A stretch of DNA of 64,000 nucleotides from NCBI GenBank assembly GCA_963748625.1, contig CAVVJT010000007.1, forward strand, positions 288,001 to 352,000, read 5' to 3'. The notes beneath the pieces are model-generated. The model was given only the letters and a program-made list of their open reading frames with translations, searched no databases and had not been told where the DNA came from. Of this stretch, positions 1-64,000 are shown piece after piece (position 1 is the first letter of the stretch; each line of letters starts with the position of its first letter). Position numbers and translations under genes: made by a program. This stretch comes from an uncultured Chloroflexia bacterium. Its GTDB lineage: Bacteria; Chloroflexota; Limnocylindria; Limnocylindrales; CSP1-4.

Positions 1-651
1 GTACATCGCCTCGCCCACGTCATTGACGACCAGGATCGCCTTCTCGATATCGGTCCCGTAGGCGACCGTCACGTCCTGGTTGATGCGGGCCCACACACGC
101 GTCTTGTTGGAGGCCACCTTGACCTCGCCGTTGGGGACGTTGTGGACCACGCCGTCGAGGTCGCGCAGCGTGGTCCGCCGCAACGAGAAGTCCTCGACGG
201 TCCCCGAAACGCCGGCGATCGTGACGACGTCGCCCTTGCTGTACTGGTTCTCGACCAGGATCAGGGCACCCGTGAAGTAGTCACGGACGATCGACTGGGT
301 GCCGAAGCCCACGGCGATGCCCACGACACCGAGGCCGGCGACCGCCGGGCCGATGTTGAGGTTGAGCTCGCCCAGGATCATCAGCGCGGCGATCCCGATG
401 ATGAAGATGCGCAGGACCGTGGTGCCCAGCCCCTCGAGCGTGTCCATCCGCTTCTTGATCTCGACAGCGGACAGCTCCTGCGCGGTGCCTTCGAGCGCCT
501 CCCGGTCGAGCAGCGTCTTGACCACGCCGTGGACACCGAGGCGCGCCAGCTTGAGCAGGACCAGCGCGATGACGACGATCAGCAGGATCGGCAGCGCGGT
601 GTCCCAGAGCGTCGTGGTGAGCTGGGCGGTGAGTTCCTCGGGAATCGTCAT
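1..651 (-). CDS. Mechanosensitive ion channel family protein (MscS type), 3' end runs off the window
   Basis: Manual translation from ATG at 651 (absent from the ORF track because truncated): MTIPEELT...AGLGVVGIAVGFGTQSIVRDYFTGALILVENQYSKGDVVTIAGVSGTVEDFSLRRTTLRDLDGVVHNVPNG, the MscS TM3 and beta-domain signature. Confidence 0.93.
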   Translation of the reverse strand, partial: MTIPEELTAQLTTTLWDTALPILLIVVIALVLLKLARLGVHGVVKTLLDREALEGTAQELSAVEIKKRMDTLEGLGTTVLRIFIIGIAALMILGELNLNIGPAVAGLGVVGIAVGFGTQSIVRDYFTGALILVENQYSKGDVVTIAGVSGTVEDFSLRRTTLRDLDGVVHNVPNGEVKVASNKTRVWARINQDVTVAYGTDIEKAILVVNDVGEAMY

Positions 652-712
652 GGCGCGCCCAGCCTAGCAGCCGGACGCGCCATGGTCGGTGGCGGCAGAC
701 GGGCGGGCGCGC

Positions 713-1483
713 CTAGGCCGGCGTCCCTCCCAGGCGGACGGATACGGCAGCGGCAGACTCGCGGACGTGCTGGACGAGCTCCGGGAGACGCTGTGGCGTG
801 AGCCGGAACGCGGGACCCCAGATGTCCAGTGCGGCGATGATGTTCCCACGGGCATCGTGGACCGGGGCGGCGATCCCGTTGACACCCGAGTCCCATTCCC
901 CGAACGCCGTGGCGTAGCCGCGGCGCCGGACGCGGGCCAGCTCCTCGAGGAGCGGCTCGAGCCCGGTGATGGTCCGGTCGGTGAAGCGGTCGAGGCCGCG
1001 CCGGACGAGCCGGAGGACCTCCCGCTCGGGAAGCGAGGCGAGGAGCACCTTGCCGGCGGATGCCGAGTGCAGGGGGACCGCGCGGCCCGTCCAGTCGCCC
1101 ACGGCGACCAGGTTGGGCCCGTCGGCCTGGGCCACGGTCAGCATGGAATCGCCGTCGAGAACGCCCAGGCCGGTGGTCTCCCGGGTGGCGCGCGCGAGGC
1201 GCTCCAGCTCGGGCATCGCGAGCGCGCGCAGGTCCAGCGTGCGCTCGGCCTTCTCCGCGAGACGGATGACCACGAGGCCGAGCCGGTACTTGCCGGACTC
1301 CTCGTCCTGCTCCACCAGGCCCCGCTTCTCCAGGGTCGCCAGGAGGCGCGACGCGGTGGACTTGTGGAGGCCGAGGCGCCGGGCGAGCTCGGTCACGCCC
1401 GCTTCGCCATGACTGTCGCCCAAGGCGAGCAGCAGGGCCGCCGCCCGATCGACGGATCGGACGGCGTTCCCGTCAAGCGTCAT
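713..1483 (-). CDS. IclR family transcriptional regulator
   Basis: N-terminal VRSVDRA...GVTELARRLGLHKSTASRLLATL HTH; C-terminal PLHSASAGKVLLA and VRRRGYA...GIAAPV effector domain. Confidence 0.95.
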   Translation of the reverse strand: MTLDGNAVRSVDRAAALLLALGDSHGEAGVTELARRLGLHKSTASRLLATLEKRGLVEQDEESGKYRLGLVVIRLAEKAERTLDLRALAMPELERLARATRETTGLGVLDGDSMLTVAQADGPNLVAVGDWTGRAVPLHSASAGKVLLASLPEREVLRLVRRGLDRFTDRTITGLEPLLEELARVRRRGYATAFGEWDSGVNGIAAPVHDARGNIIAALDIWGPAFRLTPQRLPELVQHVRESAAAVSVRLGGTPA

Positions 1484-1507
1484 GCGTTCGTCCTCTCCCG
1501 TGCGGCG

Positions 1508-2881
1508 TCAGTGCGCCGGAACGTCGAGCTCGCCCCGCGCGCGCAGCTCGAGGGCTGCGTCGAGCGAGTCGCTGAAGATCGCCAGGGTGCGGTCGACGAT
1601 GTCGCCCTGCGCGTGGGCCTCACAGACGAACCAGGGTTCGCGGCTGTCGGGCTCCGGCATGGCGCCGCGGGCGTGCATGCCCACCGCGATCGCGTCGTAG
1701 AGCTGGTGGTCCGTGTTGGCCCAGTCGCGGTACTCGGACGCCACCTTGTCCGTGAACATCACGCCGAACATCGACGAGTGGCCGGTCAGGTGGTAGGCAA
1801 GGCCCTTGGCGTCGAGCATCCCGGCGATGCCGGCCCGGAGCTTGTCGCCGGTCGCGTGGATGGTGGCCAGGGCATCCGTGTCACGCAGGATCTCGAGGGT
1901 CTTGCGGGCCGCTGCCGCGGCGACGCGGTTGCCCGCGTAGGTGCCGCCATGGCTGACCTTGCCCGGCAGGACCGACATGACCTCCTCGCGCCCGCCGAAC
2001 GCGGCCGCCGGATAGCCGTTGCCCATCGCCTTGGCATATGTGGCGAGATCCGGCGTGATGCCGAAGTACTCGGCAGCGCCGCCCTTGGCGAAGCGGAAGC
2101 CGGTCTTGACCTCATCGAAGATCAGGAGGATGCCGAACTCCTCGGTCAGGGCCCGCATCGCCTGGTGGAAGCCCGGCTGGGGCAGGATGCCCTGGGCGTT
2201 GCCCAGCACCGGCTCCACGATGATCGCTGCGATGTCCTCGCCCTGGCGCTCGAACAGGGCGCGCAGGCGTTCGATGTTGTTGTAGCGCGCCGGGATGATC
2301 GTCTTGGCGATCTCGGCCGGGATGCCGCGACCCCAGGCGAGACCGACCGGGTTGTCCTCGTCACCGAGGTCGGCCATGTTGTTGGGCGCGACCGAGATCA
2401 GCGCGTAGTCATGGACACCGTGGTACTGGCCTTCGAACTTCACGATCTTGGTGCGGCCCGTGAAGCCGCGCGCGACCCGCATCGCATGCATGGTCGCCTC
2501 TGTCCCCGAGACGGTCATGCGGGCCTTCTTGACCCACGGGTTGAGCTCCTTGAGGGTCTCCAGGGCGAGCACCTCGTCCTCACTGGTGAGCGAGAACGAG
2601 ACGCCGCGGCGCATCCGCTCGTTGACGAAGTCGTCCACGCGGTCGTCCCCGTGGCCGAGGATGACCGGCCCGTAGCCCATGCGCAGGTCGACGTACTCGT
2701 TGCCGTCCAGGTCCCAGACCAGGCCGCCCTTGCCCCGATCGACGTAGACCGTGTCCTCACCCCAGGCACGGAAGTTCGAGTTGGTGCCGCCGGGGAGGGT
2801 CTCAAGCGCCCGCCGGTACATGGCGAGCTGCTTCTGCCGGGCGAGCTTGGGTTCGGGGAGGGCTGCGGGTTCGGCCGTCAT
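1508..2881 (-). CDS. Class-III PLP-dependent aminotransferase (glutamate-1-semialdehyde aminomutase-like)
   Basis: Motifs DLDGNEYVD, SGTEATMHA, FEGQYHG, IFDEVKTGFR, YAKAMGNG (PLP lysine), GGTYAGN. Confidence 0.9.
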   Translation of the reverse strand: MTAEPAALPEPKLARQKQLAMYRRALETLPGGTNSNFRAWGEDTVYVDRGKGGLVWDLDGNEYVDLRMGYGPVILGHGDDRVDDFVNERMRRGVSFSLTSEDEVLALETLKELNPWVKKARMTVSGTEATMHAMRVARGFTGRTKIVKFEGQYHGVHDYALISVAPNNMADLGDEDNPVGLAWGRGIPAEIAKTIIPARYNNIERLRALFERQGEDIAAIIVEPVLGNAQGILPQPGFHQAMRALTEEFGILLIFDEVKTGFRFAKGGAAEYFGITPDLATYAKAMGNGYPAAAFGGREEVMSVLPGKVSHGGTYAGNRVAAAAARKTLEILRDTDALATIHATGDKLRAGIAGMLDAKGLAYHLTGHSSMFGVMFTDKVASEYRDWANTDHQLYDAIAVGMHARGAMPEPDSREPWFVCEAHAQGDIVDRTLAIFSDSLDAALELRARGELDVPAH

Positions 2882-2986
2882 GGTGTCTCCTGGCTTCTTC
2901 CCCGCCGCGCCCGTCCGGGACGCCGCCGCTGGGACCTGCGGCGTGCGGGGTGCCCGTTCCGTGCTGGCCCATAGGGCGGGACACGC

Positions 2987-3003
2987 GTTGCGGGCAGTGC
3001 AAC
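2987..3003. promoter_or_regulatory. Candidate IclR operator (GTTGC-N7-GCAAC)
   Basis: Palindrome gttgcgggcagtgcaac just downstream of the predicted minus-strand promoter of the aminotransferase-iclR unit. Confidence 0.4.
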
Positions 3004-3014
3004 AAGTGGTTCCG

Positions 3015-3044
3015 ATCGTGCCACGCGGCTTTGACGGCTGTCAA
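3015..3044 (-). promoter_or_regulatory. Sigma70-type promoter for aminotransferase/iclR
   Basis: Minus strand TTGACA (3044-3039), 18 nt spacer ending TGG, CACGAT (3020-3015); the -35 lies within palindrome tttgac-ggct-gtcaaa (3030-3045). Confidence 0.5.
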
Positions 3045-3134
3045 ACGGATTTCGTCCCATTGCTGGCCTTCCAGCTACGAATATCGAAGCCCTATTGGCG
3101 CCGTGGCCCAGTTTCCGCGTACATTGGGCTGACG

Positions 3135-4550
3135 ATGCGCCTGCCCAGCCGCCAGCCCGCCCGTGTCGACCCCGGTCCCGCCGGGGGCTCGTTCTGGTTC
3201 ACGACCGGTGACCCGGGCGAGCGTCGCCGGCCAGCGTCGGGCAATCGGACCGTGGACGTGGCCATCGTCGGCGGCGGGTTCACCGGCCTGTGGAGCGCCA
3301 TCCGCCTGCTCGACGCCGATCCGTCGCTGCGGGTGGTCGTCCTGGAGGCGGAGCAGGTGGGCTGGGGAGCATCGGGCCGCAACGGCGGGTTCGTCGCGTC
3401 GAGCCTGACCCACGGCCTGCACAACGCGCTCCTCCACTTCCCGGACGAGGTGGACCTGCTCCAGGCCGAGGGGCTGCGGAACCTGGCCGACCTGGTGGCC
3501 TTCGTGCGCGACGAGGGGATCGACGCGGAGCTTGAGGCAACAGGCACTCTCGACGCCGCAGTGGAGCCCTGGCAGGTGGACGCGCTCCGAGAGCACGTGG
3601 AGATCTCGAACACCCACGGCAACCCGCTGGTGTTCCTGGAGCGGGACGAGATCCAGGGGGTGGTCCACTCGCACCGCTTCCTGGCAGGTGTCCGCCAGGA
3701 TCCCGGGTTCTGCGTCCTGGTGAACCCGGCGAAGCTGGCCTGGGGGCTGGCCACGGCCGCCGAGCGCCGGGGCGCGACGATCCACGAGACCTCGCGGGTC
3801 ACCGGCCTGCGCCGTCGCGCCGGGGCCGTGGACGTGCTGGTGGACGGCGGGGCGGTCGTGACCGCCGGCCAGGTGCTCATCGGCACGAGCGCCTACAGCG
3901 GCTGGCTCAAGCGCCTGTCACCTGTGTTCGTGCCCGTGTACGACTACGTCCTGATGACCGAGCCGCTCAGCGACGCCCAACGCGATGCGATCGGCTGGAG
4001 CGGGCGCGAAGGCCTCGGCGATGCCGGCAACCAGTTCCACTACTCCCGCTGGTCGGCCGACAACCGGATCCTGTGGGGCGGCTATGACGCCATCTACCAT
4101 CCCGGCAACCGGGTCGACGCGCGGCATGACCTGCGCCCGGCGACGTTCCAGGCCCTGGAGGAGCACTTCCTCGACTACTTCCCCCAGCTGGCCGGGATCC
4201 GGTTCACCCACCGCTGGGGCGGGGCGATCGACACCACCACCCGCTTCACCGTCACGTTCGGCGAGGCGCTGGGCGGCCGGGTGCACTACGCGATCGGGTA
4301 CACCGGGCTTGGCGTGGGCTCGTCTCGCTGGGCGGCGGGCGTGCTGCGGGACAAGGTCCTGGATCCCGGAGCAGACCAGCTGAAGTTGCGGTTCGTGCAG
4401 TCCCGTCCCCTGCCGATCCCGCCGGAACCCTTCCGCACGCCGGTCGTCGAGCTGATGCGCCGCCAGGTGGTGGCCGCGGACGCGAACGAGGGCCACCGCG
4501 GGATGTTCCTGCAGGCGATGGACGCGCTGGGGATCGGCTTCGACTCGTAG
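3135..4550 (+). CDS. FAD-dependent oxidoreductase (DAO / PuuB-like amine oxidase family)
   Basis: DVAIVGGGFTGLWSA Rossmann motif, GASGRNGG, C-terminal GYTGLGVGSS; ATG at 3135 preceded by TACATT. Confidence 0.9.
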   Translation: MRLPSRQPARVDPGPAGGSFWFTTGDPGERRRPASGNRTVDVAIVGGGFTGLWSAIRLLDADPSLRVVVLEAEQVGWGASGRNGGFVASSLTHGLHNALLHFPDEVDLLQAEGLRNLADLVAFVRDEGIDAELEATGTLDAAVEPWQVDALREHVEISNTHGNPLVFLERDEIQGVVHSHRFLAGVRQDPGFCVLVNPAKLAWGLATAAERRGATIHETSRVTGLRRRAGAVDVLVDGGAVVTAGQVLIGTSAYSGWLKRLSPVFVPVYDYVLMTEPLSDAQRDAIGWSGREGLGDAGNQFHYSRWSADNRILWGGYDAIYHPGNRVDARHDLRPATFQALEEHFLDYFPQLAGIRFTHRWGGAIDTTTRFTVTFGEALGGRVHYAIGYTGLGVGSSRWAAGVLRDKVLDPGADQLKLRFVQSRPLPIPPEPFRTPVVELMRRQVVAADANEGHRGMFLQAMDALGIGFDS

Positions 4551-4815
4551 GCCTGGTGCCGGTGTGGCGCCGGGATGGGGTCGACCGGATCAACCTGGTG
4601 CAGCCAGGATCCACCCCCGGCACGCGAGGCCCACGCCCCCTGCAGCGCGCCCCAGCTGTGGGGCGACTCCGCACCCTGCACGCACACGCCGGGTCACAAC
4701 CTCGACCTCTCGCCCGCAGACCACGCTCAACGCAGCCCGAAACGCCCCCCACGTGAGGCGCTGTGCAGGCCGCCGGGGCCTGGAACGCGACGGACCGCTC
4801 CGGAACACGCGAGGC

Positions 4816-5631
4816 TCAGCGCACGCGGCCGCCCGCCACCGGTCGGTGCTCAGGCTCGCGGGCTGCGGCGGCGGCGCGCAGCTCGTCGTCGATCGGGATC
4901 GGCCGGAGGCGACCGGCCGACTCGAGCGCCACTTCGAGCGCGCCGTGGACAGCGGCCGTGCTGATGGCCGGAGTGACATCGGCAACCGCGCCTGCCGTGG
5001 CCGGGTCGAACGCGTAGTCGAGGGCCGCCGACACCTCCTCGAGCACGGACCGCACCCGCGCCCCGTCGTCGACAATCAGGGCGATGCTCGTGAGCGACGC
5101 CCCTGCGACCACGCGCTGCGCGATCCCGCCCAGCTTCACGCCCCCCGCGAGCACGCTGTGGCGTCCGGGGCAGTACTCCCCGGGGAGCTCGCCGGCGACG
5201 GCGGGCACGCCCAGCCCGACCAACGCCCCGATCACCAGGTCCGCGACCACCGCGAACCGCTCGCCGATGCGCGCCCTTGGCTCGGCATCGGCGTACGCCA
5301 GCTCCAGGACCACGGATCGCTCGTGGTAGGCAGCTGCCTTGCCGCCCGGCGCCCGCAGGACCGGGTCGAAGCCGTGGGCGTGTGCGGCTGCGACGGCGTC
5401 GTCGAACCCCGGCCGGAATGCGTCCACCCGGCCGAACGCGAGCGTGGGTCCCGGGATGTACAGACGCGCCGCCGCCGGCGCCCATCCACCGGCCACCCGG
5501 TCGAGCAGGGCGTGTGAGACGGCCAGCTCCCTGACGGCTCCGCCGCCGGCAGGATCGCGGAACAGCAGCAGGTCTGGTCGACCAGGCACGCGGAACGTGC
5601 GCTCAGGCGGCACGCCGCCCTCGCTCCGCAC
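4816..5631 (-). CDS. Lipoate-protein ligase A / LipL-like family protein (start uncertain, 5631 or 5613)
   Basis: AARLYIPGPTLAFGRVD, PVLRAPGGKAAAYH, GELPGEYCPGRHSV, KLGGIAQRV motifs of the BPL/LplA/LipB fold. Confidence 0.8.
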   Translation of the reverse strand: MRSEGGVPPERTFRVPGRPDLLLFRDPAGGGAVRELAVSHALLDRVAGGWAPAAARLYIPGPTLAFGRVDAFRPGFDDAVAAAHAHGFDPVLRAPGGKAAAYHERSVVLELAYADAEPRARIGERFAVVADLVIGALVGLGVPAVAGELPGEYCPGRHSVLAGGVKLGGIAQRVVAGASLTSIALIVDDGARVRSVLEEVSAALDYAFDPATAGAVADVTPAISTAAVHGALEVALESAGRLRPIPIDDELRAAAAAREPEHRPVAGGRVR

Positions 5632-5642
5632 GCCCCACTCGC

Positions 5643-7319
5643 TCAGCCTGCCGCGGGAACCCAGCCCGGCAGCTCCTTGGCCAGCGTGGCCAGCGGCAGC
5701 GAGCCGTGGCCGACCACCTCGTCGTGGAAGCGGCGCAGGTCGAACGCGGCGCCGTCGCGGGCCTCCAGCTCCTGGCGGAGCCGGCGGATCTCGCGCATGC
5801 CCAGCATGTAGCACAGCGCCTGGCCCGGCCAGCTGATGTAGCGGTCGGTCTCGATGTTGGCGTCGGTGGCCGAGAGGCCGGTCTTGAGCAGCCAGTCCAC
5901 CGACTGCTGGCGGGACCAGCCGAGCCCGTGCAGGCCGGAGTCCACGATCAGGCGCGATGCCCTCCACGCCTGGGCATCGAGCATGCCGAGCCGCTCGCCG
6001 GCGTCGCGATAGAGCCCCAGCTCGTCCGCGAGGCGCTCCGCGTACAGACCCCACCCTTCCACGTACGCACCACCGATGCGGCGGGCGCCGAGGCGGCGGT
6101 AGACGTTGAGCGACGGATCCTCCATCTCGAGGGTGATCTGGAAGTGGTGCCCGGGCGTCGCCTCGTGGTAGGTGGTTGACGCGAGCTTGGTGTACGTCCG
6201 GCTCGGCAGGTCGTACGTGTTCACGTAGTAGATGCCCGGCCGGGAGCCGTCGGGGGTGGGCGGGAAGTAGTAGGCGAAGGGGGCGACCTGCTCCTTGAAC
6301 GCCTCGACCGGCCGGACCTCGCAGCCTGCCCGCGGGAGTCGCCCGAACACGCGCCTGGCCGCCTCGTTGGCGCGGCCGATGTCCTCCGTCGCGCGGGCGA
6401 CCAGCTCCTCCTTGGACGCAGCCTGGTTGGCCGGCTCCGCCTCGAGCGCGCGCCGGTAGGCGGCGACGTCATCCCCGAAGCCCGCAACCTGCGCCAGTGC
6501 GCGGCGCTCGACGTCGATGGCCTCAAGTTCCGCGAGACCGATCGCGTGGACCTCGGCGGGGGCGATGTCGAGGCTTGTCCAGCTGCGGATCGCGTAGCGG
6601 TACTGCGCCTCACCGTCGGGCGCGGAGATCAGGCCGGGCACCTCGCGCGTGCTGGCGAGGTACTCGTCCCGCAGGACGGCGAGGTAGCGGGCGTCGGCAG
6701 GCTGCACGACCTCGCGGACGACCTCGGCGACGCGGGCGCGGGCGGCATCGTCCGCGACCGAGCAGGCGGTGGTGACCGGGTGCTGCTCGGCAGGCACGGC
6801 GCAGAGCTGCTCGAGCTGGGCGATGGTCAGCTCCGCCACGATCCGCGCGGCAGTGCGCCCCGAGGCGATGCCCTCGCGCAGGATCGCGGTGTTCGCGTCC
6901 ATGAACGGCCCATAGGCCCGGAGGCGCCGCAGCCAGCGCTCGAGGCCATCCGGCGTGGCGGCCGGCTGGAAGATCGCGATCTGGGCCAGGATCGTCTGGG
7001 GTCCGTCGATCTGGTTGACCTGGGTCATCTCGTGCGCCCCGATGGCCTCGCCCTCGACATAGAGGGCGGCGATCCGGCCGATCACGTCCCGCGTGATCCG
7101 GTCCTCAAGGTCCAGCTCGTCCTCGGGGATCGCGGCGACGGCGCCCTCGGCACGCCGGTACGCGGCGATCGTGTCCGCCCGGCCCTGCGGGCCCGGATCG
7201 TCGATGCGATCGTCGAAGCGGGAATCGCCGTACACCGTCGCCGTGAGGGGCGACAGCACGAGGAGCTCCTCCCAGAGGCGGGTGGCGATGGCATCGGTGC
7301 GCGATGACTGGTGCGTCAC
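5643..7319 (-). CDS. DUF885 family protein (putative metallopeptidase), no signal peptide seen
   Basis: YHEATPGHHFQ, AYVEGWGLYAE, RLIVDSGLH, ETDRYISWPGQALCYMLG, FDLRRFHD. Confidence 0.9.
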   Translation of the reverse strand: MTHQSSRTDAIATRLWEELLVLSPLTATVYGDSRFDDRIDDPGPQGRADTIAAYRRAEGAVAAIPEDELDLEDRITRDVIGRIAALYVEGEAIGAHEMTQVNQIDGPQTILAQIAIFQPAATPDGLERWLRRLRAYGPFMDANTAILREGIASGRTAARIVAELTIAQLEQLCAVPAEQHPVTTACSVADDAARARVAEVVREVVQPADARYLAVLRDEYLASTREVPGLISAPDGEAQYRYAIRSWTSLDIAPAEVHAIGLAELEAIDVERRALAQVAGFGDDVAAYRRALEAEPANQAASKEELVARATEDIGRANEAARRVFGRLPRAGCEVRPVEAFKEQVAPFAYYFPPTPDGSRPGIYYVNTYDLPSRTYTKLASTTYHEATPGHHFQITLEMEDPSLNVYRRLGARRIGGAYVEGWGLYAERLADELGLYRDAGERLGMLDAQAWRASRLIVDSGLHGLGWSRQQSVDWLLKTGLSATDANIETDRYISWPGQALCYMLGMREIRRLRQELEARDGAAFDLRRFHDEVVGHGSLPLATLAKELPGWVPAAG

Positions 7320-7445
7320 GAGGAACCCCAAGTGCGGGCGCCGGCGGGCCCGACGCGGCCGTCTGCAACCAGGCCAGCGTACCCCCGGCGACGATCCGGT
7401 GAGGACCCACCGGTGCCCGATCTCGAGGTCAGCCCCCGAGGCGCA

Positions 7446-10157
7446 TCAGCCCCCGAACAGGGCGAGCTGGTCCCCCGTCCGCTCGATGACCGGGTCGAGT
7501 CCCAGCATGGGCTCCAGGTCGGCCAGGGAGATCTCCTCGCGGGCGGCCCAGTCCCGCACGTGGTTGGCCTTGACCAGGTGCCAGCCGCCGACGTCCATCT
7601 CGCGGCGCAGCAGGGGCGAGCGCTCCAGCTTGTGGCGCACCAGCTCCACGCGCTCGGGGAGGACGACGCACAAGCGGACAACCCGCTCGTCGGGGGGCAT
7701 GCGGCCGTGGCGGCGGAGGACCGGCTCGGACAGCATCGCCGTCCACTCGATCTCCCAGAGGAAGGCCATGCGCCCCCGGATGTACCAGACCACGTCGACG
7801 TCCTCGAGGTCGTCCGGCCGGACGCGACCCATGCCGGGTGGCCCCGAGATCTCACGGTCCGACAGGCGGTCTGCCAGGGGCCAGCCGTCCACGCGCCGGC
7901 CCTGCTGGCGCCCGGCGATCCAGCATTGGAAGCCCAGCCGGTGCCCGAGATCCACGACACCGGCGATCAGGCGGCTGTGCTCCTCGCTGCGGCGGGCGAG
8001 ATCGTCCAGCGTGGCCAGGCGCTCCGGCGTGCTGGCCAGGCTCCGGTAGCTGTCGAGGCAGGAGCGGACGAGGGCTTCATCAGGGAGGTCAGGGCCCGTG
8101 AAGAGGCTCGCGACACGGTCGAGGAAGGCGGCCTCCGACAGCGGGCCGGCGGTGGACAGGAGGCTGAAGACGGCCCACTCGACACGGTCGGCGAGCGGCA
8201 CGGCAGCGAGGTCCGCGTCCGCGCGCTGGCCCAGCCACCAGCGGTCGTCGTCGAGGCGGACCAGGCGGCTGCCGTCCGCACCCGCGAGCGCCCCACGGAC
8301 GAGGGCGAGGATCCGGTCCACGTGGTCGGCCGTCGACGTTCGCGCGACGGGAGTGGCGGCGTCGTCCGGCGCGGCATCGCGCCCACCCTGCCCGGTGTCA
8401 CCCGCGCCGTCGCCCGCAGCGGACTCCGGGGGACGCACGAGCCGGCGCAGATGACCGGCGCGGTCCAGGCCCACCAGGATCTCCCCCAGCAGCCCGCTGA
8501 AGCTCACCGGCTCGCCGCGCAGCTTGAGGACGTCCACCGTCGCGTCCACCACGGCGCGCTCTGCGTCGGCCGCGGAGAACGGTGCGGCCGGCCGGTGCTC
8601 CGGCACGGAGAAGATGCGATCGGATGGTGCGAGGTCCGGGTCGCCGGCCCCACCTGGCACCGGCGGCAGCACGACGTTGGCCCGCGTGCGCGGTCCACGC
8701 GGGATGGCCCCGGACCCTGGCGGGACCAGCTCGACCGCACCCCCGGTGTCGCGCCCGGCCTCGGGCAGGCGAGCACCGGCCAGGCGGTACCCGGCCGTCA
8801 CGCCCCCGAGTGCGCAGGCCACGAGCGACTCATGGCCCTCACCCTCGAGCATGAACACGATCCGCGCGTCACGGGCGAGCACGGGCTCGACGGCGCGGAG
8901 CGAGCGGGTGACGGAGGCCGCCTGCCAGGACCACCCGGCGCGGACCGACGGCCCGAAGACAGGCTCCAGGGGCAGCGTGGCGGCGGCATCCCGGCCGAGC
9001 ACCCAGGCCGTCCCGTGGTACGCCCAGGCGATCCGTTCGGCGGTCGGGTGCATGGGCGGCGTGCCCAGCACCAGGCGGATCCGGGGCCGGATCCCGGCGG
9101 TGCCCAGGTGGCGCGCCTCCACCGCGAGCGCGGTCAGCGCCGCCCCTGTCCCCTGCTTGAGGACCGCGGTCGCCGCACCCTCGGCAAGGCTGCGCAGGTC
9201 GTCGCCGAGGCGGGCAGGCACCGGGCCCCACGCGCCGCTCTCGAGACGCTGGACGAAGCCGCGGACCATGCGCACGCCGTCCTCGAAGGCCAGCCACGGG
9301 TTGCGTTCGCGCCATTGCGCGTTGCCGGGCAGCTTGACGTGGCCGGCTGTGATCTTGAGCGGTGCCACGCGGCCGGCCGATGTCGCCAGCCGGGTCGCGG
9401 GCAGCAGGGCATGGAGCAAGGCGAGGCGGAGCGCCGCCGAGATCGACGCTGCCCGCAGGTCGCCCTCGATCCGCTCCAGGATCGCGACCAGCGACGCCAG
9501 CTGGCGCGTCGTGTGGAGATCGAGCAGCTCGTCGGGGAGGGCCTCGCCGCCCTCGAGGACCGGGAAGCGGTCACGCAGCCCGGCGCGCACCTCCGAGCCG
9601 TCGGGATCCGCGGCACGGGCGATGTCTGTCGCATCCACCGGCGCCTGGCGCTGCTCGCCGCCGCCGAGCTGGTCACGGCAGACGGGACAGCGGTAGTGCT
9701 TGCGGATGGGGCGTGGGCCCGCGGGACGACCGTCCTCGTCGGTGGACTCGACCGCCCATGTGACCTCGTCGAGGATGACAGCTCGCCCGCAGGTGGCGCA
9801 ATGGCTGGCATACCGGTCCGTGATCGATGCCTTGAGGCTCGACTCACGGCGGGCCGACGCGGCGATGGCCTGGACGGCGGCGTCAAGGTGGCGCAGGTCC
9901 GGCGGGCGCAGGACGACCTCGGCCAGGAGGCGATCGAGCGGCGTGGTCTCAAGCGTGACGGCGGTCCGCTGGTGGTCGATGGCGGATCGCGCGATCCATC
10001 CGCCACGGCCGAACAGGTCGAGGACGATGTCGCCGGGGGACGAGGATGCCTCGAGGCGCGCGGCCACCAGCGCCGGCGCTGGGGGCGGGGCGAACCGCTC
10101 GTAGGCCGGCAGGCTGAACCCGGGTTCGGCGCGGAGGAGCAGGGCGCGACCAGCCAT
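7446..10157 (-). CDS. Degenerate Zn-ribbon amino-DNA-methyltransferase-like protein with C-terminal restriction-endonuclease-like domain
   Basis: SPGDIVLDLFGRGG (motif I-like), CATC and CPVC Zn ribbon, IRLVLGTPPM (motif IV-like, DPPY lost), C-terminal LGHRLGFQCWI...DVDVVWY...WEIEWT. Confidence 0.6.
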   Translation of the reverse strand: MAGRALLLRAEPGFSLPAYERFAPPPAPALVAARLEASSSPGDIVLDLFGRGGWIARSAIDHQRTAVTLETTPLDRLLAEVVLRPPDLRHLDAAVQAIAASARRESSLKASITDRYASHCATCGRAVILDEVTWAVESTDEDGRPAGPRPIRKHYRCPVCRDQLGGGEQRQAPVDATDIARAADPDGSEVRAGLRDRFPVLEGGEALPDELLDLHTTRQLASLVAILERIEGDLRAASISAALRLALLHALLPATRLATSAGRVAPLKITAGHVKLPGNAQWRERNPWLAFEDGVRMVRGFVQRLESGAWGPVPARLGDDLRSLAEGAATAVLKQGTGAALTALAVEARHLGTAGIRPRIRLVLGTPPMHPTAERIAWAYHGTAWVLGRDAAATLPLEPVFGPSVRAGWSWQAASVTRSLRAVEPVLARDARIVFMLEGEGHESLVACALGGVTAGYRLAGARLPEAGRDTGGAVELVPPGSGAIPRGPRTRANVVLPPVPGGAGDPDLAPSDRIFSVPEHRPAAPFSAADAERAVVDATVDVLKLRGEPVSFSGLLGEILVGLDRAGHLRRLVRPPESAAGDGAGDTGQGGRDAAPDDAATPVARTSTADHVDRILALVRGALAGADGSRLVRLDDDRWWLGQRADADLAAVPLADRVEWAVFSLLSTAGPLSEAAFLDRVASLFTGPDLPDEALVRSCLDSYRSLASTPERLATLDDLARRSEEHSRLIAGVVDLGHRLGFQCWIAGRQQGRRVDGWPLADRLSDREISGPPGMGRVRPDDLEDVDVVWYIRGRMAFLWEIEWTAMLSEPVLRRHGRMPPDERVVRLCVVLPERVELVRHKLERSPLLRREMDVGGWHLVKANHVRDWAAREEISLADLEPMLGLDPVIERTGDQLALFGG

Positions 10158-10241
10158 GGGACCCAGATTGTGGCAGAGGCGGCGGCCGGACGCGAGCAGC
10201 CCGATGGCGGGGCCCGGAGGAGTGCCGGATCCCGGAACGAC

Positions 10242-10269
10242 GAAACCCGGCGCCTGGGCGCCGGGTTTC
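10242..10269 (-). terminator. Intrinsic terminator hairpin downstream of the TPR gene
   Basis: Perfect inverted repeat gaaacccggcgcc-tg-ggcgccgggtttc about 20 nt after the stop at 10291; reads ...GGGTTTCGTCGTT on the minus strand. Confidence 0.75.
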
Positions 10270-10290
10270 CATCTCGGTGAATGCCGGGGC

Positions 10291-11148
10291 TTACGCCTCG
10301 TCGAGGTCGTCGGTCTCCTCGACGAACGCCTCGTCGGTGGTCTCCTCCGGCGGCAGGACGCGGTCGAGGTTCTCGATCTCCTCGTCCTCGATGTCGTCCT
10401 CGAGATCCTCCTCGAGATCCTCGTCCTCGCGGACCAGGGTTCCCTTGGTGTAGGGCCGCAGGTCCGTGGACTTGGCCGCGGTGGGGAAGCTGACCTTCCC
10501 GTAGTTGCGCGGGTCCTGGTAGACCTCGCGGATGATCAGCCGGACGTCCTTGTCGCCGAGCGACGTGACCCCGGCCAGGTACTTGTTGCCGTCGGCGAGC
10601 AGCTTGAGCAGGCGGGCTGCAACGCGCGGTTCGACCACGCCGATCCGGATGCCGTTGCTGAACGCGATCAGGCGGTTGCCGTCCGGAACCATCTCGACGG
10701 CATCGCCCGGGTTGACCTGCGCAAGCTCGGCGGAGCGCGCGAGGTTCGTGAGATGGGCGAAGCCGGTCTTGCCGGTCTCCTCCACGAAGATGCTGACCGG
10801 TGCCTTGGACCCGGGCTTGGCGGCGACCGTCTTCTCACCGGCCTCCACGATCAGGACCTTGAGCCGGTCGATGTTGCGCTCGGCGATCCGGTTGGTGGGA
10901 TCGATGGCGAGCGCCTTCTGGTAGTGCTCGCGTGCGTCGCCCAACTCGCCCAGCTCCCAGAGTGCCTTGGCCAGGCGGTTCTCGGACTCGGAGTCCGGGC
11001 CGAACTCCAGCAGGCGGCGGTTGGTCTCGGCCGCGTCCGCCCAGCGGGCGGCGGTCGCGTGGGCGATCGCCTGCTCCACGAGCTGCCGCTTCAGGCGGGT
11101 CTGGCCTGCGGGCGTCTGCGCGGCGGCGTCGATCTCGGGGAAGGTCAC
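10291..11148 (-). CDS. Tetratricopeptide repeat protein with HIRAN-like beta domain and acidic tail (alternative start 11172)
   Basis: TPR ENRLAKALWELGELGDAREHYQKALAIDPTNRIAERN; VNPGDAVEMVPDGNRLIAFSNGIRIGVVEPRVAARLLKLLADG; D/E-rich C-terminus; AAGGA upstream of GTG 11148. Confidence 0.8.
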   Translation of the reverse strand: MTFPEIDAAAQTPAGQTRLKRQLVEQAIAHATAARWADAAETNRRLLEFGPDSESENRLAKALWELGELGDAREHYQKALAIDPTNRIAERNIDRLKVLIVEAGEKTVAAKPGSKAPVSIFVEETGKTGFAHLTNLARSAELAQVNPGDAVEMVPDGNRLIAFSNGIRIGVVEPRVAARLLKLLADGNKYLAGVTSLGDKDVRLIIREVYQDPRNYGKVSFPTAAKSTDLRPYTKGTLVREDEDLEEDLEDDIEDEEIENLDRVLPPEETTDEAFVEETDDLDEA

Positions 11149-11242
11149 GTGGAGGTCGTCCTTTCGGTCCATCGGAGTCGCGTCGGGCCGGGGGCGGGTC
11201 GTGCGGACACACCGAACCCAAGGACCGGGTCGCGAGCACATG

Positions 11243-11271
11243 TTTCTAGCACCGGGCGGGCGCCGCGTCAA
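11243..11271 (-). promoter_or_regulatory. Sigma70-type promoter of the TPR gene
   Basis: Minus strand TTGACG (11271-11266), 17 nt spacer ending TGC, TAGAAA (11248-11243). Confidence 0.55.
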
Positions 11272-11278
11272 ACCCGCC

Positions 11279-11391
11279 GCGTCTGACCCGCCGTGCAGGG
11301 CGTCAGCGTCTGACCCGCCGTGCAGGGCGTCAGCGTCTGACCCGCCGTGCAGGGCGTCAGCGTCTGACCCGCCGTGCAGGGCGTCAGCGTC
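11279..11391. repeat. Perfect tandem repeat, 27 bp x 4 plus partial
   Basis: Unit gcgtctgacccgccgtgcagggcgtca, no spacers. Confidence 0.97.
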
Positions 11392-11420
11392 CCGCACCGC
11401 TTGGGCGGACCGCCTGGTCG

Positions 11421-11460
11421 GGCCGCGGGTTGGGCCGCGGGGCCGCGGGTTGGGCCGCGG
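11421..11460. repeat. Tandem repeat, 20 bp x 2
   Basis: Unit ggccgcgggttgggccgcgg. Confidence 0.9.
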
Positions 11461-11487
11461 GGGCCCACGTCCCGCCCAGCGGGCACT

Positions 11488-11600
11488 GCGTGCGGAAGTT
11501 AGTGCACTCGGCCCGCCTGGCGGCAGGTTGCCCCGGCGACGAACCGGGATCGGGCGTTGCAGCCCGCGTGGCGGGAAGGCTGCGCGGAACCCTGCACGCA
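11488..11600 (-). repeat. Dispersed structured intergenic element, copy A
   Basis: Minus strand begins TGCGTGCAGGGTTC and ends ACTTCCGCACGC; the same termini occur at 46795-46848 (+). Confidence 0.5.
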
Positions 11601-11603
11601 AGG

Positions 11604-11658
11604 CCCGTCCGGCGGGAGGCGGCCAGACCTGCTGGTGGACCCGTCCGGCGGGAGGCGG
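11604..11658. repeat. 19-bp direct repeat (period 36)
   Basis: cccgtccggcgggaggcgg at 11604-11622 and 11640-11658. Confidence 0.9.
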
Positions 11659-11701
11659 TGGCGTGAAGGGGCGGGCCTGCAGTCTCGGGACCCTGGCGCC
11701 G

Positions 11702-12520
11702 CTACGCCCCCACTTGCATGTTCCAGGCGACCACCACGACCGCCAGCGCCGCGAGCAGGATCGTCTCCCACAGGAACCGCGGCTCGCGGCGACGCGCCGG
11801 AGCACTCGCGTGGAGCGCGTCCCAGAGGTAGAACACCAGGGTCAGCGCCGCCGGCCCGACCAGCCGGGGCACGTTCATCGCCCGGATCGCCCCGGCCGCC
11901 ACGGCGATCACGATCGCGTACGTGAGCGCCGAACGTGCGGCGTCCCGGGCGCTCCCGTAACGCAGGGACGCGACGCGGTACCCGAGCAGCATCGCGATCA
12001 GCGCATCGTCGAGCGCGAGGATGATCAGCCAGCCATCGGTCAGCGAGGTGGGCGTGGAGGCGGTGCCCGGCTCCGGCAATCCGCCCGGGACAAGGGCCGC
12101 CATGCCCGAGAAGGCGACGAACGCCGCGACCACCGCCGTCGCCATCACCTTGGTTCGATCGCTGTCGGTGACGCCCGTGGCCTGCGTGAGCAGCCGCAGC
12201 TCCAGGTCCAGGATTCGGTCCAGCGCGATGGCGAACACTGCCAGCACGGGCACCAGCATCAGGCCCACAGGCACCAGCTGGATGGCGGCAGCCGCTCCGC
12301 CGGTCAGGACGGCCGGGATCAGCAGGGACTCGTACGGGCGCCCGGGCCGCTCGTCCGTCCGCAGCACCGCGGCCCCGGCAACCAGCACCACGACGGGCAT
12401 GAGGCCCGCAACAAGGAACGCGTCGGCGCGCTCCACGAGCCGCGCGAGGAGCACCAGGACGACCGCCACGAGCACGAGCTCACGGCGCGCCAGGTCCATG
12501 GAGGGGTCGCGCGGGGTCAT
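11702..12520 (-). CDS. Multi-pass membrane protein of unknown function
   Basis: 272 aa with about 8-9 hydrophobic segments; TACCAT 7 nt upstream of the ATG. Confidence 0.8.
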   Translation of the reverse strand: MTPRDPSMDLARRELVLVAVVLVLLARLVERADAFLVAGLMPVVVLVAGAAVLRTDERPGRPYESLLIPAVLTGGAAAAIQLVPVGLMLVPVLAVFAIALDRILDLELRLLTQATGVTDSDRTKVMATAVVAAFVAFSGMAALVPGGLPEPGTASTPTSLTDGWLIILALDDALIAMLLGYRVASLRYGSARDAARSALTYAIVIAVAAGAIRAMNVPRLVGPAALTLVFYLWDALHASAPARRREPRFLWETILLAALAVVVVAWNMQVGA

Positions 12521-12589
12521 CGGCGGGATGGTACGTCGCCCGGCCCCGGGAGGGTGGTTCCAGCGGGGAGGGCGGAGAGGGCGCCTTCG

Positions 12590-12629
12590 GCCGGGACCGT
12601 GGCGACTGCCGGGACCGTGGCGACTGCCG
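12590..12629. repeat. Tandem repeat, 18 bp x 2
   Basis: Unit gccgggaccgtggcgact. Confidence 0.9.
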
Positions 12630-12650
12630 CGACCAGGGCGCGCGGCCCGC

Positions 12651-14508
12651 TCACACGCGGGACGGCTTGGCGGCCACCCACGCCAGCAGCTCGGCCAGCG
12701 GTCGGGCGTTCAGCACGTGCCTCGGCTCCACCCATGCCCGCCGTGCCTGGTCCACGCCCCAGCGCAGGTGGTCGAGCTCCTCGACCCGGTGCGCGTCGGA
12801 GTCGATCGCGACAAGGCACCCGGCCTCGATCGCCCGACGGGCCCGCTCCGGCGCCAGGTCCAGCCTGGGCGGCGACCCGTTGATCTCCAGCGCCGTGCCC
12901 GAGCGTGCGGCCGCCTCGATGACCGCGTCCCAGTCAAGGTCCAGGTCGTCCCGCTGGCCGATGATCCGCCCGGCCGGGTGCGCGATCACGTCCACGTGCG
13001 GACTGCGGATCGCGTTGAGCGTGCGCCGGGTCAGGTCGGCCCGGGACTGCCGGCGCGCGACGTGGACCGAGGCGACCACCAGGTCGAACTGCTCGAGCAG
13101 GTCGTCCTCGTAGTCGAGCGTGCCGTCCGCCCGGACCTCCAGCTCGCAGCCGTGGAGCAGCCGGAACCCGCCCGGGTGCGCGCCCTCGGGCATCGAACCC
13201 GCCGCCTCCTCCGCAGCGTACCGCGCGTTGAGCGCGGCGATGATCGAGCGCTGCTGCTCAACGCGGTCGGGGAACAGGCCCTTGGCGATGGCCAGGCTCT
13301 GCGAGTGGTCGGTGAGGACCTGGTAGGCATGGCCGCGACGCCGGGCGGTCTCGGCCATGACCTCGATCGGGTGGACGCCGTCGCTCCAGTCGGAGTGGCT
13401 GTGCAGGTCGCCGCGCAGGTCGTCGGGCGTGACCAGCGTCGGAAGGGCGCCGGACCTCGCCGCCTCCACCTCGCCCCGGTCCTCACGCAGCTCGGGCGGC
13501 ACGAACGCGAGGTCCAGGAACGCGTAGGCCGCGGCCTCGTCGGGGAAGGTCCGCAGCTCGGCGGCGTCGCCGTCCGCCGGCTGGCCATCGGCATCGAGGC
13601 GCAGGAAGCCCTTCTCCGACAGGGACCAGCCGCGGTCGCGCGCGATCCCGCGGAGCGCGCACGTTGTGCTCCTTGGAGCCGGTGAAGTGCACGAGGTACG
13701 TGCCGGCCTCACCGGGCGGCATGACCATCAGGTCCACCTGCGGCCCGCCGCGCAGGGTGACGCTCGCTTTCGCGTGCCCCGCACCCAGGACGCGCTCGAC
13801 CGCGCCCAGACCCGTGAAGCGCGCGATCACGTCGTCGGGCCGGTCGGTCTCGACCAGCAGGTCCAGGTCGCCCACCGTCTCGCGCCGCCGCCGCAGCGAC
13901 CCCGCCTGCACGATCCGGCGCACGCCCGGCGTGTCGGCCAGCGCGGCGACGAGGTCGTCCGAGATCGCCTGCGCCCGGTCGATGTACATCCGGTCCGGGC
14001 GCGACTCCAGTTGCGCGATCCCCTCGAGGATCCGCTGCTCGGTGCCCGCGGAGATCCCCTTCAGCCGCCGGAGCGCGCCCGCCTCCGCCGCGGTGCGCAG
14101 GTCGGCCAGCGTGGCGATGCCGGCGTCTTCCCAGATCGCGCGCACGGTCTTGGGGCCGACGCCGGGGATCGCGAGCATCTCCACGACCGATGCCGGGACC
14201 TCGGTGCGGAGCCGGTCGTAGACGGCCATGTGCCCCGTGGTGGCGAGCTCGACGATCTTGTCGCTGATGGCCTTGCCGACACCGGGAATGGGCCGCCGGT
14301 CGCCCGCCGCGTACGCCTCGGCTACGTCGAAGGGGGCGTGCGCGATCGCGTCGGCGGCGCGGTGGTAGGCGACCGTCTTGAACGGGATCTCGCCCTTGAC
14401 CTCGAGGATGTCCCCGATCTCGTGGAAGATGCGCGCGAGATCGCCGTTGGTGAAGGTGGGCGGGCCGTCGGCCGGATCGAGTCCGCGGGGGTCGTCGGTG
14501 AGCGGCAT
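12651..14508 (-). pseudogene. polX: DNA polymerase X with PHP domain, split by a single-base frameshift near 13655-13660 (true pseudogene or sequencing indel)
   Basis: ORF 13483-14517 carries HhH, GSLRRRRETVGDLDLL, QVDLMV, HFTGSKEHNV; ORF 12651-13712 continues LRGIARDRGWSLSEKG, PPELRED, GDLHSHSDWSDG, TDHS, AHP, DSDAH. Confidence 0.9.
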
Positions 14509-14561
14509 GGCCCACATGGTACGGGGCTGCGCGGTCGCCGAAGGCCAGGCGGCCCCGGAGG

Positions 14562-14637
14562 GCGCTGTCAGGCGGCCAACGCCGTCAGGCGGCCGCGCTG
14601 TCAGGCGGCCAGCGCTGTCAGGCGGCCAGCGCCTGAC
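14562..14637. repeat. Imperfect tandem repeat of about 17 bp x 4 ending in an inverted copy
   Basis: Unit gcgctgtcaggcggcca; the last gtcaggcg pairs with the following cgcctgac. Confidence 0.9.
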
Positions 14638-14685
14638 CTAGTGTCCCGATTCGCCCGTCGCTGGCGGCTTGCGTAGGACCGCCGC

Positions 14686-14724
14686 TCCGGGTCCTGTCTC
14701 CGTCCGGGTCCTGTCTCCGTCCGG
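14686..14724. repeat. Tandem repeat, 17 bp x 2
   Basis: Unit tccgggtcctgtctccg. Confidence 0.88.
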
Positions 14725-14972
14725 CTGGCGCGCCGGACGGCCACACGGTGCGGCCGGAGCGCTCGATGCGCGGCTGGTGCGCAGGTCGTGCCCTCGGGAC
14801 CCTGCCGGAGCGCATGGACGGCGCACCGGGCGCACATCCCGCGACGTCACCGCTCCGTGTGCGCGCCGGGTGCGCACGGCAGCAGCCGTCGTGGGCGACG
14901 CCCGGTGATGCCCCTTCCGATCAGCGGCACGGGCACGCAGGGGTATCCGCCAGCCATTGGCGGCAGGAGACA

Positions 14973-16415
14973 CTAGGCGGCAACCACCCGGTCGCGACCG
15001 CCCCGCTTGGCGCGGTAGAGGGCGCGGTCCGCATCGTCGATGACCACCTCGAGCGGAATGTCCGGCTCCTCGGCCACCGCCACGCCCACCGACACGCTGA
15101 CCCCGGGCACGCCCATCCGGCGCAGGTCCAGGGCGCCGACCGCACGCCGGACGCGCTCGCCCACCTCCACGGCGACCTCGGGTGACGGGTTCCGCAGCAG
15201 CACCGCGAACTCCTCGCCGCCGAAGCGCGCAGGGATGTCGTCGTCACGGACAGCCCCGGCGATGGCGCCGGCGACCTCGCGCAGCACGTGATCGCCCACC
15301 CCGTGCCCGAAGGTGTCGTTCAGCACCTTGAACCGGTCGATGTCGACCATCAGCACGCCCACCCGGTCCTCGGCGCGCCGGCGCCGGGCAAGGAGCCCCA
15401 CGTACTCGTCGAAGTAGCGGCGGTTGGGCAGGCCGGTGAGTGCGTCCGTGGTGGCGCGGGCCTCGGCGTCGCGAAGCGAGTAGACGCGGGCGAGCGCGGC
15501 CGACGCCTCGATCGCCGCGGCCTGCAGGAACCTGCCGGCGCTCTCGGGCCACTCGGCGCCACCGCGGCGGGCAAGGACGATCGCGCCCTCCACGCGGCCG
15601 TTGACCCGGAGCGGCGCCGCGCGGGTGTTGGACAGGCCGTACGTGTCCCGCACGCGGGACGCCAGGCGTTCCGCGATCCGCTGGTCGGCGCCCTCCCCGG
15701 CCGGCGCAGCGTGGGCCTGGCGCCGTCCCCGCGTCGCAATGTGCGGCGGCACTGGCCGGCCATCGCGGTCGCCACCGCCGGCACCGCCCATGACGCCCAC
15801 GGGCACCGCGGCCCGGGCATCGCTCCAGCTCCGGCCAAGCAGCAGCGGCGCGAGCTGCGGATCACCGGCGGGGTCGGGCTCGATGGCGACGGCGGTGAGG
15901 CGGCGCCCGCGCGAGGCCGCGATGGAGAGCTCGGTGACAGCCGCGTCCTGCGCCGGGTCCTCAAGCTCGCGCAGGGGCATCGTCGTGCGCGACGCCGCAG
16001 CCCCCGAACGCGTGGGCGACAGGACGGCCTCCAGCAGGCGGGCGTCGGGACGACGCCGGACAACGGCCACGTAGTCCGCACCGGTGCCCTCACCCACCTC
16101 TTCCACGATGGCGTCCACGATGGCGTCAGGCGAGACCGAGCGGGAGAGGCCGCGGAGGATTCGTGCGAACGATTCCGCCTCGCCGCGTCGGGCGCCCTCG
16201 AGGGCCTCGGTCGACGCCCGATCCCGCACGAGGGCGACGGAGATGCCTGCCACGAGCAGCACGACCAGCAGGTCGAGCAACGAGGGCTCCAGCACCAGGC
16301 GCACGCCCACGAGGATTCCGAGCAGGAGGAAGGCGGCAAGGATGGGTCGTCGCGGCAGACCCCGCAGCACCCCGCGGAGGCCGCCCTGCAGTTCGTGTGC
16401 CCAGTCGGTCCTCAC
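14973..16415 (-). CDS. Membrane-anchored GAF-GGDEF diguanylate cyclase (start uncertain)
   Basis: Two N-terminal TM helices; TDALTGLPNRR, DIDRFKVLNDTFGH, RDDD I-site, ARFGGEEF, ADRALYRAK. Confidence 0.9.
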   Translation of the reverse strand: MRTDWAHELQGGLRGVLRGLPRRPILAAFLLLGILVGVRLVLEPSLLDLLVVLLVAGISVALVRDRASTEALEGARRGEAESFARILRGLSRSVSPDAIVDAIVEEVGEGTGADYVAVVRRRPDARLLEAVLSPTRSGAAASRTTMPLRELEDPAQDAAVTELSIAASRGRRLTAVAIEPDPAGDPQLAPLLLGRSWSDARAAVPVGVMGGAGGGDRDGRPVPPHIATRGRRQAHAAPAGEGADQRIAERLASRVRDTYGLSNTRAAPLRVNGRVEGAIVLARRGGAEWPESAGRFLQAAAIEASAALARVYSLRDAEARATTDALTGLPNRRYFDEYVGLLARRRRAEDRVGVLMVDIDRFKVLNDTFGHGVGDHVLREVAGAIAGAVRDDDIPARFGGEEFAVLLRNPSPEVAVEVGERVRRAVGALDLRRMGVPGVSVSVGVAVAEEPDIPLEVVIDDADRALYRAKRGGRDRVVAA

Positions 16416-16512
16416 CCTGGATAGGAAGGATGGGGCAAGGGGTACGCAAGGGCAACCACGCCGACCCGTACTGTCGGCGGACGGGTCCTGGTACTTCCGT
16501 ACCACCGCGTCG

Positions 16513-18336
16513 TCAGGACAGGGCGCTGCCCCTCCTGCCGCCGACCGGAAGCGCGTCGAGGAAGGTGCCCGTCGGCTGCCGCAGACCCGCCTGGACGACG
16601 TTGCCGCCTGCCGCCTTGGCGTCGTACAGACCCCGGTCGGCGATGGCGATCAGCTCCGTGGCGGTGCGTCCGTCGTGGGGGTGCGTGGCCACGCCGACAG
16701 AGGCCGTGATCGGGATCTCGCCCCGCCGCTCGGCGACGAACGGCGTCTCGCGGAAGGCCGCAACGATGCGCTCGGCGACGACGGCGGCGTCGGCGGTGTC
16801 GGTCTCGGGCAGGATCACCGCGAACTCGTCGCCCCCGTAGCGGGCCGCCACGTCGGATGCGCGCAGCGTGGAGCGGATGAGGTCCGCCACGTGGACGAGC
16901 ACGCGGTCGCCGAAGACATGGCCGAACGTGTCGTTGACCAGCTTGAAGTCGTCGAGGTCCAGCATGATCACGCTCAGCTGGCGGCGGGTGCGGACCGCAC
17001 GGACCACCTCCTCGGCCAGGCGCTCGTGCAGGTAGCGGTGGTTGAAGAAGCCGGTCAGCTGGTCGCGGTCCGCGAGGTTGCGCGCCGTCTCGTAGAGGCG
17101 GGCGTTCTCGAGCGCCATCGCCCCCTCGTGGGCCATCGTCCGGGCAAGGGTGATCCGCGCCACGTCCTCGGTGGGGTGGTCGAGGAAGCTGAGCTCCACC
17201 AGGCCGATGGCCTCGTCCTTGGCAACCAGGGGCAGCATGATCAGGCCGCGGGTCCCCTCCTCGCGCAGGAGGGCCACCTCGGCCTTGTCGGCATCGGGAT
17301 CGTCCGCGTCCACGACCTCCAGGCAGCGCTCGCGCAGGACGCGCCGGGTCAGGGGGTACCCGTCGAGCGGATAGTAGTCGTCCACCCGGTCGCGCAGCTC
17401 CAGCGGATGGCAGCCGAGGGTCCGGAGACGGTCGTGCGCTGCATCCCAGTCGCTGACCTGCGCGCGTTCGGCGCCGACGGCCCTGGCGAGGTGCTCGGCG
17501 AGCAGGTTGGCGACGGCATGCGGGTCGAGCGAGCGCGAGAGGGCGCTGCTCATCTCCAGCAGCCGGCGCAGCTCGGTCGCCAGGTGCTGCGCCTCGGCGA
17601 GGTGCGAGGCACTGGTGAATGCCGTGGCCGCCTGGTCCGCGAGGATGGACAGGAGTCGCACGTCCTCCGTGTCGAACTGGTGGAGGCCCAGCTTGGACAG
17701 CGTGATGACGCCCACCAGGACGTCGTCGTACACCATCGGCACGACCACCATCGACTCGTCGATGTCGTCCGTGCCCGGGATCGTCATCCCGCGCGGGTCG
17801 GCAAGGACGTCGTCCACGCAGAGTGGCGTCCGATGCTCGGCAACCCAGCCGGTGAAGCCCTCCCCCATCTTCGTCCGCAGGATGTCCAGGTCCACCTTCT
17901 CGTACGCCCCGACGCGTCCCTCGAACGCGACAGGCACGAGGTCATCGGGTGGCTCGAACAGGTAGACGCGGGCGTTGTGGTAATCCACGACCCGCCCGAC
18001 CTCCTCGACGACGGCCCGCCCGACGTCCTGCGGCGCAAGGCTCGCGCTCATGCGCTTGGCCGCATGCTGGAGAACGCCGAGCTGCTCCGTGCGTCGCTTC
18101 TCCACCAGGTGCGCTCGGCCCACGAGGATGCTCGAGATGAGGAGGATCCCGGCGGCGGTCAGGGTCCCGATGAGCGCGAGATCCTCGAACGGGTGGTCGC
18201 CCCCGTGCGCCACCCAGGCCACGATCCCGGCAAGCATGACGACCGCGCCCACGGCGAAGGCGACCGAGTGCATGCGCCCCGACAGCACGCTGCGCCGGGG
18301 CAGGACACGGGCCTGGACATGGGCTTGCGTCGACAT
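16513..18336 (-). CDS. Membrane-anchored double-GAF GGDEF diguanylate cyclase
   Basis: Two TM helices; GAF motifs GEGFTGWVAEH and SMVVVPM; DQLTGFFNHR, RASD I-site, ARYGGDEF. Confidence 0.92.
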   Translation of the reverse strand: MSTQAHVQARVLPRRSVLSGRMHSVAFAVGAVVMLAGIVAWVAHGGDHPFEDLALIGTLTAAGILLISSILVGRAHLVEKRRTEQLGVLQHAAKRMSASLAPQDVGRAVVEEVGRVVDYHNARVYLFEPPDDLVPVAFEGRVGAYEKVDLDILRTKMGEGFTGWVAEHRTPLCVDDVLADPRGMTIPGTDDIDESMVVVPMVYDDVLVGVITLSKLGLHQFDTEDVRLLSILADQAATAFTSASHLAEAQHLATELRRLLEMSSALSRSLDPHAVANLLAEHLARAVGAERAQVSDWDAAHDRLRTLGCHPLELRDRVDDYYPLDGYPLTRRVLRERCLEVVDADDPDADKAEVALLREEGTRGLIMLPLVAKDEAIGLVELSFLDHPTEDVARITLARTMAHEGAMALENARLYETARNLADRDQLTGFFNHRYLHERLAEEVVRAVRTRRQLSVIMLDLDDFKLVNDTFGHVFGDRVLVHVADLIRSTLRASDVAARYGGDEFAVILPETDTADAAVVAERIVAAFRETPFVAERRGEIPITASVGVATHPHDGRTATELIAIADRGLYDAKAAGGNVVQAGLRQPTGTFLDALPVGGRRGSALS

Positions 18337-18469
18337 CCGGTGAAGCGTGGCACCACGGGGTCCGGTGCGGCACCACCCGGAAGTACCGGTGGGGGCCCGG
18401 CACTTCCCAGATCGCTCCCGACCGCACCCTCGGGGTGCCCGTTCGCCCGGTGATAGCCTGCAGGCGGCG

Positions 18470-19942
18470 ATGAGCACCGGGCTCGGGCCCGGGATGCCGG
18501 AGGAGACAGACGTGCAGAAGGGCGGGCGTCGGTCGCCGGTGCCGACAGACGCACCCGTCGTCGACAACGGGGCCCGTCCGGGCGGCGTGGGGTGGACCGT
18601 TGCTGCCGTGCTGCTCCCGGCCCTCGTGGTCGCGCTGCTCGCCGGGTACCACCTCGGCCACCAGAGCTACTGGCTGGACGAGGCGCTCACCGTCGACTGG
18701 ATCATGCGGTCGCCGACCGAGATGCTCGCGGTCATCTTCGACCGCGAGGCCAACATGGCCGGCTACTACCTGCCGCTGTCGGCCTGGGTGGCGCTCGGCT
18801 CCGGTGCCGAGACGTGGGTCCGGCTGCCATCCCTCATCGCGGCCGCCGCCGCATCCAGCCTGGTGGTCCTGCTGGGCCGACGGCTGTTCGACCTGCGCAT
18901 AGGGTTCATCGCGGGAATCCTCCTCGCGTGCAATCCGATGATGCTGGAGCATGCACGTGACGCCCGGTCGTATGCCTTCGTCGCGCTTGTCGCCATCGCG
19001 GCCGCGCTCGCGCTCGCGAGGGCGATGGACAGGCCGACAACAGCCCGCTGGCTGGCCTACGGCGTGGTCGCGGGCGTCGGGCTGTGGCTGCACTTCCTCT
19101 TCGCGCTGCTCCTGGTCGCGCACGGGCTCACCGTCATGCTCCGCGGTCGGTCGGGCCTCGTTCGGAGTGCCTGGCCCGCCCTTGTGCCACTCGTCGCGAT
19201 CGGGGCCCCCGTCCTGGCGTTCGGGGCGGCAGGGGCGAGCAACCAGGTTGACTGGATCGAGCCGCTGAGCGCTGCCAAGGCGACGCGCGAGCTCGCGGCG
19301 CTGGCGGGCGGACCGGCGCTCGCGGTCGCGGGCATGCTTGCGATCCTGGTGGTGCTGCGTCGCTGGCGGGAGCCCTCGGTGCGCCTCACCCTCCTATGGC
19401 TCGTGGTGCCGGTCGTGCTGCTCTGCGCGCTCTCCGTGGTCAAGCCACTGCTGATGGCCCGCTACCTGATCGTCGTGGTCCCCGCCCTCTGCCTGCTGTT
19501 CGCCGTGGCGGCGGTCGCCTTGGGGCACAGGCGGCCGGTGGTGACGGTCGGACTGACCGCCGTCCTCGTCCTGGCGTCCGTTCCCGGGGTCCTGGATGTG
19601 CACACGGAGCGGCGGGATGACTGGCGGCACGCGTCCGGCTGGATGCGCGACAAGGCCCAGCCGGGCGACCAGCTCGTCGTCATCGGCCAGCGCCGCCTTC
19701 GCTCGCAGACCCTGCTCGACGGCTACTGGAAACGTGCCGGTGGCCCCCCGCTCGTCCTCGTCGACCGCGAGGACCCCGCCTCGCTTGCTCCGGTGCGTAC
19801 CTGGGTCGTGCTGAACCACGCACCTTGGGCGTGGACGAAGCCCGTGATCGAGCGGCTGGAGGCGACTGGTTCCCTCCGCCGGAGCGGGCAGTTCCCGGGG
19901 ATCGACGTCTTCCTGTACGAGCCCGACCCGATCGCCCCCTGA
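18470..19942 (+). CDS. GT-C fold membrane glycosyltransferase (GT39/PMT-ArnT-like)
   Basis: QSYWLDEA loop motif, WVRLPS, ARDARSYA, ARYL, RDDWR; many TM helices. Confidence 0.8.
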   Translation: MSTGLGPGMPEETDVQKGGRRSPVPTDAPVVDNGARPGGVGWTVAAVLLPALVVALLAGYHLGHQSYWLDEALTVDWIMRSPTEMLAVIFDREANMAGYYLPLSAWVALGSGAETWVRLPSLIAAAAASSLVVLLGRRLFDLRIGFIAGILLACNPMMLEHARDARSYAFVALVAIAAALALARAMDRPTTARWLAYGVVAGVGLWLHFLFALLLVAHGLTVMLRGRSGLVRSAWPALVPLVAIGAPVLAFGAAGASNQVDWIEPLSAAKATRELAALAGGPALAVAGMLAILVVLRRWREPSVRLTLLWLVVPVVLLCALSVVKPLLMARYLIVVVPALCLLFAVAAVALGHRRPVVTVGLTAVLVLASVPGVLDVHTERRDDWRHASGWMRDKAQPGDQLVVIGQRRLRSQTLLDGYWKRAGGPPLVLVDREDPASLAPVRTWVVLNHAPWAWTKPVIERLEATGSLRRSGQFPGIDVFLYEPDPIAP

Positions 19943-19997
19943 TGGCCGGGGCGTCGTTCGCCGCAGTCGGCTGGGCCGGATCGTGGGTCCTCCGCCG

Positions 19998-21221
19998 TCA
20001 GCCGGCAGCCTGGGCCTTGTACGTCACCTTGGCGCCCGTGGGCACGACCTGGATGAAGATCCGGCCTCGGACGAGGCTGATCTCCTTGCCGTCGGCATCG
20101 TAGAAGCGGGTCAGCGTGTGGCGCCCCAGCTTCTGCCAAGTCGCCTTGATCACGTGACCGTCCCGGAAGACCAGTGCCTTGCCAGAGCCGATGTGCCCGA
20201 GCAGCGGCCGATTGTGGTGGGCCTCGGATTCCGGATCCACGGAGACCTTCACCCACTGCACGATCACGTTCCGCGCGGTGACCTGCTTGCCGGTCGCAGC
20301 GTCGATCTGCCGCTTCCCGGAAACGGACCGGAGGTACTCGTTGCCTGCCGCGTCGTAGGTGTAGGACGTCGCCCCCCGGTTGTACGGGATGCGGATCGAG
20401 CCGGTCGTGGGGCGCTTGGCGGCGGGCAGGTCGTCGGAGAACGGACGCACCCCGAGACCATCGACCATCGTCGTCTGGTCGTACTCCCTGCCGGCGCGCC
20501 TGCGGACCGCGGAGGAGCTCGTCACGGCGTTGTGCGGCGCCACCCTCGACGTGTCCCGGTGGAACGCGGGGGCGCTCCCGTACATGGCGTCGATGTCGTA
20601 GATGTACTCGTCGTCGATGAGCGGGAGGTACGCGAGCGTCTTCGCGTCGCCGCCGTAATGCGCGAACGCGGAGCGGTACTCGCTTGCCCAGTTCACGAAG
20701 TACGGGCGCCCGCTGCGCACCGGCTCCACGCGCTTCGCCTCCTGCTCCTGGAACACCATCATGTACCGCGACTCGCCACCGTCCGCAGGGGCCTGGTACA
20801 CGATGGAGGCCGAGTTGAAGCCGTACTGGGGCCGCGCCTGGACGTTGTCATCGACCATGACGGCGACAGGGAGCCGGTCGCGTTTGCCAGCCACCGCGAG
20901 CACGCCGTCGAGCGGTGCGTAGTCGGCGCCGGGATCCAGCGTCGCCCCGGGGTCAGACGGCTCAGGCGCGAGGGACGCCGCCACGCTGGCGGATGCCGAT
21001 GGGCTGGGGGACGGCAGAGGGTCCGGTGAGGCCGACGGTGATGGCGAGGCCACCTGCGCGACGCTGGGCGCTGGCGTGCCGGAGGCAGGGAGCGAGGTCG
21101 GGGGCGGCGTGGGGCTGGTCGGCGAGCATGCGCCCAGGACCAGCAGCAGGCTCAGCGCAACCAGCGCAACCAGCGCGGGACGCGCGGCATTCAGGTGCAT
21201 CGTGGCGACCATCGGCTCCAT
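19998..21221 (-). CDS. DUF3048 (YerB-like) lipoprotein with Ser/Pro/Thr-rich linker
   Basis: Lipobox LVLGAC; PVAVMVDDNVQARPQYG, PVRSGRPY, APHNA; start 21221, 21212 or 21200. Confidence 0.85.
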   Translation of the reverse strand: MEPMVATMHLNAARPALVALVALSLLLVLGACSPTSPTPPPTSLPASGTPAPSVAQVASPSPSASPDPLPSPSPSASASVAASLAPEPSDPGATLDPGADYAPLDGVLAVAGKRDRLPVAVMVDDNVQARPQYGFNSASIVYQAPADGGESRYMMVFQEQEAKRVEPVRSGRPYFVNWASEYRSAFAHYGGDAKTLAYLPLIDDEYIYDIDAMYGSAPAFHRDTSRVAPHNAVTSSSAVRRRAGREYDQTTMVDGLGVRPFSDDLPAAKRPTTGSIRIPYNRGATSYTYDAAGNEYLRSVSGKRQIDAATGKQVTARNVIVQWVKVSVDPESEAHHNRPLLGHIGSGKALVFRDGHVIKATWQKLGRHTLTRFYDADGKEISLVRGRIFIQVVPTGAKVTYKAQAAG

Positions 21222-21305
21222 TCCCCGGGTTGCGCCAGCTGGCGTTCAGAACCCAAGGTACCTCGCCACGTGCATGCGCGACCGACCCGGCCCCTCCCGG
21301 CCGGG

Positions 21306-22628
21306 CTAGCGCTTGAGGCGTCCCCAGCCAACAGCCCAGGCTCGAGACAGCTGGCGCACATCCTCGGAGCGCGGGGCCAGGTCCCCCCAGCTGAACGCTC
21401 CAATCCGGATCTCCGCCGTGAGCAGGGCTGCACAGGTCAACACGTATGAGGTCGCAGTGGCGATCGCCGCACCAAGCGCACCCAACGACGGAATGAGCAC
21501 GAAGCTGAGGCCGAGATTGACCACGAGCACCGTCGACGCGACGGCGGTCGTGATCCCCAGCCGGTTCCGACGAGCGAGGTCGGCCATGGCGAGGCGGGCG
21601 ATGGTCAGCGCCAGAGTGGCGGGGAGGAGCACCAGGAACGGCGCGACCGACGCGGTGAACTCCGGTCCGTACAGGGCCGGGATCGCGAAGGGCGCGACAA
21701 CGCCCGCGACAAGGGTCAGCAGCCCGGCCAGCAGCAGGGTCTCGCGGATGAGGCGCGCCGTGGTTCCGCCACGCCGGACGTCATCGGATGCCATCCCCGA
21801 AGCGAGGATCACGGCGCCGGCGGCCGACGAGATGGCGAGCAGGGGCTCCGCTGTCTGGTAGGCGACCACATACACGCCGACCGCCGCAGCCGGGGCCAGC
21901 ACACCGATCATCAGCACGGCAGCACGCTGTTGTGCCAGTTGGGCCAGCTCACCAGGGTAGTTACGGACGCCCTGTCGGAGTGTGTTGACACCGAGCCCGA
22001 GATCTGGCGCCACCGCGGAGGTGCGGCGCACGTTCATGACAGCCATGCCGATTGCCGGCAGCCATGCTGCAAGCGCGAAGATCCACAGCGCCTGACCCAG
22101 TGTCCCCCTCATCGCCCACAGGCCGATGTAGCCGACCGCAGCGACGAGGTAGGGGAGGAAGGCGAGGACCGCCCCATGGACCGCACGGCCAAGGGCGAGT
22201 GAGAGCTGGATCAGGTGCGCGTTGAGCACGAAGCCAGCCGCACCAACGGCCATGATCCAGGGCCAGCCGGCGATGTCCTGGAGCGGTAGCGGGACAAGGC
22301 CGACCGCAGCGAGCAGCATGCCGATGGCCCCTGCCGCGATCCCAGCCACGACCGAGTGGAGGCTGCCGTTGGCGGCCAGCCTGGACACGGGGGTTGCCCG
22401 GTGCGTGGCCAGCACATAGCCCCCTACCGGGATCCCGAACGCGAGCGCGGTCGACAGGATGGTGATCACTGCCACCGCCCACCCGTGGGCGCCCCGATCC
22501 TCCGCGCCGAGGAGCCTCGTGAGGGCGATCGACCCGGCGAAGACCACGCCCATCGACGCCAGCCGCGCGACGAGGACCGTGGCGGTCACCCTGCTCGCGT
22601 CGCGAGGCTCCACGTCCCGGGCACTCAC
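21306..22628 (-). CDS. Oligosaccharide flippase (Wzx/MOP superfamily)
   Basis: LTRLLGAEDRG, AVGVYVVA, LYGPEF, LIPSLGALGAAIAT; about 12 TM helices; glycan locus context. Confidence 0.85.
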   Translation of the reverse strand: MSARDVEPRDASRVTATVLVARLASMGVVFAGSIALTRLLGAEDRGAHGWAVAVITILSTALAFGIPVGGYVLATHRATPVSRLAANGSLHSVVAGIAAGAIGMLLAAVGLVPLPLQDIAGWPWIMAVGAAGFVLNAHLIQLSLALGRAVHGAVLAFLPYLVAAVGYIGLWAMRGTLGQALWIFALAAWLPAIGMAVMNVRRTSAVAPDLGLGVNTLRQGVRNYPGELAQLAQQRAAVLMIGVLAPAAAVGVYVVAYQTAEPLLAISSAAGAVILASGMASDDVRRGGTTARLIRETLLLAGLLTLVAGVVAPFAIPALYGPEFTASVAPFLVLLPATLALTIARLAMADLARRNRLGITTAVASTVLVVNLGLSFVLIPSLGALGAAIATATSYVLTCAALLTAEIRIGAFSWGDLAPRSEDVRQLSRAWAVGWGRLKR

Positions 22629-22699
22629 CGCACGTTCCCGCCGGTGACGGGGTGCTGTCGAACCAGCCCTCGTGCGGAGCGCCGGATACCATGCCGGCT

Positions 22700-23515
22700 A
22701 TGAGTCACCGCAGGCCGACGGTCAGCCTCGTCACCCCGTCCTTCAACCAGCGTCCCTATCTCGAGCAGGCGATCCGCTCGGTGCTGGAGCAGGACGAACC
22801 TCCCATCGAGTACTTCGTCCATGACGGGGGATCCAGCGATGGCAGCTCGGAGATCATCGAGAGGTTTGCCGATCGGCTGACAGGCTGGTACAGCCGCCCC
22901 GACGGGGGGCAGTCCTCTGCCATCAACGAGGGCTGGCGCAAGGCCAGCGGCGACCTTGTCGGCTGGCTCAACTCCGACGACTTCCTGCTGCCGGGAGCAC
23001 TCCGAACCGTCGCGGACGTGTTCGAATCCAGGCCCGAGACCGACCTGGTGTACGGACAGGTGCAGCTTGTGGACGGAGCCGGGTCCGGGATCGGCCTCAT
23101 CGGCGAGCCCTTCAGCCGGCGCACGCTCATCCTCTCGCGCTGTGTCATTCCACAGCCGGCTGCCTTCCTGCGGCGCCGCCTCCTCGCGGACATCGGGCTC
23201 CTGGACGAGGATCTGCATTACACGATGGACCTGGACCTGTGGCTGCGCGTGGCGGAGCGGTCGCGCCCGCTGTTTCTGCGTGCCCCGCTTGCCGGTGCGA
23301 CGGTCCACCCGGATGCCAAGACAACACGTGCACGGTCTCCGATGGCGCGGGAGCGCCAACGGGTGCGCGCCGGGTACGCTCGGGGCCCGGAGCGCATTGT
23401 GGTCAGGCTCCAGCCCATCGCATCGCAGGCCTACCATCGCGCGCCGGAACCCGTGCGGGAGCTCATCGAACGGAGCCGGCCCAAGCGGCTGCGAGCGGAT
23501 CGCCCGAACGGGTGA
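22700..23515 (+). CDS. Glycosyltransferase family 2
   Basis: VSLVTPSFNQ, DGGSSDGS, GWLNSDD, MDLDLWLR. Confidence 0.93.
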   Translation: MSHRRPTVSLVTPSFNQRPYLEQAIRSVLEQDEPPIEYFVHDGGSSDGSSEIIERFADRLTGWYSRPDGGQSSAINEGWRKASGDLVGWLNSDDFLLPGALRTVADVFESRPETDLVYGQVQLVDGAGSGIGLIGEPFSRRTLILSRCVIPQPAAFLRRRLLADIGLLDEDLHYTMDLDLWLRVAERSRPLFLRAPLAGATVHPDAKTTRARSPMARERQRVRAGYARGPERIVVRLQPIASQAYHRAPEPVRELIERSRPKRLRADRPNG

Positions 23516-23548
23516 CATCCGACGGGGGTGACGAGCGCCCGTAGCACG

Positions 23549-24835
23549 TCATGACCCGGCGGCATCGCCTGGCGGCGTCCCTGCTTCCGGATAGCGGTCT
23601 GCCACGAGGCGCCGGTACGCCGCACGCAGCCTGGTCTCCGACAGCTCCCACGCCACGCCCAGCTCGTCGAACCGAGCCGCCGCCCTGATCGCGGCCGCCT
23701 CGACGAGGTCCGGCCGCTCAGCGCAGATCTCGAGTTGGTACGAGAGTGCCTCGGCGGTCGGGTTGGCCACGATCCAGCCGGCGTCCCCGATCATCCGCCG
23801 GGTGTCATCCAGGTCGAAAGTGATCACGGGGCGCCCGATGGCGAGGTACTCCACGACCTTGGTCATGGTGGACACGTTGTTGAACGGCGTCGGAGGATCT
23901 GGCGAGATGCAGACGTGCGTCGAGGCCAGGAGCGGTACGAACTCCTCGGCACCGCGATAGCCGTGGAAGGTCACCACATCCCTGAGCCCGGCAGCATCGG
24001 CGCGGGCCTCGAGGGAGTGCCGGGCCTCGCCGTCCCCAACCAGGTCGACGTGCAGGTCCAAGTCCGGTCGCCGGCCAACGAGCGCAGCAACCGCGTCGAT
24101 GAGCGTCTCCACGCCGTCCTGGCTGCCCATGACGCCGAGATACCCCACGCGGAACGGCGCCGCGCCTGGAGATCGCCCGGCCGCCAGCGCGCGGAACCCT
24201 GCGGCGGGAGCGTTGCGCACGACCTCGATCCGATCCTCACTCACCCGGCCGCGACTGCGGGCCAGGTTCGCGTAGGTGTCGTTGGGCACGATCACCAGGT
24301 CGGCGGTGGCGTAGGATCGTGCCTCCAGCCACGTGGTGAAGCGCACCAGCCATCTGCCAATGCGCCGGTCGCCCCACTTTGCCGCCGCGAGCTCCGGGTT
24401 GGCATCATGCTGGTCGTAGACGTACTTGACGCCCCAGGGGCGGGCGATGCGCGCAAGGAGGAAGAACAGGTCCGGTGGGTTGCAGCCGTGGATGACATCG
24501 ATCCGGTGTGCCAGCCCGCACGCTGCAAGCCACGCAGCCGTGGCAGCCAGCGATGGGATGTACTCCAGGAGATAGCCCGCGACGCCGCTCGCAGCGCGCT
24601 GCGGATACCGCAGGATCCGCACGCCATCGCGCCATTCGGTCAGCGCCCGCGTGCTCGCATCGCGTCCACGGGGGCAGATGACCGTCACCCGCCAGCCATC
24701 ACCTGCCAGGGACGTCGCCTCGAGCCACACGCGGCGGTCCAGCGGCACCGGGAGGTTCTCATCCAGGATCGCGACATGCGGGCGGCCGCGACGTGAGGCG
24801 TCCCCGGATCCTCGTGATCTCCAATCTCTACCCAA
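23549..24835 (-). CDS. Glycosyltransferase family 4 (start unresolved; nearest in-frame TTG at 24835)
   Basis: ENLPVPLDRRVWLEA, HGCNPPD, YLGVMGSQDGV, STMTKVVEYLAIGRPV. Confidence 0.88.
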   Translation of the reverse strand: MGRDWRSRGSGDASRRGRPHVAILDENLPVPLDRRVWLEATSLAGDGWRVTVICPRGRDASTRALTEWRDGVRILRYPQRAASGVAGYLLEYIPSLAATAAWLAACGLAHRIDVIHGCNPPDLFFLLARIARPWGVKYVYDQHDANPELAAAKWGDRRIGRWLVRFTTWLEARSYATADLVIVPNDTYANLARSRGRVSEDRIEVVRNAPAAGFRALAAGRSPGAAPFRVGYLGVMGSQDGVETLIDAVAALVGRRPDLDLHVDLVGDGEARHSLEARADAAGLRDVVTFHGYRGAEEFVPLLASTHVCISPDPPTPFNNVSTMTKVVEYLAIGRPVITFDLDDTRRMIGDAGWIVANPTAEALSYQLEICAERPDLVEAAAIRAAARFDELGVAWELSETRLRAAYRRLVADRYPEAGTPPGDAAGS

Positions 24836-25884
24836 GCGATGCCCACCCCAGCTTCGGGACCTTCGTGAGGGCGCGCGTGGACGCCCTGGCAGCCTGTGGC
24901 GCAAGCGTGACCGTTGTCGCCAACACGGACCCGGCCGTTCATCGCCGGCTTGCCCGGAAGTATGCCAGCCTCGCCGGGCGCGCCGTCCTCACCGGCCTCC
25001 GCCTCGCGCGCGCCAGAGCTCGGCCGGACGTGGTGGAGGCGCACATCGCCTTCCCCACGGGCCTGGTCGCCCTCCCCGTGGCCTGGCTCCTCCACCGGCC
25101 GCTGGTGCTCTTCGCGCATGGAGCCGACGTCACCGTTGTCCTCGACCGGTCGCGTGCCTCCCGCATCGTCGGCTCGTGGCTGCTGCGCCGGGCCAGCCTT
25201 ATCGTGGCCAACAGCGACTTCCTTGCTGGCGTGATCACCGCGGCGCTGCCCGATGTCGCCCCCCGCACGGTCGTGGTGAGCCCGGGCCTGGAGGTCGAGC
25301 GGTTCTCGCGACGCGGGCCGGACGAGCCGCCCTCCGGGGCCCGTGAAGGGATTCTGTTCGTTGGCCGGCTGGTGCCGCAGAAGGGGGTCCACATCCTGGT
25401 TGAGGCACTCGCCGGCATGCCTGCTGGCGCGCCTGTCCGTCTCACGATCATCGGTGTCGGGCCCGAGATGGAGGTCCTCCAATCCTTTGCGCGCCGTCAC
25501 GGCGTCGCAGCCACGTTCGCGGGCGAGCAGGACAGGGACGAAGTGGCACGAGCGATGCGCTCTGCTGCCATGGTCATCGTGCCGTCGACGTACGAGGAGC
25601 CACTGGGCCTGGTGGCATTGGAGGCGATGGCGGCCGGCGCCCTGGTGGTTGTCACCGCCACGGGTGGACTGGGATCGCTCGTGGACGACGGAATCACGGG
25701 AATCGTGGTTGCGCCAGGCGATCCAGCAGCCCTGCGGGACGGCGTCGAGCGAGCACTCGCTATCCTTGCCGCTCCAGCACGCCGAGCCGATGTCGGAGCG
25801 GCTGCCCTGGCCTCAGTCCAGCGCCACGATGTCCGCCAGTCAGCGCGGGCAACGCTGGAGATCTTTGGGGGGCTTAGTCGATGA
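24793..25884 (+). CDS. Glycosyltransferase family 4
   Basis: RILVISNLYPS, FVGRLVPQKG, EPLGLVALEAMAAG. Confidence 0.92.
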   Translation: MRRPRILVISNLYPSDAHPSFGTFVRARVDALAACGASVTVVANTDPAVHRRLARKYASLAGRAVLTGLRLARARARPDVVEAHIAFPTGLVALPVAWLLHRPLVLFAHGADVTVVLDRSRASRIVGSWLLRRASLIVANSDFLAGVITAALPDVAPRTVVVSPGLEVERFSRRGPDEPPSGAREGILFVGRLVPQKGVHILVEALAGMPAGAPVRLTIIGVGPEMEVLQSFARRHGVAATFAGEQDRDEVARAMRSAAMVIVPSTYEEPLGLVALEAMAAGALVVVTATGGLGSLVDDGITGIVVAPGDPAALRDGVERALAILAAPARRADVGAAALASVQRHDVRQSARATLEIFGGLSR

Positions 25885-27242
25885 CGCCCGAGATCCCGGT
25901 CCCGGTCCTGCTGCTCCTCAGTGCATGCATCGGCCTTGCGGCAGTCGCCTGCGCCGCACTCGTGGTGCGCTGGACGCGGTGGGGGCCGGCCGGCGGGATC
26001 GCGCTGCTCGCCGCAACGCCGCTGGTCCCGCACGTCCAGGTCGCACTCGGGTTCAGCCTCGACGACATCCTCCCGTTGCTCGGGCTGGGTGCCCTGCTGC
26101 TCAGCGTGCGCCTTCGGAACCTCCGCCGCCTCAGCGTGCATCCGGTCCTGACGATCGGGCTGATCCTCATGATCGGGGCCGCGCTGCTCTCCGCGGTTGT
26201 CAACAGGTGGGACGCGGCATCGCTGTTCACCATGGCCGCCCGGTCCGCGGGCCGGTTCGCCTTCCTCGCGGCGATCGCGGTGACCGTCGCCGTCGCCGTC
26301 CCGGCCCCGACCCGGCGGAAGGCCGTCGCGATCGGGATCGCGCTCACGGGGGCGGCGGAAGCGGCCTTCGGCCTGTTCGCATTCGCGGTCCCGTCCATCG
26401 GCCTCGGACTCGAGCCGACCAAGAGCTACTCGGTCCTCCATTTCGAGGTCCCCGGGCGACTCGCCGGAACGCTCGGCATCTCCCCGAACTTCCTCGGCGC
26501 GATCTTCATCCTGTCGGTCCTCCTGTCGGCGGGTCTCGCTCTCGATGCGAAGTCGCGCAAGGTGGCAGTCACCTGGTGGGTGCTGACGGCCATGCAGACG
26601 CTTGCCCTGGTCCTGACGTTCACCCGCGCGTCACTCGGCATCACGCTCGTCGCCCTGGTGGCCCTCGTGCTCTCGCGCGGGAGGATCCGGTACCTCGTCC
26701 CGGTCGCGCTTGCCGTGGTCGTGGGCTTCACGATGACGCCGGCGCTGCAGCGCTTCACGGCAGACATGCCTGACCGCCTCGCGCTCTGGTCATCGGCGGC
26801 CCTGATGATGGTCGATCACCCGATCGCGGGCGTGGGACCCGGCCAGTCGGTCGTCGTGGAGCGTGCCAACCCGGATCGCTACATGACCACGGCGTTCGGC
26901 TCGGCCACGAACAACGCGCACAACACGATCCTGCTTGCCGGTGCCGAGACCGGTGTCGCAGGGGCGATTGGATCGCTGATGGTCAACCTGTCACTCGCAC
27001 TTGGTGCTGTGCTCGTCGTGCTTCGCGCTCGCCGGCTGGGTCGCTCCGCGGTCGAGTCGGCTGCAGGGATTGCCGTGCTCGGCTACCTCATCCAGGGCCA
27101 GGTGAACAACCTGTTCACGGTTGCCGCCTCCGGCACGCTGTTCGCCCTGCTGGCCGGAGCGTTCGTGCTGCCCTCGATCCGCCGTCGGCAACGCGCCCCG
27201 GTCAGCGCCAGCGAGCGCCCAGCGGACCCTCTGCCGAGTTGA
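25881..27242 (+). CDS. O-antigen ligase/polymerase (Wzy_C) family protein
   Basis: RLAGTLGISPN, LTFTRAS, R..LW...DHPIAGVGPG, AHNTILLAGAETG. Confidence 0.88.
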   Translation: MTPEIPVPVLLLLSACIGLAAVACAALVVRWTRWGPAGGIALLAATPLVPHVQVALGFSLDDILPLLGLGALLLSVRLRNLRRLSVHPVLTIGLILMIGAALLSAVVNRWDAASLFTMAARSAGRFAFLAAIAVTVAVAVPAPTRRKAVAIGIALTGAAEAAFGLFAFAVPSIGLGLEPTKSYSVLHFEVPGRLAGTLGISPNFLGAIFILSVLLSAGLALDAKSRKVAVTWWVLTAMQTLALVLTFTRASLGITLVALVALVLSRGRIRYLVPVALAVVVGFTMTPALQRFTADMPDRLALWSSAALMMVDHPIAGVGPGQSVVVERANPDRYMTTAFGSATNNAHNTILLAGAETGVAGAIGSLMVNLSLALGAVLVVLRARRLGRSAVESAAGIAVLGYLIQGQVNNLFTVAASGTLFALLAGAFVLPSIRRRQRAPVSASERPADPLPS

Positions 27243-28938
27243 GCCGGTACCCCTCTGATCCCGGCCCCAGGTAGAGGAAGTCAGGGCTGGATGCGTCCGT
27301 CGACAGGAAGCCCGGGCTGCGCCGCACGACCCCTCCGCCGAACCTGACCCGGCTCGTGCTGTTGCGCAACCCCAGGGAGCCCGACAGCGACGAGTACGAG
27401 ACGTTGACCCGGGCGCCGCTCTTCGCGTAGAACACGTACCCCGTGCCGCCACGGATGATGGAGTCGCGCACGGTGACGGAGCCCGCCTTGATGTAGAACG
27501 CGCTATGGCCCAAGGTGCGCGTGGTGCCTGTCCGATAGATCGTCTCGTTGTCGAACAGCTTGCCGCGGGTCGTCGACTCCGTGGTGACGGCATGCGTGTT
27601 GTCCGTGTAGGTGTTGCGATAGAAGCGAACCGATCCTGTGGAGTCCTCGGCGGCGTACTTGCCATCCCAGATCAGGACCGCCGTGTCATTCCGGTGGAAC
27701 CGGTTGAACGTGATCTCGTTGCCCTCGAGCGGGCTGCCAGCAGCATTCACCTGGTAGAGCATCAGGCCGCGCCGCATCTCCCGGACCGTGTTGCGCGTGA
27801 TGACGTTGTGGCTGGCCCCCTGCTCGATGTCGATGCCCTGGACCTGGCCCCCGTACTGCCCAGCACTTGTCGGCACGTTGCGCCCGCCCTCGAAGACGGA
27901 GTTGCGAACGGTGTTGTACCGGCACTTCGAACCCGTGAGCTTGATCCCCTGCCCGAGGTTCTCGGACGCATACGCGCCGTCCACAAGGTTGTGCTGGGCG
28001 CCGTTGTCGAGCTTCACCAGCTGGATGGTGTTGCGGGTGCCGCTGACGCGAAGGAAGGTGTGGTAGGTGCTCGCCGTGAAGAACCCCATCGGGTTGTTGT
28101 AGCTGGCGTCGATGTCCTGCGCCGTCCCGTGGGTGCTTGATCCCGTGAACCCCACGCCCATGGTCGTGTGCCGGATGCGGAACCCCCGGATGGCGACGTA
28201 GGCCGAGCCGCTGGCCACGAGGAGGCCCTTGTAGTGCGGGATCTCGACGAGGTGGTCGTTGGGATCCAGGCTCGTGGACGCGCCTGCCGGAGCGCCCCAG
28301 CCGCCAAGCCGCACGTAGAGCGTCTTGCCGTTCCAGTACTGGGATCCGGGCGCCGCCTGGAGTTCCGCCAGCGTGGGGACGTCCTTCGGCCTGCGGAGCG
28401 GTTGGGCCGTGTCCACGAAGACGCGCTCCTGGAGCAGGCCCCGGACGCTCGACTCGTATCCGCTGATCGAACTGGTCCACGGGGTCGCCCACACGTCCGG
28501 GTAGCGGGCGCGGTCGGGCTGCGTCCACCGCTGCTCGCCCGGGCGGCTCACGACCTTCGCGCCGGAGATGATGGGGCGCACGTAGTCTCCGGTCCCGTAC
28601 CCCGCGGCCTCGATCACGATGGGCGTCGAGGCGGTCCCGTTGATGAACCACTGCGATTCCGTCAGGGTCTCGTGGTAGACGTAGTCGTCGTAGCCCTTCA
28701 CCTCGAGGCGGCCGCCGTAGCGGATCTCCCAGAGACCTCGCTTGACGGTGGCGAAGGCGGTCTGCGGGCTGTGACCGTCGTGGCCATCGTCCGAGCCGGT
28801 CTTGCCGTCCACGTAGATGGTGGGCCGGGTGGCGCCAAGCGCCGTCTGGGGAAATGTCGCGCCGGATCCGAAGACGACGACCAGGGCGACCAGCAGCCCG
28901 AGCAGGTTGACCAGTTGACGAGCGCGCGACCGGTGCAT
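27202..28938 (-). CDS. Secreted right-handed parallel beta-helix repeat protein (pectin-lyase-like fold)
   Basis: Signal peptide; IYVDGKTGSD...AFATV start; repeated Asn-ladder turns (HNLVDG, YNTVRNS, HNVITRN, GNEITFN). Confidence 0.75.
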   Translation of the reverse strand: MHRSRARQLVNLLGLLVALVVVFGSGATFPQTALGATRPTIYVDGKTGSDDGHDGHSPQTAFATVKRGLWEIRYGGRLEVKGYDDYVYHETLTESQWFINGTASTPIVIEAAGYGTGDYVRPIISGAKVVSRPGEQRWTQPDRARYPDVWATPWTSSISGYESSVRGLLQERVFVDTAQPLRRPKDVPTLAELQAAPGSQYWNGKTLYVRLGGWGAPAGASTSLDPNDHLVEIPHYKGLLVASGSAYVAIRGFRIRHTTMGVGFTGSSTHGTAQDIDASYNNPMGFFTASTYHTFLRVSGTRNTIQLVKLDNGAQHNLVDGAYASENLGQGIKLTGSKCRYNTVRNSVFEGGRNVPTSAGQYGGQVQGIDIEQGASHNVITRNTVREMRRGLMLYQVNAAGSPLEGNEITFNRFHRNDTAVLIWDGKYAAEDSTGSVRFYRNTYTDNTHAVTTESTTRGKLFDNETIYRTGTTRTLGHSAFYIKAGSVTVRDSIIRGGTGYVFYAKSGARVNVSYSSLSGSLGLRNSTSRVRFGGGVVRRSPGFLSTDASSPDFLYLGPGSEGYRLNSAEGPLGARWR

Positions 28939-29017
28939 GGCGCGACGGTAGCGCCCCGGGGCCGTTCCGGCGCTCAACCGAACGTCACGCGCAGGCTAGT
29001 ACTCGTGTCCCCGCCCA

Positions 29018-30322
29018 CTACGCGGCGGATCCGTCGTCACCTTGTCGCAGCGCGCGGCCAACGCCCCGGTAGCTCAAACCTGCCTTCGTGATCGTCGCAG
29101 GGTCGAGCAGGTTCCGGCCGTCGTAGAGGCTGCTGCCCGTCATCCGCCGACGGAGGGCCCGCCAGTCAAGGTCCCGGTAGACGGGCCACTCCGTGCCGAT
29201 GACCAGCGCCGCGGCGCCATCGGCCACGTCCTCGGGCGTGGCGACGGTCCGCAGGCCGGGAAGGGCGGCTTCGGCGACGCCGGGGCTGACCACGGGATCG
29301 TGGCCGACAACGCGCAGGCCGGCGTCAAGCAGCTCCCGTGCCACGGCGAGGGCAGGCGAGCCGCGCAGGTCGTCGGTGCCCGCCTTGAAGCTCAGGCCGA
29401 GCAGGCCGACGGTGTGCTCCCCGGGCCCGAGGTCGCGGACGATGCGGCCCGCGAACCGCGACTGCTGGTCGGCGTTCACCAGGCTGATCGCACGGGCGAC
29501 GTGCATCGGCAGCCCGCGCCGGCGGCCGGCGTTGGCCACCACCTCCAGCTCTTTCGGGAGGCAGGACCCGCCGAACCCGAGGCCCGGCCGCATGTACGTC
29601 GTGCCAATCCTGGGATCGAGTCCGATGCCTTCCAGGATCTCGTCGACCTCCACGCCGTACTCCTCGGCGAGGCTTGCGACCTCGTTGACGAAGCTCAGCT
29701 TGAGCGCGAGGAATGCGTTGGCAACGTTCTTGACGAGTTCGGCGGCTTCAACGCTCACGAGGAGCCGCGGAGCATGAACATCCGCGTACAGCGCCTCGAG
29801 CAGCTCGAGGTGGGCCGCCTCGGTCTCCGGGAAGCGACCGATGACGATGCGGCTTGGCTCCTGCACGTCCTTGAGCGCCTCGCCCTGCCGCAGGAACTCC
29901 GGGTTCGTGGAGAGCCGACGACCATCCGGGCGCCCCATGAGCCCGGGCAGCCGCCGCGAGATTCCGGGTGGCAGGGTGCTGCGCACGCTGACGTCGGCAT
30001 CGGGATATGCCCGCAGCGCATCGATCGCGGCATCGAGCTGGCTGAGGTCGGAGCGTCCACCCTCGCCGATGGGTGTCCCGACCGCGACCAGCGTCATGTC
30101 GCCCGGACCGGCGCCTTCAAGCGTTGACATCACGTCGACGCGCTCCCGGACAGCGGCGAATGCCTCCCGCAACCCTGGTTCCTCGATGGGCATGGCACCA
30201 CTGAGCAGCGACTGCCGGCGATCATCGCGGCGCTCGACGAACGTCACGTGGTGGCCCGCTGTCGCCAGCCCGATACCCGTCACGAGGCCGACGTAGCCCG
30301 CGCCGATGATCGTGACGCGCAC
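29018..30322 (-). CDS. ugd: UDP-glucose/GDP-mannose dehydrogenase family
   Basis: IIGAGYVG, VAVGTP, NPEFLRQG, GFGGSCLPKE (catalytic Cys), GLSFKAGTDDLR, DGRN. Confidence 0.93.
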   Translation of the reverse strand: MRVTIIGAGYVGLVTGIGLATAGHHVTFVERRDDRRQSLLSGAMPIEEPGLREAFAAVRERVDVMSTLEGAGPGDMTLVAVGTPIGEGGRSDLSQLDAAIDALRAYPDADVSVRSTLPPGISRRLPGLMGRPDGRRLSTNPEFLRQGEALKDVQEPSRIVIGRFPETEAAHLELLEALYADVHAPRLLVSVEAAELVKNVANAFLALKLSFVNEVASLAEEYGVEVDEILEGIGLDPRIGTTYMRPGLGFGGSCLPKELEVVANAGRRRGLPMHVARAISLVNADQQSRFAGRIVRDLGPGEHTVGLLGLSFKAGTDDLRGSPALAVARELLDAGLRVVGHDPVVSPGVAEAALPGLRTVATPEDVADGAAALVIGTEWPVYRDLDWRALRRRMTGSSLYDGRNLLDPATITKAGLSYRGVGRALRQGDDGSAA

Positions 30323-30331
30323 AGGCCCTCC

Positions 30332-31720
30332 CTACCGGCCGGCCAGCATGGCCGGGACGGTCCTGACCATGATCTTGAAGTCCAGCCACAGCGACCACCG
30401 GTCGATGTAGCGGAGGTCAAGCTCCACCCACCTGTCGAACTCCGTCTCCAGGCGCGCGCTGACCTGCCACAGCCCCGTGATGCCCGGCTTCATGGACAGC
30501 CGGCGGCGGTGCCAGAGGTCGTAGTCGTCAACCTCGCCGGGGATCGGCGGCCGCGGGCCGACGATGCTCATCTCCCCGCGCACGACGTTCCAGAACTGCG
30601 GGAACTCGTCGAAGCTCGTCCGCCGGAGGAGCCGTCCAACTCGCGTGATCCGGGGATCGTCATCGATCTTGAAGGCGGGCCCGTCGATCTCGTTGAGGGA
30701 CGCGACCTCGGCAAGGCGGGCTTCGGCATCGGGCACCATCGTCCGGAACTTGATGATCCGGAACCCGCGCCCATTCAGCCCCACGCGGGTCTGGCGGAAG
30801 AACACCGGGCCTCCATCCTCGAGCCGGATGGCTGTTGCGATCACGAGGAGCACCGGTGCCAGCACCAGCAGGACGCCAAGTCCCATGACGATGTCCACCA
30901 GGCGCTTCGTCCCCAGGGCGAGGAGGCGGTCCGGGCCATTGGTGATCGTGAGGACCTCCTCGCGGTCGACCATCTCGACGCGGCCCCCGGCGACGGGGGC
31001 GAGACCCGGGACCAGGACCAGCCGGAGCCGCTTGCCCTCCTGCTGGGCCAGTGCGACCACCGGTTCCAGGTACACGAGCTCATCCGGCTCGAAGACAGCA
31101 AGGATCTCGTCCACCGCGTCCCCGTGGACGATCCGTTCGATGTCCTCGATCGGACCGATCACCGAGGGGCAGCTCCGGGACGGCCGGCCGAGGTGGCCGA
31201 CGACCCGGTACGCGAGCGCCGGGTGCTGCTCGAGTTGGGTGGCCAGGCGTCTGGCCCGGGCGCTCGTCCCGAGCACCAGGATTCGCCGGGTGCCGATGCT
31301 CAGGGTCCGGGTCACGACGAGGCCGGTCCGGAACAGGCGTCGCTGGACGATGGAGAAGGCCACCTGGGCGACGAACAGGCTGACCAGGAACAGGCGGCTG
31401 ACGTCGGGGGCGTGGATGAGGAACAGGAGCGAGAACACGCCGACCAACATGAGCACGGCGGCCTGGGCGATGTCCAGCGCCTCCCGCCGGAACGTCCACC
31501 GCGCCCGGAGCTGGTCGAGCTCGTGGAGCCACTCGGCGCCCATCCACAGCAGGCCGTACCCGAGCGCCCAGGCCCACCATGGGCCGCCGGCATGGTCCCA
31601 GGCCTGTTGCCAGGACGGACCCAGGCGGACCTGCGAGACCACGACGAACAGGATGGCCGCCGCAACGCCATCCGCGAGCAGCAGCAGCGCGCGCAGGAGG
31701 TTGAGGTGGTGGCGGATCAC
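30332..31720 (-). CDS. Polyprenyl-phosphate sugar phosphotransferase (WcaJ/CpsE-like priming transferase)
   Basis: KRLVDI, GPVFFRQTRVG, KFRTM, DDPRITRVG, DEFPQFWNV, GPRP, KPGITGLWQV. Confidence 0.95.
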   Translation of the reverse strand: MIRHHLNLLRALLLLADGVAAAILFVVVSQVRLGPSWQQAWDHAGGPWWAWALGYGLLWMGAEWLHELDQLRARWTFRREALDIAQAAVLMLVGVFSLLFLIHAPDVSRLFLVSLFVAQVAFSIVQRRLFRTGLVVTRTLSIGTRRILVLGTSARARRLATQLEQHPALAYRVVGHLGRPSRSCPSVIGPIEDIERIVHGDAVDEILAVFEPDELVYLEPVVALAQQEGKRLRLVLVPGLAPVAGGRVEMVDREEVLTITNGPDRLLALGTKRLVDIVMGLGVLLVLAPVLLVIATAIRLEDGGPVFFRQTRVGLNGRGFRIIKFRTMVPDAEARLAEVASLNEIDGPAFKIDDDPRITRVGRLLRRTSFDEFPQFWNVVRGEMSIVGPRPPIPGEVDDYDLWHRRRLSMKPGITGLWQVSARLETEFDRWVELDLRYIDRWSLWLDFKIMVRTVPAMLAGR

Positions 31721-33096
31721 GGGCTCTCGGTGGCGTACCGACTGTCCTCGCCGAAGATCTTCCGCGAGAGCTTGGCCACCTTCTCCATGTCAAGGCGCAG
31801 GGTGTACACGCCGCCCGTCGACGACGTCGGCGGGTGGTAGGCGTACGGAGGACCAAGGACGATGCGCTCCATCGCGTCGGGATCGACGTTGCGGGCGATC
31901 TCGATGAACTCGTCCATGCGCTCGGTCGGCAGGTTGGTGCGGACGGTGTCGCCCGCCGCCTGGATGACACCCGGCAGCTGGGGGATCATGGCCGGTGATG
32001 TCAGCTTCTTGCGCAGTGCGACAAGGAGCTGCTGCTGGCGGGCCGCACGCGTGAAGTCCGAGTCACCCGCCCCCTGGCGTGAGCGTACGTAGGCAAGCGC
32101 CGTGCGGCCATCGAGATTCACCTTGCCGGCGTCAAGGTAGAAGCCGTGGGTGCCGTCAAGCCAGGCGTACTGCGGGTCGTTGATGGCCTTCTCGTTGTCC
32201 ACGGTGACCCCGCCCACGGCATCGATCATCTTGCGGAACCCCTCGAGGTCGACGGCCGCGAAGTAGTGGATGGGCACGCCGATGATGTGGCCCACCGTGT
32301 CGAGCAGCTCGGGGAACGGCTTCTGGTCGAAGTCCTCCGGGTGCCTGCGCACCCAGGTCATGAACGAGTTGATCTTGCCCTCGTACGTTCGACCGTCCGG
32401 CAGCTCGAAGTTCGAGATGTCGCGCGGGATGCTCAGCATGGCCACGGAGCCGTCCGCCGGGTTGACGCTCACCACGAGCAGCGTGTCGGTGAGGGCGGTC
32501 GTGCGTGACTCGGCCGAGTCCACGCCGGTCAGGAGGATGTTGATGCGCGAATCCGCGGTCTCGGGCGTGGCAACAGGCTCGACCTGGTAGTCGTCCGTGG
32601 GCTCCGGCGTCGTGCCGCCGCTGCCGCCCGGCGCGCCCGACGGGTCCGCCGTCCCGCCGGAGGGGACCTGCTCTCCGTCGTCCGGTCCGCCGACGACAAA
32701 GATGCGCGAACCCGCGTCGTAGACCGAGTAGGCCACGTAGCCTGCCGCGCCGTGGGGCACGATGACCAGCACCGCGAGGAACACGGTCACGACGACCGAT
32801 ACGGCCGACAGGCCTCCATGCCGTCGCATGTACAACACCGCGTCCAGCATCGCGAAGAGGCGCCATGCCATGACCGCGAACACGAGGACCAGCCCCGTCA
32901 TCGCACCCGAGGGCGTGATCAGGAACCCGAGGGCCGAGTTGGAATCCAGGATCCCGCCCACGAGGAGCGCCCCGGTGACGAGCAGGGCCGGAACGCCGAA
33001 GATGGCCGCCTCCCGGCGCCGGCCGAGATACAGGTGGCCGAGGCCCGGGAAGATGAAGGACAGCAGGGCGGCGACAGCCGCGGACTTCTTGGTCAT
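31717..33096 (-). CDS. LytR-CpsA-Psr (LCP) family glycopolymer transferase with N-terminal membrane domain
   Basis: LSFIFPGLGHLYLG N-terminal TM; NILLTGVD, TDTLLVV, SIPRD, ALAYVRSR, DFTRAARQQ. Confidence 0.93.
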   Translation of the reverse strand: MTKKSAAVAALLSFIFPGLGHLYLGRRREAAIFGVPALLVTGALLVGGILDSNSALGFLITPSGAMTGLVLVFAVMAWRLFAMLDAVLYMRRHGGLSAVSVVVTVFLAVLVIVPHGAAGYVAYSVYDAGSRIFVVGGPDDGEQVPSGGTADPSGAPGGSGGTTPEPTDDYQVEPVATPETADSRINILLTGVDSAESRTTALTDTLLVVSVNPADGSVAMLSIPRDISNFELPDGRTYEGKINSFMTWVRRHPEDFDQKPFPELLDTVGHIIGVPIHYFAAVDLEGFRKMIDAVGGVTVDNEKAINDPQYAWLDGTHGFYLDAGKVNLDGRTALAYVRSRQGAGDSDFTRAARQQQLLVALRKKLTSPAMIPQLPGVIQAAGDTVRTNLPTERMDEFIEIARNVDPDAMERIVLGPPYAYHPPTSSTGGVYTLRLDMEKVAKLSRKIFGEDSRYATESP

Positions 33097-33310
33097 ATCC
33101 CCCACTTGAGAACGTGGCAGCAGGCGGTGAGGCGGATCGGGAGCGTATCCCGTGCTGACTGCACCAGACACCACCCAAACGTACCAGTCCCGCGGCTCCC
33201 CACAGCCTCAAGACCGGGTGCGAGTATAGCCGCAACCTTCGTCAGTGCCGTCCGGGCCGTATGGCACGTTTCGCCCCGGCGAGGATGCCTGCGGCCGCAT
33301 GCCCCAGCGG

Positions 33311-33895
33311 CTACGCGCCCCACCGGAACCGCTCCGCCTCCGGACGGGCGAGCCAGTCCGCAAGGGTCCCGGCGGCGGCATCCTTGGGCGAGAGCTGGGC
33401 TGCACCGGCGTCCACGGGCCACGCGATCCCGAGCGCCGGGTCGTCCCAGCGGATGCCCGTCTCGGCGGCCGGGTTGTAGCCCGCCGTGCAGAAGTACTCG
33501 ATCTCGGTCACGTCGGCGAGCGCACAGAAGCCGCGGGCGAACGTGGCCGGCGCCCAGAACAGGACGGGCTCGTCCGCGGAGCCCTCGAGGGTCACCACCT
33601 GCCCCAGCGTGGGCGAGCCGGGCCGGATGTCGGCGGCGACCATGAGGGCACGGCCGGTCACCACGCGCATGAGCTTGCCCTGCGGTGGATCCCACTGGAA
33701 GTGCAGGCCGCGGACCACGCCGCGCGTGGAGCGCGACTGGTTGACCTGGACGAACCGGGTCGGGAGGCCGAGACCGAGCGTCTCGAACTGGTCGGTCTGG
33801 GCGATCTCGGCGAACCAGCCGCGCTCGTCGCCGAAGCGGCGGGGACGGACGACCAGGACGTCCGGGATTGCCGTCCGCTCGATCTCGAAGGGCAT
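33311..33895 (-). CDS. rmlC: dTDP-4-dehydrorhamnose 3,5-epimerase
   Basis: FGDERGWF, FVQVNQSRS, VVRGLHFQ, QGKLMRV, DIRPGSPT, IRWDDPALGIAWP. Confidence 0.92.
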   Translation of the reverse strand: MPFEIERTAIPDVLVVRPRRFGDERGWFAEIAQTDQFETLGLGLPTRFVQVNQSRSTRGVVRGLHFQWDPPQGKLMRVVTGRALMVAADIRPGSPTLGQVVTLEGSADEPVLFWAPATFARGFCALADVTEIEYFCTAGYNPAAETGIRWDDPALGIAWPVDAGAAQLSPKDAAAGTLADWLARPEAERFRWGA

Positions 33896-33897
33896 GG

Positions 33898-34647
33898 CTA
33901 CATCATCACCAGGCCGCCGTCCACCGCGAGCACCTGGCCCGTGATGTACGCCGCCTCGTCAGAGGCGAGGAACGCGACCGCGTTGGCGATCTCCTCGGTC
34001 GTGCCGAAGCGGCCCAGCGGCGTGCGCTCGGTGATCTGCGCCATGAGGGCCTCGGGCAGATCCTGTGTGAGCTCGGTGAGGACGAACCCCGGGGCAACGG
34101 CATTCACCGTGATGCCGCGCGACGCGAGTTCCCTGGCGGCGGCCTTCGTGAGGCCGATCAGGCCGGCCTTGGCGGACGAGTAGTTGGCCTGGCCCATCTG
34201 GCCGGCCTGCCCCGAGACGGACGTGATGTTGATGATCCGTCCGCTGCGGGCCTTGAGCATGGGGCGGGTCACGGCCTTGAGCGCCCAGAACGCACCGGAG
34301 AGGTTCGTCTCCAGCACGTCGATCCACTCGTCGGCGCCCATCCGCATGATGAGGTTGTCGCGCGTGATGCCGGCGTTGTTGACCAGGATGTCGATCTTGC
34401 CGAAGGCCTCCAGCACGGCCTTGACGAGCGCCTCGGCGCCCGCCTGCTCCCGGGCATCGGCCTGGACGGCCAGCGCCTTGCGGCCCAGGGCCTCGACGGC
34501 CGCGACCACCTCGCCGGCCGCGGCGGCATTGCCCTTGTAGCTGAACGCCACATCGGCGCCCTGCGTGGCGAGGCGCAGGACGATCGCCCGGCCGATGCCC
34601 CGCGAGCCTCCGGTGACGAGTGCGGTCTTGCCGGTCAGGTCGATCAT
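33898..34647 (-). CDS. fabG: 3-oxoacyl-ACP reductase
   Basis: TGGSRGIG, NNAGITRD, GQANYSSAKAG, NAVAPGF; fab context. Confidence 0.96.
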   Translation of the reverse strand: MIDLTGKTALVTGGSRGIGRAIVLRLATQGADVAFSYKGNAAAAGEVVAAVEALGRKALAVQADAREQAGAEALVKAVLEAFGKIDILVNNAGITRDNLIMRMGADEWIDVLETNLSGAFWALKAVTRPMLKARSGRIINITSVSGQAGQMGQANYSSAKAGLIGLTKAAARELASRGITVNAVAPGFVLTELTQDLPEALMAQITERTPLGRFGTTEEIANAVAFLASDEAAYITGQVLAVDGGLVMM

Positions 34648-34664
34648 GGGACGGTTCCTCGGGT

Positions 34665-35855
34665 TCAGCGGAGGTGGGCGTGCTCGGGCTCGCCGGGCAC
34701 GACGTCGGAGAGGTCCAGGTGGCCGGGCAGCGGGCGGTCGAGCACCTCGGCGAGGACCGCCGGGATGGGATCCACGGAGTCCCGGTTCAACGGCAGCCTG
34801 ACGTGGACATCCTCGGGGCGGACGGCGTCGTCGGCGTCGCGCCCCCGAGCCGGGTCCGCCGTCCACTCGAGGGCCACGGCCCCCGACGTGAAGCCGGCCC
34901 CGAAGGCGACGAAGACGAGCTTGTCGCCAACCCGCACGCGCCCCTCGTTGACCGCCTCGGCGAGCGCGATCGGCACGGACGCCGCGGACGTGTTGCCGTA
35001 GCGGTGGAGGTTCACGTAGATCTTGTCCATCGAGAGGTCGAGGCCCTTGGCCACCGCCTCGATGATCCGCATGTTCGCCTGGTGCGGGATGATCAGGTCC
35101 ACGTCGTCCTGGGTCCAGCCGGCCTTGCCGACCGCGGCCAGCGCGGTGGAGGCGAGCGTCCGGGTCGCGAACCGGTACGTCTCCTTGCCCTCCATCCGGA
35201 TCTTGTGCTCCTTGCGGTCGATCGTGCCGGAGGACGGCGGGCTCGCGGACCCCCCGGCGGGCAGCCAGATCATGTAGGCGCCCTGGGGATCGGTGGTGAG
35301 CTCGATGCCCACGGTGGATGTCGGCTCGTCGGTGGCCGAGAGGACCACGGCGCCCGCGCCGTCGCCGAAGAGGATGCAGGTGCCCCGGTCCTCGTAGTCG
35401 AGGAAGCGGGTCAGCAGCTCCGCGCCGATGACCAGGACATGGTTCGCCATCCCGGCCTGGAGGTACGCGGTTGCCGTCGAGTAGGCGAAGACGAAGCCCG
35501 AGCAGGCCGCCGACACGTCGAACGCCGGCGCCCGGGTGTTGCCGATCGCCTCCTTGACCAGCGCCGCGGTGGAGGGCATCCAGTAATCCGGCGTCAGCGT
35601 GGCAAGCACGATCAGGTCGATGTCGTCGGGAACGAGGCCGGCCGTGTGGATGGCCCGCAGGCCGGCGACCGCGGCCATGGAGGCCGTGGTCTCGTCCCGT
35701 CCGGCGACCCGCCGCTCGCGGATGCCGGTGCGGGTGACGATCCACTCGTCGGAGGTGTCCACCATCCGCTCGAGGTCCGCGTTCGTGAGCACCTGCGCCG
35801 GGGCGTAGCGGCCCCAGCCCGTGAGCCGGACGGCGCGGGTGGGTGCGCCGGTCAT
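34665..35855 (-). CDS. fabH: Beta-ketoacyl-ACP synthase III with C-terminal extension
   Basis: DTSDEWIVTRTGI, AACSGF, LFGDGAGA, PHQANMRII, GNTSAAS, FGAGFT. Confidence 0.95.
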   Translation of the reverse strand: MTGAPTRAVRLTGWGRYAPAQVLTNADLERMVDTSDEWIVTRTGIRERRVAGRDETTASMAAVAGLRAIHTAGLVPDDIDLIVLATLTPDYWMPSTAALVKEAIGNTRAPAFDVSAACSGFVFAYSTATAYLQAGMANHVLVIGAELLTRFLDYEDRGTCILFGDGAGAVVLSATDEPTSTVGIELTTDPQGAYMIWLPAGGSASPPSSGTIDRKEHKIRMEGKETYRFATRTLASTALAAVGKAGWTQDDVDLIIPHQANMRIIEAVAKGLDLSMDKIYVNLHRYGNTSAASVPIALAEAVNEGRVRVGDKLVFVAFGAGFTSGAVALEWTADPARGRDADDAVRPEDVHVRLPLNRDSVDPIPAVLAEVLDRPLPGHLDLSDVVPGEPEHAHLR

Positions 35856-36427
35856 GCGGGCTCCACCTCGATCAGCGGGCTCTTCGCCTTGACCAGGGCG
35901 CCGTTCTCGGCACAGATCCGCACGACGCGCCCGGCAAGGTCGCTCTTGATCTCGTTGAACAGCTTCATGGCCTCGATCAGCCCGATGATCTGGCCGACCG
36001 ACACGTGGTCGCCCACCTTGACGTACGCCGTGGCTCCGGGGGAGGGGGCGCCGTAGTAGATGCCGGTGAGCGGCGCCTTGACGGAGGGCTTCACGGCCGC
36101 CGGTGCAGCGCTGGCTGCAGCAGCCGCGTGCGCCGCCGTCGAGGGGGCGTGCATGAGGGCTGTGGCGGCCTCGTGCGGGCCTGCCTCCGCGGCGGCGACC
36201 GCCGCGACGACGGGCCGCTCCAGCGATGCGGCGGAGCGCAGGATCACGGTCGTCCCGCCCGCGGTGACCTCCAGCTCGCCGAGGTCGCTCTTCTCGAGCA
36301 CGGCGGCGAGCCGGTCCACGAGGGCCAGGAGCGACGCGTCGCCACCGGCCGCGGCGCTCGCAGCCTGGCTGACCTCGCGCTGGCCGTCCTCGGCGGGCTC
36401 CTCGCGCGGTTCCTGCTGCTCGCTCAT
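35852..36427 (-). CDS. accB: Biotin carboxyl carrier protein (biotinylatable)
   Basis: APLTGIYYGAPSPGATAYV thumb loop and IEAMKLFNEI biotinylation motif. Confidence 0.95.
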   Translation of the reverse strand: MSEQQEPREEPAEDGQREVSQAASAAAGGDASLLALVDRLAAVLEKSDLGELEVTAGGTTVILRSAASLERPVVAAVAAAEAGPHEAATALMHAPSTAAHAAAAASAAPAAVKPSVKAPLTGIYYGAPSPGATAYVKVGDHVSVGQIIGLIEAMKLFNEIKSDLAGRVVRICAENGALVKAKSPLIEVEPA

Positions 36428-37695
36428 GCGTCCCACCTCCGGAAGACCAGGGCGGTGTTCTGGCCGCCGAACCCGAACGAGTTGGACATCGCGACGGGGA
36501 TGTCGCGACGGGCGGCCGAGCCGGGCGTCAGGTCGAGGCCCTCGGCGTAGTCGTCGGGATTCTCCAGGTTGAGCGTGGGCGGCACCACGCCGTCGCGCAT
36601 CGCCAGGATGGTGACGATCGCCTCCACCGCACCCGCGGCACCCAGCGTGTGCCCCAGCGCGGACTTGGTGGCGGTGACCGCGACGGCACCGGCGTGCTCG
36701 CCGAAGATGGTCCGGATCGCCTGCAGCTCCGCCTTGTCGCCCTCGGGTGTGGAGGTGGCGTGGGCGTTCACGTGCAGGACCTCGGACGGGTCGATCCCCG
36801 CCTTCGCCAGGGCCTTGCGTGCCGCGCGCACCGCGCCGATCCCGCCCGGGGCCGGCAGCGTGATGTGGGAGGCGTCGGCGGTGGCCCCGTAGCCCACCAG
36901 CTCGGCGAGCGGGGTCGCCCCACGGGCCTCGGCATGCTCGAGCGCCTCGAGCACCACGACCCCGCAGCCCTCGCCCAGCACGAAGCCGTCGCGGCCCTTG
37001 TCGAACGGGCGCGAGGCGCGCTCGGGGGCGTCGTTGCGGGTGGAGAGCGCCTTCATCGACGAGAAGCCGCCGACCGTCGCCTCGTGGACGCCGGCCTCGA
37101 CCCCACCTGCGAGCATCACGTCCGCGTCGCCGCGGCGGATGGTCTCCCAGGCCTCGCCCAGCGCGTGGCCCCCCGTCGCACAGGCCGAGACCGTGGCGAA
37201 GTTCGGACCGATGGCCCCGGTCGCGATCGCGATCTGCCCGGCGCCGACGTTGGAGATGCCCATCGGGATGAAGAAGGGGCTGATCCGGTCCGGGCCCTGC
37301 TCGCCCATCTTGAGCACGTTGTCGAACAGCGTGTGGACGCCCCCCAGGCCGGAGCCAAGGATCACGCCCGTGCGCTCGGCCAGCTCGTCCTCAAGCCGCT
37401 CCGGAAGGCCAGCCTGGTCCATCGCCTGGCGCGCGCACACGAGGCCGAACTGGATGTAGCGATCCGTCCGGCGCATCTCCTTGCGATCGAGGACGGCCGA
37501 CGGGTCGAAGTCTTTCACCTCGCCGGCGATCTTCGAGTCCACCCGGGCAGGGTCGAACTGCGCGATCACGGCGACGCCGGAGCGGCCCGCGACGAGCGCC
37601 TCCCACGTTGTGGCGACGTCGTTGCCCAAGGCCGACACCATGCCCATGCCCGTGACGACGACACGCCGCGGCTGCAGCGGCCAGGACCAGCTCAT
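36424..37695 (-). CDS. fabF: Beta-ketoacyl-ACP synthase II
   Basis: RRVVVTGMG, SACATG, SRPFDKGRDGFV, NAHATST, KSALGHTLGAAG, SNSFGFGG. Confidence 0.96.
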   Translation of the reverse strand: MSWSWPLQPRRVVVTGMGMVSALGNDVATTWEALVAGRSGVAVIAQFDPARVDSKIAGEVKDFDPSAVLDRKEMRRTDRYIQFGLVCARQAMDQAGLPERLEDELAERTGVILGSGLGGVHTLFDNVLKMGEQGPDRISPFFIPMGISNVGAGQIAIATGAIGPNFATVSACATGGHALGEAWETIRRGDADVMLAGGVEAGVHEATVGGFSSMKALSTRNDAPERASRPFDKGRDGFVLGEGCGVVVLEALEHAEARGATPLAELVGYGATADASHITLPAPGGIGAVRAARKALAKAGIDPSEVLHVNAHATSTPEGDKAELQAIRTIFGEHAGAVAVTATKSALGHTLGAAGAVEAIVTILAMRDGVVPPTLNLENPDDYAEGLDLTPGSAARRDIPVAMSNSFGFGGQNTALVFRRWDA

Positions 37696-38438
37696 CGGAC
37701 CAGCTTCCCCGTGCGGACGGTGGCGGCGCGGTAGACATCGCCAGGCAGGCCCCGCGCCGAGATCGCATTGGCGACCGGGAGCACGTCGTAGGGCGTGCGC
37801 TTGATCTCCGCGGTCACGTTGCCCTCGTGGATGTCCACCATCGCCCAGGATGCGGTCGGGTCCCCGTCGAACACGTAGCCCGCCGACCCGGCGTTGACGA
37901 TGACCTTCCAGCCGAGGTCGCGGACCTCGGGCACGTGCGTGTGGCCCACACAGATCACGCGGGCGTCGGTGCCGGCGGCCCGTTCGAAGATGATGTTGGC
38001 GTCGAGCGCCTGGTCGAAACCGCGGGTCTGGGACCCGGGCGATCCGTGGACCACGAGGACCAGGGTGTCGTCCACGGTGCGCATCCGGCGCTCGGCCGGG
38101 AGGCGGCGGAGCCAGTCCAACTGGGCATCGCCCAGCTCGTCGTGCGCCCATTCGGCAGCCGCCGTGACGATCTCGGGGACCCCGTCCTGGTACTGCGGGA
38201 ACGCGGCGCCGTAGTCGAAGTCACCCACGGCGATATCCGTGTTGCCCGACACGATCAGCGCACCTTCGGACTCGAGGAAGCGCAGGGCGTCCACGCAGCC
38301 GTTGGGATCGGGCCCGTTGAGGACAAGGTCCCCCGCCACCAGCACGCCGTCGGGCTTGATGCGCCGGATCTCGGCGGCAACCGCCTCGAGGGCGGCCAGG
38401 TTGCCGTGGATGTCGGAGAGGACGGCGATGCGGGTCAC
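37692..38438 (-). CDS. Calcineurin-like metallophosphoesterase
   Basis: SDIHGN, AGDLV, SGNTD, VHGSP, GHTHVP, NAGSAG. Confidence 0.92.
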   Translation of the reverse strand: MTRIAVLSDIHGNLAALEAVAAEIRRIKPDGVLVAGDLVLNGPDPNGCVDALRFLESEGALIVSGNTDIAVGDFDYGAAFPQYQDGVPEIVTAAAEWAHDELGDAQLDWLRRLPAERRMRTVDDTLVLVVHGSPGSQTRGFDQALDANIIFERAAGTDARVICVGHTHVPEVRDLGWKVIVNAGSAGYVFDGDPTASWAMVDIHEGNVTAEIKRTPYDVLPVANAISARGLPGDVYRAATVRTGKLVR

Positions 38439-38556
38439 TGGGCCACCTCCCGGGCCTGCCAGGACGGTGCAGCGCAAGGCGGAGCCGAGCACCGGAGCGA
38501 GCGCACCCGCAGGTGCGTGAGCGAGGAAGCGGAGGCGACAACGCCGCGATGTGCCG

Positions 38557-39072
38557 TCATCGCAGGACCCCGGCCGGAGGGATGATGAAGGAGAGGAGGC
38601 CCTCGCAGGCCACTTCCCCATCGACCGTCGCGACGCCGCGGCCCTTGCCGAAGCGGCTGCCGAGCTTCTCCATCGTGATCTCGAGGCGGAGCACATCGCC
38701 CGGCACGACGACCCGCTTGAACCGGACGTCGTCGATGCCGGCGAACAGCCCGATCCTGTCGCCGAAGCCCGGCTGGTTCGCGACGTAGCAGGCCATGACC
38801 TGGGCGAGCGCCTCCACCTGGAGGACGCCCGGCATCACCGGCAGGCCCGGGAAGTGGCCCCCGAAGAACCACTCGGTCGCGGTGACGGCCTTGATGCCGA
38901 CGATGCGCTTGGCTGCCGGCTCGTACTCCACGACGCGGTCAACGAGCAGGAACGGCCAGCGGTGCGGAATGAGGCTCTCGATCTGGCGGACCGAGAACGG
39001 CGCGGCCATCGAGGGCGCGGCTGCGTCGGGCGGCGAAGCGTTGGGCGAGGCGTCAGGCGTGGCGTCGGTCAC
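38557..39072 (-). CDS. fabZ: 3-hydroxyacyl-ACP dehydratase (start 39072 or 39084)
   Basis: IPHRWPFLLVDRV, FFGGHFPGLPVMPGVLQVEALAQ, FKRVVVPGD. Confidence 0.96.
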   Translation of the reverse strand: MTDATPDASPNASPPDAAAPSMAAPFSVRQIESLIPHRWPFLLVDRVVEYEPAAKRIVGIKAVTATEWFFGGHFPGLPVMPGVLQVEALAQVMACYVANQPGFGDRIGLFAGIDDVRFKRVVVPGDVLRLEITMEKLGSRFGKGRGVATVDGEVACEGLLSFIIPPAGVLR

Positions 39073-39176
39073 GAGCGGCTCCAAGGGGTTGTCAGCGGGG
39101 GGAAGCGTGCGGGATCGGGGCGGCCACGGGCATGCGGGTCCGTGCAGGGCTGCACGTGCCGTGGGCGGCCCGGCGG

Positions 39177-39224
39177 ATCACGAGGACCGCTCCGCGGCGC
39201 ATCAAGAGGACCGCTCCGCGGCGG
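39177..39224. repeat. 24-bp tandem duplication spanning the accC stop codon
   Basis: atcacgaggaccgctccgcggcgc followed by atcaagaggaccgctccgcggcgg. Confidence 0.9.
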
Positions 39225-40572
39225 CCAGGAAGGCGGCGCTGCCGATGCGGTCCATGAGATTCGTGGTGAAGCGGCCTTCCAGGAAGGGCTCGGAGACGAG
39301 CAGTGCGCGGTGGATCGCGGTGTTGGTCACCACGCCCTCGATCACCAGCTCGCTCAGGGCGGCCTTGCCGCGGGCGATCGCCGCCTCGCGCGTGGGCGCC
39401 CAGACGATCAGCTTGCCCAGGAGCGAGTCGTAGTAGGGCGGGATCTCGTAGCCGGAGTAGGCGTGCGAATCGAAGCGCACCCCGGGCCCGCCCGGGGCGT
39501 TGAAGCGCTCGATGGTGCCCGCGCCCGGCCGGAAGTCGTGCTCGGGGTCCTCAGCGTTGATCCGGAACTCGATGGCGTGGCCATCCTGGCGGACGTCGGC
39601 CTGGGTGAAGCCGAGTGGCTCGCCGGCCGCGATCCGGATCTGGGTTGCCACGAGGTCGATGCCGGTCAGCATCTCGGTGACCGGGTGCTCCACCTGGATG
39701 CGGCAGTTGATCTCGATGAAGTAGGCGTTCCCGTCGTTGTCAACGAGGAACTCCAGCGTGCCCACGTTCTCGTAGCCCGCGGCGACCACCGCCTTGATGG
39801 CGCGGTCGGCGAGCGCCGCGCGCCCGGCCGGGGTCATCGCGGGGGATGGGGACTCCTCGAGGATCTTCTGGTGGCGGCGCTGGATGGAGCAGTCGCGCTC
39901 CCAGAGGTGCACGCCGTTCCCGTGCTGGTCCACGGCCACCTGGATCTCGACGTGGCGGTTGTCCTCCAGCCACTTCTCGAGGTACAGGGCGTCGTCGCCG
40001 AAGGCCGCCTTGGCCTCCGACCGGCAGATCGGCAGGACCGCGGCCAGCTCGCGCGCGGAGCGGACCATGCGCATGCCCTTGCCACCGCCGCCCGCGGAGG
40101 GCTTGAGCAGGACGGGATAGCCCACGCGCTCCGCGGCCTCGAGGGCGTCGGCCTCGTCGGCCAGGAGTCCAGAGCCGGGGACGGTCGGCAGGCCGTGGGC
40201 GGCCAGCAGGCGGCGCACCTCCTCCTTGGAGGCGAACCGCTCGAGGACGCCCGCCGACGGGCCGATGAAGGTGAGGCCATGGGCGCGCACCGCGTCGGCG
40301 AAGGCGTCGTCCTCCGAGAGGAAGCCGTAGCCCGGGTGGATCGCGTCACAGCCGGTGACCAGGGCGGCCGAGATGACGGCCGGCGCCGAGAGGTACGAGC
40401 GACGCGCGTCCGCGGGCCCGATGCAGATCGCCTCGTCGGCGAGGAGCGCGGCCAGCGAGTGGCGGTCGGCCTCGGAGTAGGCCACGACGGCCTCGATGCC
40501 CAGCGTGCGGCAGGCGCGCAGGATGCGCAGCGCGATCTCGCCCCGGTTGGCGATGAGGACGCGGCTGATCAC
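39202..40572 (-). CDS. accC: Acetyl-CoA carboxylase biotin carboxylase subunit
   Basis: VLIANRGEIA, HPGYGFLSE, GGGGKGMR, ERDCSIQRRHQK, RIQVEHPVTE, YYDSLLGKL. Confidence 0.97.
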   Translation of the reverse strand: MISRVLIANRGEIALRILRACRTLGIEAVVAYSEADRHSLAALLADEAICIGPADARRSYLSAPAVISAALVTGCDAIHPGYGFLSEDDAFADAVRAHGLTFIGPSAGVLERFASKEEVRRLLAAHGLPTVPGSGLLADEADALEAAERVGYPVLLKPSAGGGGKGMRMVRSARELAAVLPICRSEAKAAFGDDALYLEKWLEDNRHVEIQVAVDQHGNGVHLWERDCSIQRRHQKILEESPSPAMTPAGRAALADRAIKAVVAAGYENVGTLEFLVDNDGNAYFIEINCRIQVEHPVTEMLTGIDLVATQIRIAAGEPLGFTQADVRQDGHAIEFRINAEDPEHDFRPGAGTIERFNAPGGPGVRFDSHAYSGYEIPPYYDSLLGKLIVWAPTREAAIARGKAALSELVIEGVVTNTAIHRALLVSEPFLEGRFTTNLMDRIGSAAFLAAAERSS

Positions 40573-41123
40573 GAGCCGCCCTCCTCGCTGCCGTCATCGT
40601 CGGGATCGTGGAGCTCCACGGGTGCCTCGACGGCGGCGATCTCCTCGCCGTACTCGACCGCCTCGCCGGTCTGGACGAAGACCTCCACGACGGTGCCGTC
40701 GATGGGTGCCACGACGTCCTGCGGGATCCCGAGGAGGTCCACCGTGGCGATCCGGTCGCCAGTGCGGACGCGGGCACCCACCTGCGCGATCGCCTTGAAC
40801 ACCCCGACGGTGGGGGCGGTGGCGACGCCGCGCTTGCGATCGCTCGCGGGGGTGGTGGCGGCATGCGGCACGGTCGGGCGTTCGGCCGCGACCGGCGCGT
40901 TGGGCCGGGCGCGCTCGCTCCGCCTGGCAGCCGGCGTCGCGTGGGGGGTGCGGCGGAGCCGGATCCTCCAGTCGCCCTCGTGGATCTCCAGCTCGCCCAG
41001 GCCGGACGTCGAGAGCTTGGCGACAAGGGCCGGCACGAGGGTGTCGGAGAGATGGGCGAGCGAGGCATGGTCGGCCTGCCGGTCTGCGGCGGTCCGGTCG
41101 CTCAGGTGGCGCGGTTCGGGCAT
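40569..41123 (-). CDS. BCCP-like biotinyl-domain protein lacking the biotinylated lysine (BADC-like)
   Basis: BCCP N-terminus (SGLGELEIHEGDWRIRLRR), Ala/Pro linker, APTVGVF...VGARVRTGDRIATV-DLLGI-PQDVVAPIDGTV...GEAVEYGEEI; EAMK motif and thumb loop absent. Confidence 0.85.
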   Translation of the reverse strand: MPEPRHLSDRTAADRQADHASLAHLSDTLVPALVAKLSTSGLGELEIHEGDWRIRLRRTPHATPAARRSERARPNAPVAAERPTVPHAATTPASDRKRGVATAPTVGVFKAIAQVGARVRTGDRIATVDLLGIPQDVVAPIDGTVVEVFVQTGEAVEYGEEIAAVEAPVELHDPDDDGSEEGGS

Positions 41124-41126
41124 CGG

Positions 41127-42167
41127 CTAGGCGTCCTCGGGGTCTTGGTCGTCGGTCCTGCGGCCCACCTGGAGCGGGGCCGGCAGGCTGCGCGCACCGG
41201 CCTCGAACAGGCCGCGGATGCGGTCGGTGAAGCTTGGCCGCGACGGGATGGTCGGGGTGGTGGGAGGCACCGGCACGGCGATCTCGTCGTACGGCCCAAG
41301 GGCCCGGTAGCGGCGGTACCGCATCTCGAGCAGCTCGTCCACGGGGATCGCACCCAGCCGGTCGAGCTCACGCACGATGGCAGCCTTGAGGCGGCGGGCA
41401 GTCTCGGGGACGTCGGTGTGGGCGCCGTCGGGCGGCTCGGCGATGACCTCGTCCACGACGCCAAGCGCCTGCTGGTCGCCGGCACTCATGCGCATTGCGA
41501 GCGCGGCGGTCGCGGCCTCATCGGTGGTCCGCCACAGGATGCTCGCGCAGCCCTCCGGGGAGATGACCGAGTAGACGGCGTTCTCGAGCGCGAGCACCAC
41601 GTCGCCCACGGCGATCGCGAGCGCGCCGCCCGAGCCGCCCTCGCCGGTGATCACGGTCACGATCGGCGTGCGCAGGCGGGTCATGAGGCCCACGGAACGG
41701 GCGATGGCCTCGGCGATGCCGCGCTCCTCGGACTCGGGGCCGGGATGGGCGCCGGGCACGTCCACGAACGTGACGACCGGGAGGCCGGAGCGCTCGGCGA
41801 GCTCCATGATCCGCATCGCCTTGCGGTATCCCTCCGGATGGGGCATGCCGAAGCTGCGCCGGACGTTCTCCTCGGTGTCGGCGCCCTTCTGCTGGCCGAT
41901 GACGGCCACCCGGTGGCCGCCGATGCGGGCGAACCCGGCGACGATGGCCTCGTCATCACCAAAGACGCGATCGCCGTGGAGCTCCACGAACTCGTCGGCC
42001 ATGACGGCGAGGAGCTCGAGGATCCGCGGCCGGCGCAGGTTCCGTGCGAGCTGGACCCGGCTCCAGACCTCGGCCTTGCGGTCGGCGGGCTCGGCTTCGG
42101 GGCTGGGCGCGTCGGTCGTGTCGGGCGCGGCGGTGGCGTCGCGGCCCCGCAGGAGGCGGTCAACCAC
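41127..42167 (-). CDS. accA: Acetyl-CoA carboxylase carboxyltransferase alpha
   Basis: VQLARNLRRP, ELHGDRVFGDD, FGMPHPEGYRKA, GEGGSGGALA, YSVISPEGCASILW; GGAGG before GTG 42167. Confidence 0.96.
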   Translation of the reverse strand: MVDRLLRGRDATAAPDTTDAPSPEAEPADRKAEVWSRVQLARNLRRPRILELLAVMADEFVELHGDRVFGDDEAIVAGFARIGGHRVAVIGQQKGADTEENVRRSFGMPHPEGYRKAMRIMELAERSGLPVVTFVDVPGAHPGPESEERGIAEAIARSVGLMTRLRTPIVTVITGEGGSGGALAIAVGDVVLALENAVYSVISPEGCASILWRTTDEAATAALAMRMSAGDQQALGVVDEVIAEPPDGAHTDVPETARRLKAAIVRELDRLGAIPVDELLEMRYRRYRALGPYDEIAVPVPPTTPTIPSRPSFTDRIRGLFEAGARSLPAPLQVGRRTDDQDPEDA

Positions 42168-43011
42168 GGGTGGCCTCCACGGGCTGGGGCGCGAGGAAGC
42201 GCAGGATCTGGGCGAGCTCCGGGCGCAGGTCGGCGCGAGTGACGACGCGATCCACGAAGCCATGGCGGTAGAGGAACTCGGAGCGCTGGAACCCGGGTGG
42301 CAGCTCCTGGCCGATGGTGCCCGCGCCCACCCGCGCGCCCGCGAAGCCGATCAGGGCGTTGGGCTCCGCAAGGTTGATGTCGCCCATGGCGGCGTACGAG
42401 GCGAACACGCCACCCGTGGTGGGGTCGGACATGATCGAGACGTAGGGCACCTTGCCGGCGCGCAGGCGCTCCAGGGCCGCCATGGTCTTCGCGAGCTGCA
42501 TCAGCGCCAGCGTCCCCTCCTGCATCCGCGCCCCGCCCGACGCGGAGACGATGACCAGCGGCACCCGTTCGGCAAGGGCGCCCTCGGCGGATCGGGCGAC
42601 CTTCTCGCCCACGACGGCGCCCATCGAGCCGCCCATGAACCCGAAGTCCATCACCAGGATGGCGATCCGCTGGCCCTCGATGCGGCCGAAGCCCCAGACG
42701 GCGGCGTCGCGCAGGCCCGTGGCGACCTGGGCGGCCGCGACGCGATCGGGGTACGGCTTCTGGTCCACGAACCCGAGCGGGTCCACGGACACCAGCCCCG
42801 GGTCACGCTCCTCGAAGGTCCCCTCGTCGAGGAGCTGGCCGAGGCGGGCGGTCGCCGGGAGGCGGAAGTGGTGCCCGCAGGACGGGCACACGTGCATCGC
42901 CTTCTCGAGCGCCTTGTTGAACAGCTGCTCCTGGCACGAGGGACAGCGGGTCCACATCTTCTCGGGGAAGCTGTCCCGGCGGGACCGGAACTGCGGGAAG
43001 TTGACGGGCAT
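42160..43011 (-). CDS. accD: Acetyl-CoA carboxylase carboxyltransferase beta
   Basis: WTRCPSC...VCPSCGHH Zn finger, FMGGSMG, SGGARMQEG, PTTGGVFAS, GFQRSEFL. Confidence 0.97.
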   Translation of the reverse strand: MPVNFPQFRSRRDSFPEKMWTRCPSCQEQLFNKALEKAMHVCPSCGHHFRLPATARLGQLLDEGTFEERDPGLVSVDPLGFVDQKPYPDRVAAAQVATGLRDAAVWGFGRIEGQRIAILVMDFGFMGGSMGAVVGEKVARSAEGALAERVPLVIVSASGGARMQEGTLALMQLAKTMAALERLRAGKVPYVSIMSDPTTGGVFASYAAMGDINLAEPNALIGFAGARVGAGTIGQELPPGFQRSEFLYRHGFVDRVVTRADLRPELAQILRFLAPQPVEATRG

Positions 43012-43622
43012 CAGGCAGGGCCTCCAAGGCCGGCTCCGGCGAGCGCCGCGTGGGCGGCCCGGCGGGCATGGGCGGTGCGGGCGGCGCGGCGCATGAGCGC
43101 CTCCGCGGTGCGGGCGTCGCCGTGGGCCGCGCGCCAGGCGACCCAGGCCACACCCACGATGGAGATGGCGGCAGAGGTGATCGCCGCGCCACCCACGACG
43201 TAAAGCGGGGTGCGGCTGGCGGTATCCCCGGCGGCGCGGGCGACGGCGTCCGCATCCGACGGGTCGAGCTCGCCGGTCAGGACGGCGGCGAGGAGCGGGT
43301 CGTCAAGGCGGCCGGGAGGTACGGCGCCCGGGAACGGGATGAGGGCGCCGCCGCCCACCGCCATGGCAGGAGCTGCCTGCGCGGCGGCCAGCTCGGCAAG
43401 GCGTCCGGCGAGGCGCTCCTCGAAGCGGAACGAGGGGTGGATGCGGACGAGCGAGGCCTGCAGGACGCGAGCGGCATGGCGGAGGCCGGGATCGAGAGCG
43501 GCGTCGGCAGGAACGTCCTCCGCGCGGCGCTCGGCCGCAGCGAGCAGATCCTCGAGGTAGCGATCGGCGACAAGGGCGTCGACCTGGTCTCCATCGCGGT
43601 CGGGCAGGCGCGGCACGGTCAT
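43011..43622 (-). CDS. Hypothetical single-TM protein, putative anti-sigma factor
   Basis: Coupled (ATGA overlap) to the upstream ECF sigma; N-terminal helical region with HPSFRFEERL and one C-terminal TM helix. Confidence 0.6.
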   Translation of the reverse strand: MTVPRLPDRDGDQVDALVADRYLEDLLAAAERRAEDVPADAALDPGLRHAARVLQASLVRIHPSFRFEERLAGRLAELAAAQAAPAMAVGGGALIPFPGAVPPGRLDDPLLAAVLTGELDPSDADAVARAAGDTASRTPLYVVGGAAITSAAISIVGVAWVAWRAAHGDARTAEALMRRAARTAHARRAAHAALAGAGLGGPA

Positions 43623-44329
43623 GCGCGGCTGCCCCGGTCCCGACCGGGCTGGGTGCCCCCGTCACGACGAAGCCCGGTGCCCCGGTCCCGGCTGAGCGCG
43701 GTGCCCCGGTCCCGCCCGAGCTCCTTGGCGACGGCCCCGAGCGCCCGGTGGATCAGGACGCGGACGGCGCCCTCGGACCTGCCCAGGACGCCGGCGATCT
43801 CCGCGGTGCTCATCTCCTCCACGAACCGCAGTTCCAGGGCGCGGCGCCGGTCGTCGGGCAGGGAGCGCAGCGCCCGCAGGGCCTCGGTGGCCTCGTCGCG
43901 GGTCACCGCGTCATGCTCCAGGTCCGTGGTGTCCGCGAGGGCGAGCCCCGCGCCGAGCGCGAGGTCCAGCGAGTCGGCGGGCTTGCGGTTGCGGGTCCGG
44001 CGCTCGTTGGCAATCACGTTGCGCGCGATCCGGAACAGCCACACGCGGAACGTGGAGGCCTCGGGGCCGTCCTCGGCGCGGGCCTGCTCCCGGAAACGCG
44101 GCAGCGCCGCCAGCGCCCGCAGGAAGGTCCGCTCGGTGGCGTCCTCCGCGGCGTGGTGGTCGGCGAGCTCGTAGAGCGCGAACGCATACACCTGGGCGAG
44201 GTACTTCCGGTACAGGGCGTCGAACTGGGCGGGGTCCCGGCGTGCCGCCTCCACGAGGCGCCGGTCGCGATCGAGCGCGACGACGCCCTCGCCGGCGCGC
44301 TCCTGCCTACCAAACACCGGGCGGACCAT
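43619..44329 (-). CDS. ECF-type RNA polymerase sigma-70 factor
   Basis: FDALYRKY, AEDATERTFLRA, FRVWLFRIARN (region 2); LELRFVEEMSTAEIAGVLGRSEGAVRVLIHRA (region 4); C-terminal 8-aa repeats. Confidence 0.93.
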   Translation of the reverse strand: MVRPVFGRQERAGEGVVALDRDRRLVEAARRDPAQFDALYRKYLAQVYAFALYELADHHAAEDATERTFLRALAALPRFREQARAEDGPEASTFRVWLFRIARNVIANERRTRNRKPADSLDLALGAGLALADTTDLEHDAVTRDEATEALRALRSLPDDRRRALELRFVEEMSTAEIAGVLGRSEGAVRVLIHRALGAVAKELGRDRGTALSRDRGTGLRRDGGTQPGRDRGSRA

Positions 44330-44333
44330 CGCG

Positions 44334-45278
44334 TTACACCCCGTCCCGCTGGGCGGGCGTGTCCTGGTCGGCGGCGGCGTCCCCGCGGTCGGAGTCGGGC
44401 GGCGCGGCCAGGCGCACACGGACGACCTCGCCGGCGTGAACGTGGCGCTCCCCGCCCGGCACCTCGTCGTCGGCCAGGACCAGCGCGCCGCTGGAGCCGT
44501 CCACACCGAGAGCCGGCAGCGGCTCGGTGGCCGACCCGTCGGGTGCCTCGAGGGTCACCAGGCGTCCGGTGGTGACCTGGCGCCGCGTCCAGGTGTCCAC
44601 GTCGAACCAGCCGGCACGCAGGGCCTCGTGCCGGCCGGCCAGCCGGTCGGCGAACGCGTCGAACAGGGCGTCCCGATCGATCGGACGGCCGCCGGACGCC
44701 TCGCGCAGGCTCGTCATGGTGTGGGCGATGTCGGGCGGGAAGGCGTCCTGCGTCCAGTCGGTGTTGATCCCGATGCCCACCACCACCCGCGGGTTGTCGG
44801 TGCCCAGGCCATCGCTCTCGCCGAGGACCCCCGCGAGCTTCTGCAGCCGCAGCGGCGCGGCCAGGCGCTCGGAGGCCTCGTCGGCGGACAGGAGGCCCGT
44901 CAGCAGTGCGTTCGGCCCAGCGGTCTCGATCACGAGGTCGTTCGGCCACTTCAGGCGGATGGCGCCCTCGGGGAGTCCTGCGGTGTCCTCGGCGGCATCG
45001 CACATGGCGAGGGCCACCGTGGCGGCGACGCGCCAGGCGCGGTCGGGCGGGAGATACGCGGGCCGGAAGCCGAGCGAGCAGAGAAGCGCCGCTCCGGGGG
45101 GCGCCGTCCACGTGCGGCCGTGGCGCCCGCGCCCGGCGGTCTGCTCATCGGCGAGCGCGCAGCACACCTCGGGCGTGGCGTCGAGCAGCCACGTCCGCAC
45201 GATGTCATTGGTGCTGCCGGTGGACGGGTACCGCTCGACCCGGCTGAAGACCGAACCGCCGGCAGGAGCCTCGGTCAC
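44334..45278 (-). CDS. birA: Biotin--protein ligase without N-terminal HTH (class I)
   Basis: STGSTND, ADEQTAGRGRHGRTW, LKWPND, KLAGVLGE, VVGIGIN. Confidence 0.93.
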   Translation of the reverse strand: MTEAPAGGSVFSRVERYPSTGSTNDIVRTWLLDATPEVCCALADEQTAGRGRHGRTWTAPPGAALLCSLGFRPAYLPPDRAWRVAATVALAMCDAAEDTAGLPEGAIRLKWPNDLVIETAGPNALLTGLLSADEASERLAAPLRLQKLAGVLGESDGLGTDNPRVVVGIGINTDWTQDAFPPDIAHTMTSLREASGGRPIDRDALFDAFADRLAGRHEALRAGWFDVDTWTRRQVTTGRLVTLEAPDGSATEPLPALGVDGSSGALVLADDEVPGGERHVHAGEVVRVRLAAPPDSDRGDAAADQDTPAQRDGV

Positions 45279-46585
45279 CGAGCCTCGGCCGGCGCAGTGC
45301 CCGCGGTGTCTGGCGCCTCAGGCTGCTCCAGCTGGAACGCGGCGTGCAGGGCGCGCACGGCGTCCTCCACGCGATCCTCGGCGATGATCGTGGTGATCCG
45401 GATCTCCGACGTGGAGATCATCTCGATGTTGATCCCGGTGTCCGCGAGCACGCCGAACATCTTGGCCGCGTAGCCCGGCGCGTTCTGGATGCCCGCACCC
45501 ACGATCGACACCTTGGCCACCGACGAGTCCGTGGTCATGTCGCGGAAGCCCAGCTCACGGATGAGCGGCTCAAGCATGCGCTTGGCCTTGGCCAGCTCCA
45601 CGCGGGGGATCGTGAACGAGATGTCCGTGGCGCCGCCGTGGCCCACGTTCTGGACGATCATGTCGACGTTGATCCCGGCCTCGGCGAGCGGGCCGAAGAC
45701 GTCATGGGCGACGCCCGGCTTGTCCGGCACGTCCACGAGCGTGATCTTGGCCACGTTCCGGTCGTGAGCGAGGCCGCGCACCTTGTTCCGCTGCTCCACG
45801 CGCGGGTCCTCCTTGATCAGGGTTCCGGGGGCGTCCTCGAACGAGCTGAGGACCTCGATGACGACGTCGTTGACCCAGCCGAGCTCCACGGCGCGCACCT
45901 GCATCACCTGGGCTCCCTGATTGGCGAGCTCCATCATCTCCTCGTAGCCGATGACGGGGAGCTGGGTGGCGTCGGACGCGATCCGCGGATCCGCGGTGTA
46001 GATGCCCTTGACGTCGGTGTAGATCTGGCAGCGGTCCGCCTGCAGCTGGGCTGCGAGGGCGACCGCGGTGGTGTCGGAGCCGCCCCGGCCGAGCGTGGTG
46101 ATCTCGGCGGCGTGGACGTCGCTGGCGGTGTCACTTGCCTCGAGCCGGCCGGCCTTGACCGACATGCCCTGGAAGCCGGCGACGATGACGACCTTGCCGG
46201 CGCCGATCTCGGCACGGACCCTTCGGGGGTCGATGCCGGCGATCCGGGCCTTGCCGTAGCGCCCGTCGGTGGTGATGCCGGCCTGGGGGCCGGTCAGGCT
46301 GATCGCCGGGACGCCGAGTGAGTGGAGTGCCATCGACATGAGCGTGGCGCTCTGGTGCTCGCCGGTGGCGAGGAGGACATCGAGCTCGCGGGCGTCGGGG
46401 TCGTCGGTGATGGCAGCGGCGAGCGCGAGAAGCTCGTCGGTCGTGTCGCCCATCGCGGAGACGACGACCACCAGGTCGGAGCCATTGGCGCGTTCCCGGG
46501 CGATGCGCCGCGCGACGCGCTTGATGCGCTCCGCATTGCCAACGGACGAGCCGCCGAACTTCATGACGACGAGGGGGCTGGACAT
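45275..46585 (-). CDS. lysC: Aspartate kinase with two ACT domains
   Basis: VMKFGGSSV, VVSAMGDTTDEL, TTLGRGGSDTTA, IYTDVKGIYTADPR, INIEMISTSEIR. Confidence 0.95.
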   Translation of the reverse strand: MSSPLVVMKFGGSSVGNAERIKRVARRIARERANGSDLVVVVSAMGDTTDELLALAAAITDDPDARELDVLLATGEHQSATLMSMALHSLGVPAISLTGPQAGITTDGRYGKARIAGIDPRRVRAEIGAGKVVIVAGFQGMSVKAGRLEASDTASDVHAAEITTLGRGGSDTTAVALAAQLQADRCQIYTDVKGIYTADPRIASDATQLPVIGYEEMMELANQGAQVMQVRAVELGWVNDVVIEVLSSFEDAPGTLIKEDPRVEQRNKVRGLAHDRNVAKITLVDVPDKPGVAHDVFGPLAEAGINVDMIVQNVGHGGATDISFTIPRVELAKAKRMLEPLIRELGFRDMTTDSSVAKVSIVGAGIQNAPGYAAKMFGVLADTGINIEMISTSEIRITTIIAEDRVEDAVRALHAAFQLEQPEAPDTAGTAPAEAR

Positions 46586-46664
46586 GGCGGGCATTCTAGC
46601 GCGGGAGGTTGCGGTTCCTCCGTTGCGAGTCGGTGTCGGCGCCACCCGGACGCGCGCGGGTGGC

Positions 46665-46728
46665 TCCCGGGGACACGAGGCGCCCGGCTCCGCCGCGGGC
46701 GGCGTCCCGGGGACACGAGGCGCCCGGC
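46665..46728. repeat. 24-bp direct repeat (period 40)
   Basis: tcccggggacacgaggcgcccggc at 46665-46688 and 46705-46728. Confidence 0.9.
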
Positions 46729-46734
46729 GCCGCG

Positions 46735-46910
46735 TTTCATCCGCACAAGGATGGTTTGGCCGTTCCTATCCTTGTGGGGATCGTTTCCGAATGGTGCGTG
46801 CAGGGATCAGACCACGAAGTCGGGGTTCGGTGCCCGACCTCCGCACGCCGGTGGCCGTTTCCATCCGCACGAGGATGCTTTGCCGATCCCATCCCCGTGG
46901 GGATGATTTC
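46735..46910. repeat. REP/BIME-like composite: two ~52-bp palindromic direct repeats flanking a central hairpin
   Basis: catccgcacaaggatg...atccttgtggggat (46735-46787) and catccgcacgaggatg...catccccgtggggatg (46858-46910); central tgcgtgcaggg...acctccgcacgc (46795-46848). Confidence 0.75.
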
Positions 46911-47047
46911 GGGGCCGGGCGGCAGGGGCCGGCGGAGGGGGCTTTGCGGCCGCCCGCACAGGCGCGACAATCCCGGTGCGCACCGTGGACCCCCGCGCCC
47001 CGCCAGACCAGCCAGCCAGCCGCCCCGCCCCGTGAGGACCAGCGCCC

Positions 47048-47815
47048 ATGTGCTTCGACCACGACTCCCGCCCCCCGATCGAGCCCATCGAGGGCGGCGC
47101 GCTCGACGCAGGCGAGATCGAGCTGGTCTCCGCCGACGGGACGCGCTTCGCGGCCTACCTCGCCCAGGCGGCAGAGCCGACGGGGGCCGGGATCGTGATC
47201 CTGCCCGACGTACGCGGCCTGCACGAGTACTACCGCGAGCTCGCCCTGCGCTTCGCGGAGCACGGCGTCGACGCGATCGCCATCGACTACTTCGGGCGGA
47301 CCGCCGGCATCGGTAACCGGGGGCCGGGCTTCGACTGGGCGCCGCACGTGCCCCAGACCACGTACGAGGGGCTGCGCGACGACGTCAGTGCCGCCGGCGC
47401 GCACCTGCGCCTTGCCACGGGTGCGACCCGGATCCACACGATCGGGTTCTGCATGGGCGGGCGGCTCGCGCTCCTCTCGGCCGGGTTCGGGCTGGACCTC
47501 GCGGGTGTCGTCGGCTTCTACGGGTGGCCGGTGGGTCCCGCGCGCAACGGCACGCCGGCGCCGGCGGAGGTCGCAGCCACGTTCGCCAGCCCGGTCCTGG
47601 CGATCTTCGGCGGGGCCGACGAGGGGATCCCGGCCACCGCGATCGAGACCTTCGAACGAGAGCTGGAGCTCGCGGGCGTGGACCACCGGGTCGTGACGTA
47701 CCCGGGCGCGCCGCACTCCTTCTTCGACCGCAAGGCCGAGGAGTTCGCGGCGACATCGGCGAGTGCCTGGGACGAGGTCACCAGGTTCCTGGGCCTCGGC
47801 GCCGGCCCGTCGTGA
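47048..47815 (+). CDS. Dienelactone hydrolase family protein
   Basis: LPDVRGL, GFCMGG nucleophile motif, FGGAD, YPGAPHSF. Confidence 0.93.
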   Translation: MCFDHDSRPPIEPIEGGALDAGEIELVSADGTRFAAYLAQAAEPTGAGIVILPDVRGLHEYYRELALRFAEHGVDAIAIDYFGRTAGIGNRGPGFDWAPHVPQTTYEGLRDDVSAAGAHLRLATGATRIHTIGFCMGGRLALLSAGFGLDLAGVVGFYGWPVGPARNGTPAPAEVAATFASPVLAIFGGADEGIPATAIETFERELELAGVDHRVVTYPGAPHSFFDRKAEEFAATSASAWDEVTRFLGLGAGPS

Positions 47816-48060
47816 GCTTCCTGCGCCGGCTGGTCGGCGGATCGGGGGCGCCCAGACCGGCTGAGCCCGCACCAACACCTGCCGAGGTGCAGGCGGCTGA
47901 CCAGGCCTACGAGCGCCAGCTGCTGCGCGACGAGGCCGAGCGCCTCTCCTCCGAGCTGCTCCAGCGCCAGATGCGGTACGCGGACAGGTCGTGGACGCCG
48001 CCGGCCCAAGGTGGCGATGTGCGCGCGACCCTCGGTGGAGACGACCCAGCGTCCAGCTGA
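47812..48060 (+). CDS. Small hypothetical protein (82 aa)
   Basis: GTG overlaps the upstream stop (GTGA); MSFLRRLVGG start; GC3-rich codons. Confidence 0.65.
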   Translation: MSFLRRLVGGSGAPRPAEPAPTPAEVQAADQAYERQLLRDEAERLSSELLQRQMRYADRSWTPPAQGGDVRATLGGDDPASS

Positions 48061-48173
48061 GAAGCAGACCCGGCCGCGATGCGTTTGGCGCAACTGGCGC
48101 ATTGCCAGCGCGCCCGATCGCGGCCATCATCGCGGCCTGCCGTCGCCGGACCATCGCCACCCATGGGAGTCAC

Positions 48174-50010
48174 GTGAACGCTGCTGCCCGCACCCTCGTC
48201 TCGATCCTCGTCGCCCTCGCGGTGCTTCCGCTCGGCGCCGGTCCGGCGAGCGCCACCAGCCCGCTCAGCGGCACGGTGACCATCAACGGCGACACCACGA
48301 CGCCGGTCAACGGCTCCATCTACGCGACCGTGCCGGGGTCCGGGTATGCGTCGGGCTGGACGATCACCAACGGCACCTTCTCCGTCCCCGCCGCCGCTGA
48401 CGGCGACTACAAGTTCTTCGTCACGATCTCCACGATGGACGGCCTGCGGCGCTACTACAAGGAAGGCGACCCGGCCGGCGTCCCAGACGAGGCCTCCGCC
48501 ACGCTGGTCCACCTGGCGTCCGCCCCCAAGACCCTGGACTGGCAGCTGGCCCCGATCGCCACCCTGTCCGGCACGGTCAAGGACGGCGACGGCACCGGGC
48601 TCGCCGCCGCCGACGTGTTCATCAATCGCCTCGGCATGGTGCGGTCCACCAAGACCGACGGCTCGGGTGCCTACACCTTCGGATACGTGCAATCAGGGAC
48701 GGTCACGATGACGGCGCGGGGACCCGAGACGCTCTCGGGCTCCACCCGGAAGGTCGTGCTCCCGGCCAGCGGGTCTGCGGTCGAGAACTTCGTGCTGCTG
48801 CCCAAGGGGCACATCGAGGGCACGGTGACCGATGCTGCCTCCGGCGACCCGATCGCCTACATCGACGTGAGCGCCTTCACCACGCTCCACAACTACAACA
48901 ACTCGGCCACCACGGATGCCAACGGCCACTTCGCGTTCGACGTCGACCCCGACTCGTACGTGCTGCGGTTCGACGATTTCGGCCTTCGCCAGCTACCCGG
49001 GCACGTTCAATGGCGGGGCGCTGGTCATCGACGATGCGACCCCCTTCGCGGTGGCGTCGGAAGCGACGGTCACCCACGACGAGGTCCTGACGGCCAACCC
49101 GGATCCGCGCCTGGTCGCCCATGCCCTCAGCGGCGTGGTCACGGACACCGGCAGTCCCCCGGCGCCGCTCGGCGGCATTGAGGTCACGGCCTCGCACGGC
49201 GTCGACATGTACACCACGACCACGGACCGCCTGGGCCGGTGGGCGCTCGGCACGCCGGACGCTCCCCTCCCCGACCAGGACTACCAGCTGCGGGCCGAGC
49301 AGGGCTGGCGGCTCATCAACCTGCACCCAGACCTCGTCCCGTGGTTCCCGGAGCTCTATCCGGATGCCTGGACGGCCGCCACGGCGACCACGATCACGGT
49401 CGCGGGCAACACGCAGGACAACCTCGACATGGCTCTCGACCGGGCGGCGCGCATTGCGGTCACCGCGTCCGCGGCCGGGACCGGCACCCTGCACACGGGC
49501 TACCGGGTGATGACCCCGGCCGGCGCAGTCGTGGCGGACGTGCCCGCGACCACCTCGAGCCCTGCCAGCCCGATCGCCGTGCTACTGCGAACCGGGACGT
49601 GGAAGATCCTTGCCTCGGGCTTCCGGGGCGACACGGCGCCGGGCACCCGCCTCCTGCCGCAGTGGCTCGGGGGCGGCGCCTCGTTGTCGACGGCGGGCTT
49701 GTTCGCCGTCACCTCGGGCCAGGACAGCACGACGACGGTCACGCTGCCGAGTGCCCTGCGCGCGACCACGGCCCCTCGGATCACGGGCAAGCCCAAGGTT
49801 GGCCGGAAGCTCGTCGCGACGACGGGAACGTGGAACCTGATGACCGCGACGACCTTCACGTTCAAGTGGCTGCGCGGCACCAAGGTGATCGGCCGGACGG
49901 CCACGCATCGGGTCGTGTCGGCCGATCGGGGCCGGACCCTCAAGGTGCGCGTGACGGCGGTCAACGGGACATTCCGGACCACGATCACCCGCAAGATCAA
50001 AGTGCCCTGA
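48174..50010 (+). pseudogene. Secreted protein with carboxypeptidase-regulatory-like (Cna/Ig) repeats, split by a single-base frameshift near 48983
   Basis: Signal peptide; repeats LSGTVKDGDG...TDGSGAY, IEGTVTDAASG...TDANGHF, LSGVVTDT...TDRLGRW; ORFs 47991-49181 and 48916-50010 join if one C is removed from ggccttcgcc. Confidence 0.75.
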
Positions 50011-50102
50011 TCGCGTCGACCCGGACGGGGCGCTGACGAGGATCCGGGTGCCCTGGTCTCGAGCGCCGGCGGGCTCGCCCGGTCAGGCGCCGGCGCGCCC
50101 GC

Positions 50103-51305
50103 TCAGATGCGTGCGCGCCCGCTCAGCCACGCGGCGCCGCCCGCCGCGAAGGCGAGCAGGGCGGTGCCCACCATCGCCACCTGCAAGTCCGCGGCCACCG
50201 AGATGAACCCGATCGCAGGCGGGTAGACGATCGCTCCGAGGACGGCCGCGAAGATCAGCGTCGTGGCCACCGTGGCCGATCGACCCGGCAGGCGCGAACC
50301 CGCCGCCGCCACCATCAGCGGGAAGAACGGCCCGAAGGCGACGCCGACGCCTCCGAACAGGAACGGGGTCCAGCCACCTACCGGCAGCAGGAACGCCACG
50401 AGGAGCACGACGCCGCCGACGGGCGCCAGGATCGCCGCCGCCCGGAGCGGCTCGACCCGGCTCCCGATCCGCGCGAACACCACGCGTCCCACCGCGATCC
50501 CTGCCCAGAACAGGGTGAGGGCGAGGCTCGCCGCGGTCACCGGCAGGTCGTCGAGGTAGCGGACCAGCCAGTCCGACACGCCCGCCTCCGACGCCACGTA
50601 GCAGCCCGTCCCGAGGGCCATGACCACCAGGAACAGGGGAAGCCGGCGGGGGTCGGGTCGGTCGGCGCCGTCCGAGGTCCCTTCGCGCGGGTCGCGCGGC
50701 TGCGGCAGGCGGCCATGCGGGACGGTGACCAGGATCGCCACCGCCAGCAGGCCCGCGAGGACGCCACTGACCAGCATCGGCACCTGCCAGTCGATCCCAG
50801 CGGACACCACAGCCGCCAGCGCGAGCGGAGCCACCAGCGCTCCGACGCTGTACATCACGTGCAGGAGGTTGAGCGCTCGGCCGCGCGAGTCCGGGAACAG
50901 GTCGAGCACGAGCGAGTTGATGCCGATGTCGGCCGCGGATGCCCCCAGGCTGACGAGCACGCCCAGTGCCGCGAACGCGACCCAGTCCGCCGTGACGCCC
51001 TGGAAGCCGAGGCCGGCGCACATGGCGAGCATTGCCAGCGCCACCGCGATCCGCGGGCCCCGCGCCCGGACGAACCGTCCACCGGCCAGGACACCCACGC
51101 CGTACGCGACGGCCGTCACGAGGAAGTAGGCACCCATGCCCGCATCGTCCTGGCCGAACGCCGGCTGCACGGAGCGGATCATCGACGGGACCAGGAGCCC
51201 TCGCCATCCGATCAGGGCATACGCGAACCCTACGACGATCCCGGCGCGCAGCGCCCGGTCCGACGCCGTCGGCGGCACAGGGCCCGGCGCGTCGGGGTGG
51301 TGCAT
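50103..51305 (-). CDS. MFS transporter (FucP/TsgA-like)
   Basis: About 12 TM helices; ALNLLHVMYSVGALVAP, YVASEAGVSDW, GPFFP. Confidence 0.9.
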   Translation of the reverse strand: MHHPDAPGPVPPTASDRALRAGIVVGFAYALIGWRGLLVPSMIRSVQPAFGQDDAGMGAYFLVTAVAYGVGVLAGGRFVRARGPRIAVALAMLAMCAGLGFQGVTADWVAFAALGVLVSLGASAADIGINSLVLDLFPDSRGRALNLLHVMYSVGALVAPLALAAVVSAGIDWQVPMLVSGVLAGLLAVAILVTVPHGRLPQPRDPREGTSDGADRPDPRRLPLFLVVMALGTGCYVASEAGVSDWLVRYLDDLPVTAASLALTLFWAGIAVGRVVFARIGSRVEPLRAAAILAPVGGVVLLVAFLLPVGGWTPFLFGGVGVAFGPFFPLMVAAAGSRLPGRSATVATTLIFAAVLGAIVYPPAIGFISVAADLQVAMVGTALLAFAAGGAAWLSGRARI

Positions 51306-51414
51306 CACACGATGCTATCGGCCGGCCGGCTCCGACGCCCAGCGGCCCACACGCACCCGCGACGGCGCGTACCCTGTGCCTGCAGGAACTCCGCATACCA
51401 CCGCGAGGGCAGCC

Positions 51415-51639
51415 ATGAAGGAACGGCTCATCGGCGACGACCAGCTCCTGGTCACAGCCGACACCACGCTCGGCGATCCGCTCTGGGACTGGGTTGCGGC
51501 TGACGCCGCCCGGCGCGCGCCCGACGGCTGGCGCATCGCCAACATCGGCGCGGTGCCGACCGGTGCCCCGGCGGCCCAGCCCTACGGTTATGCGCCGCAG
51601 CCCACGGGCGTCACCATGTGGGTCGTCTACCGCCGGTGA
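51415..51639 (+). CDS. Small hypothetical protein (74 aa)
   Basis: GAGGG before ATG; stop overlaps the next GTG (GTGA). Confidence 0.65.
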   Translation: MKERLIGDDQLLVTADTTLGDPLWDWVAADAARRAPDGWRIANIGAVPTGAPAAQPYGYAPQPTGVTMWVVYRR

Positions 51640-52316
51640 GCGCCTACGACGCGCCGGGCGACGGGTCAGCCGCATCGCCCGATGCCGGGCCTGCCTCGGA
51701 CCGTGTCCAGCTCCGGCGCAAGGCGAAGCGCGGGCACTACGACGCCGAGACCATCCACGCGATCGTGGACCAGGCGATCGTGGGGTACGTGGGCTGGGTC
51801 AGGGACGGCCAGCCCTACGTGACGCCGGTCAACGTCTGGCGCGCCGGTGACCGCCTCCTGTGGCACGCGTCGGTCGGCAGCGGCATGGGACTGGCCATGG
51901 ACGGCGCCCCCGTGTGCGTGACGGTCAGCCACGTCGACTCGCTCGTCCTCGCCCGCAGCGCCACCAACCACTCGGTGGACTACCGCTCGGTGATGGCGCT
52001 CGGAACGGCGCACCGCATCCGCGACGACGAGGAGCTCGAGGCGGCCCTGGAGGGCCTGATCGAGAGCCTGTTCCCCGGTCGCTGGGCACAGCTGCGCCCG
52101 ATGACCGACGCGGAACGGCGCGCGACCGCGGTCTTCTGGATCCCCCTCGACGAGGCATCGGCGAAGGTGCGCGACAGCGGCCTGATCGAGGATCCTGGCG
52201 ACGAGACGTGGCCCGCCTGGGGCGGCGTGCTTCCGGTGCGGACGGTCCGTGGCGAGCTCCAGCCGGACGAGCACGTCAAGCCCGACGTGCCGCTGCCTGA
52301 GATCCGGCTGCCGTAG
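51636..52316 (+). CDS. Pyridoxamine 5'-phosphate oxidase-like (NimA/flavin-nucleotide-binding) protein
   Basis: RGHYDAETIHAIVD, VCVTVSHVDSLVLARSATNHSVDYRSVM, EASAKVR. Confidence 0.88.
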   Translation: MSAYDAPGDGSAASPDAGPASDRVQLRRKAKRGHYDAETIHAIVDQAIVGYVGWVRDGQPYVTPVNVWRAGDRLLWHASVGSGMGLAMDGAPVCVTVSHVDSLVLARSATNHSVDYRSVMALGTAHRIRDDEELEAALEGLIESLFPGRWAQLRPMTDAERRATAVFWIPLDEASAKVRDSGLIEDPGDETWPAWGGVLPVRTVRGELQPDEHVKPDVPLPEIRLP

Positions 52317-52365
52317 TCCGCAGCAGGTCGGTTGCCCTGCCCAGCCGGGGCCCTGCCCCACCTTG

Positions 52366-52440
52366 GACGCGGCGCCCATGAATCCTCGGTCCCGTCCGCC
52401 CCAGACACGCCTCCCCCGGGTTTCGTGGGAGCGCCGCGTC
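52366..52440. other. Long intergenic hairpin between convergent genes
   Basis: gacgcggcgc (52366-52375) is the exact reverse complement of gcgccgcgtc (52431-52440), extended by ccatgaa/ttcgtgg. Confidence 0.6.
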
Positions 52441-52505
52441 TTCGAAACGGCCCCGAAGGACCGGCGGAGCCCGCGTACGCCGCGCATAAGCAAAGCGAGG
52501 AGTGT

Positions 52506-53069
52506 CTACGCGCCGCGACCCGGATTCGCTCCGACGATCGTCGGGGCGAGGCGGACGTAGAAGTGGCCGTCCTCGGGATTGCCTTCGCGGTCCGTGTCCC
52601 ATGCCCGTCGCACACCCTCGAAGTCGAAGCCTGCACGACGCGCGACGGCACCCGACGCAGCGTTGTCAGGGTGCGTGAACAGCTCGAGACGGAGCAACCC
52701 CGCATCGAACGACCAGTCAGCCAACAAGCGAAGGGCGCGGGTGGCGAGCCCACGGCGCCGGGCCCAAGGGGCGAGCCAGTAGCCCACCTCGGCACGGTGC
52801 GCGGCACGAAGGTGGCGGGCGATGGAACCGAGCACCTCGCCCGTTGCGGCGTCGGTGATGGCGAACGACCGCTCGTCGTCGGTATCCCAGTCCGCCCGGC
52901 GAACGGCGACAAATTCGCGGGCGACCTCCTCGGTATACGGCTGGGGAATGGGCAGGAAGCGGGCGATCTCCGGGTCCTGGCAGGCGGCGAGCACGGAGTC
53001 GGCATCGTCCAGCTCCCAGCGGCGTAGGAGAATGACGCCATCGCCAAGTCGAACCGGTGCCTCGCTCAC
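52506..53069 (-). CDS. GNAT N-acetyltransferase (RimJ/RimL family)
   Basis: AEVGYWLAPWARRRGLATRAL, NAASGAVARRAGFDFEG. Confidence 0.92.
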   Translation of the reverse strand: MSEAPVRLGDGVILLRRWELDDADSVLAACQDPEIARFLPIPQPYTEEVAREFVAVRRADWDTDDERSFAITDAATGEVLGSIARHLRAAHRAEVGYWLAPWARRRGLATRALRLLADWSFDAGLLRLELFTHPDNAASGAVARRAGFDFEGVRRAWDTDREGNPEDGHFYVRLAPTIVGANPGRGA

Positions 53070-54091
53070 GCGTCCTCGACCAGTGCCGGACCCGTGTTCC
53101 GCGGGTTCACGATCGCCGTCCGCCCGACAAGGTCCACGGACGCGGCCGCATCGGCCAGCGCACGCTCGACCGGCTCCGCATCGGCACCCGGCGCCACGAA
53201 GGCGAGCACCGTGGACCCGGCGCCCGACAGGAACGCACCCAGCGCCCCCGCCGCACGCGCCGCACCCGTGAGCCGCGGCAGCTGGGGATAGGCCACAGAC
53301 CGGTACGGCTCGTGGATCCGGTCGACGGTCAGGTCCGCCAGCAGCTCGAAGCGACCGCTGGCGATCCCCGCCACACCGATCGCGATCCGGCTCATGTTGG
53401 ACACGGCGTCCCGCAACGGGACCTCGGCCGGGAGCACGCGGCGCATGTCTGCCGTGGAGAGCCGGCGGTCCGGGATGAAGAGCACCGCGCGCAGGCCGTC
53501 GGGCGCCGGGAAGCGCACGGCCTCCACGCGCTCGCCCAGGTGGGCGGACACCACGAACCCGCCCAGCAGCGCCGCCGAGGCGTTGTCCGGGTGCCCCTCG
53601 AGCGCCGTGGACATGACGAGCAGCTGGCCCTCGGTCAGGCGCCCGCCGCCCAGGAGGTTGCCGGTCCACACGCCGCCCACGGACGCCGCCGCGGACGAGC
53701 CCATGCCGCGTGAGAGTGGAATGCGGTTGTGCATCGCCAGGCGCCAGCCGATGTGCGCCGGTCGCGGTCCGATCACCGCCTCGAGCGCGTCCTCCAGCCC
53801 TTGGACGAACCGGTTCGACCGGACAGCCGGCAGCTCGCCCTCGCCCTCGCCGGTGACATCCAGCGTCAGGCCACCGTCATCGGTGACCTCCACGGTCACC
53901 GTGTTGCAGACGTCGAGCGCCATGCCCAGGCAGTCGTAGCCCGCGCCGAGGTTTGCGGTGGACGCGGGCACGTCGACCACCACCCGCCGCCCCACCAGGG
54001 CCGACCAGGCTGCGGCATCCAGCGGCGCCGCCGGGAGCCTCGGCGGGTTCGCGATCGGGACCTTGCCCGGGACGGGCTGCGGCTGCATCAC
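53066..54091 (-). CDS. thrB: Homoserine kinase
   Basis: VPASTANLGAGYDCLG, IPLSRGMGSSAAA, EGHPDN, IHEPYR, LSGAGST. Confidence 0.96.
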   Translation of the reverse strand: MMQPQPVPGKVPIANPPRLPAAPLDAAAWSALVGRRVVVDVPASTANLGAGYDCLGMALDVCNTVTVEVTDDGGLTLDVTGEGEGELPAVRSNRFVQGLEDALEAVIGPRPAHIGWRLAMHNRIPLSRGMGSSAAASVGGVWTGNLLGGGRLTEGQLLVMSTALEGHPDNASAALLGGFVVSAHLGERVEAVRFPAPDGLRAVLFIPDRRLSTADMRRVLPAEVPLRDAVSNMSRIAIGVAGIASGRFELLADLTVDRIHEPYRSVAYPQLPRLTGAARAAGALGAFLSGAGSTVLAFVAPGADAEPVERALADAAASVDLVGRTAIVNPRNTGPALVEDA

Positions 54092-54107
54092 CGGCTCACC
54101 ATGCGCG

Positions 54108-55187
<1,080 letters not shown>

Positions 55188-55192
55188 GGCAA

Positions 55193-56314
55193 TCAGTCCC
55201 CGACGGGGTAGCAGGCGCCGGACGGCGCGACCACGCATTCGGCAGCCACGGGGCGCACTGGAAGGCCCGACACCTCGGTGGCGGCGGCGAGGCCGGCCCA
55301 CGTGGAGCCGACGCCGCGGGCGACCGCGACCAGGTCCGACAGGACGGCAGCGCCGGCGGCAGGACCACCGGCGCCCGGACCCTCGAACGCGACCCGGCCG
55401 ACGGGCAGGCCATCGACCTCCACGCGGTTGAGGACGCCGTCGCACCGGCCGAACGGCGAAGACGCCGGGACCGCGGTGGGGACGACGGAAGCCTCGATGG
55501 CCCCGTCCTCCGCGAGGACGGTGGTGGCGATCAGGCGCAGGACGCGGCCCTCGTTCGCCATGGCGGCGACGTCCTCGGCGGTGACACCGGTGATGCCAGG
55601 CAGGCCCGGCGCTCCGGTCGTGGTGCCGGGGCGGTTGCCCACGCTGTCGCAGGAGATCCAGGCACCGAAGGCGAGGCGGGCAAGGATCACGAGCTTGTTG
55701 AGCGCGTCGAGCCCCTCGACGTCGGCGGTGGGGTCGGCCTCGGCGTAGCCGCGCGACTGGGCGTCGGCGAGGACCTCGGCGTAGTCGCGGCCCTCGCGGG
55801 TCATCGCCGTGAGCATGTAGTTGGTGGTGCCGTTGACGATGCCGCGGACACGGCCGATCCGGTTGGCGGCAAGATCGAGGGCGATCGGACCCAGCAGCGG
55901 GATGCCGCCGCCCACCGCCGCCTCGAAGCGCAGCGAGGCGCCCGTGGCGCGGGCGATCCCCTCCAGCTCCGGACCGTAGTGCGCGATCACGTGCTTGTTC
56001 GCGGTGACCACGCTCTTGCCGGCCTCCAGGGCGGCACGGATCAGCGTGTGGGCCGGCTCGTCACCGCCCATCGTCTCCACGATCACGTCGATGTCCGGGT
56101 CGGCCACCATGTGTGCCGGCGCGTCGGTGAGGATGGCCTCCGGGATGCCGAAGGCGATCGCCCGATCGGTGAACTTCTCCGCCACGGCGGCAAGGACGAG
56201 CGGCCTGCCGTCCGGGGGCGCCAGGCGGGTGGACCCGTCGAGGAACGCGCGAACGACCTCGCGGCCGACGGTTCCGGCGCCGATGACACCGACGCGCAGG
56301 GGCTGAACGCTCAC
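55193..56314 (-). CDS. hom: Homoserine dehydrogenase (no recognisable C-terminal ACT domain)
   Basis: [51 protein letters not shown]. Confidence 0.94.
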
Positions 56315-56584
56315 AGGTGGGCTCTCACAGTGGGGGTCGGGAGTGTGGGGGCGATGGTAGCGAACGATGCCGCGCACACGCGAGGAGGTGCGTTGAGGGA
56401 TCTGCTCGCGCGTGGGCCGGCCGCCACATGCGTGTTCGCTGTGGCCGAGCGAACCAGCCACCACGCCGTCGAAGCGCTCGGTGTGGCGAACGGAGTGACC
56501 GGTCTGGGCCGTCGACGGGCCTCGAAACGGTCAATGTGTTCGGCGCAGGGCGAGCAACTCGACGCGTGCCATCGAAATCGCTCC

Positions 56585-56623
56585 GTCCGGCCGAGCAGGC
56601 CTCGTGGTCCGGCCGAGCAGGCC
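56585..56623. repeat. 17-bp direct repeat (period 22) upstream of trpS
   Basis: gtccggccgagcaggcc at 56585-56601 and 56607-56623. Confidence 0.85.
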
Positions 56624-56688
56624 CATACGCCACGGCAACGCCCGTACCTGCCGACGGGTGGCCGCGCTTCGGTACACTCCGGCCCACG

Positions 56689-57708
56689 ATGACCGTCGAG
56701 CTCGCCCCCCTCCCCTCACCCGCCGCATCCTCCGCCTCACGTCCCCGGATCTTCTCCGGGATCCAGCCGTCCGGGATCGTCCACCTCGGCAATGACCTCG
56801 GCGCGATCCGGAACTACGTGATGCTCCAGTACGAGTACGAGGCGATCTACTGCATCGTCGACTACCACGCGCTCACGAGCACCCATGATGCGGCGCTGCT
56901 CCGGCGGCGCACCCGCGAGATGGCCGCGAGCCTGCTCGCGCTGGGCCTCAGCCCCGACCACTGCACGCTCTTCGTCCAGAGCCACCGCCCCGAACACGCC
57001 GAGCTCATGTGGCTGCTCGCCACGGTCACGCCTGTCAGCTGGCTCGAGCGGACGCCCACGTACAAGGACAAGGTCGCCAACCAGCCCGACGACGTGAACC
57101 ACGGCCTGCTGACCTACCCGGTCCTCCAGGCCGCCGACATCGTCATCTACAAGGCCACCAAGGTGCCGGTGGGCAAGGACCAGGCGGCGCACCTGGAGCT
57201 GAGCCGCGAGATCGTGCGCGCCTTCAACTACCGCTACGGCGAGACGTTCCCCGAGCCGCAGGCCGTCTACACGAGCGCCCCGGTGGTGCTCGGGACGGAC
57301 GGGGTCAAGAAGATGTCCAAGTCCGTCGGGAACACCATCGAGATCCTTGCCTCGCCCGACGAGATCCGCAAGCAGGTCATGTCGATGGTGACCGATACCG
57401 AGCGGATCAAGCGCACGGACCCGGGCCGCCCCGACATCTGCAACGTCTGCGGGCTCCACCGCTTCTTCGGCGACGACTTCGAGGAGATCTGGGACGGCGA
57501 GCGGACCGCGCGGACCGGCTGCGTCGACACGAAGAAGCTCCTTGCCCAGCGGATCATCGACCGGTACGCGGACGCCCGCGAGAAGTACGCGGAGCTGATG
57601 GCGAACCCCAAGGAGGTCGACGGCGTCCTCGAAGCGGGTGCCGACCGCCTCAAGCCCAAGGCCGAGGCCACGCTGGCCGAGGTCAAGGAGAAGATGGGCC
57701 TCCGCTAG
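56689..57708 (+). CDS. trpS: Tryptophan--tRNA ligase
   Basis: FSGIQPSG, HLGN, YPVLQAADI, VPVGKDQ, KMSKS. Confidence 0.96.
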   Translation: MTVELAPLPSPAASSASRPRIFSGIQPSGIVHLGNDLGAIRNYVMLQYEYEAIYCIVDYHALTSTHDAALLRRRTREMAASLLALGLSPDHCTLFVQSHRPEHAELMWLLATVTPVSWLERTPTYKDKVANQPDDVNHGLLTYPVLQAADIVIYKATKVPVGKDQAAHLELSREIVRAFNYRYGETFPEPQAVYTSAPVVLGTDGVKKMSKSVGNTIEILASPDEIRKQVMSMVTDTERIKRTDPGRPDICNVCGLHRFFGDDFEEIWDGERTARTGCVDTKKLLAQRIIDRYADAREKYAELMANPKEVDGVLEAGADRLKPKAEATLAEVKEKMGLR

Positions 57709-57840
57709 GCCCACCGACCCGGTCGGCGCGTCCGGCCGGCTGCCCGCGCGCGCCCTGGCTTGACAGGCATGGTTGTATTGCGCGGCCGACCTGGCGCCCT
57801 CCGCGTCGGACCCGTCGGCATTCGCCCGGGGAGACGACGC

Positions 57841-59589
57841 GTGATCGCGAACCACCGTACGCCGCTGGCGCGCATGCTCCCCGCGGCCCTCGCGGTCGTG
57901 CTCGCCGCGTGTGGCGGGGCCGCACCCGGGTCTCCCCTCGCACCTGACCAGTCGGGTGCGGGCGCACCCACCGCAGCCGCGACTGTCCCGGCTCCGGCCG
58001 CGCCGGCTGCAGGCTCCGGCGTGGTCGAGCTCCCGGCCGACATCCCCGGCGCGACGCTGGACGTCGTCGTGGATGGTGTCCTCGCCAGCGGCGAGATCAC
58101 GCCCGAGCGCGGCGGGACCATCACCGCGACCACCCAGGAAGGCGTGACCTGGACCCTGGTCGTCGGGCCTTGGGCGGTGCGGAAACCGGTCACGGTGGAG
58201 CTCCGACCGATGGCGGGCGGGTCCACGCTGGGGCGCGTCATCGCCGGCGTCGACCTGGCGCCTGCCGGCCTGCGCCTGGCGGAGCCGGCCACACTGACCG
58301 CGGAGGGCCTCGACGTGGCGCCCACCGTCGTGGCGCTGGAGTTCGCGGGTCAGGCCGATGGAGCCGACGCTCGCCTCGTCATCGGGCCCGCGGTCGGCAG
58401 CAGGTCGCTGGCCTTCTCCGTCGCCCACTTCTCCGGGAACGTCGCGATCGACGTGGGCAACGATGCCAACGCGCTGTTCGAGAAGTGGTCTGCCGCCCGG
58501 GGCGACGACACGACCGGCGGGCGCCAGGCCGCCGCCGAGACGCGATACGCCGCCGCGGCCCTCGCTGAGCGGAACGGTCGCATCTCGCAGGAGACCGCCC
58601 GCGAGATCCAGGCACGCGCCATGGCCGAGTGGATGCGGGCGGAGGCGGACCGCCTGGAGGCGGATCCGGCGCTGGCGAAGCTCGCGGAGAGCGGAGATCC
58701 TCGTGACCTCGACGTCATCGACGCGGAGATCAGCCGGATCCTGCAGGTCGAGCACCAGCTCGCGGTCCTCGGCGACGAGTCCCCGAGGGAGGGCCTGGTC
58801 AAGGTCGTGGAGATCCTCCAGACGTACGAGGCCGCGATCATCAGCAAGGTCATCGACAGCCAGCGGATCCAGGAGGCGGCCAGCTCCGGGCTCGTGTCTG
58901 AGATGGGCGAGGTCGTCGACCTCATCGGTGTCGTGCTCTCCCTGGAGCGCAGGATCATGCTCCTGGGTGGCGAGGGCTCCGATGTCATGGCCAAGGTCCT
59001 CAAGCTGCTCGAGAACCTGCGGACCGGCCTCCTCGCGTCGTGCGCCAAGGCACCGCTGGACCCGGCGATCGTGCTCGGGCTCGAGCGGATGGTGCAGCTG
59101 CTGGGCGGCGCCGGCAGCGCCAGCATCGCCGACGTCATCAAGTGCGCCGCGCCGCAAGGCTGGCTGGTCACGGCAGAGGACGACTACATCGCGGGGTCGC
59201 AGCGGCTGTGTGCCACCAACCCGCTCGACCCCGATCCCGACATCGGTGGCGCGGGCGTCTACGTGGAGTCAAACGGAGGCATGCCGGACGACTGGCCCCC
59301 TGACAAGGTCTACGAGCTCGCGGATGGCATCCTCCTCGACTTCTCGGGGGGGACATACAGCGTGTACTTCGCAAAGGGGACCGCGAAGCACGGCACGATC
59401 TACGAGTTCAATGGTCGGCTCACGGTGCAGGTGGATGCCGCAGGCCTGCCCCTCAAGGGGAGCGGCTCCGGCAAGGGGCGCATCCTGTACCCGAACGGTG
59501 ACGTGAAGAATGGCGTTCCGGACACCCTCACCATCACCTTCAGCCGCATCCCCGAGCCCGCCTGGTGCACCGAACCGATCCCGGAGTAG
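57841..59589 (+). CDS. Lipoprotein with ZU5-like domain (HFS motif), helical middle and beta-rich C-terminus
   Basis: Lipobox VLAAC; ITPERGGTI...LVVGPWAV...VDLAPAGLRLAEPATL...VAHFSG; start 57841 or 57874. Confidence 0.65.
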   Translation: MIANHRTPLARMLPAALAVVLAACGGAAPGSPLAPDQSGAGAPTAAATVPAPAAPAAGSGVVELPADIPGATLDVVVDGVLASGEITPERGGTITATTQEGVTWTLVVGPWAVRKPVTVELRPMAGGSTLGRVIAGVDLAPAGLRLAEPATLTAEGLDVAPTVVALEFAGQADGADARLVIGPAVGSRSLAFSVAHFSGNVAIDVGNDANALFEKWSAARGDDTTGGRQAAAETRYAAAALAERNGRISQETAREIQARAMAEWMRAEADRLEADPALAKLAESGDPRDLDVIDAEISRILQVEHQLAVLGDESPREGLVKVVEILQTYEAAIISKVIDSQRIQEAASSGLVSEMGEVVDLIGVVLSLERRIMLLGGEGSDVMAKVLKLLENLRTGLLASCAKAPLDPAIVLGLERMVQLLGGAGSASIADVIKCAAPQGWLVTAEDDYIAGSQRLCATNPLDPDPDIGGAGVYVESNGGMPDDWPPDKVYELADGILLDFSGGTYSVYFAKGTAKHGTIYEFNGRLTVQVDAAGLPLKGSGSGKGRILYPNGDVKNGVPDTLTITFSRIPEPAWCTEPIPE

Positions 59590-59645
59590 GCGTAACCTAC
59601 GGCGACCACGTGCGCGGGACGGGCGCCACGTCGTAGGCTTCGCAT

Positions 59646-61034
59646 ATGCCCAATGACCTGATCACCGAGCGCCAGCGCAGGCTCATCGACGTCGCCCTGG
59701 TCCTGGCGGTGGTTGCCCTCGCCTTCGTCGTCCTCGGCTTCCTGGGCGGCTTCTGGGCTGCCTTCGGCGACCTCGTCCTGACATTCTTCCTCGCGTGGCT
59801 GCTCTCGTTCGCGCTGCGCCCGCTCATCGGCGGCGTGCAGCGGGTGGTCCCGAGGCTGGGCCAGTCGGGCGCGGTCCTCGTCGTCTACCTGTCGATCGTC
59901 GGCATCATGCTCCTGGTCCTCGTGCAGGTCTCGGCGTCGCTCGCCACCTCCATCAACGAGCTGCTGGCCGACCTCCCCAACCTCGAGAGCTCGCTCACCG
60001 CGCTCGTGACCTCGCTGCAGGAGCGGCTCACCGCGCTCGGCTTCCAGGTGGACCTCGTCCGACAGGTGCCCGACGTGATCAAGGGCCTCCAGACCGGAGC
60101 GACCGAGCTCATCGGGCCGCTCCAGCAGTTCGCCGTCGCGAGCATCGGGATCTTCGGGAACATCCTCATGGTCGTGATCCTGTCGATCTACATCGCGATC
60201 GACCGCCAGGACATCGGCGCGTTCCTGCTGCGCCTGGTACCACCGTCGTTCGGGTCCGGCGCCCGGCTGCTCGATGCCTCGGTGAGCCGGTCCTTCGCCG
60301 GGTTCCTGCGGACGCAGCTCGTGATGGGCGTGTCGTTCGGCCTCATCTCGTTCTCGACGGACGTCGTCTTCGGGCTCCCCTACGCGGTCGTCACCGCGGT
60401 CGCCGTCGGCGTGCTGCACGCGATCCCCTTCTTCGGCCCGTTCGTGTCGTGGCTGCCGCCGGTCCTCGTCGCGATCCTCTTCAAGCCCGAGGTCGCCCTC
60501 CCGGTCCTGATCATCATGGGCATCGGCTGGTTCGTGACGATGAACGTGCTCCAGCCGCGGCTGATGGCAGGGTCGGTGGGCATCCACCCGATCGTGGTCC
60601 TCGCCTCGGTCCTCATCGGCGCCAAGATCGCGGGTATCGCCGGGGCGGTCTTCGGCATCCCGATCGCAGCGGTGGTCTCGGCGATGTTCTTCAGCTGGTT
60701 CGAGCGCTCCAGGGACGGCGTGACGGTGGCCGACCGGGCGACGAAGCGAGTGGCCGCACGGGAAGGCAGACCGGTCCGCCGGCCGATGGAACCGGTGGGC
60801 GGGGTGGACCAGGACCTCGACGAGGTGGTCGCAGCCCGGGAGCGGAGGGCCCACCCTGACCAGGCCCACCCGATCGCGGCTGCCGCGGACGGGGAGGCCC
60901 AAGCCGATGCCGACATGACAGGGGCCGAGACGCGGGCGAGCGCGGAGGCGCCGTCCGACACTGCGCCGTCCGACCCCACGTCGTCCGATATCGCGACACC
61001 CGACACCGTGGTCTCGTCGGACCCCGGGGCATGA
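59646..61034 (+). CDS. AI-2E family transporter (PerM/TqsA-like)
   Basis: FFLAWLLSFALRP, FLRTQL, IPFFGP, LQPRLMAGSVGIHP, GIAGAVFGIP. Confidence 0.92.
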   Translation: MPNDLITERQRRLIDVALVLAVVALAFVVLGFLGGFWAAFGDLVLTFFLAWLLSFALRPLIGGVQRVVPRLGQSGAVLVVYLSIVGIMLLVLVQVSASLATSINELLADLPNLESSLTALVTSLQERLTALGFQVDLVRQVPDVIKGLQTGATELIGPLQQFAVASIGIFGNILMVVILSIYIAIDRQDIGAFLLRLVPPSFGSGARLLDASVSRSFAGFLRTQLVMGVSFGLISFSTDVVFGLPYAVVTAVAVGVLHAIPFFGPFVSWLPPVLVAILFKPEVALPVLIIMGIGWFVTMNVLQPRLMAGSVGIHPIVVLASVLIGAKIAGIAGAVFGIPIAAVVSAMFFSWFERSRDGVTVADRATKRVAAREGRPVRRPMEPVGGVDQDLDEVVAARERRAHPDQAHPIAAAADGEAQADADMTGAETRASAEAPSDTAPSDPTSSDIATPDTVVSSDPGA

Positions 61035-62083
61035 CCGAGGACCCCACCGGGGGTGGTGGCGCCGGGGCCCAGCGCCCGGACATGACCCGTGAGCGCGCTC
61101 GCACGGAGCGGCGCGACCTTGACAAGGAGCGCGGCGAGCCGGTTGCGGGGTCGCGCGGCCAGCACCGGTCGATCAAGCGCCTGGGTCGTCCGCTGGGCGA
61201 CTGGTCCAGGCGGCCGCGGATCCTGGTCACCAACGACGACGGTATCGAGTCGCAGGGTCTCATGGCGCTCAAGCTCGCCCTCGACCCGATCGGTGACGTC
61301 ACCGTGGTCGCGCCCGACCTCAACCAGTCCGCCGTCGGCCACCAGAAGACCCTGATGCGGCCGTTGCGGGTGCGCGAGCGTCCGCTGCCCGACGGCTCGA
61401 CCGGCTACTCGGTGGACGGCTCCCCCACCGACTGCGTGAGCCTCGCCTTCCTGGGCTTCTTCGAGCACCGGTTCGACCTTGTCGCGTCCGGCATCAACTA
61501 CGGCGCGAACCTGGGCGACGACATCACCTACTCGGGCACCGTGGCGGCGGCGATGGAGGCCGTGATCAACAACTGCCCCGCCTTCGGCATCTCGCTCGAG
61601 TACGGCGACCAGGTGGACTTCACGCTGTCGTCCCTCGCGGCCGCCGTGGTTGCGCGCAACATCCTCGAGCACGGGCTGCACAAGGGCGAGCTGCTCTCGG
61701 TCAACGTCCCCGCGGCAAGTGTCGAGGCGTGCGAGGGCTTCGAGGTCACGCGGGTCGGCAAGCGCGTCTACCAGGACCAGCTCATCCGGCGCGTCGACCC
61801 GCGCGGGCTGCCGTACTACTGGATCGGGGGGCTGCCGCCGTCGGGGATCAGCGTGCCCGGCACGGACTTCCACGCGGTGGTCAACCGGCGCATCTCCGTG
61901 ACCCCGGTCCACCTGGACCTCACCGGCCGGCGGCTGATCCGCGAGGCGAAAACCTGGGACTGGTCGATGCCAGCCATCGGTCCGGGCGAGGGCGAGGTGC
62001 CGGTCGAGGCGGTCGAGGTGCCGATCGCCCTGGAGGCCGAGCAGGCGCTCCTGATCGCCGAGGCGAAGGCCGAGCGCCGGTAG
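61031..62083 (+). CDS. surE: 5'/3'-nucleotidase SurE with N-terminal extension
   Basis: ILVTNDDGI, VVAP, DGSPTDCV, SGINYGANLG, YSGTVAAAME. Confidence 0.95.
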   Translation: MTEDPTGGGGAGAQRPDMTRERARTERRDLDKERGEPVAGSRGQHRSIKRLGRPLGDWSRRPRILVTNDDGIESQGLMALKLALDPIGDVTVVAPDLNQSAVGHQKTLMRPLRVRERPLPDGSTGYSVDGSPTDCVSLAFLGFFEHRFDLVASGINYGANLGDDITYSGTVAAAMEAVINNCPAFGISLEYGDQVDFTLSSLAAAVVARNILEHGLHKGELLSVNVPAASVEACEGFEVTRVGKRVYQDQLIRRVDPRGLPYYWIGGLPPSGISVPGTDFHAVVNRRISVTPVHLDLTGRRLIREAKTWDWSMPAIGPGEGEVPVEAVEVPIALEAEQALLIAEAKAERR

Positions 62084-62088
62084 CGACG

Positions 62089-62934
62089 CTACCCGCGGGG
62101 CGGACCCGCCTGCACGCGCGCGAACACGTCCCCCGTGGTGCCCCGGAAGCCGTGGATGCCCTCGAGCCACCACGTCGCTCCAGCATCGGCCCAGCGCGTG
62201 GCCTTCGCGATGGCGTCCGGACCCGTGCCCGTGGTCTCCCCGTGCACACCGACCGTGAACGGTGCCTCGGGTGCGAGCCCCGCCTGCGCCCGGAGTCCGT
62301 GGATCTCCGCGATGGCGGCCCGCAGCTCGTCCGGGGTCATCTCATCGTTGCCCTGCTGGTCGACGGCGTACGGGATCCAACCGTCGTGGCGGGCTGCACG
62401 GCGTCGCGCGGCCGCACTATGCCCACCGATCCACACCGGCACCGGGTCCTGCAGCGGGAGCGGCGCCAGCGTCACTCCCTCCACCGTGCACGCCGCACCC
62501 CGATGCGTCACGGTCTCGCCGGCCAGCAGGGGCCGGACCATCGAGAGCATCTCGTCCGTCCGGGCCGCCCGTTCACGGAGGTCCTCGGGCTCGCCCGCGG
62601 CCCGGTATTCCTCCGCGGCGCCCCCGATCCCTACCCCGAGGACCAGGCGCCCGCCGGACAGCCGGTCGATCGTGGCCACGCGGTTCGCGAACGGCAGCGG
62701 CCGCTCCCGCGCGATCACCGCGACGTCCGTACCCACCAGCAGACGCTCCGTCGCCAGAGCACAGGCTGTGACCAGCGTCCACGGGTCGCCGGAGGGCGGA
62801 CCCCAGGTGAACGCGAGGTGGTCCCAGACGAGCAGCGCCTCCCACCCGGCAGCCTCAGCAGACCGGGCCAGGTCGACCATGACCCGCGCCTCAGCGAAGT
62901 CACCGAAGTTCATCACCGAGAGTCCGTAGTGCAC
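62089..62934 (-). CDS. LLM-class flavin-dependent oxidoreductase
   Basis: AEAAGWEALLVWDH, DPWTL, TIDRLSGGRLVLGVGIG, PVWIGG, RRAARHDGW; GAGGAG before GTG. Confidence 0.92.
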   Translation of the reverse strand: MHYGLSVMNFGDFAEARVMVDLARSAEAAGWEALLVWDHLAFTWGPPSGDPWTLVTACALATERLLVGTDVAVIARERPLPFANRVATIDRLSGGRLVLGVGIGGAAEEYRAAGEPEDLRERAARTDEMLSMVRPLLAGETVTHRGAACTVEGVTLAPLPLQDPVPVWIGGHSAAARRRAARHDGWIPYAVDQQGNDEMTPDELRAAIAEIHGLRAQAGLAPEAPFTVGVHGETTGTGPDAIAKATRWADAGATWWLEGIHGFRGTTGDVFARVQAGPPRG

Positions 62935-63011
62935 GCGAGTCTCCTCTTCGACGCCATGTGCACGCGGGAACCGCCCGGCGCCCCGAGGGATCCGCCAGCC
63001 GGGGAACGCTG

Positions 63012-64000
63012 CTACGTGCGCTTCCTCTTCCGGTCCGCGATGACCTGGCTCGCAGCATTCCTGCCCGGCAGCGCCGTGACGCCGCCGCCCGGGTGCGCGC
63101 CCGATCCGGCGAGATACAGCCCCTCGACCGGCATCCGGTAGCGGGCCCAGCCCAGCAGCGGCCGCCACAGGAAGAACGAGTCCAGCCCGGGTTCCGCGTG
63201 GAGCGGGTGGCCACCGGTGAGCCCGTACTCGGACGCAAGGTCGGCCGGCGTCAGCACCTGTCGTGCGCGCACTCGTGAGCCCAGCCCCGGCGCCACCGAC
63301 TCGAGCGTCCGCACGGCGAGATCGCCAACCGCCTCGCGCTGTGCAGCCCAGAACGCCTCCTCCTGCTTGGGCGGCATCCACTGCATCACGATGCTGATGA
63401 CGTGCGTGCCCTCCGGCGCGCCGGCGACCAGCGAGGGATCGACCAGCGATGGGATGGTCGCCTCGAGGACGGGCTCCTCCGGGATGCGCCCGTACTTCGA
63501 CGCGTCGAAGGCGTGCTCCATGTGGTCGATGGAGGAGGCACCCACGAGGATCCGGCCGCGCAGCTTGCGCGCATCGCCGTCCGCAGCCGGGAACTCCGGC
63601 AGCCCGTCCACGACCAGGTTGACCTTGGCCACGGTGCCGGGCGTGCGGATGTTGCCGGCGCGCCAGCGCATCGAGGGGCCCACGGTCACCGGATCGATGA
63701 GCCTGGTGAGCAGCTGCTTGGGATCGATGCCGCCGACGATCGTCGACGCTGCGATCTCCTCGCCCGAGGCGAGCACGACGCCCGTGACCGCGCCCTCGGC
63801 CGTGGTGATCCTGACCACGCGCGTGCCGGTGCGGATCTCGGCCCCGGCGGCCTGCGCGGCTGCGGCGAGCGCGCCCGACAGCGCGGACGGCCCGCCCTTG
63901 ACGAACACGGTTTCCCCAGCAGCCCCGCCGTCGTTGCCGGCGGCATCGGCCAGGAGCCAGGAGGTGGACCCGGCCGACCAGGGGCCGGTGGCGGTGTAGC
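63012..64000 (-). CDS. Phytoene desaturase-like FAD-dependent oxidoreductase, 5' end outside window
   Basis: FVKGG, GVVLASGEEI, TIPSLVDPSL, LTPADL...GLTGG, GLYLAGSGAHPGGGV. Confidence 0.9.
   Translation of the reverse strand, partial: YTATGPWSAGSTSWLLADAAGNDGGAAGETVFVKGGPSALSGALAAAAQAAGAEIRTGTRVVRITTAEGAVTGVVLASGEEIAASTIVGGIDPKQLLTRLIDPVTVGPSMRWRAGNIRTPGTVAKVNLVVDGLPEFPAADGDARKLRGRILVGASSIDHMEHAFDASKYGRIPEEPVLEATIPSLVDPSLVAGAPEGTHVISIVMQWMPPKQEEAFWAAQREAVGDLAVRTLESVAPGLGSRVRARQVLTPADLASEYGLTGGHPLHAEPGLDSFFLWRPLLGWARYRMPVEGLYLAGSGAHPGGGVTALPGRNAASQVIADRKRKRT

Follow-up and report, generated by a model that had tools for sequence, protein, structure and literature searches.

A lysine-less BCCP-derived protein encoded in the acc operon of a Chloroflexota class, a candidate non-catalytic subunit of acetyl-CoA carboxylase

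[quoted passage not shown] X occupies positions 40569..41123 (-), from an ATG at 41123 to a TGA at 40571-40569 that shares bases with the GTG start (40572-40570) of accC (39202..40572, (-); biotin carboxylase, 456 aa), forming a GTGA overlap; an earlier note made from the DNA letters had placed a gene of this length between accA and accC with this overlap, and the coordinates were confirmed. On the other side, the TAG stop (41129-41127) of accA (41127..42263, (-); carboxyltransferase alpha, called from its ORF and a domain search) lies 3 nt ahead of the ATG of X, and a putative ribosome-binding site of X, GAGGA (41134..41138, (-)), sits 10 nt 5' of this ATG within the 3' end of accA. The start of accA is uncertain: because the ORF as called overlaps accD (42160..43011, (-); carboxyltransferase beta with a zinc ribbon), translation probably begins downstream of 42263. 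Beyond accC, fabZ (38557..39084, (-)) runs in the same operon direction as the acc genes, and a fatty-acid cluster is made up of fabF (within 36424-38151) and fabH (34665..35855, (-)) and completed by fabG (33898-34650). Between fabF and fabH, 4.1 kb downstream of X, lies the normal accB announced by the earlier note at about 4 kb (35852..36436, (-)), encoding a catalytic BCCP with the thumb and an EAMKL motif and without the VEYG docking motif described below. The source genome is rated 7.74% contaminated; its operon is nevertheless syntenic with that of its relatives.

We modelled X with AF2 (mean pLDDT 82.9) and obtained an N-terminal helix-hairpin and a barrel. The N-terminal alpha/beta/beta motif (residues 12-57; 40953..41090, (-)) consists of a helix (12-40) and a beta-hairpin (44-57), includes the segment GLGELEI, was modelled at pLDDT ~90 and aligns to the N-terminus of E. 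coli BCCP in 4hr7_B. It is followed by an Ala/Pro/Arg-rich linker (residues 58-97; 40833..40952, (-)) that is predicted to be disordered (pLDDT <50 at 62-78 and 87-92) and varies in length in an alignment of 34 sequences that are 26-60% identical to X (alignment A1). The biotinyl-type beta-barrel without a thumb (residues 98-166; 40626..40832, (-)) was modelled at pLDDT 95-98, the top Foldseek matches of X being BCCP domains (5gua, E 3.7e-6 and TMt 0.86; 1bdo; 4hr7_G), and an acidic, genus-specific tail closes the protein (residues 167-184; 40572..40625, (-)). Using Pfam, X was matched by PF00364 (Biotin_lipoyl) at residues 105-164 with 30.1 bits (gathering cut-off 22.1). The TIGR00531 (BCCP) model, over its positions 8-155, matches residues 32-166 with 51.3 bits, below its cut-off of 115.2, a value that the true AccB of the window itself slightly misses (111.5 bits). 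The top PDB match of the A1 profile was full-length E. coli BCCP (4hr7_B, E 2e-23), covering both the N-terminus and the barrel. The full BCCP architecture proposed for X is thus upheld by the TIGR00531 alignment, the AF2 model and the 4hr7_B profile match.

Where other BCCPs have E-A-M-K-L/M, X has D129-L-L-G-I133 (codons 40725..40739, (-)). Aligned with this DLLGI segment are EAMKL in the window's AccB and EAMKM in E. coli BCCP, which puts Gly132 at the position of the biotinyl lysine; alignment to both AccBs agrees with the earlier reading of EAMKM replaced by DLLGI at 40739-40725 with Gly for Lys. By this alignment, biotin attachment at the canonical site of X is excluded. The thumb, a loop that cradles biotin and had been called missing, is shortened by 8 residues: in the multiple alignment, 24 residues separate the beta2 Gly from the lysine position in X vs 32 in 22/22 lysine-bearing BCCPs. 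We also looked for a conserved lysine elsewhere among 49 lysine-less sequences and found none (maximum Lys frequency per column 29%), and an alternative acceptor lysine was rejected on this basis.

To assess conservation, we collected 660 homologues of X at E <= 1e-3 among 1574 candidates. Gly was found at the lysine position in 120/120 of the best 120 homologues listed (55-100% identity) and in 46/46 orthologues read from loci of the class (public name Limnocylindrales). These counts speak against chance. The earlier note had argued that a single base-call error could not explain the motif, and sequencing error was rejected since the differences span the entire motif as well as the thumb and are conserved. 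Matches to X at E <= 1e-5 were present in 147/151 genomes of the class (44/44 in subgroup f1, 6/6 in f2, 50/50 in f4, and 45/49 in f3, where matches were weaker and may be AccB instead). Within the class, X lies inside an accD-accA-X-(fabD)-accC-fabZ operon: the order accD-accA-X-(fabD)-accC held in all 48 loci that contained accA and accC, and in all 48 a BCCP-like ORF directly followed accA (46 X ORFs found by tblastn, all with Gly, and 2 by coordinates). The X stop and the accC start overlapped by up to 11 nt or lay at most 3 nt apart in 18/18 f1 and f2 loci, and fabD stands between the two genes in f3 and f4 (Acyl_transf_1 match in 9 of the 12 gap ORFs scanned). A BCCP-like ORF right after accA was also found in 7/7 metagenome loci (6 distinct). 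An X-accA fusion was considered and rejected, since the long open frames run from stop to stop in GC-rich DNA and since, in one locus (L011), the matches to accA and to X lie in different frames.

Relatives of X from metagenomes are 55-64% identical and too distant for dN/dS, so we used close pairs among the class loci. NG86 dN/dS was 0.13-0.31 in the 10 pairs with at least 72% identity (out of 990 class pairs), a ratio that indicates purifying selection on X. Reading frames were intact in all 46 class orthologues and in the 27 out-of-class lysine-less genes that were read, and eleven columns were invariant in A1 (V106, G107, G116, G122, L131, G132, G143, G153, V156, E157 and G159; 34/34). The Gly replacement, the accA-X-accC synteny (with fabD between in f3 and f4) and a dN/dS below 1, which the earlier note had wanted examined in homologues, were thus all found, and among close relatives we saw neither a retained lysine nor a decaying gene. 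Conservation and dN/dS led us to reject a pseudogene. Among the sequencing runs listed there was no RNA run, and all DNA runs had small shares. Conservation and selection mark X as a functional gene, whose BCCP-derived product is unable to carry biotin.

To place this gene, we examined its homologues in other Chloroflexota, where the lineage of X occupies the old pepP-efp-[accB]-xseA slot. In a non-random sample of 40 out-of-class genomes, the homologue was lysine-less in 27, with G, N, Q, R, A or M at the lysine position, and efp and/or xseA adjoined it in 37, mostly away from acc genes. For the four out-of-class lysine-less genomes that were checked, an AccB with thumb and EAMK was found elsewhere in the genome each time. 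Within the class, efp directly adjoined xseA, without an intervening BCCP gene, in 5/6 genomes checked, the sixth having no xseA in view; with this slot vacant, the ancestral accB was probably relocated and is now X. Trees place X among the efp-slot BCCPs of Chloroflexota, with weak deep branches, long branches for the lysine-less sequences, and support of 76/25 for the split between sequences with and without the lysine after removal of trait columns. In a separate atlas search, clusters from Armatimonadota were matched (score 0.93). Judged from these gene orders and residues, the lysine of the efp-linked lineage was lost in many Chloroflexota families, and in the class the gene was relocated to the acc operon. 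The earlier view of X as a paralogue in the accB slot holds insofar as a lysine-less BCCP is encoded there; X is, however, more than a local paralogue, since it probably derives by descent from the efp-linked accB that Chloroflexota had ancestrally.

We then compared the faces by which BCCPs dock on biotin carboxylase. The motif pair xVGx and VEYG(Q/E) was present in 49/49 lysine-less sequences (one with VEFGE) and in 5/5 lysine-bearing efp-slot AccBs, and was absent from 17/17 lysine-bearing AccBs of the second type. By this motif pair, the AccC-docking face persists in X and is gone from the catalytic AccB encoded in these genomes, the loss in the window's AccB being judged from the motif only. 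A complex model of X with AccC scored 0.81, and the best of 3 controls 0.00; runs agreed in at least 59% of contacts with a partner pLDDT of at least 67. The mark used was reached by 58/80 solved complexes and 2/110 mismatched pairs, counts that are only roughly valid here because the analysis used its own alignments. The modelled interface comprises residues 34, 49-53, 59, 64-65, 67-69, 71-73 and 98 of AccC and residues 105-108, 130-131, 133, 155 and 157-160 of X, covering seven conserved residues of the X family (the invariant V106, G107, L131, E157 and G159, the near-invariant Y158, and L130). The model accordingly puts X at helix 64-73 in the AccC N-terminal domain, a site at which E. coli BCCP is parked away from catalysis in 4HR7: E. 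coli BCCP is described as contacting helix aa 64-73 of biotin carboxylase in that structure (10.64898/2025.12.30.697075) and as parking at the non-catalytic site (PMC11160672), and the latter source also models an alpha/beta/beta motif from the N-terminal 30 residues of E. coli BCCP as a hub, a motif by which carrier proteins are proposed to be bundled and which X keeps. The pass may reflect likeness to the solved 4HR7 complex; the model shows that the docking face is kept and, as a prediction, supports binding of X to AccC, a complex that the earlier note had suggested be modelled.

To our knowledge, the BADC proteins are regarded as confined to plants and algae, and whether they act as brake or as glue is disputed. 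The plant and algal proteins (Arabidopsis BADC1-3, Chlamydomonas Cre01.g037850) share with X a derivation from BCCP, the lack of the biotinyl lysine, and coexistence with a functional BCCP in a heteromeric ACCase. BADC is reported to bind both biotin carboxylase and BCCP and has been interpreted as an inhibitor or as an assembly 'glue' (PMC11926652, PMC13585458, 10.64898/2025.12.30.697075); the contact with biotin carboxylase reported for BADC is predicted for X. Unlike BADC, X is bacterial and encoded inside the acc operon, and it keeps the hairpin with Gly, whereas BADC is said to lack the whole biotinylated loop (10.64898/2025.12.30.697075). We infer from trees that hold no BADC sequence, and that put X among Chloroflexota BCCPs, that the likeness is convergent and that X and BADC arose independently. 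With E. coli AccB (4HR7; ACCase tube, PMC11160672), X shares the three-part architecture, an MVGTF-type strand with a PVEF/PVEY motif and, by prediction, the site on helix 64-73 of biotin carboxylase. X differs from it in lacking the lysine, in a thumb 8 residues shorter and in scoring below the TIGR00531 cut-off, and by sequence it cannot shuttle carboxybiotin. The actinobacterial epsilon subunits AccE/PccE are not known to be related to X in sequence or fold, or to derive from BCCP. Like the assembly subunit that X may be, they are small non-catalytic proteins, and they are cited as 'glue' that helps assemble and activate bacterial biotin carboxylase complexes (PMC11926652, citing Gago 2006 and 2011). 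Our full-text literature search found no paper on a bacterial lysine-less BCCP, and the available portion of a paper on the ACCase of C. aurantiacus treats lysine-bearing BCCPs only (PMC11077971).

Taking these lines together, X is probably a non-catalytic, AccC-binding subunit of ACCase. The proposal of the earlier note, a non-biotinylated ACCase subunit made together with AccC, goes through in part: the loss of the canonical site, purifying selection, tight packing and the predicted docking on AccC speak for it. That X serves as an anchor or scaffold, as against an inhibitor, is our leaning, held at a little less than even confidence. Under the anchor reading, the two jobs of BCCP would be divided between two proteins: X would be a static anchor and assembly subunit holding biotin carboxylase, its N-terminus co-assembling with AccB, and AccB would be the mobile biotin arm, so that the resulting ACCase would have five subunit types, like the plant ACCase with BADC. 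A wider version is possible but more tentative, in which many Chloroflexota families run a five-subunit ACCase: the ancestral efp-linked AccB would have lost its lysine (and, in the class, its thumb) and turned into a fixed anchor, docked on biotin carboxylase and seeding the carrier hub, and the second AccB would have kept lysine and thumb, lost the docking face and become a free-swinging arm.

The same docking evidence bears equally on a competitive brake, as in the inhibitor model of BADC, in which X would fill BCCP positions on biotin carboxylase or the hub without delivering biotin and so lower ACCase flux, an effect that pH, metabolites or PII might relieve. Without the lysine, X would be a dead-end occupant by construction, a stoichiometric, co-translated occupant of the BCCP site could equally inhibit, and plant BADC has been so read (PMC13585458, PMC11926652, citing Salie 2016, Keereetaweep 2018 and Ye 2020). 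However, X lies in the same operon, and in all class loci examined it is tightly packed on the gene that follows, accC or fabD. This suits a subunit made constitutively and in stoichiometric amounts better than an inhibitor that acts conditionally. The docking motif retained by X is, moreover, gone from the catalytic AccB, so that the two may not compete for one site. Even for BADC, in vitro work cited in PMC11926652 favours 'glue' over inhibition. We consider a brake less likely than the anchor, and the strongest of its competitors.

A role outside ACCase catalysis seems less likely again. In such a role, X would act as a transcriptional or translational autoregulator of acc/fab genes through its BCCP N-terminus, for which the E. 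coli AccB N-terminus, described in PMC11160672 as an expression regulator, offers a precedent, or as a partner of another enzyme (another carboxylase, or a function linked to efp and xseA). The source genome does hold two further biotin enzymes (C10 and C4), but both have lysine-bearing biotinyl domains of their own. Outside the class the gene adjoins efp and/or xseA and not acc genes in 37/40 genomes, so operon linkage supports an ACCase role in the class only; the linkage of efp and accB is, however, an old positional feature of bacterial genomes. Conservation is strongest in the C-terminal barrel on the side predicted to face AccC, and not in the N-terminus alone, and neither the domain search nor the AF2 model gave a DNA-binding fold. 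That X is a relic left by duplication of accB, decaying or without function, or a carrier using another lysine, is very improbable and close to refuted by conservation: the lowered TIGR00531 score, the long lysine-less branches and the phylum-wide drift at the old lysine position (G, N, Q, R, A or M) would suit decay, but the frames are intact in the class and beyond it, dN/dS is low, eleven columns are invariant over sequences as divergent as those of A1, the barrel is confidently modelled, and lysine stays at or below 29% in every column.

Fatty-acid synthesis is committed at acetyl-CoA carboxylase, its most regulated step, and the bacterial enzyme is both a drug target and a model for the plastid enzyme. 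Public records name these lysine-less proteins 'acetyl-CoA carboxylase biotin carboxyl carrier protein', a systematic annotation error through which metabolic reconstructions may count a dead carrier as AccB. The lysine-less bacterial family includes cultured organisms (Thermogemmatispora, Dictyobacter) and lies within the operon in the class, which makes it a simple test system for such subunits. If the wider five-subunit reading is true, bacteria would have arrived on their own at the solution seen in plant BADC, and the split would favour the 'glue' over the inhibitor reading of BADC; a bacterial BADC-like family would mean that this solution evolved more than once.

Gene X, a lysine-less BCCP paralogue, is an intact frame of 184 codons at 40569-41123 (-), between accA and accC. 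Its ATG start (41123, (-)) lies 3 nt past the accA stop codon (TAG, 41129-41127) and 10 nt past a GAGGA sequence (41138-41134), and its TGA stop (40571-40569, (-)) overlaps the GTG start of accC (40572-40570), giving GTGA. The gene order, all on the (-) strand, is accD, accA, X, accC, fabZ, metallophosphoesterase, fabF, accB, fabH and fabG. Pfam placed a Biotin_lipoyl domain at residues 105-164 (30.1 bits), and the AccB model TIGR00531 aligned nearly end to end (residues 32-166, model positions 8-155) with a score of 51.3 bits (cut-off 115.2). By BLASTP, X is 23% identical (E 2e-4) to the AccB of the window (35852-36436 (-), between fabF and fabH), with DLLGI (codons 40739-40725 (-), Gly132 at the lysine position) opposite EAMKL. 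X has 24 residues from the beta2 glycine to the old lysine position, versus 32 in 22/22 aligned lysine-bearing BCCPs. What the earlier note had read from the DNA, namely a 184-aa gene overlapping accC, DLLGI in place of EAMKM, a missing thumb loop and a normal downstream accB with EAMKL, was thus recovered in full, and X fails three of the defining features of AccB: the lysine, the thumb and the TIGR00531 cut-off.

Several neighbouring genes were also annotated. Upstream of accD, at a distance of 1.3 kb and on its strand, 44334-45278 (-) encodes a biotin protein ligase (Pfam BPL_LplA_LipB, 52.7 bits; GRGRHGRTW motif), so that 10 kb hold the ligase together with ACCase and the two forms of BCCP. 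The 203-aa product of 43011-43622 (-), which has no Pfam family and is possibly an anti-sigma factor, is encoded between an ECF-type sigma factor gene (43619-44506 (-); Sigma70_r2 and r4_2) and accD, its stop codon adjoining the start of accD at 43011; sigma factor and 203-aa protein may provide dedicated control of the acc/fab operon. The calcineurin-like metallophosphoesterase (37692-38696 (-), between fabZ and fabF) occupies the same place in the 3/3 genomes of class family f2 examined (L038-L040). Elsewhere, the genome of the window (G000) encodes two more biotin-dependent enzymes (C10:241972-244845 and C4:624147-626510; loci L104, L105, L006), one a biotin carboxylase (BC) to which a biotinyl domain (VVEAMKM) is fused, beside carboxyltransferase genes, the other a small EAMKM carrier beside carboxyltransferase-like genes. 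The assembly is 98.3% complete and 7.74% contaminated; the acc operon was not taken as foreign because it is syntenic with the operons of relatives.

Of 1574 candidates from a protein search with X, 660 were homologues at E <= 1e-3, and the best 120 of the 660 (55-100% identical) all have Gly at the lysine position, inside VDLLGI(P/A)QDV or near variants; two NCBI records name Candidatus Limnocylindrales. Within the Limnocylindria-level group of the window (the class), 147 of 151 genomes, a tally that takes in 7 unpublished ones, had matches at E <= 1e-5, distributed over families f1 (44/44), f2 (6/6), f4 (50/50) and f3 (45/49, where matches score weaker and may be AccB). Sampling class loci from 49 genomes, we found a BCCP-like frame right behind accA on the same strand in all 48 loci with both accA and accC (46 found by tblastn and read, 2 placed from genome-search coordinates), with Gly at the lysine position in 46/46 X frames read; the accA-X order recurs in 7/7 metagenome loci (6 distinct). 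The distance from the X stop to the accC start, as chosen by script, ranges from an 11-nt overlap to a 3-nt gap in 18/18 f1/f2 loci, and in f3 and f4 fabD is inserted between the two genes (Acyl_transf_1 match in 9 of the 12 gap ORFs scanned).

In an alignment of 34 X orthologues, only 26-60% identical to X, the invariant columns are V106, G107, G116, G122, L131, G132, G143, G153, V156, E157 and G159. This alignment contains no conserved lysine, and the top lysine column reaches a frequency of 29% among 49 lysine-less sequences. NG86 dN/dS was 0.13-0.31 in 10 of 990 pairs (those >= 72% identical). X is thus under purifying selection and conserved across the class. Family conservation, dN/dS and the lack of a conserved lysine led us to reject a pseudogene, a base-calling error and an alternative acceptor lysine.

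Over 301 phylum genomes (one unpublished), the family profile scored 148-191 bits in the class versus at most about 100 bits outside. Two non-random samples were taken outside the class, from the top of a ranking by a lysine-less profile: 20 of the best-scoring matches, then 20 genomes representing 17 families, of which 13 were new. The first comprised 15/20 lysine-less genes (G 8, N 4, A 1, Q 1, M 1) and 5/20 with EAMK; all 20 lie directly after efp, mostly ahead of xseA, in the arrangement aroQ-pepP-efp-[gene]-xseA-xseB-DUF212 (the efp slot), and neither accA nor accC was found nearby in any of these 20 loci. The second comprised 12/20 lysine-less genes (N 5, Q 4, R 2, G 1) and 8/20 with lysine, 17/20 being beside efp and/or xseA. 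Pooled, the two samples contain 27 genes without the lysine, spread over 14 families, and 13 with it, from 9 families. When 8000 candidates were scored with a profile of the out-of-class lysine-less genes, 6941 proteins matched at E <= 1e-10; the best 119 new proteins have 49 G, 69 N and 1 K at the lysine position, and among them are cultured Thermogemmatispora and Dictyobacter proteins labelled AccB by NCBI. The K case, P0227, belongs to the Asn-type group and reads IESLKVINEV; the lysine at the old position could be a sequencing variant or have arisen by reversion.

In the genome of the window, efp and xseA adjoin (about 40-200 nt apart) with no BCCP gene between them, as in 4/5 further class genomes, the fifth being without xseA in the flank examined. 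The slot being empty in the class genomes checked and filled elsewhere, there is therefore one gene of the X lineage per genome, in either the acc or the efp slot. Most simply, X would be the former efp-linked accB, relocated into the acc operon in the class ancestor. In a careful tree, built without hairpin and thumb columns, the second-type AccBs (the separate lysine-bearing AccBs with thumb, such as that of the window) group as a single clade (94/83) that arises from within the efp-slot genes with lysine. One branch, weakly supported (76/25), divides sequences with the lysine from those without it, and one change suffices in 80% of 200 bootstrap trees; the lysine may thus have been lost just once, long ago. 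X of f1, f2 and f4 form a clade (99/97), weakly sister (67/57) to efp-slot genes of the out-of-class family f22, with which they have in common a near-identical hairpin, VDVLGV.H[DE]V. X of f3 stands apart from them.

The 4/4 out-of-class lysine-less genomes checked, like the class genomes, encode another BCCP as well, one that has both the thumb and EAMK and often lies near accC or fab genes. Where the efp-slot gene has the lysine, it is the sole free-standing BCCP in 4/5 genomes, the fifth having two more lysine-bearing paralogues. That genome, G364 (L089, L093; Thermomicrobium roseum / bacterium HR28), combines a lysine-bearing efp-slot AccB with free-standing BCCPs with EVMKL and GVMKT hairpins, and may represent an intermediate state preceding lysine loss. 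An xVGx strand motif and a C-terminal VEYG(Q/E) are present in 49/49 lysine-less sequences (one VEFGE) and 5/5 lysine-bearing efp-slot genes, E. coli BCCP having MVGT and VEFD at these positions; both are gone in 17/17 second-type AccBs, replaced by L-T/S-G and LVK-type sequences. The window's AccB is without the VEYG-type C-terminal motif of E. coli-like BCCPs, and because it scores 111.5 bits on TIGR00531, just below the cut-off, automatic annotation could miss the true AccB yet call the lysine-less gene AccB. In NCBI and JGI records, proteins without the lysine do bear the name 'acetyl-CoA carboxylase biotin carboxyl carrier protein' (L072, L075, P0172, P0199, P0214, P0250; including cultured Thermogemmatispora and Dictyobacter).

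The AF2 model of X (mean pLDDT 82.9) comprises a helix (12-40), a hairpin (44-57), a disordered linker and a barrel (98-166), and its top Foldseek matches are BCCP domains: 5gua (E 3.7e-6), then 1bdo and 4hr7_G. Complex models of AccC (29 alignment rows) with X (34 rows) scored 0.81, 0.79 and 0.81 in three runs, against 0.00 for the best of 3 controls; the score mark was reached by 58/80 solved complexes and 2/110 mismatched pairs, counts that are rough here since custom alignments were used. At least 59% of contacts recur between runs, with partner pLDDT of at least 67. The predicted interface (AccC 34, 49-53, 59, 64-65, 67-69, 71-73, 98; X 105-108, 130-131, 133, 155, 157-160) takes in the family-invariant V106, G107, L131, E157 and G159 and the nearly invariant Y158. 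According to a preprint (10.64898/2025.12.30.697075), E. coli BCCP in the 4HR7 complex binds at BC helix aa 64-73; a structural paper on the E. coli ACCase tube describes that site as non-catalytic and models the N-terminal alpha/beta/beta motif of BCCP as a hub holding carriers in place (PMC11160672). The model supports the X-AccC binding that the earlier note envisaged, and may echo 4HR7; because this like complex is already solved, all that the model establishes is a predicted docking face kept by X rather than binding.

X, encoded in the acc operon, has therefore lost the acceptor lysine and retained both the docking face and the N-terminal motif, and the coexisting AccB has the lysine and no docking motif. 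Of the scaffold-or-inhibitor role put forward in the earlier note, the shared part fares best: X is probably a non-catalytic, AccC-binding ACCase subunit. The closest analogues are the BADC proteins of plant and algal ACCase; X would work like them as far as sequence can tell, and we infer an independent origin. Our full-text literature search found no description of a bacterial lysine-less BCCP, though BADC papers or supplements may mention one; the X family is real, conserved and apparently new to the literature searched.

As to the direction of effect, tight co-translation of X with accC, together with the loss from AccB of the motifs that X keeps, made us lean, tentatively and at somewhat under even chances, to a fixed anchor or assembly subunit. 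A competitive brake on ACCase, for which the predicted seat on AccC would also serve, seems unlikely beside it. That X acts outside catalysis, or on a different partner, is more doubtful still. A relic or a site for another cofactor is highly improbable in a gene under purifying selection with no conserved lysine. If X is the anchor, it would be seated on AccC at the BCCP parking site and joined to AccB via the N-termini, and AccB would swing as the mobile carrier while X stays fixed.
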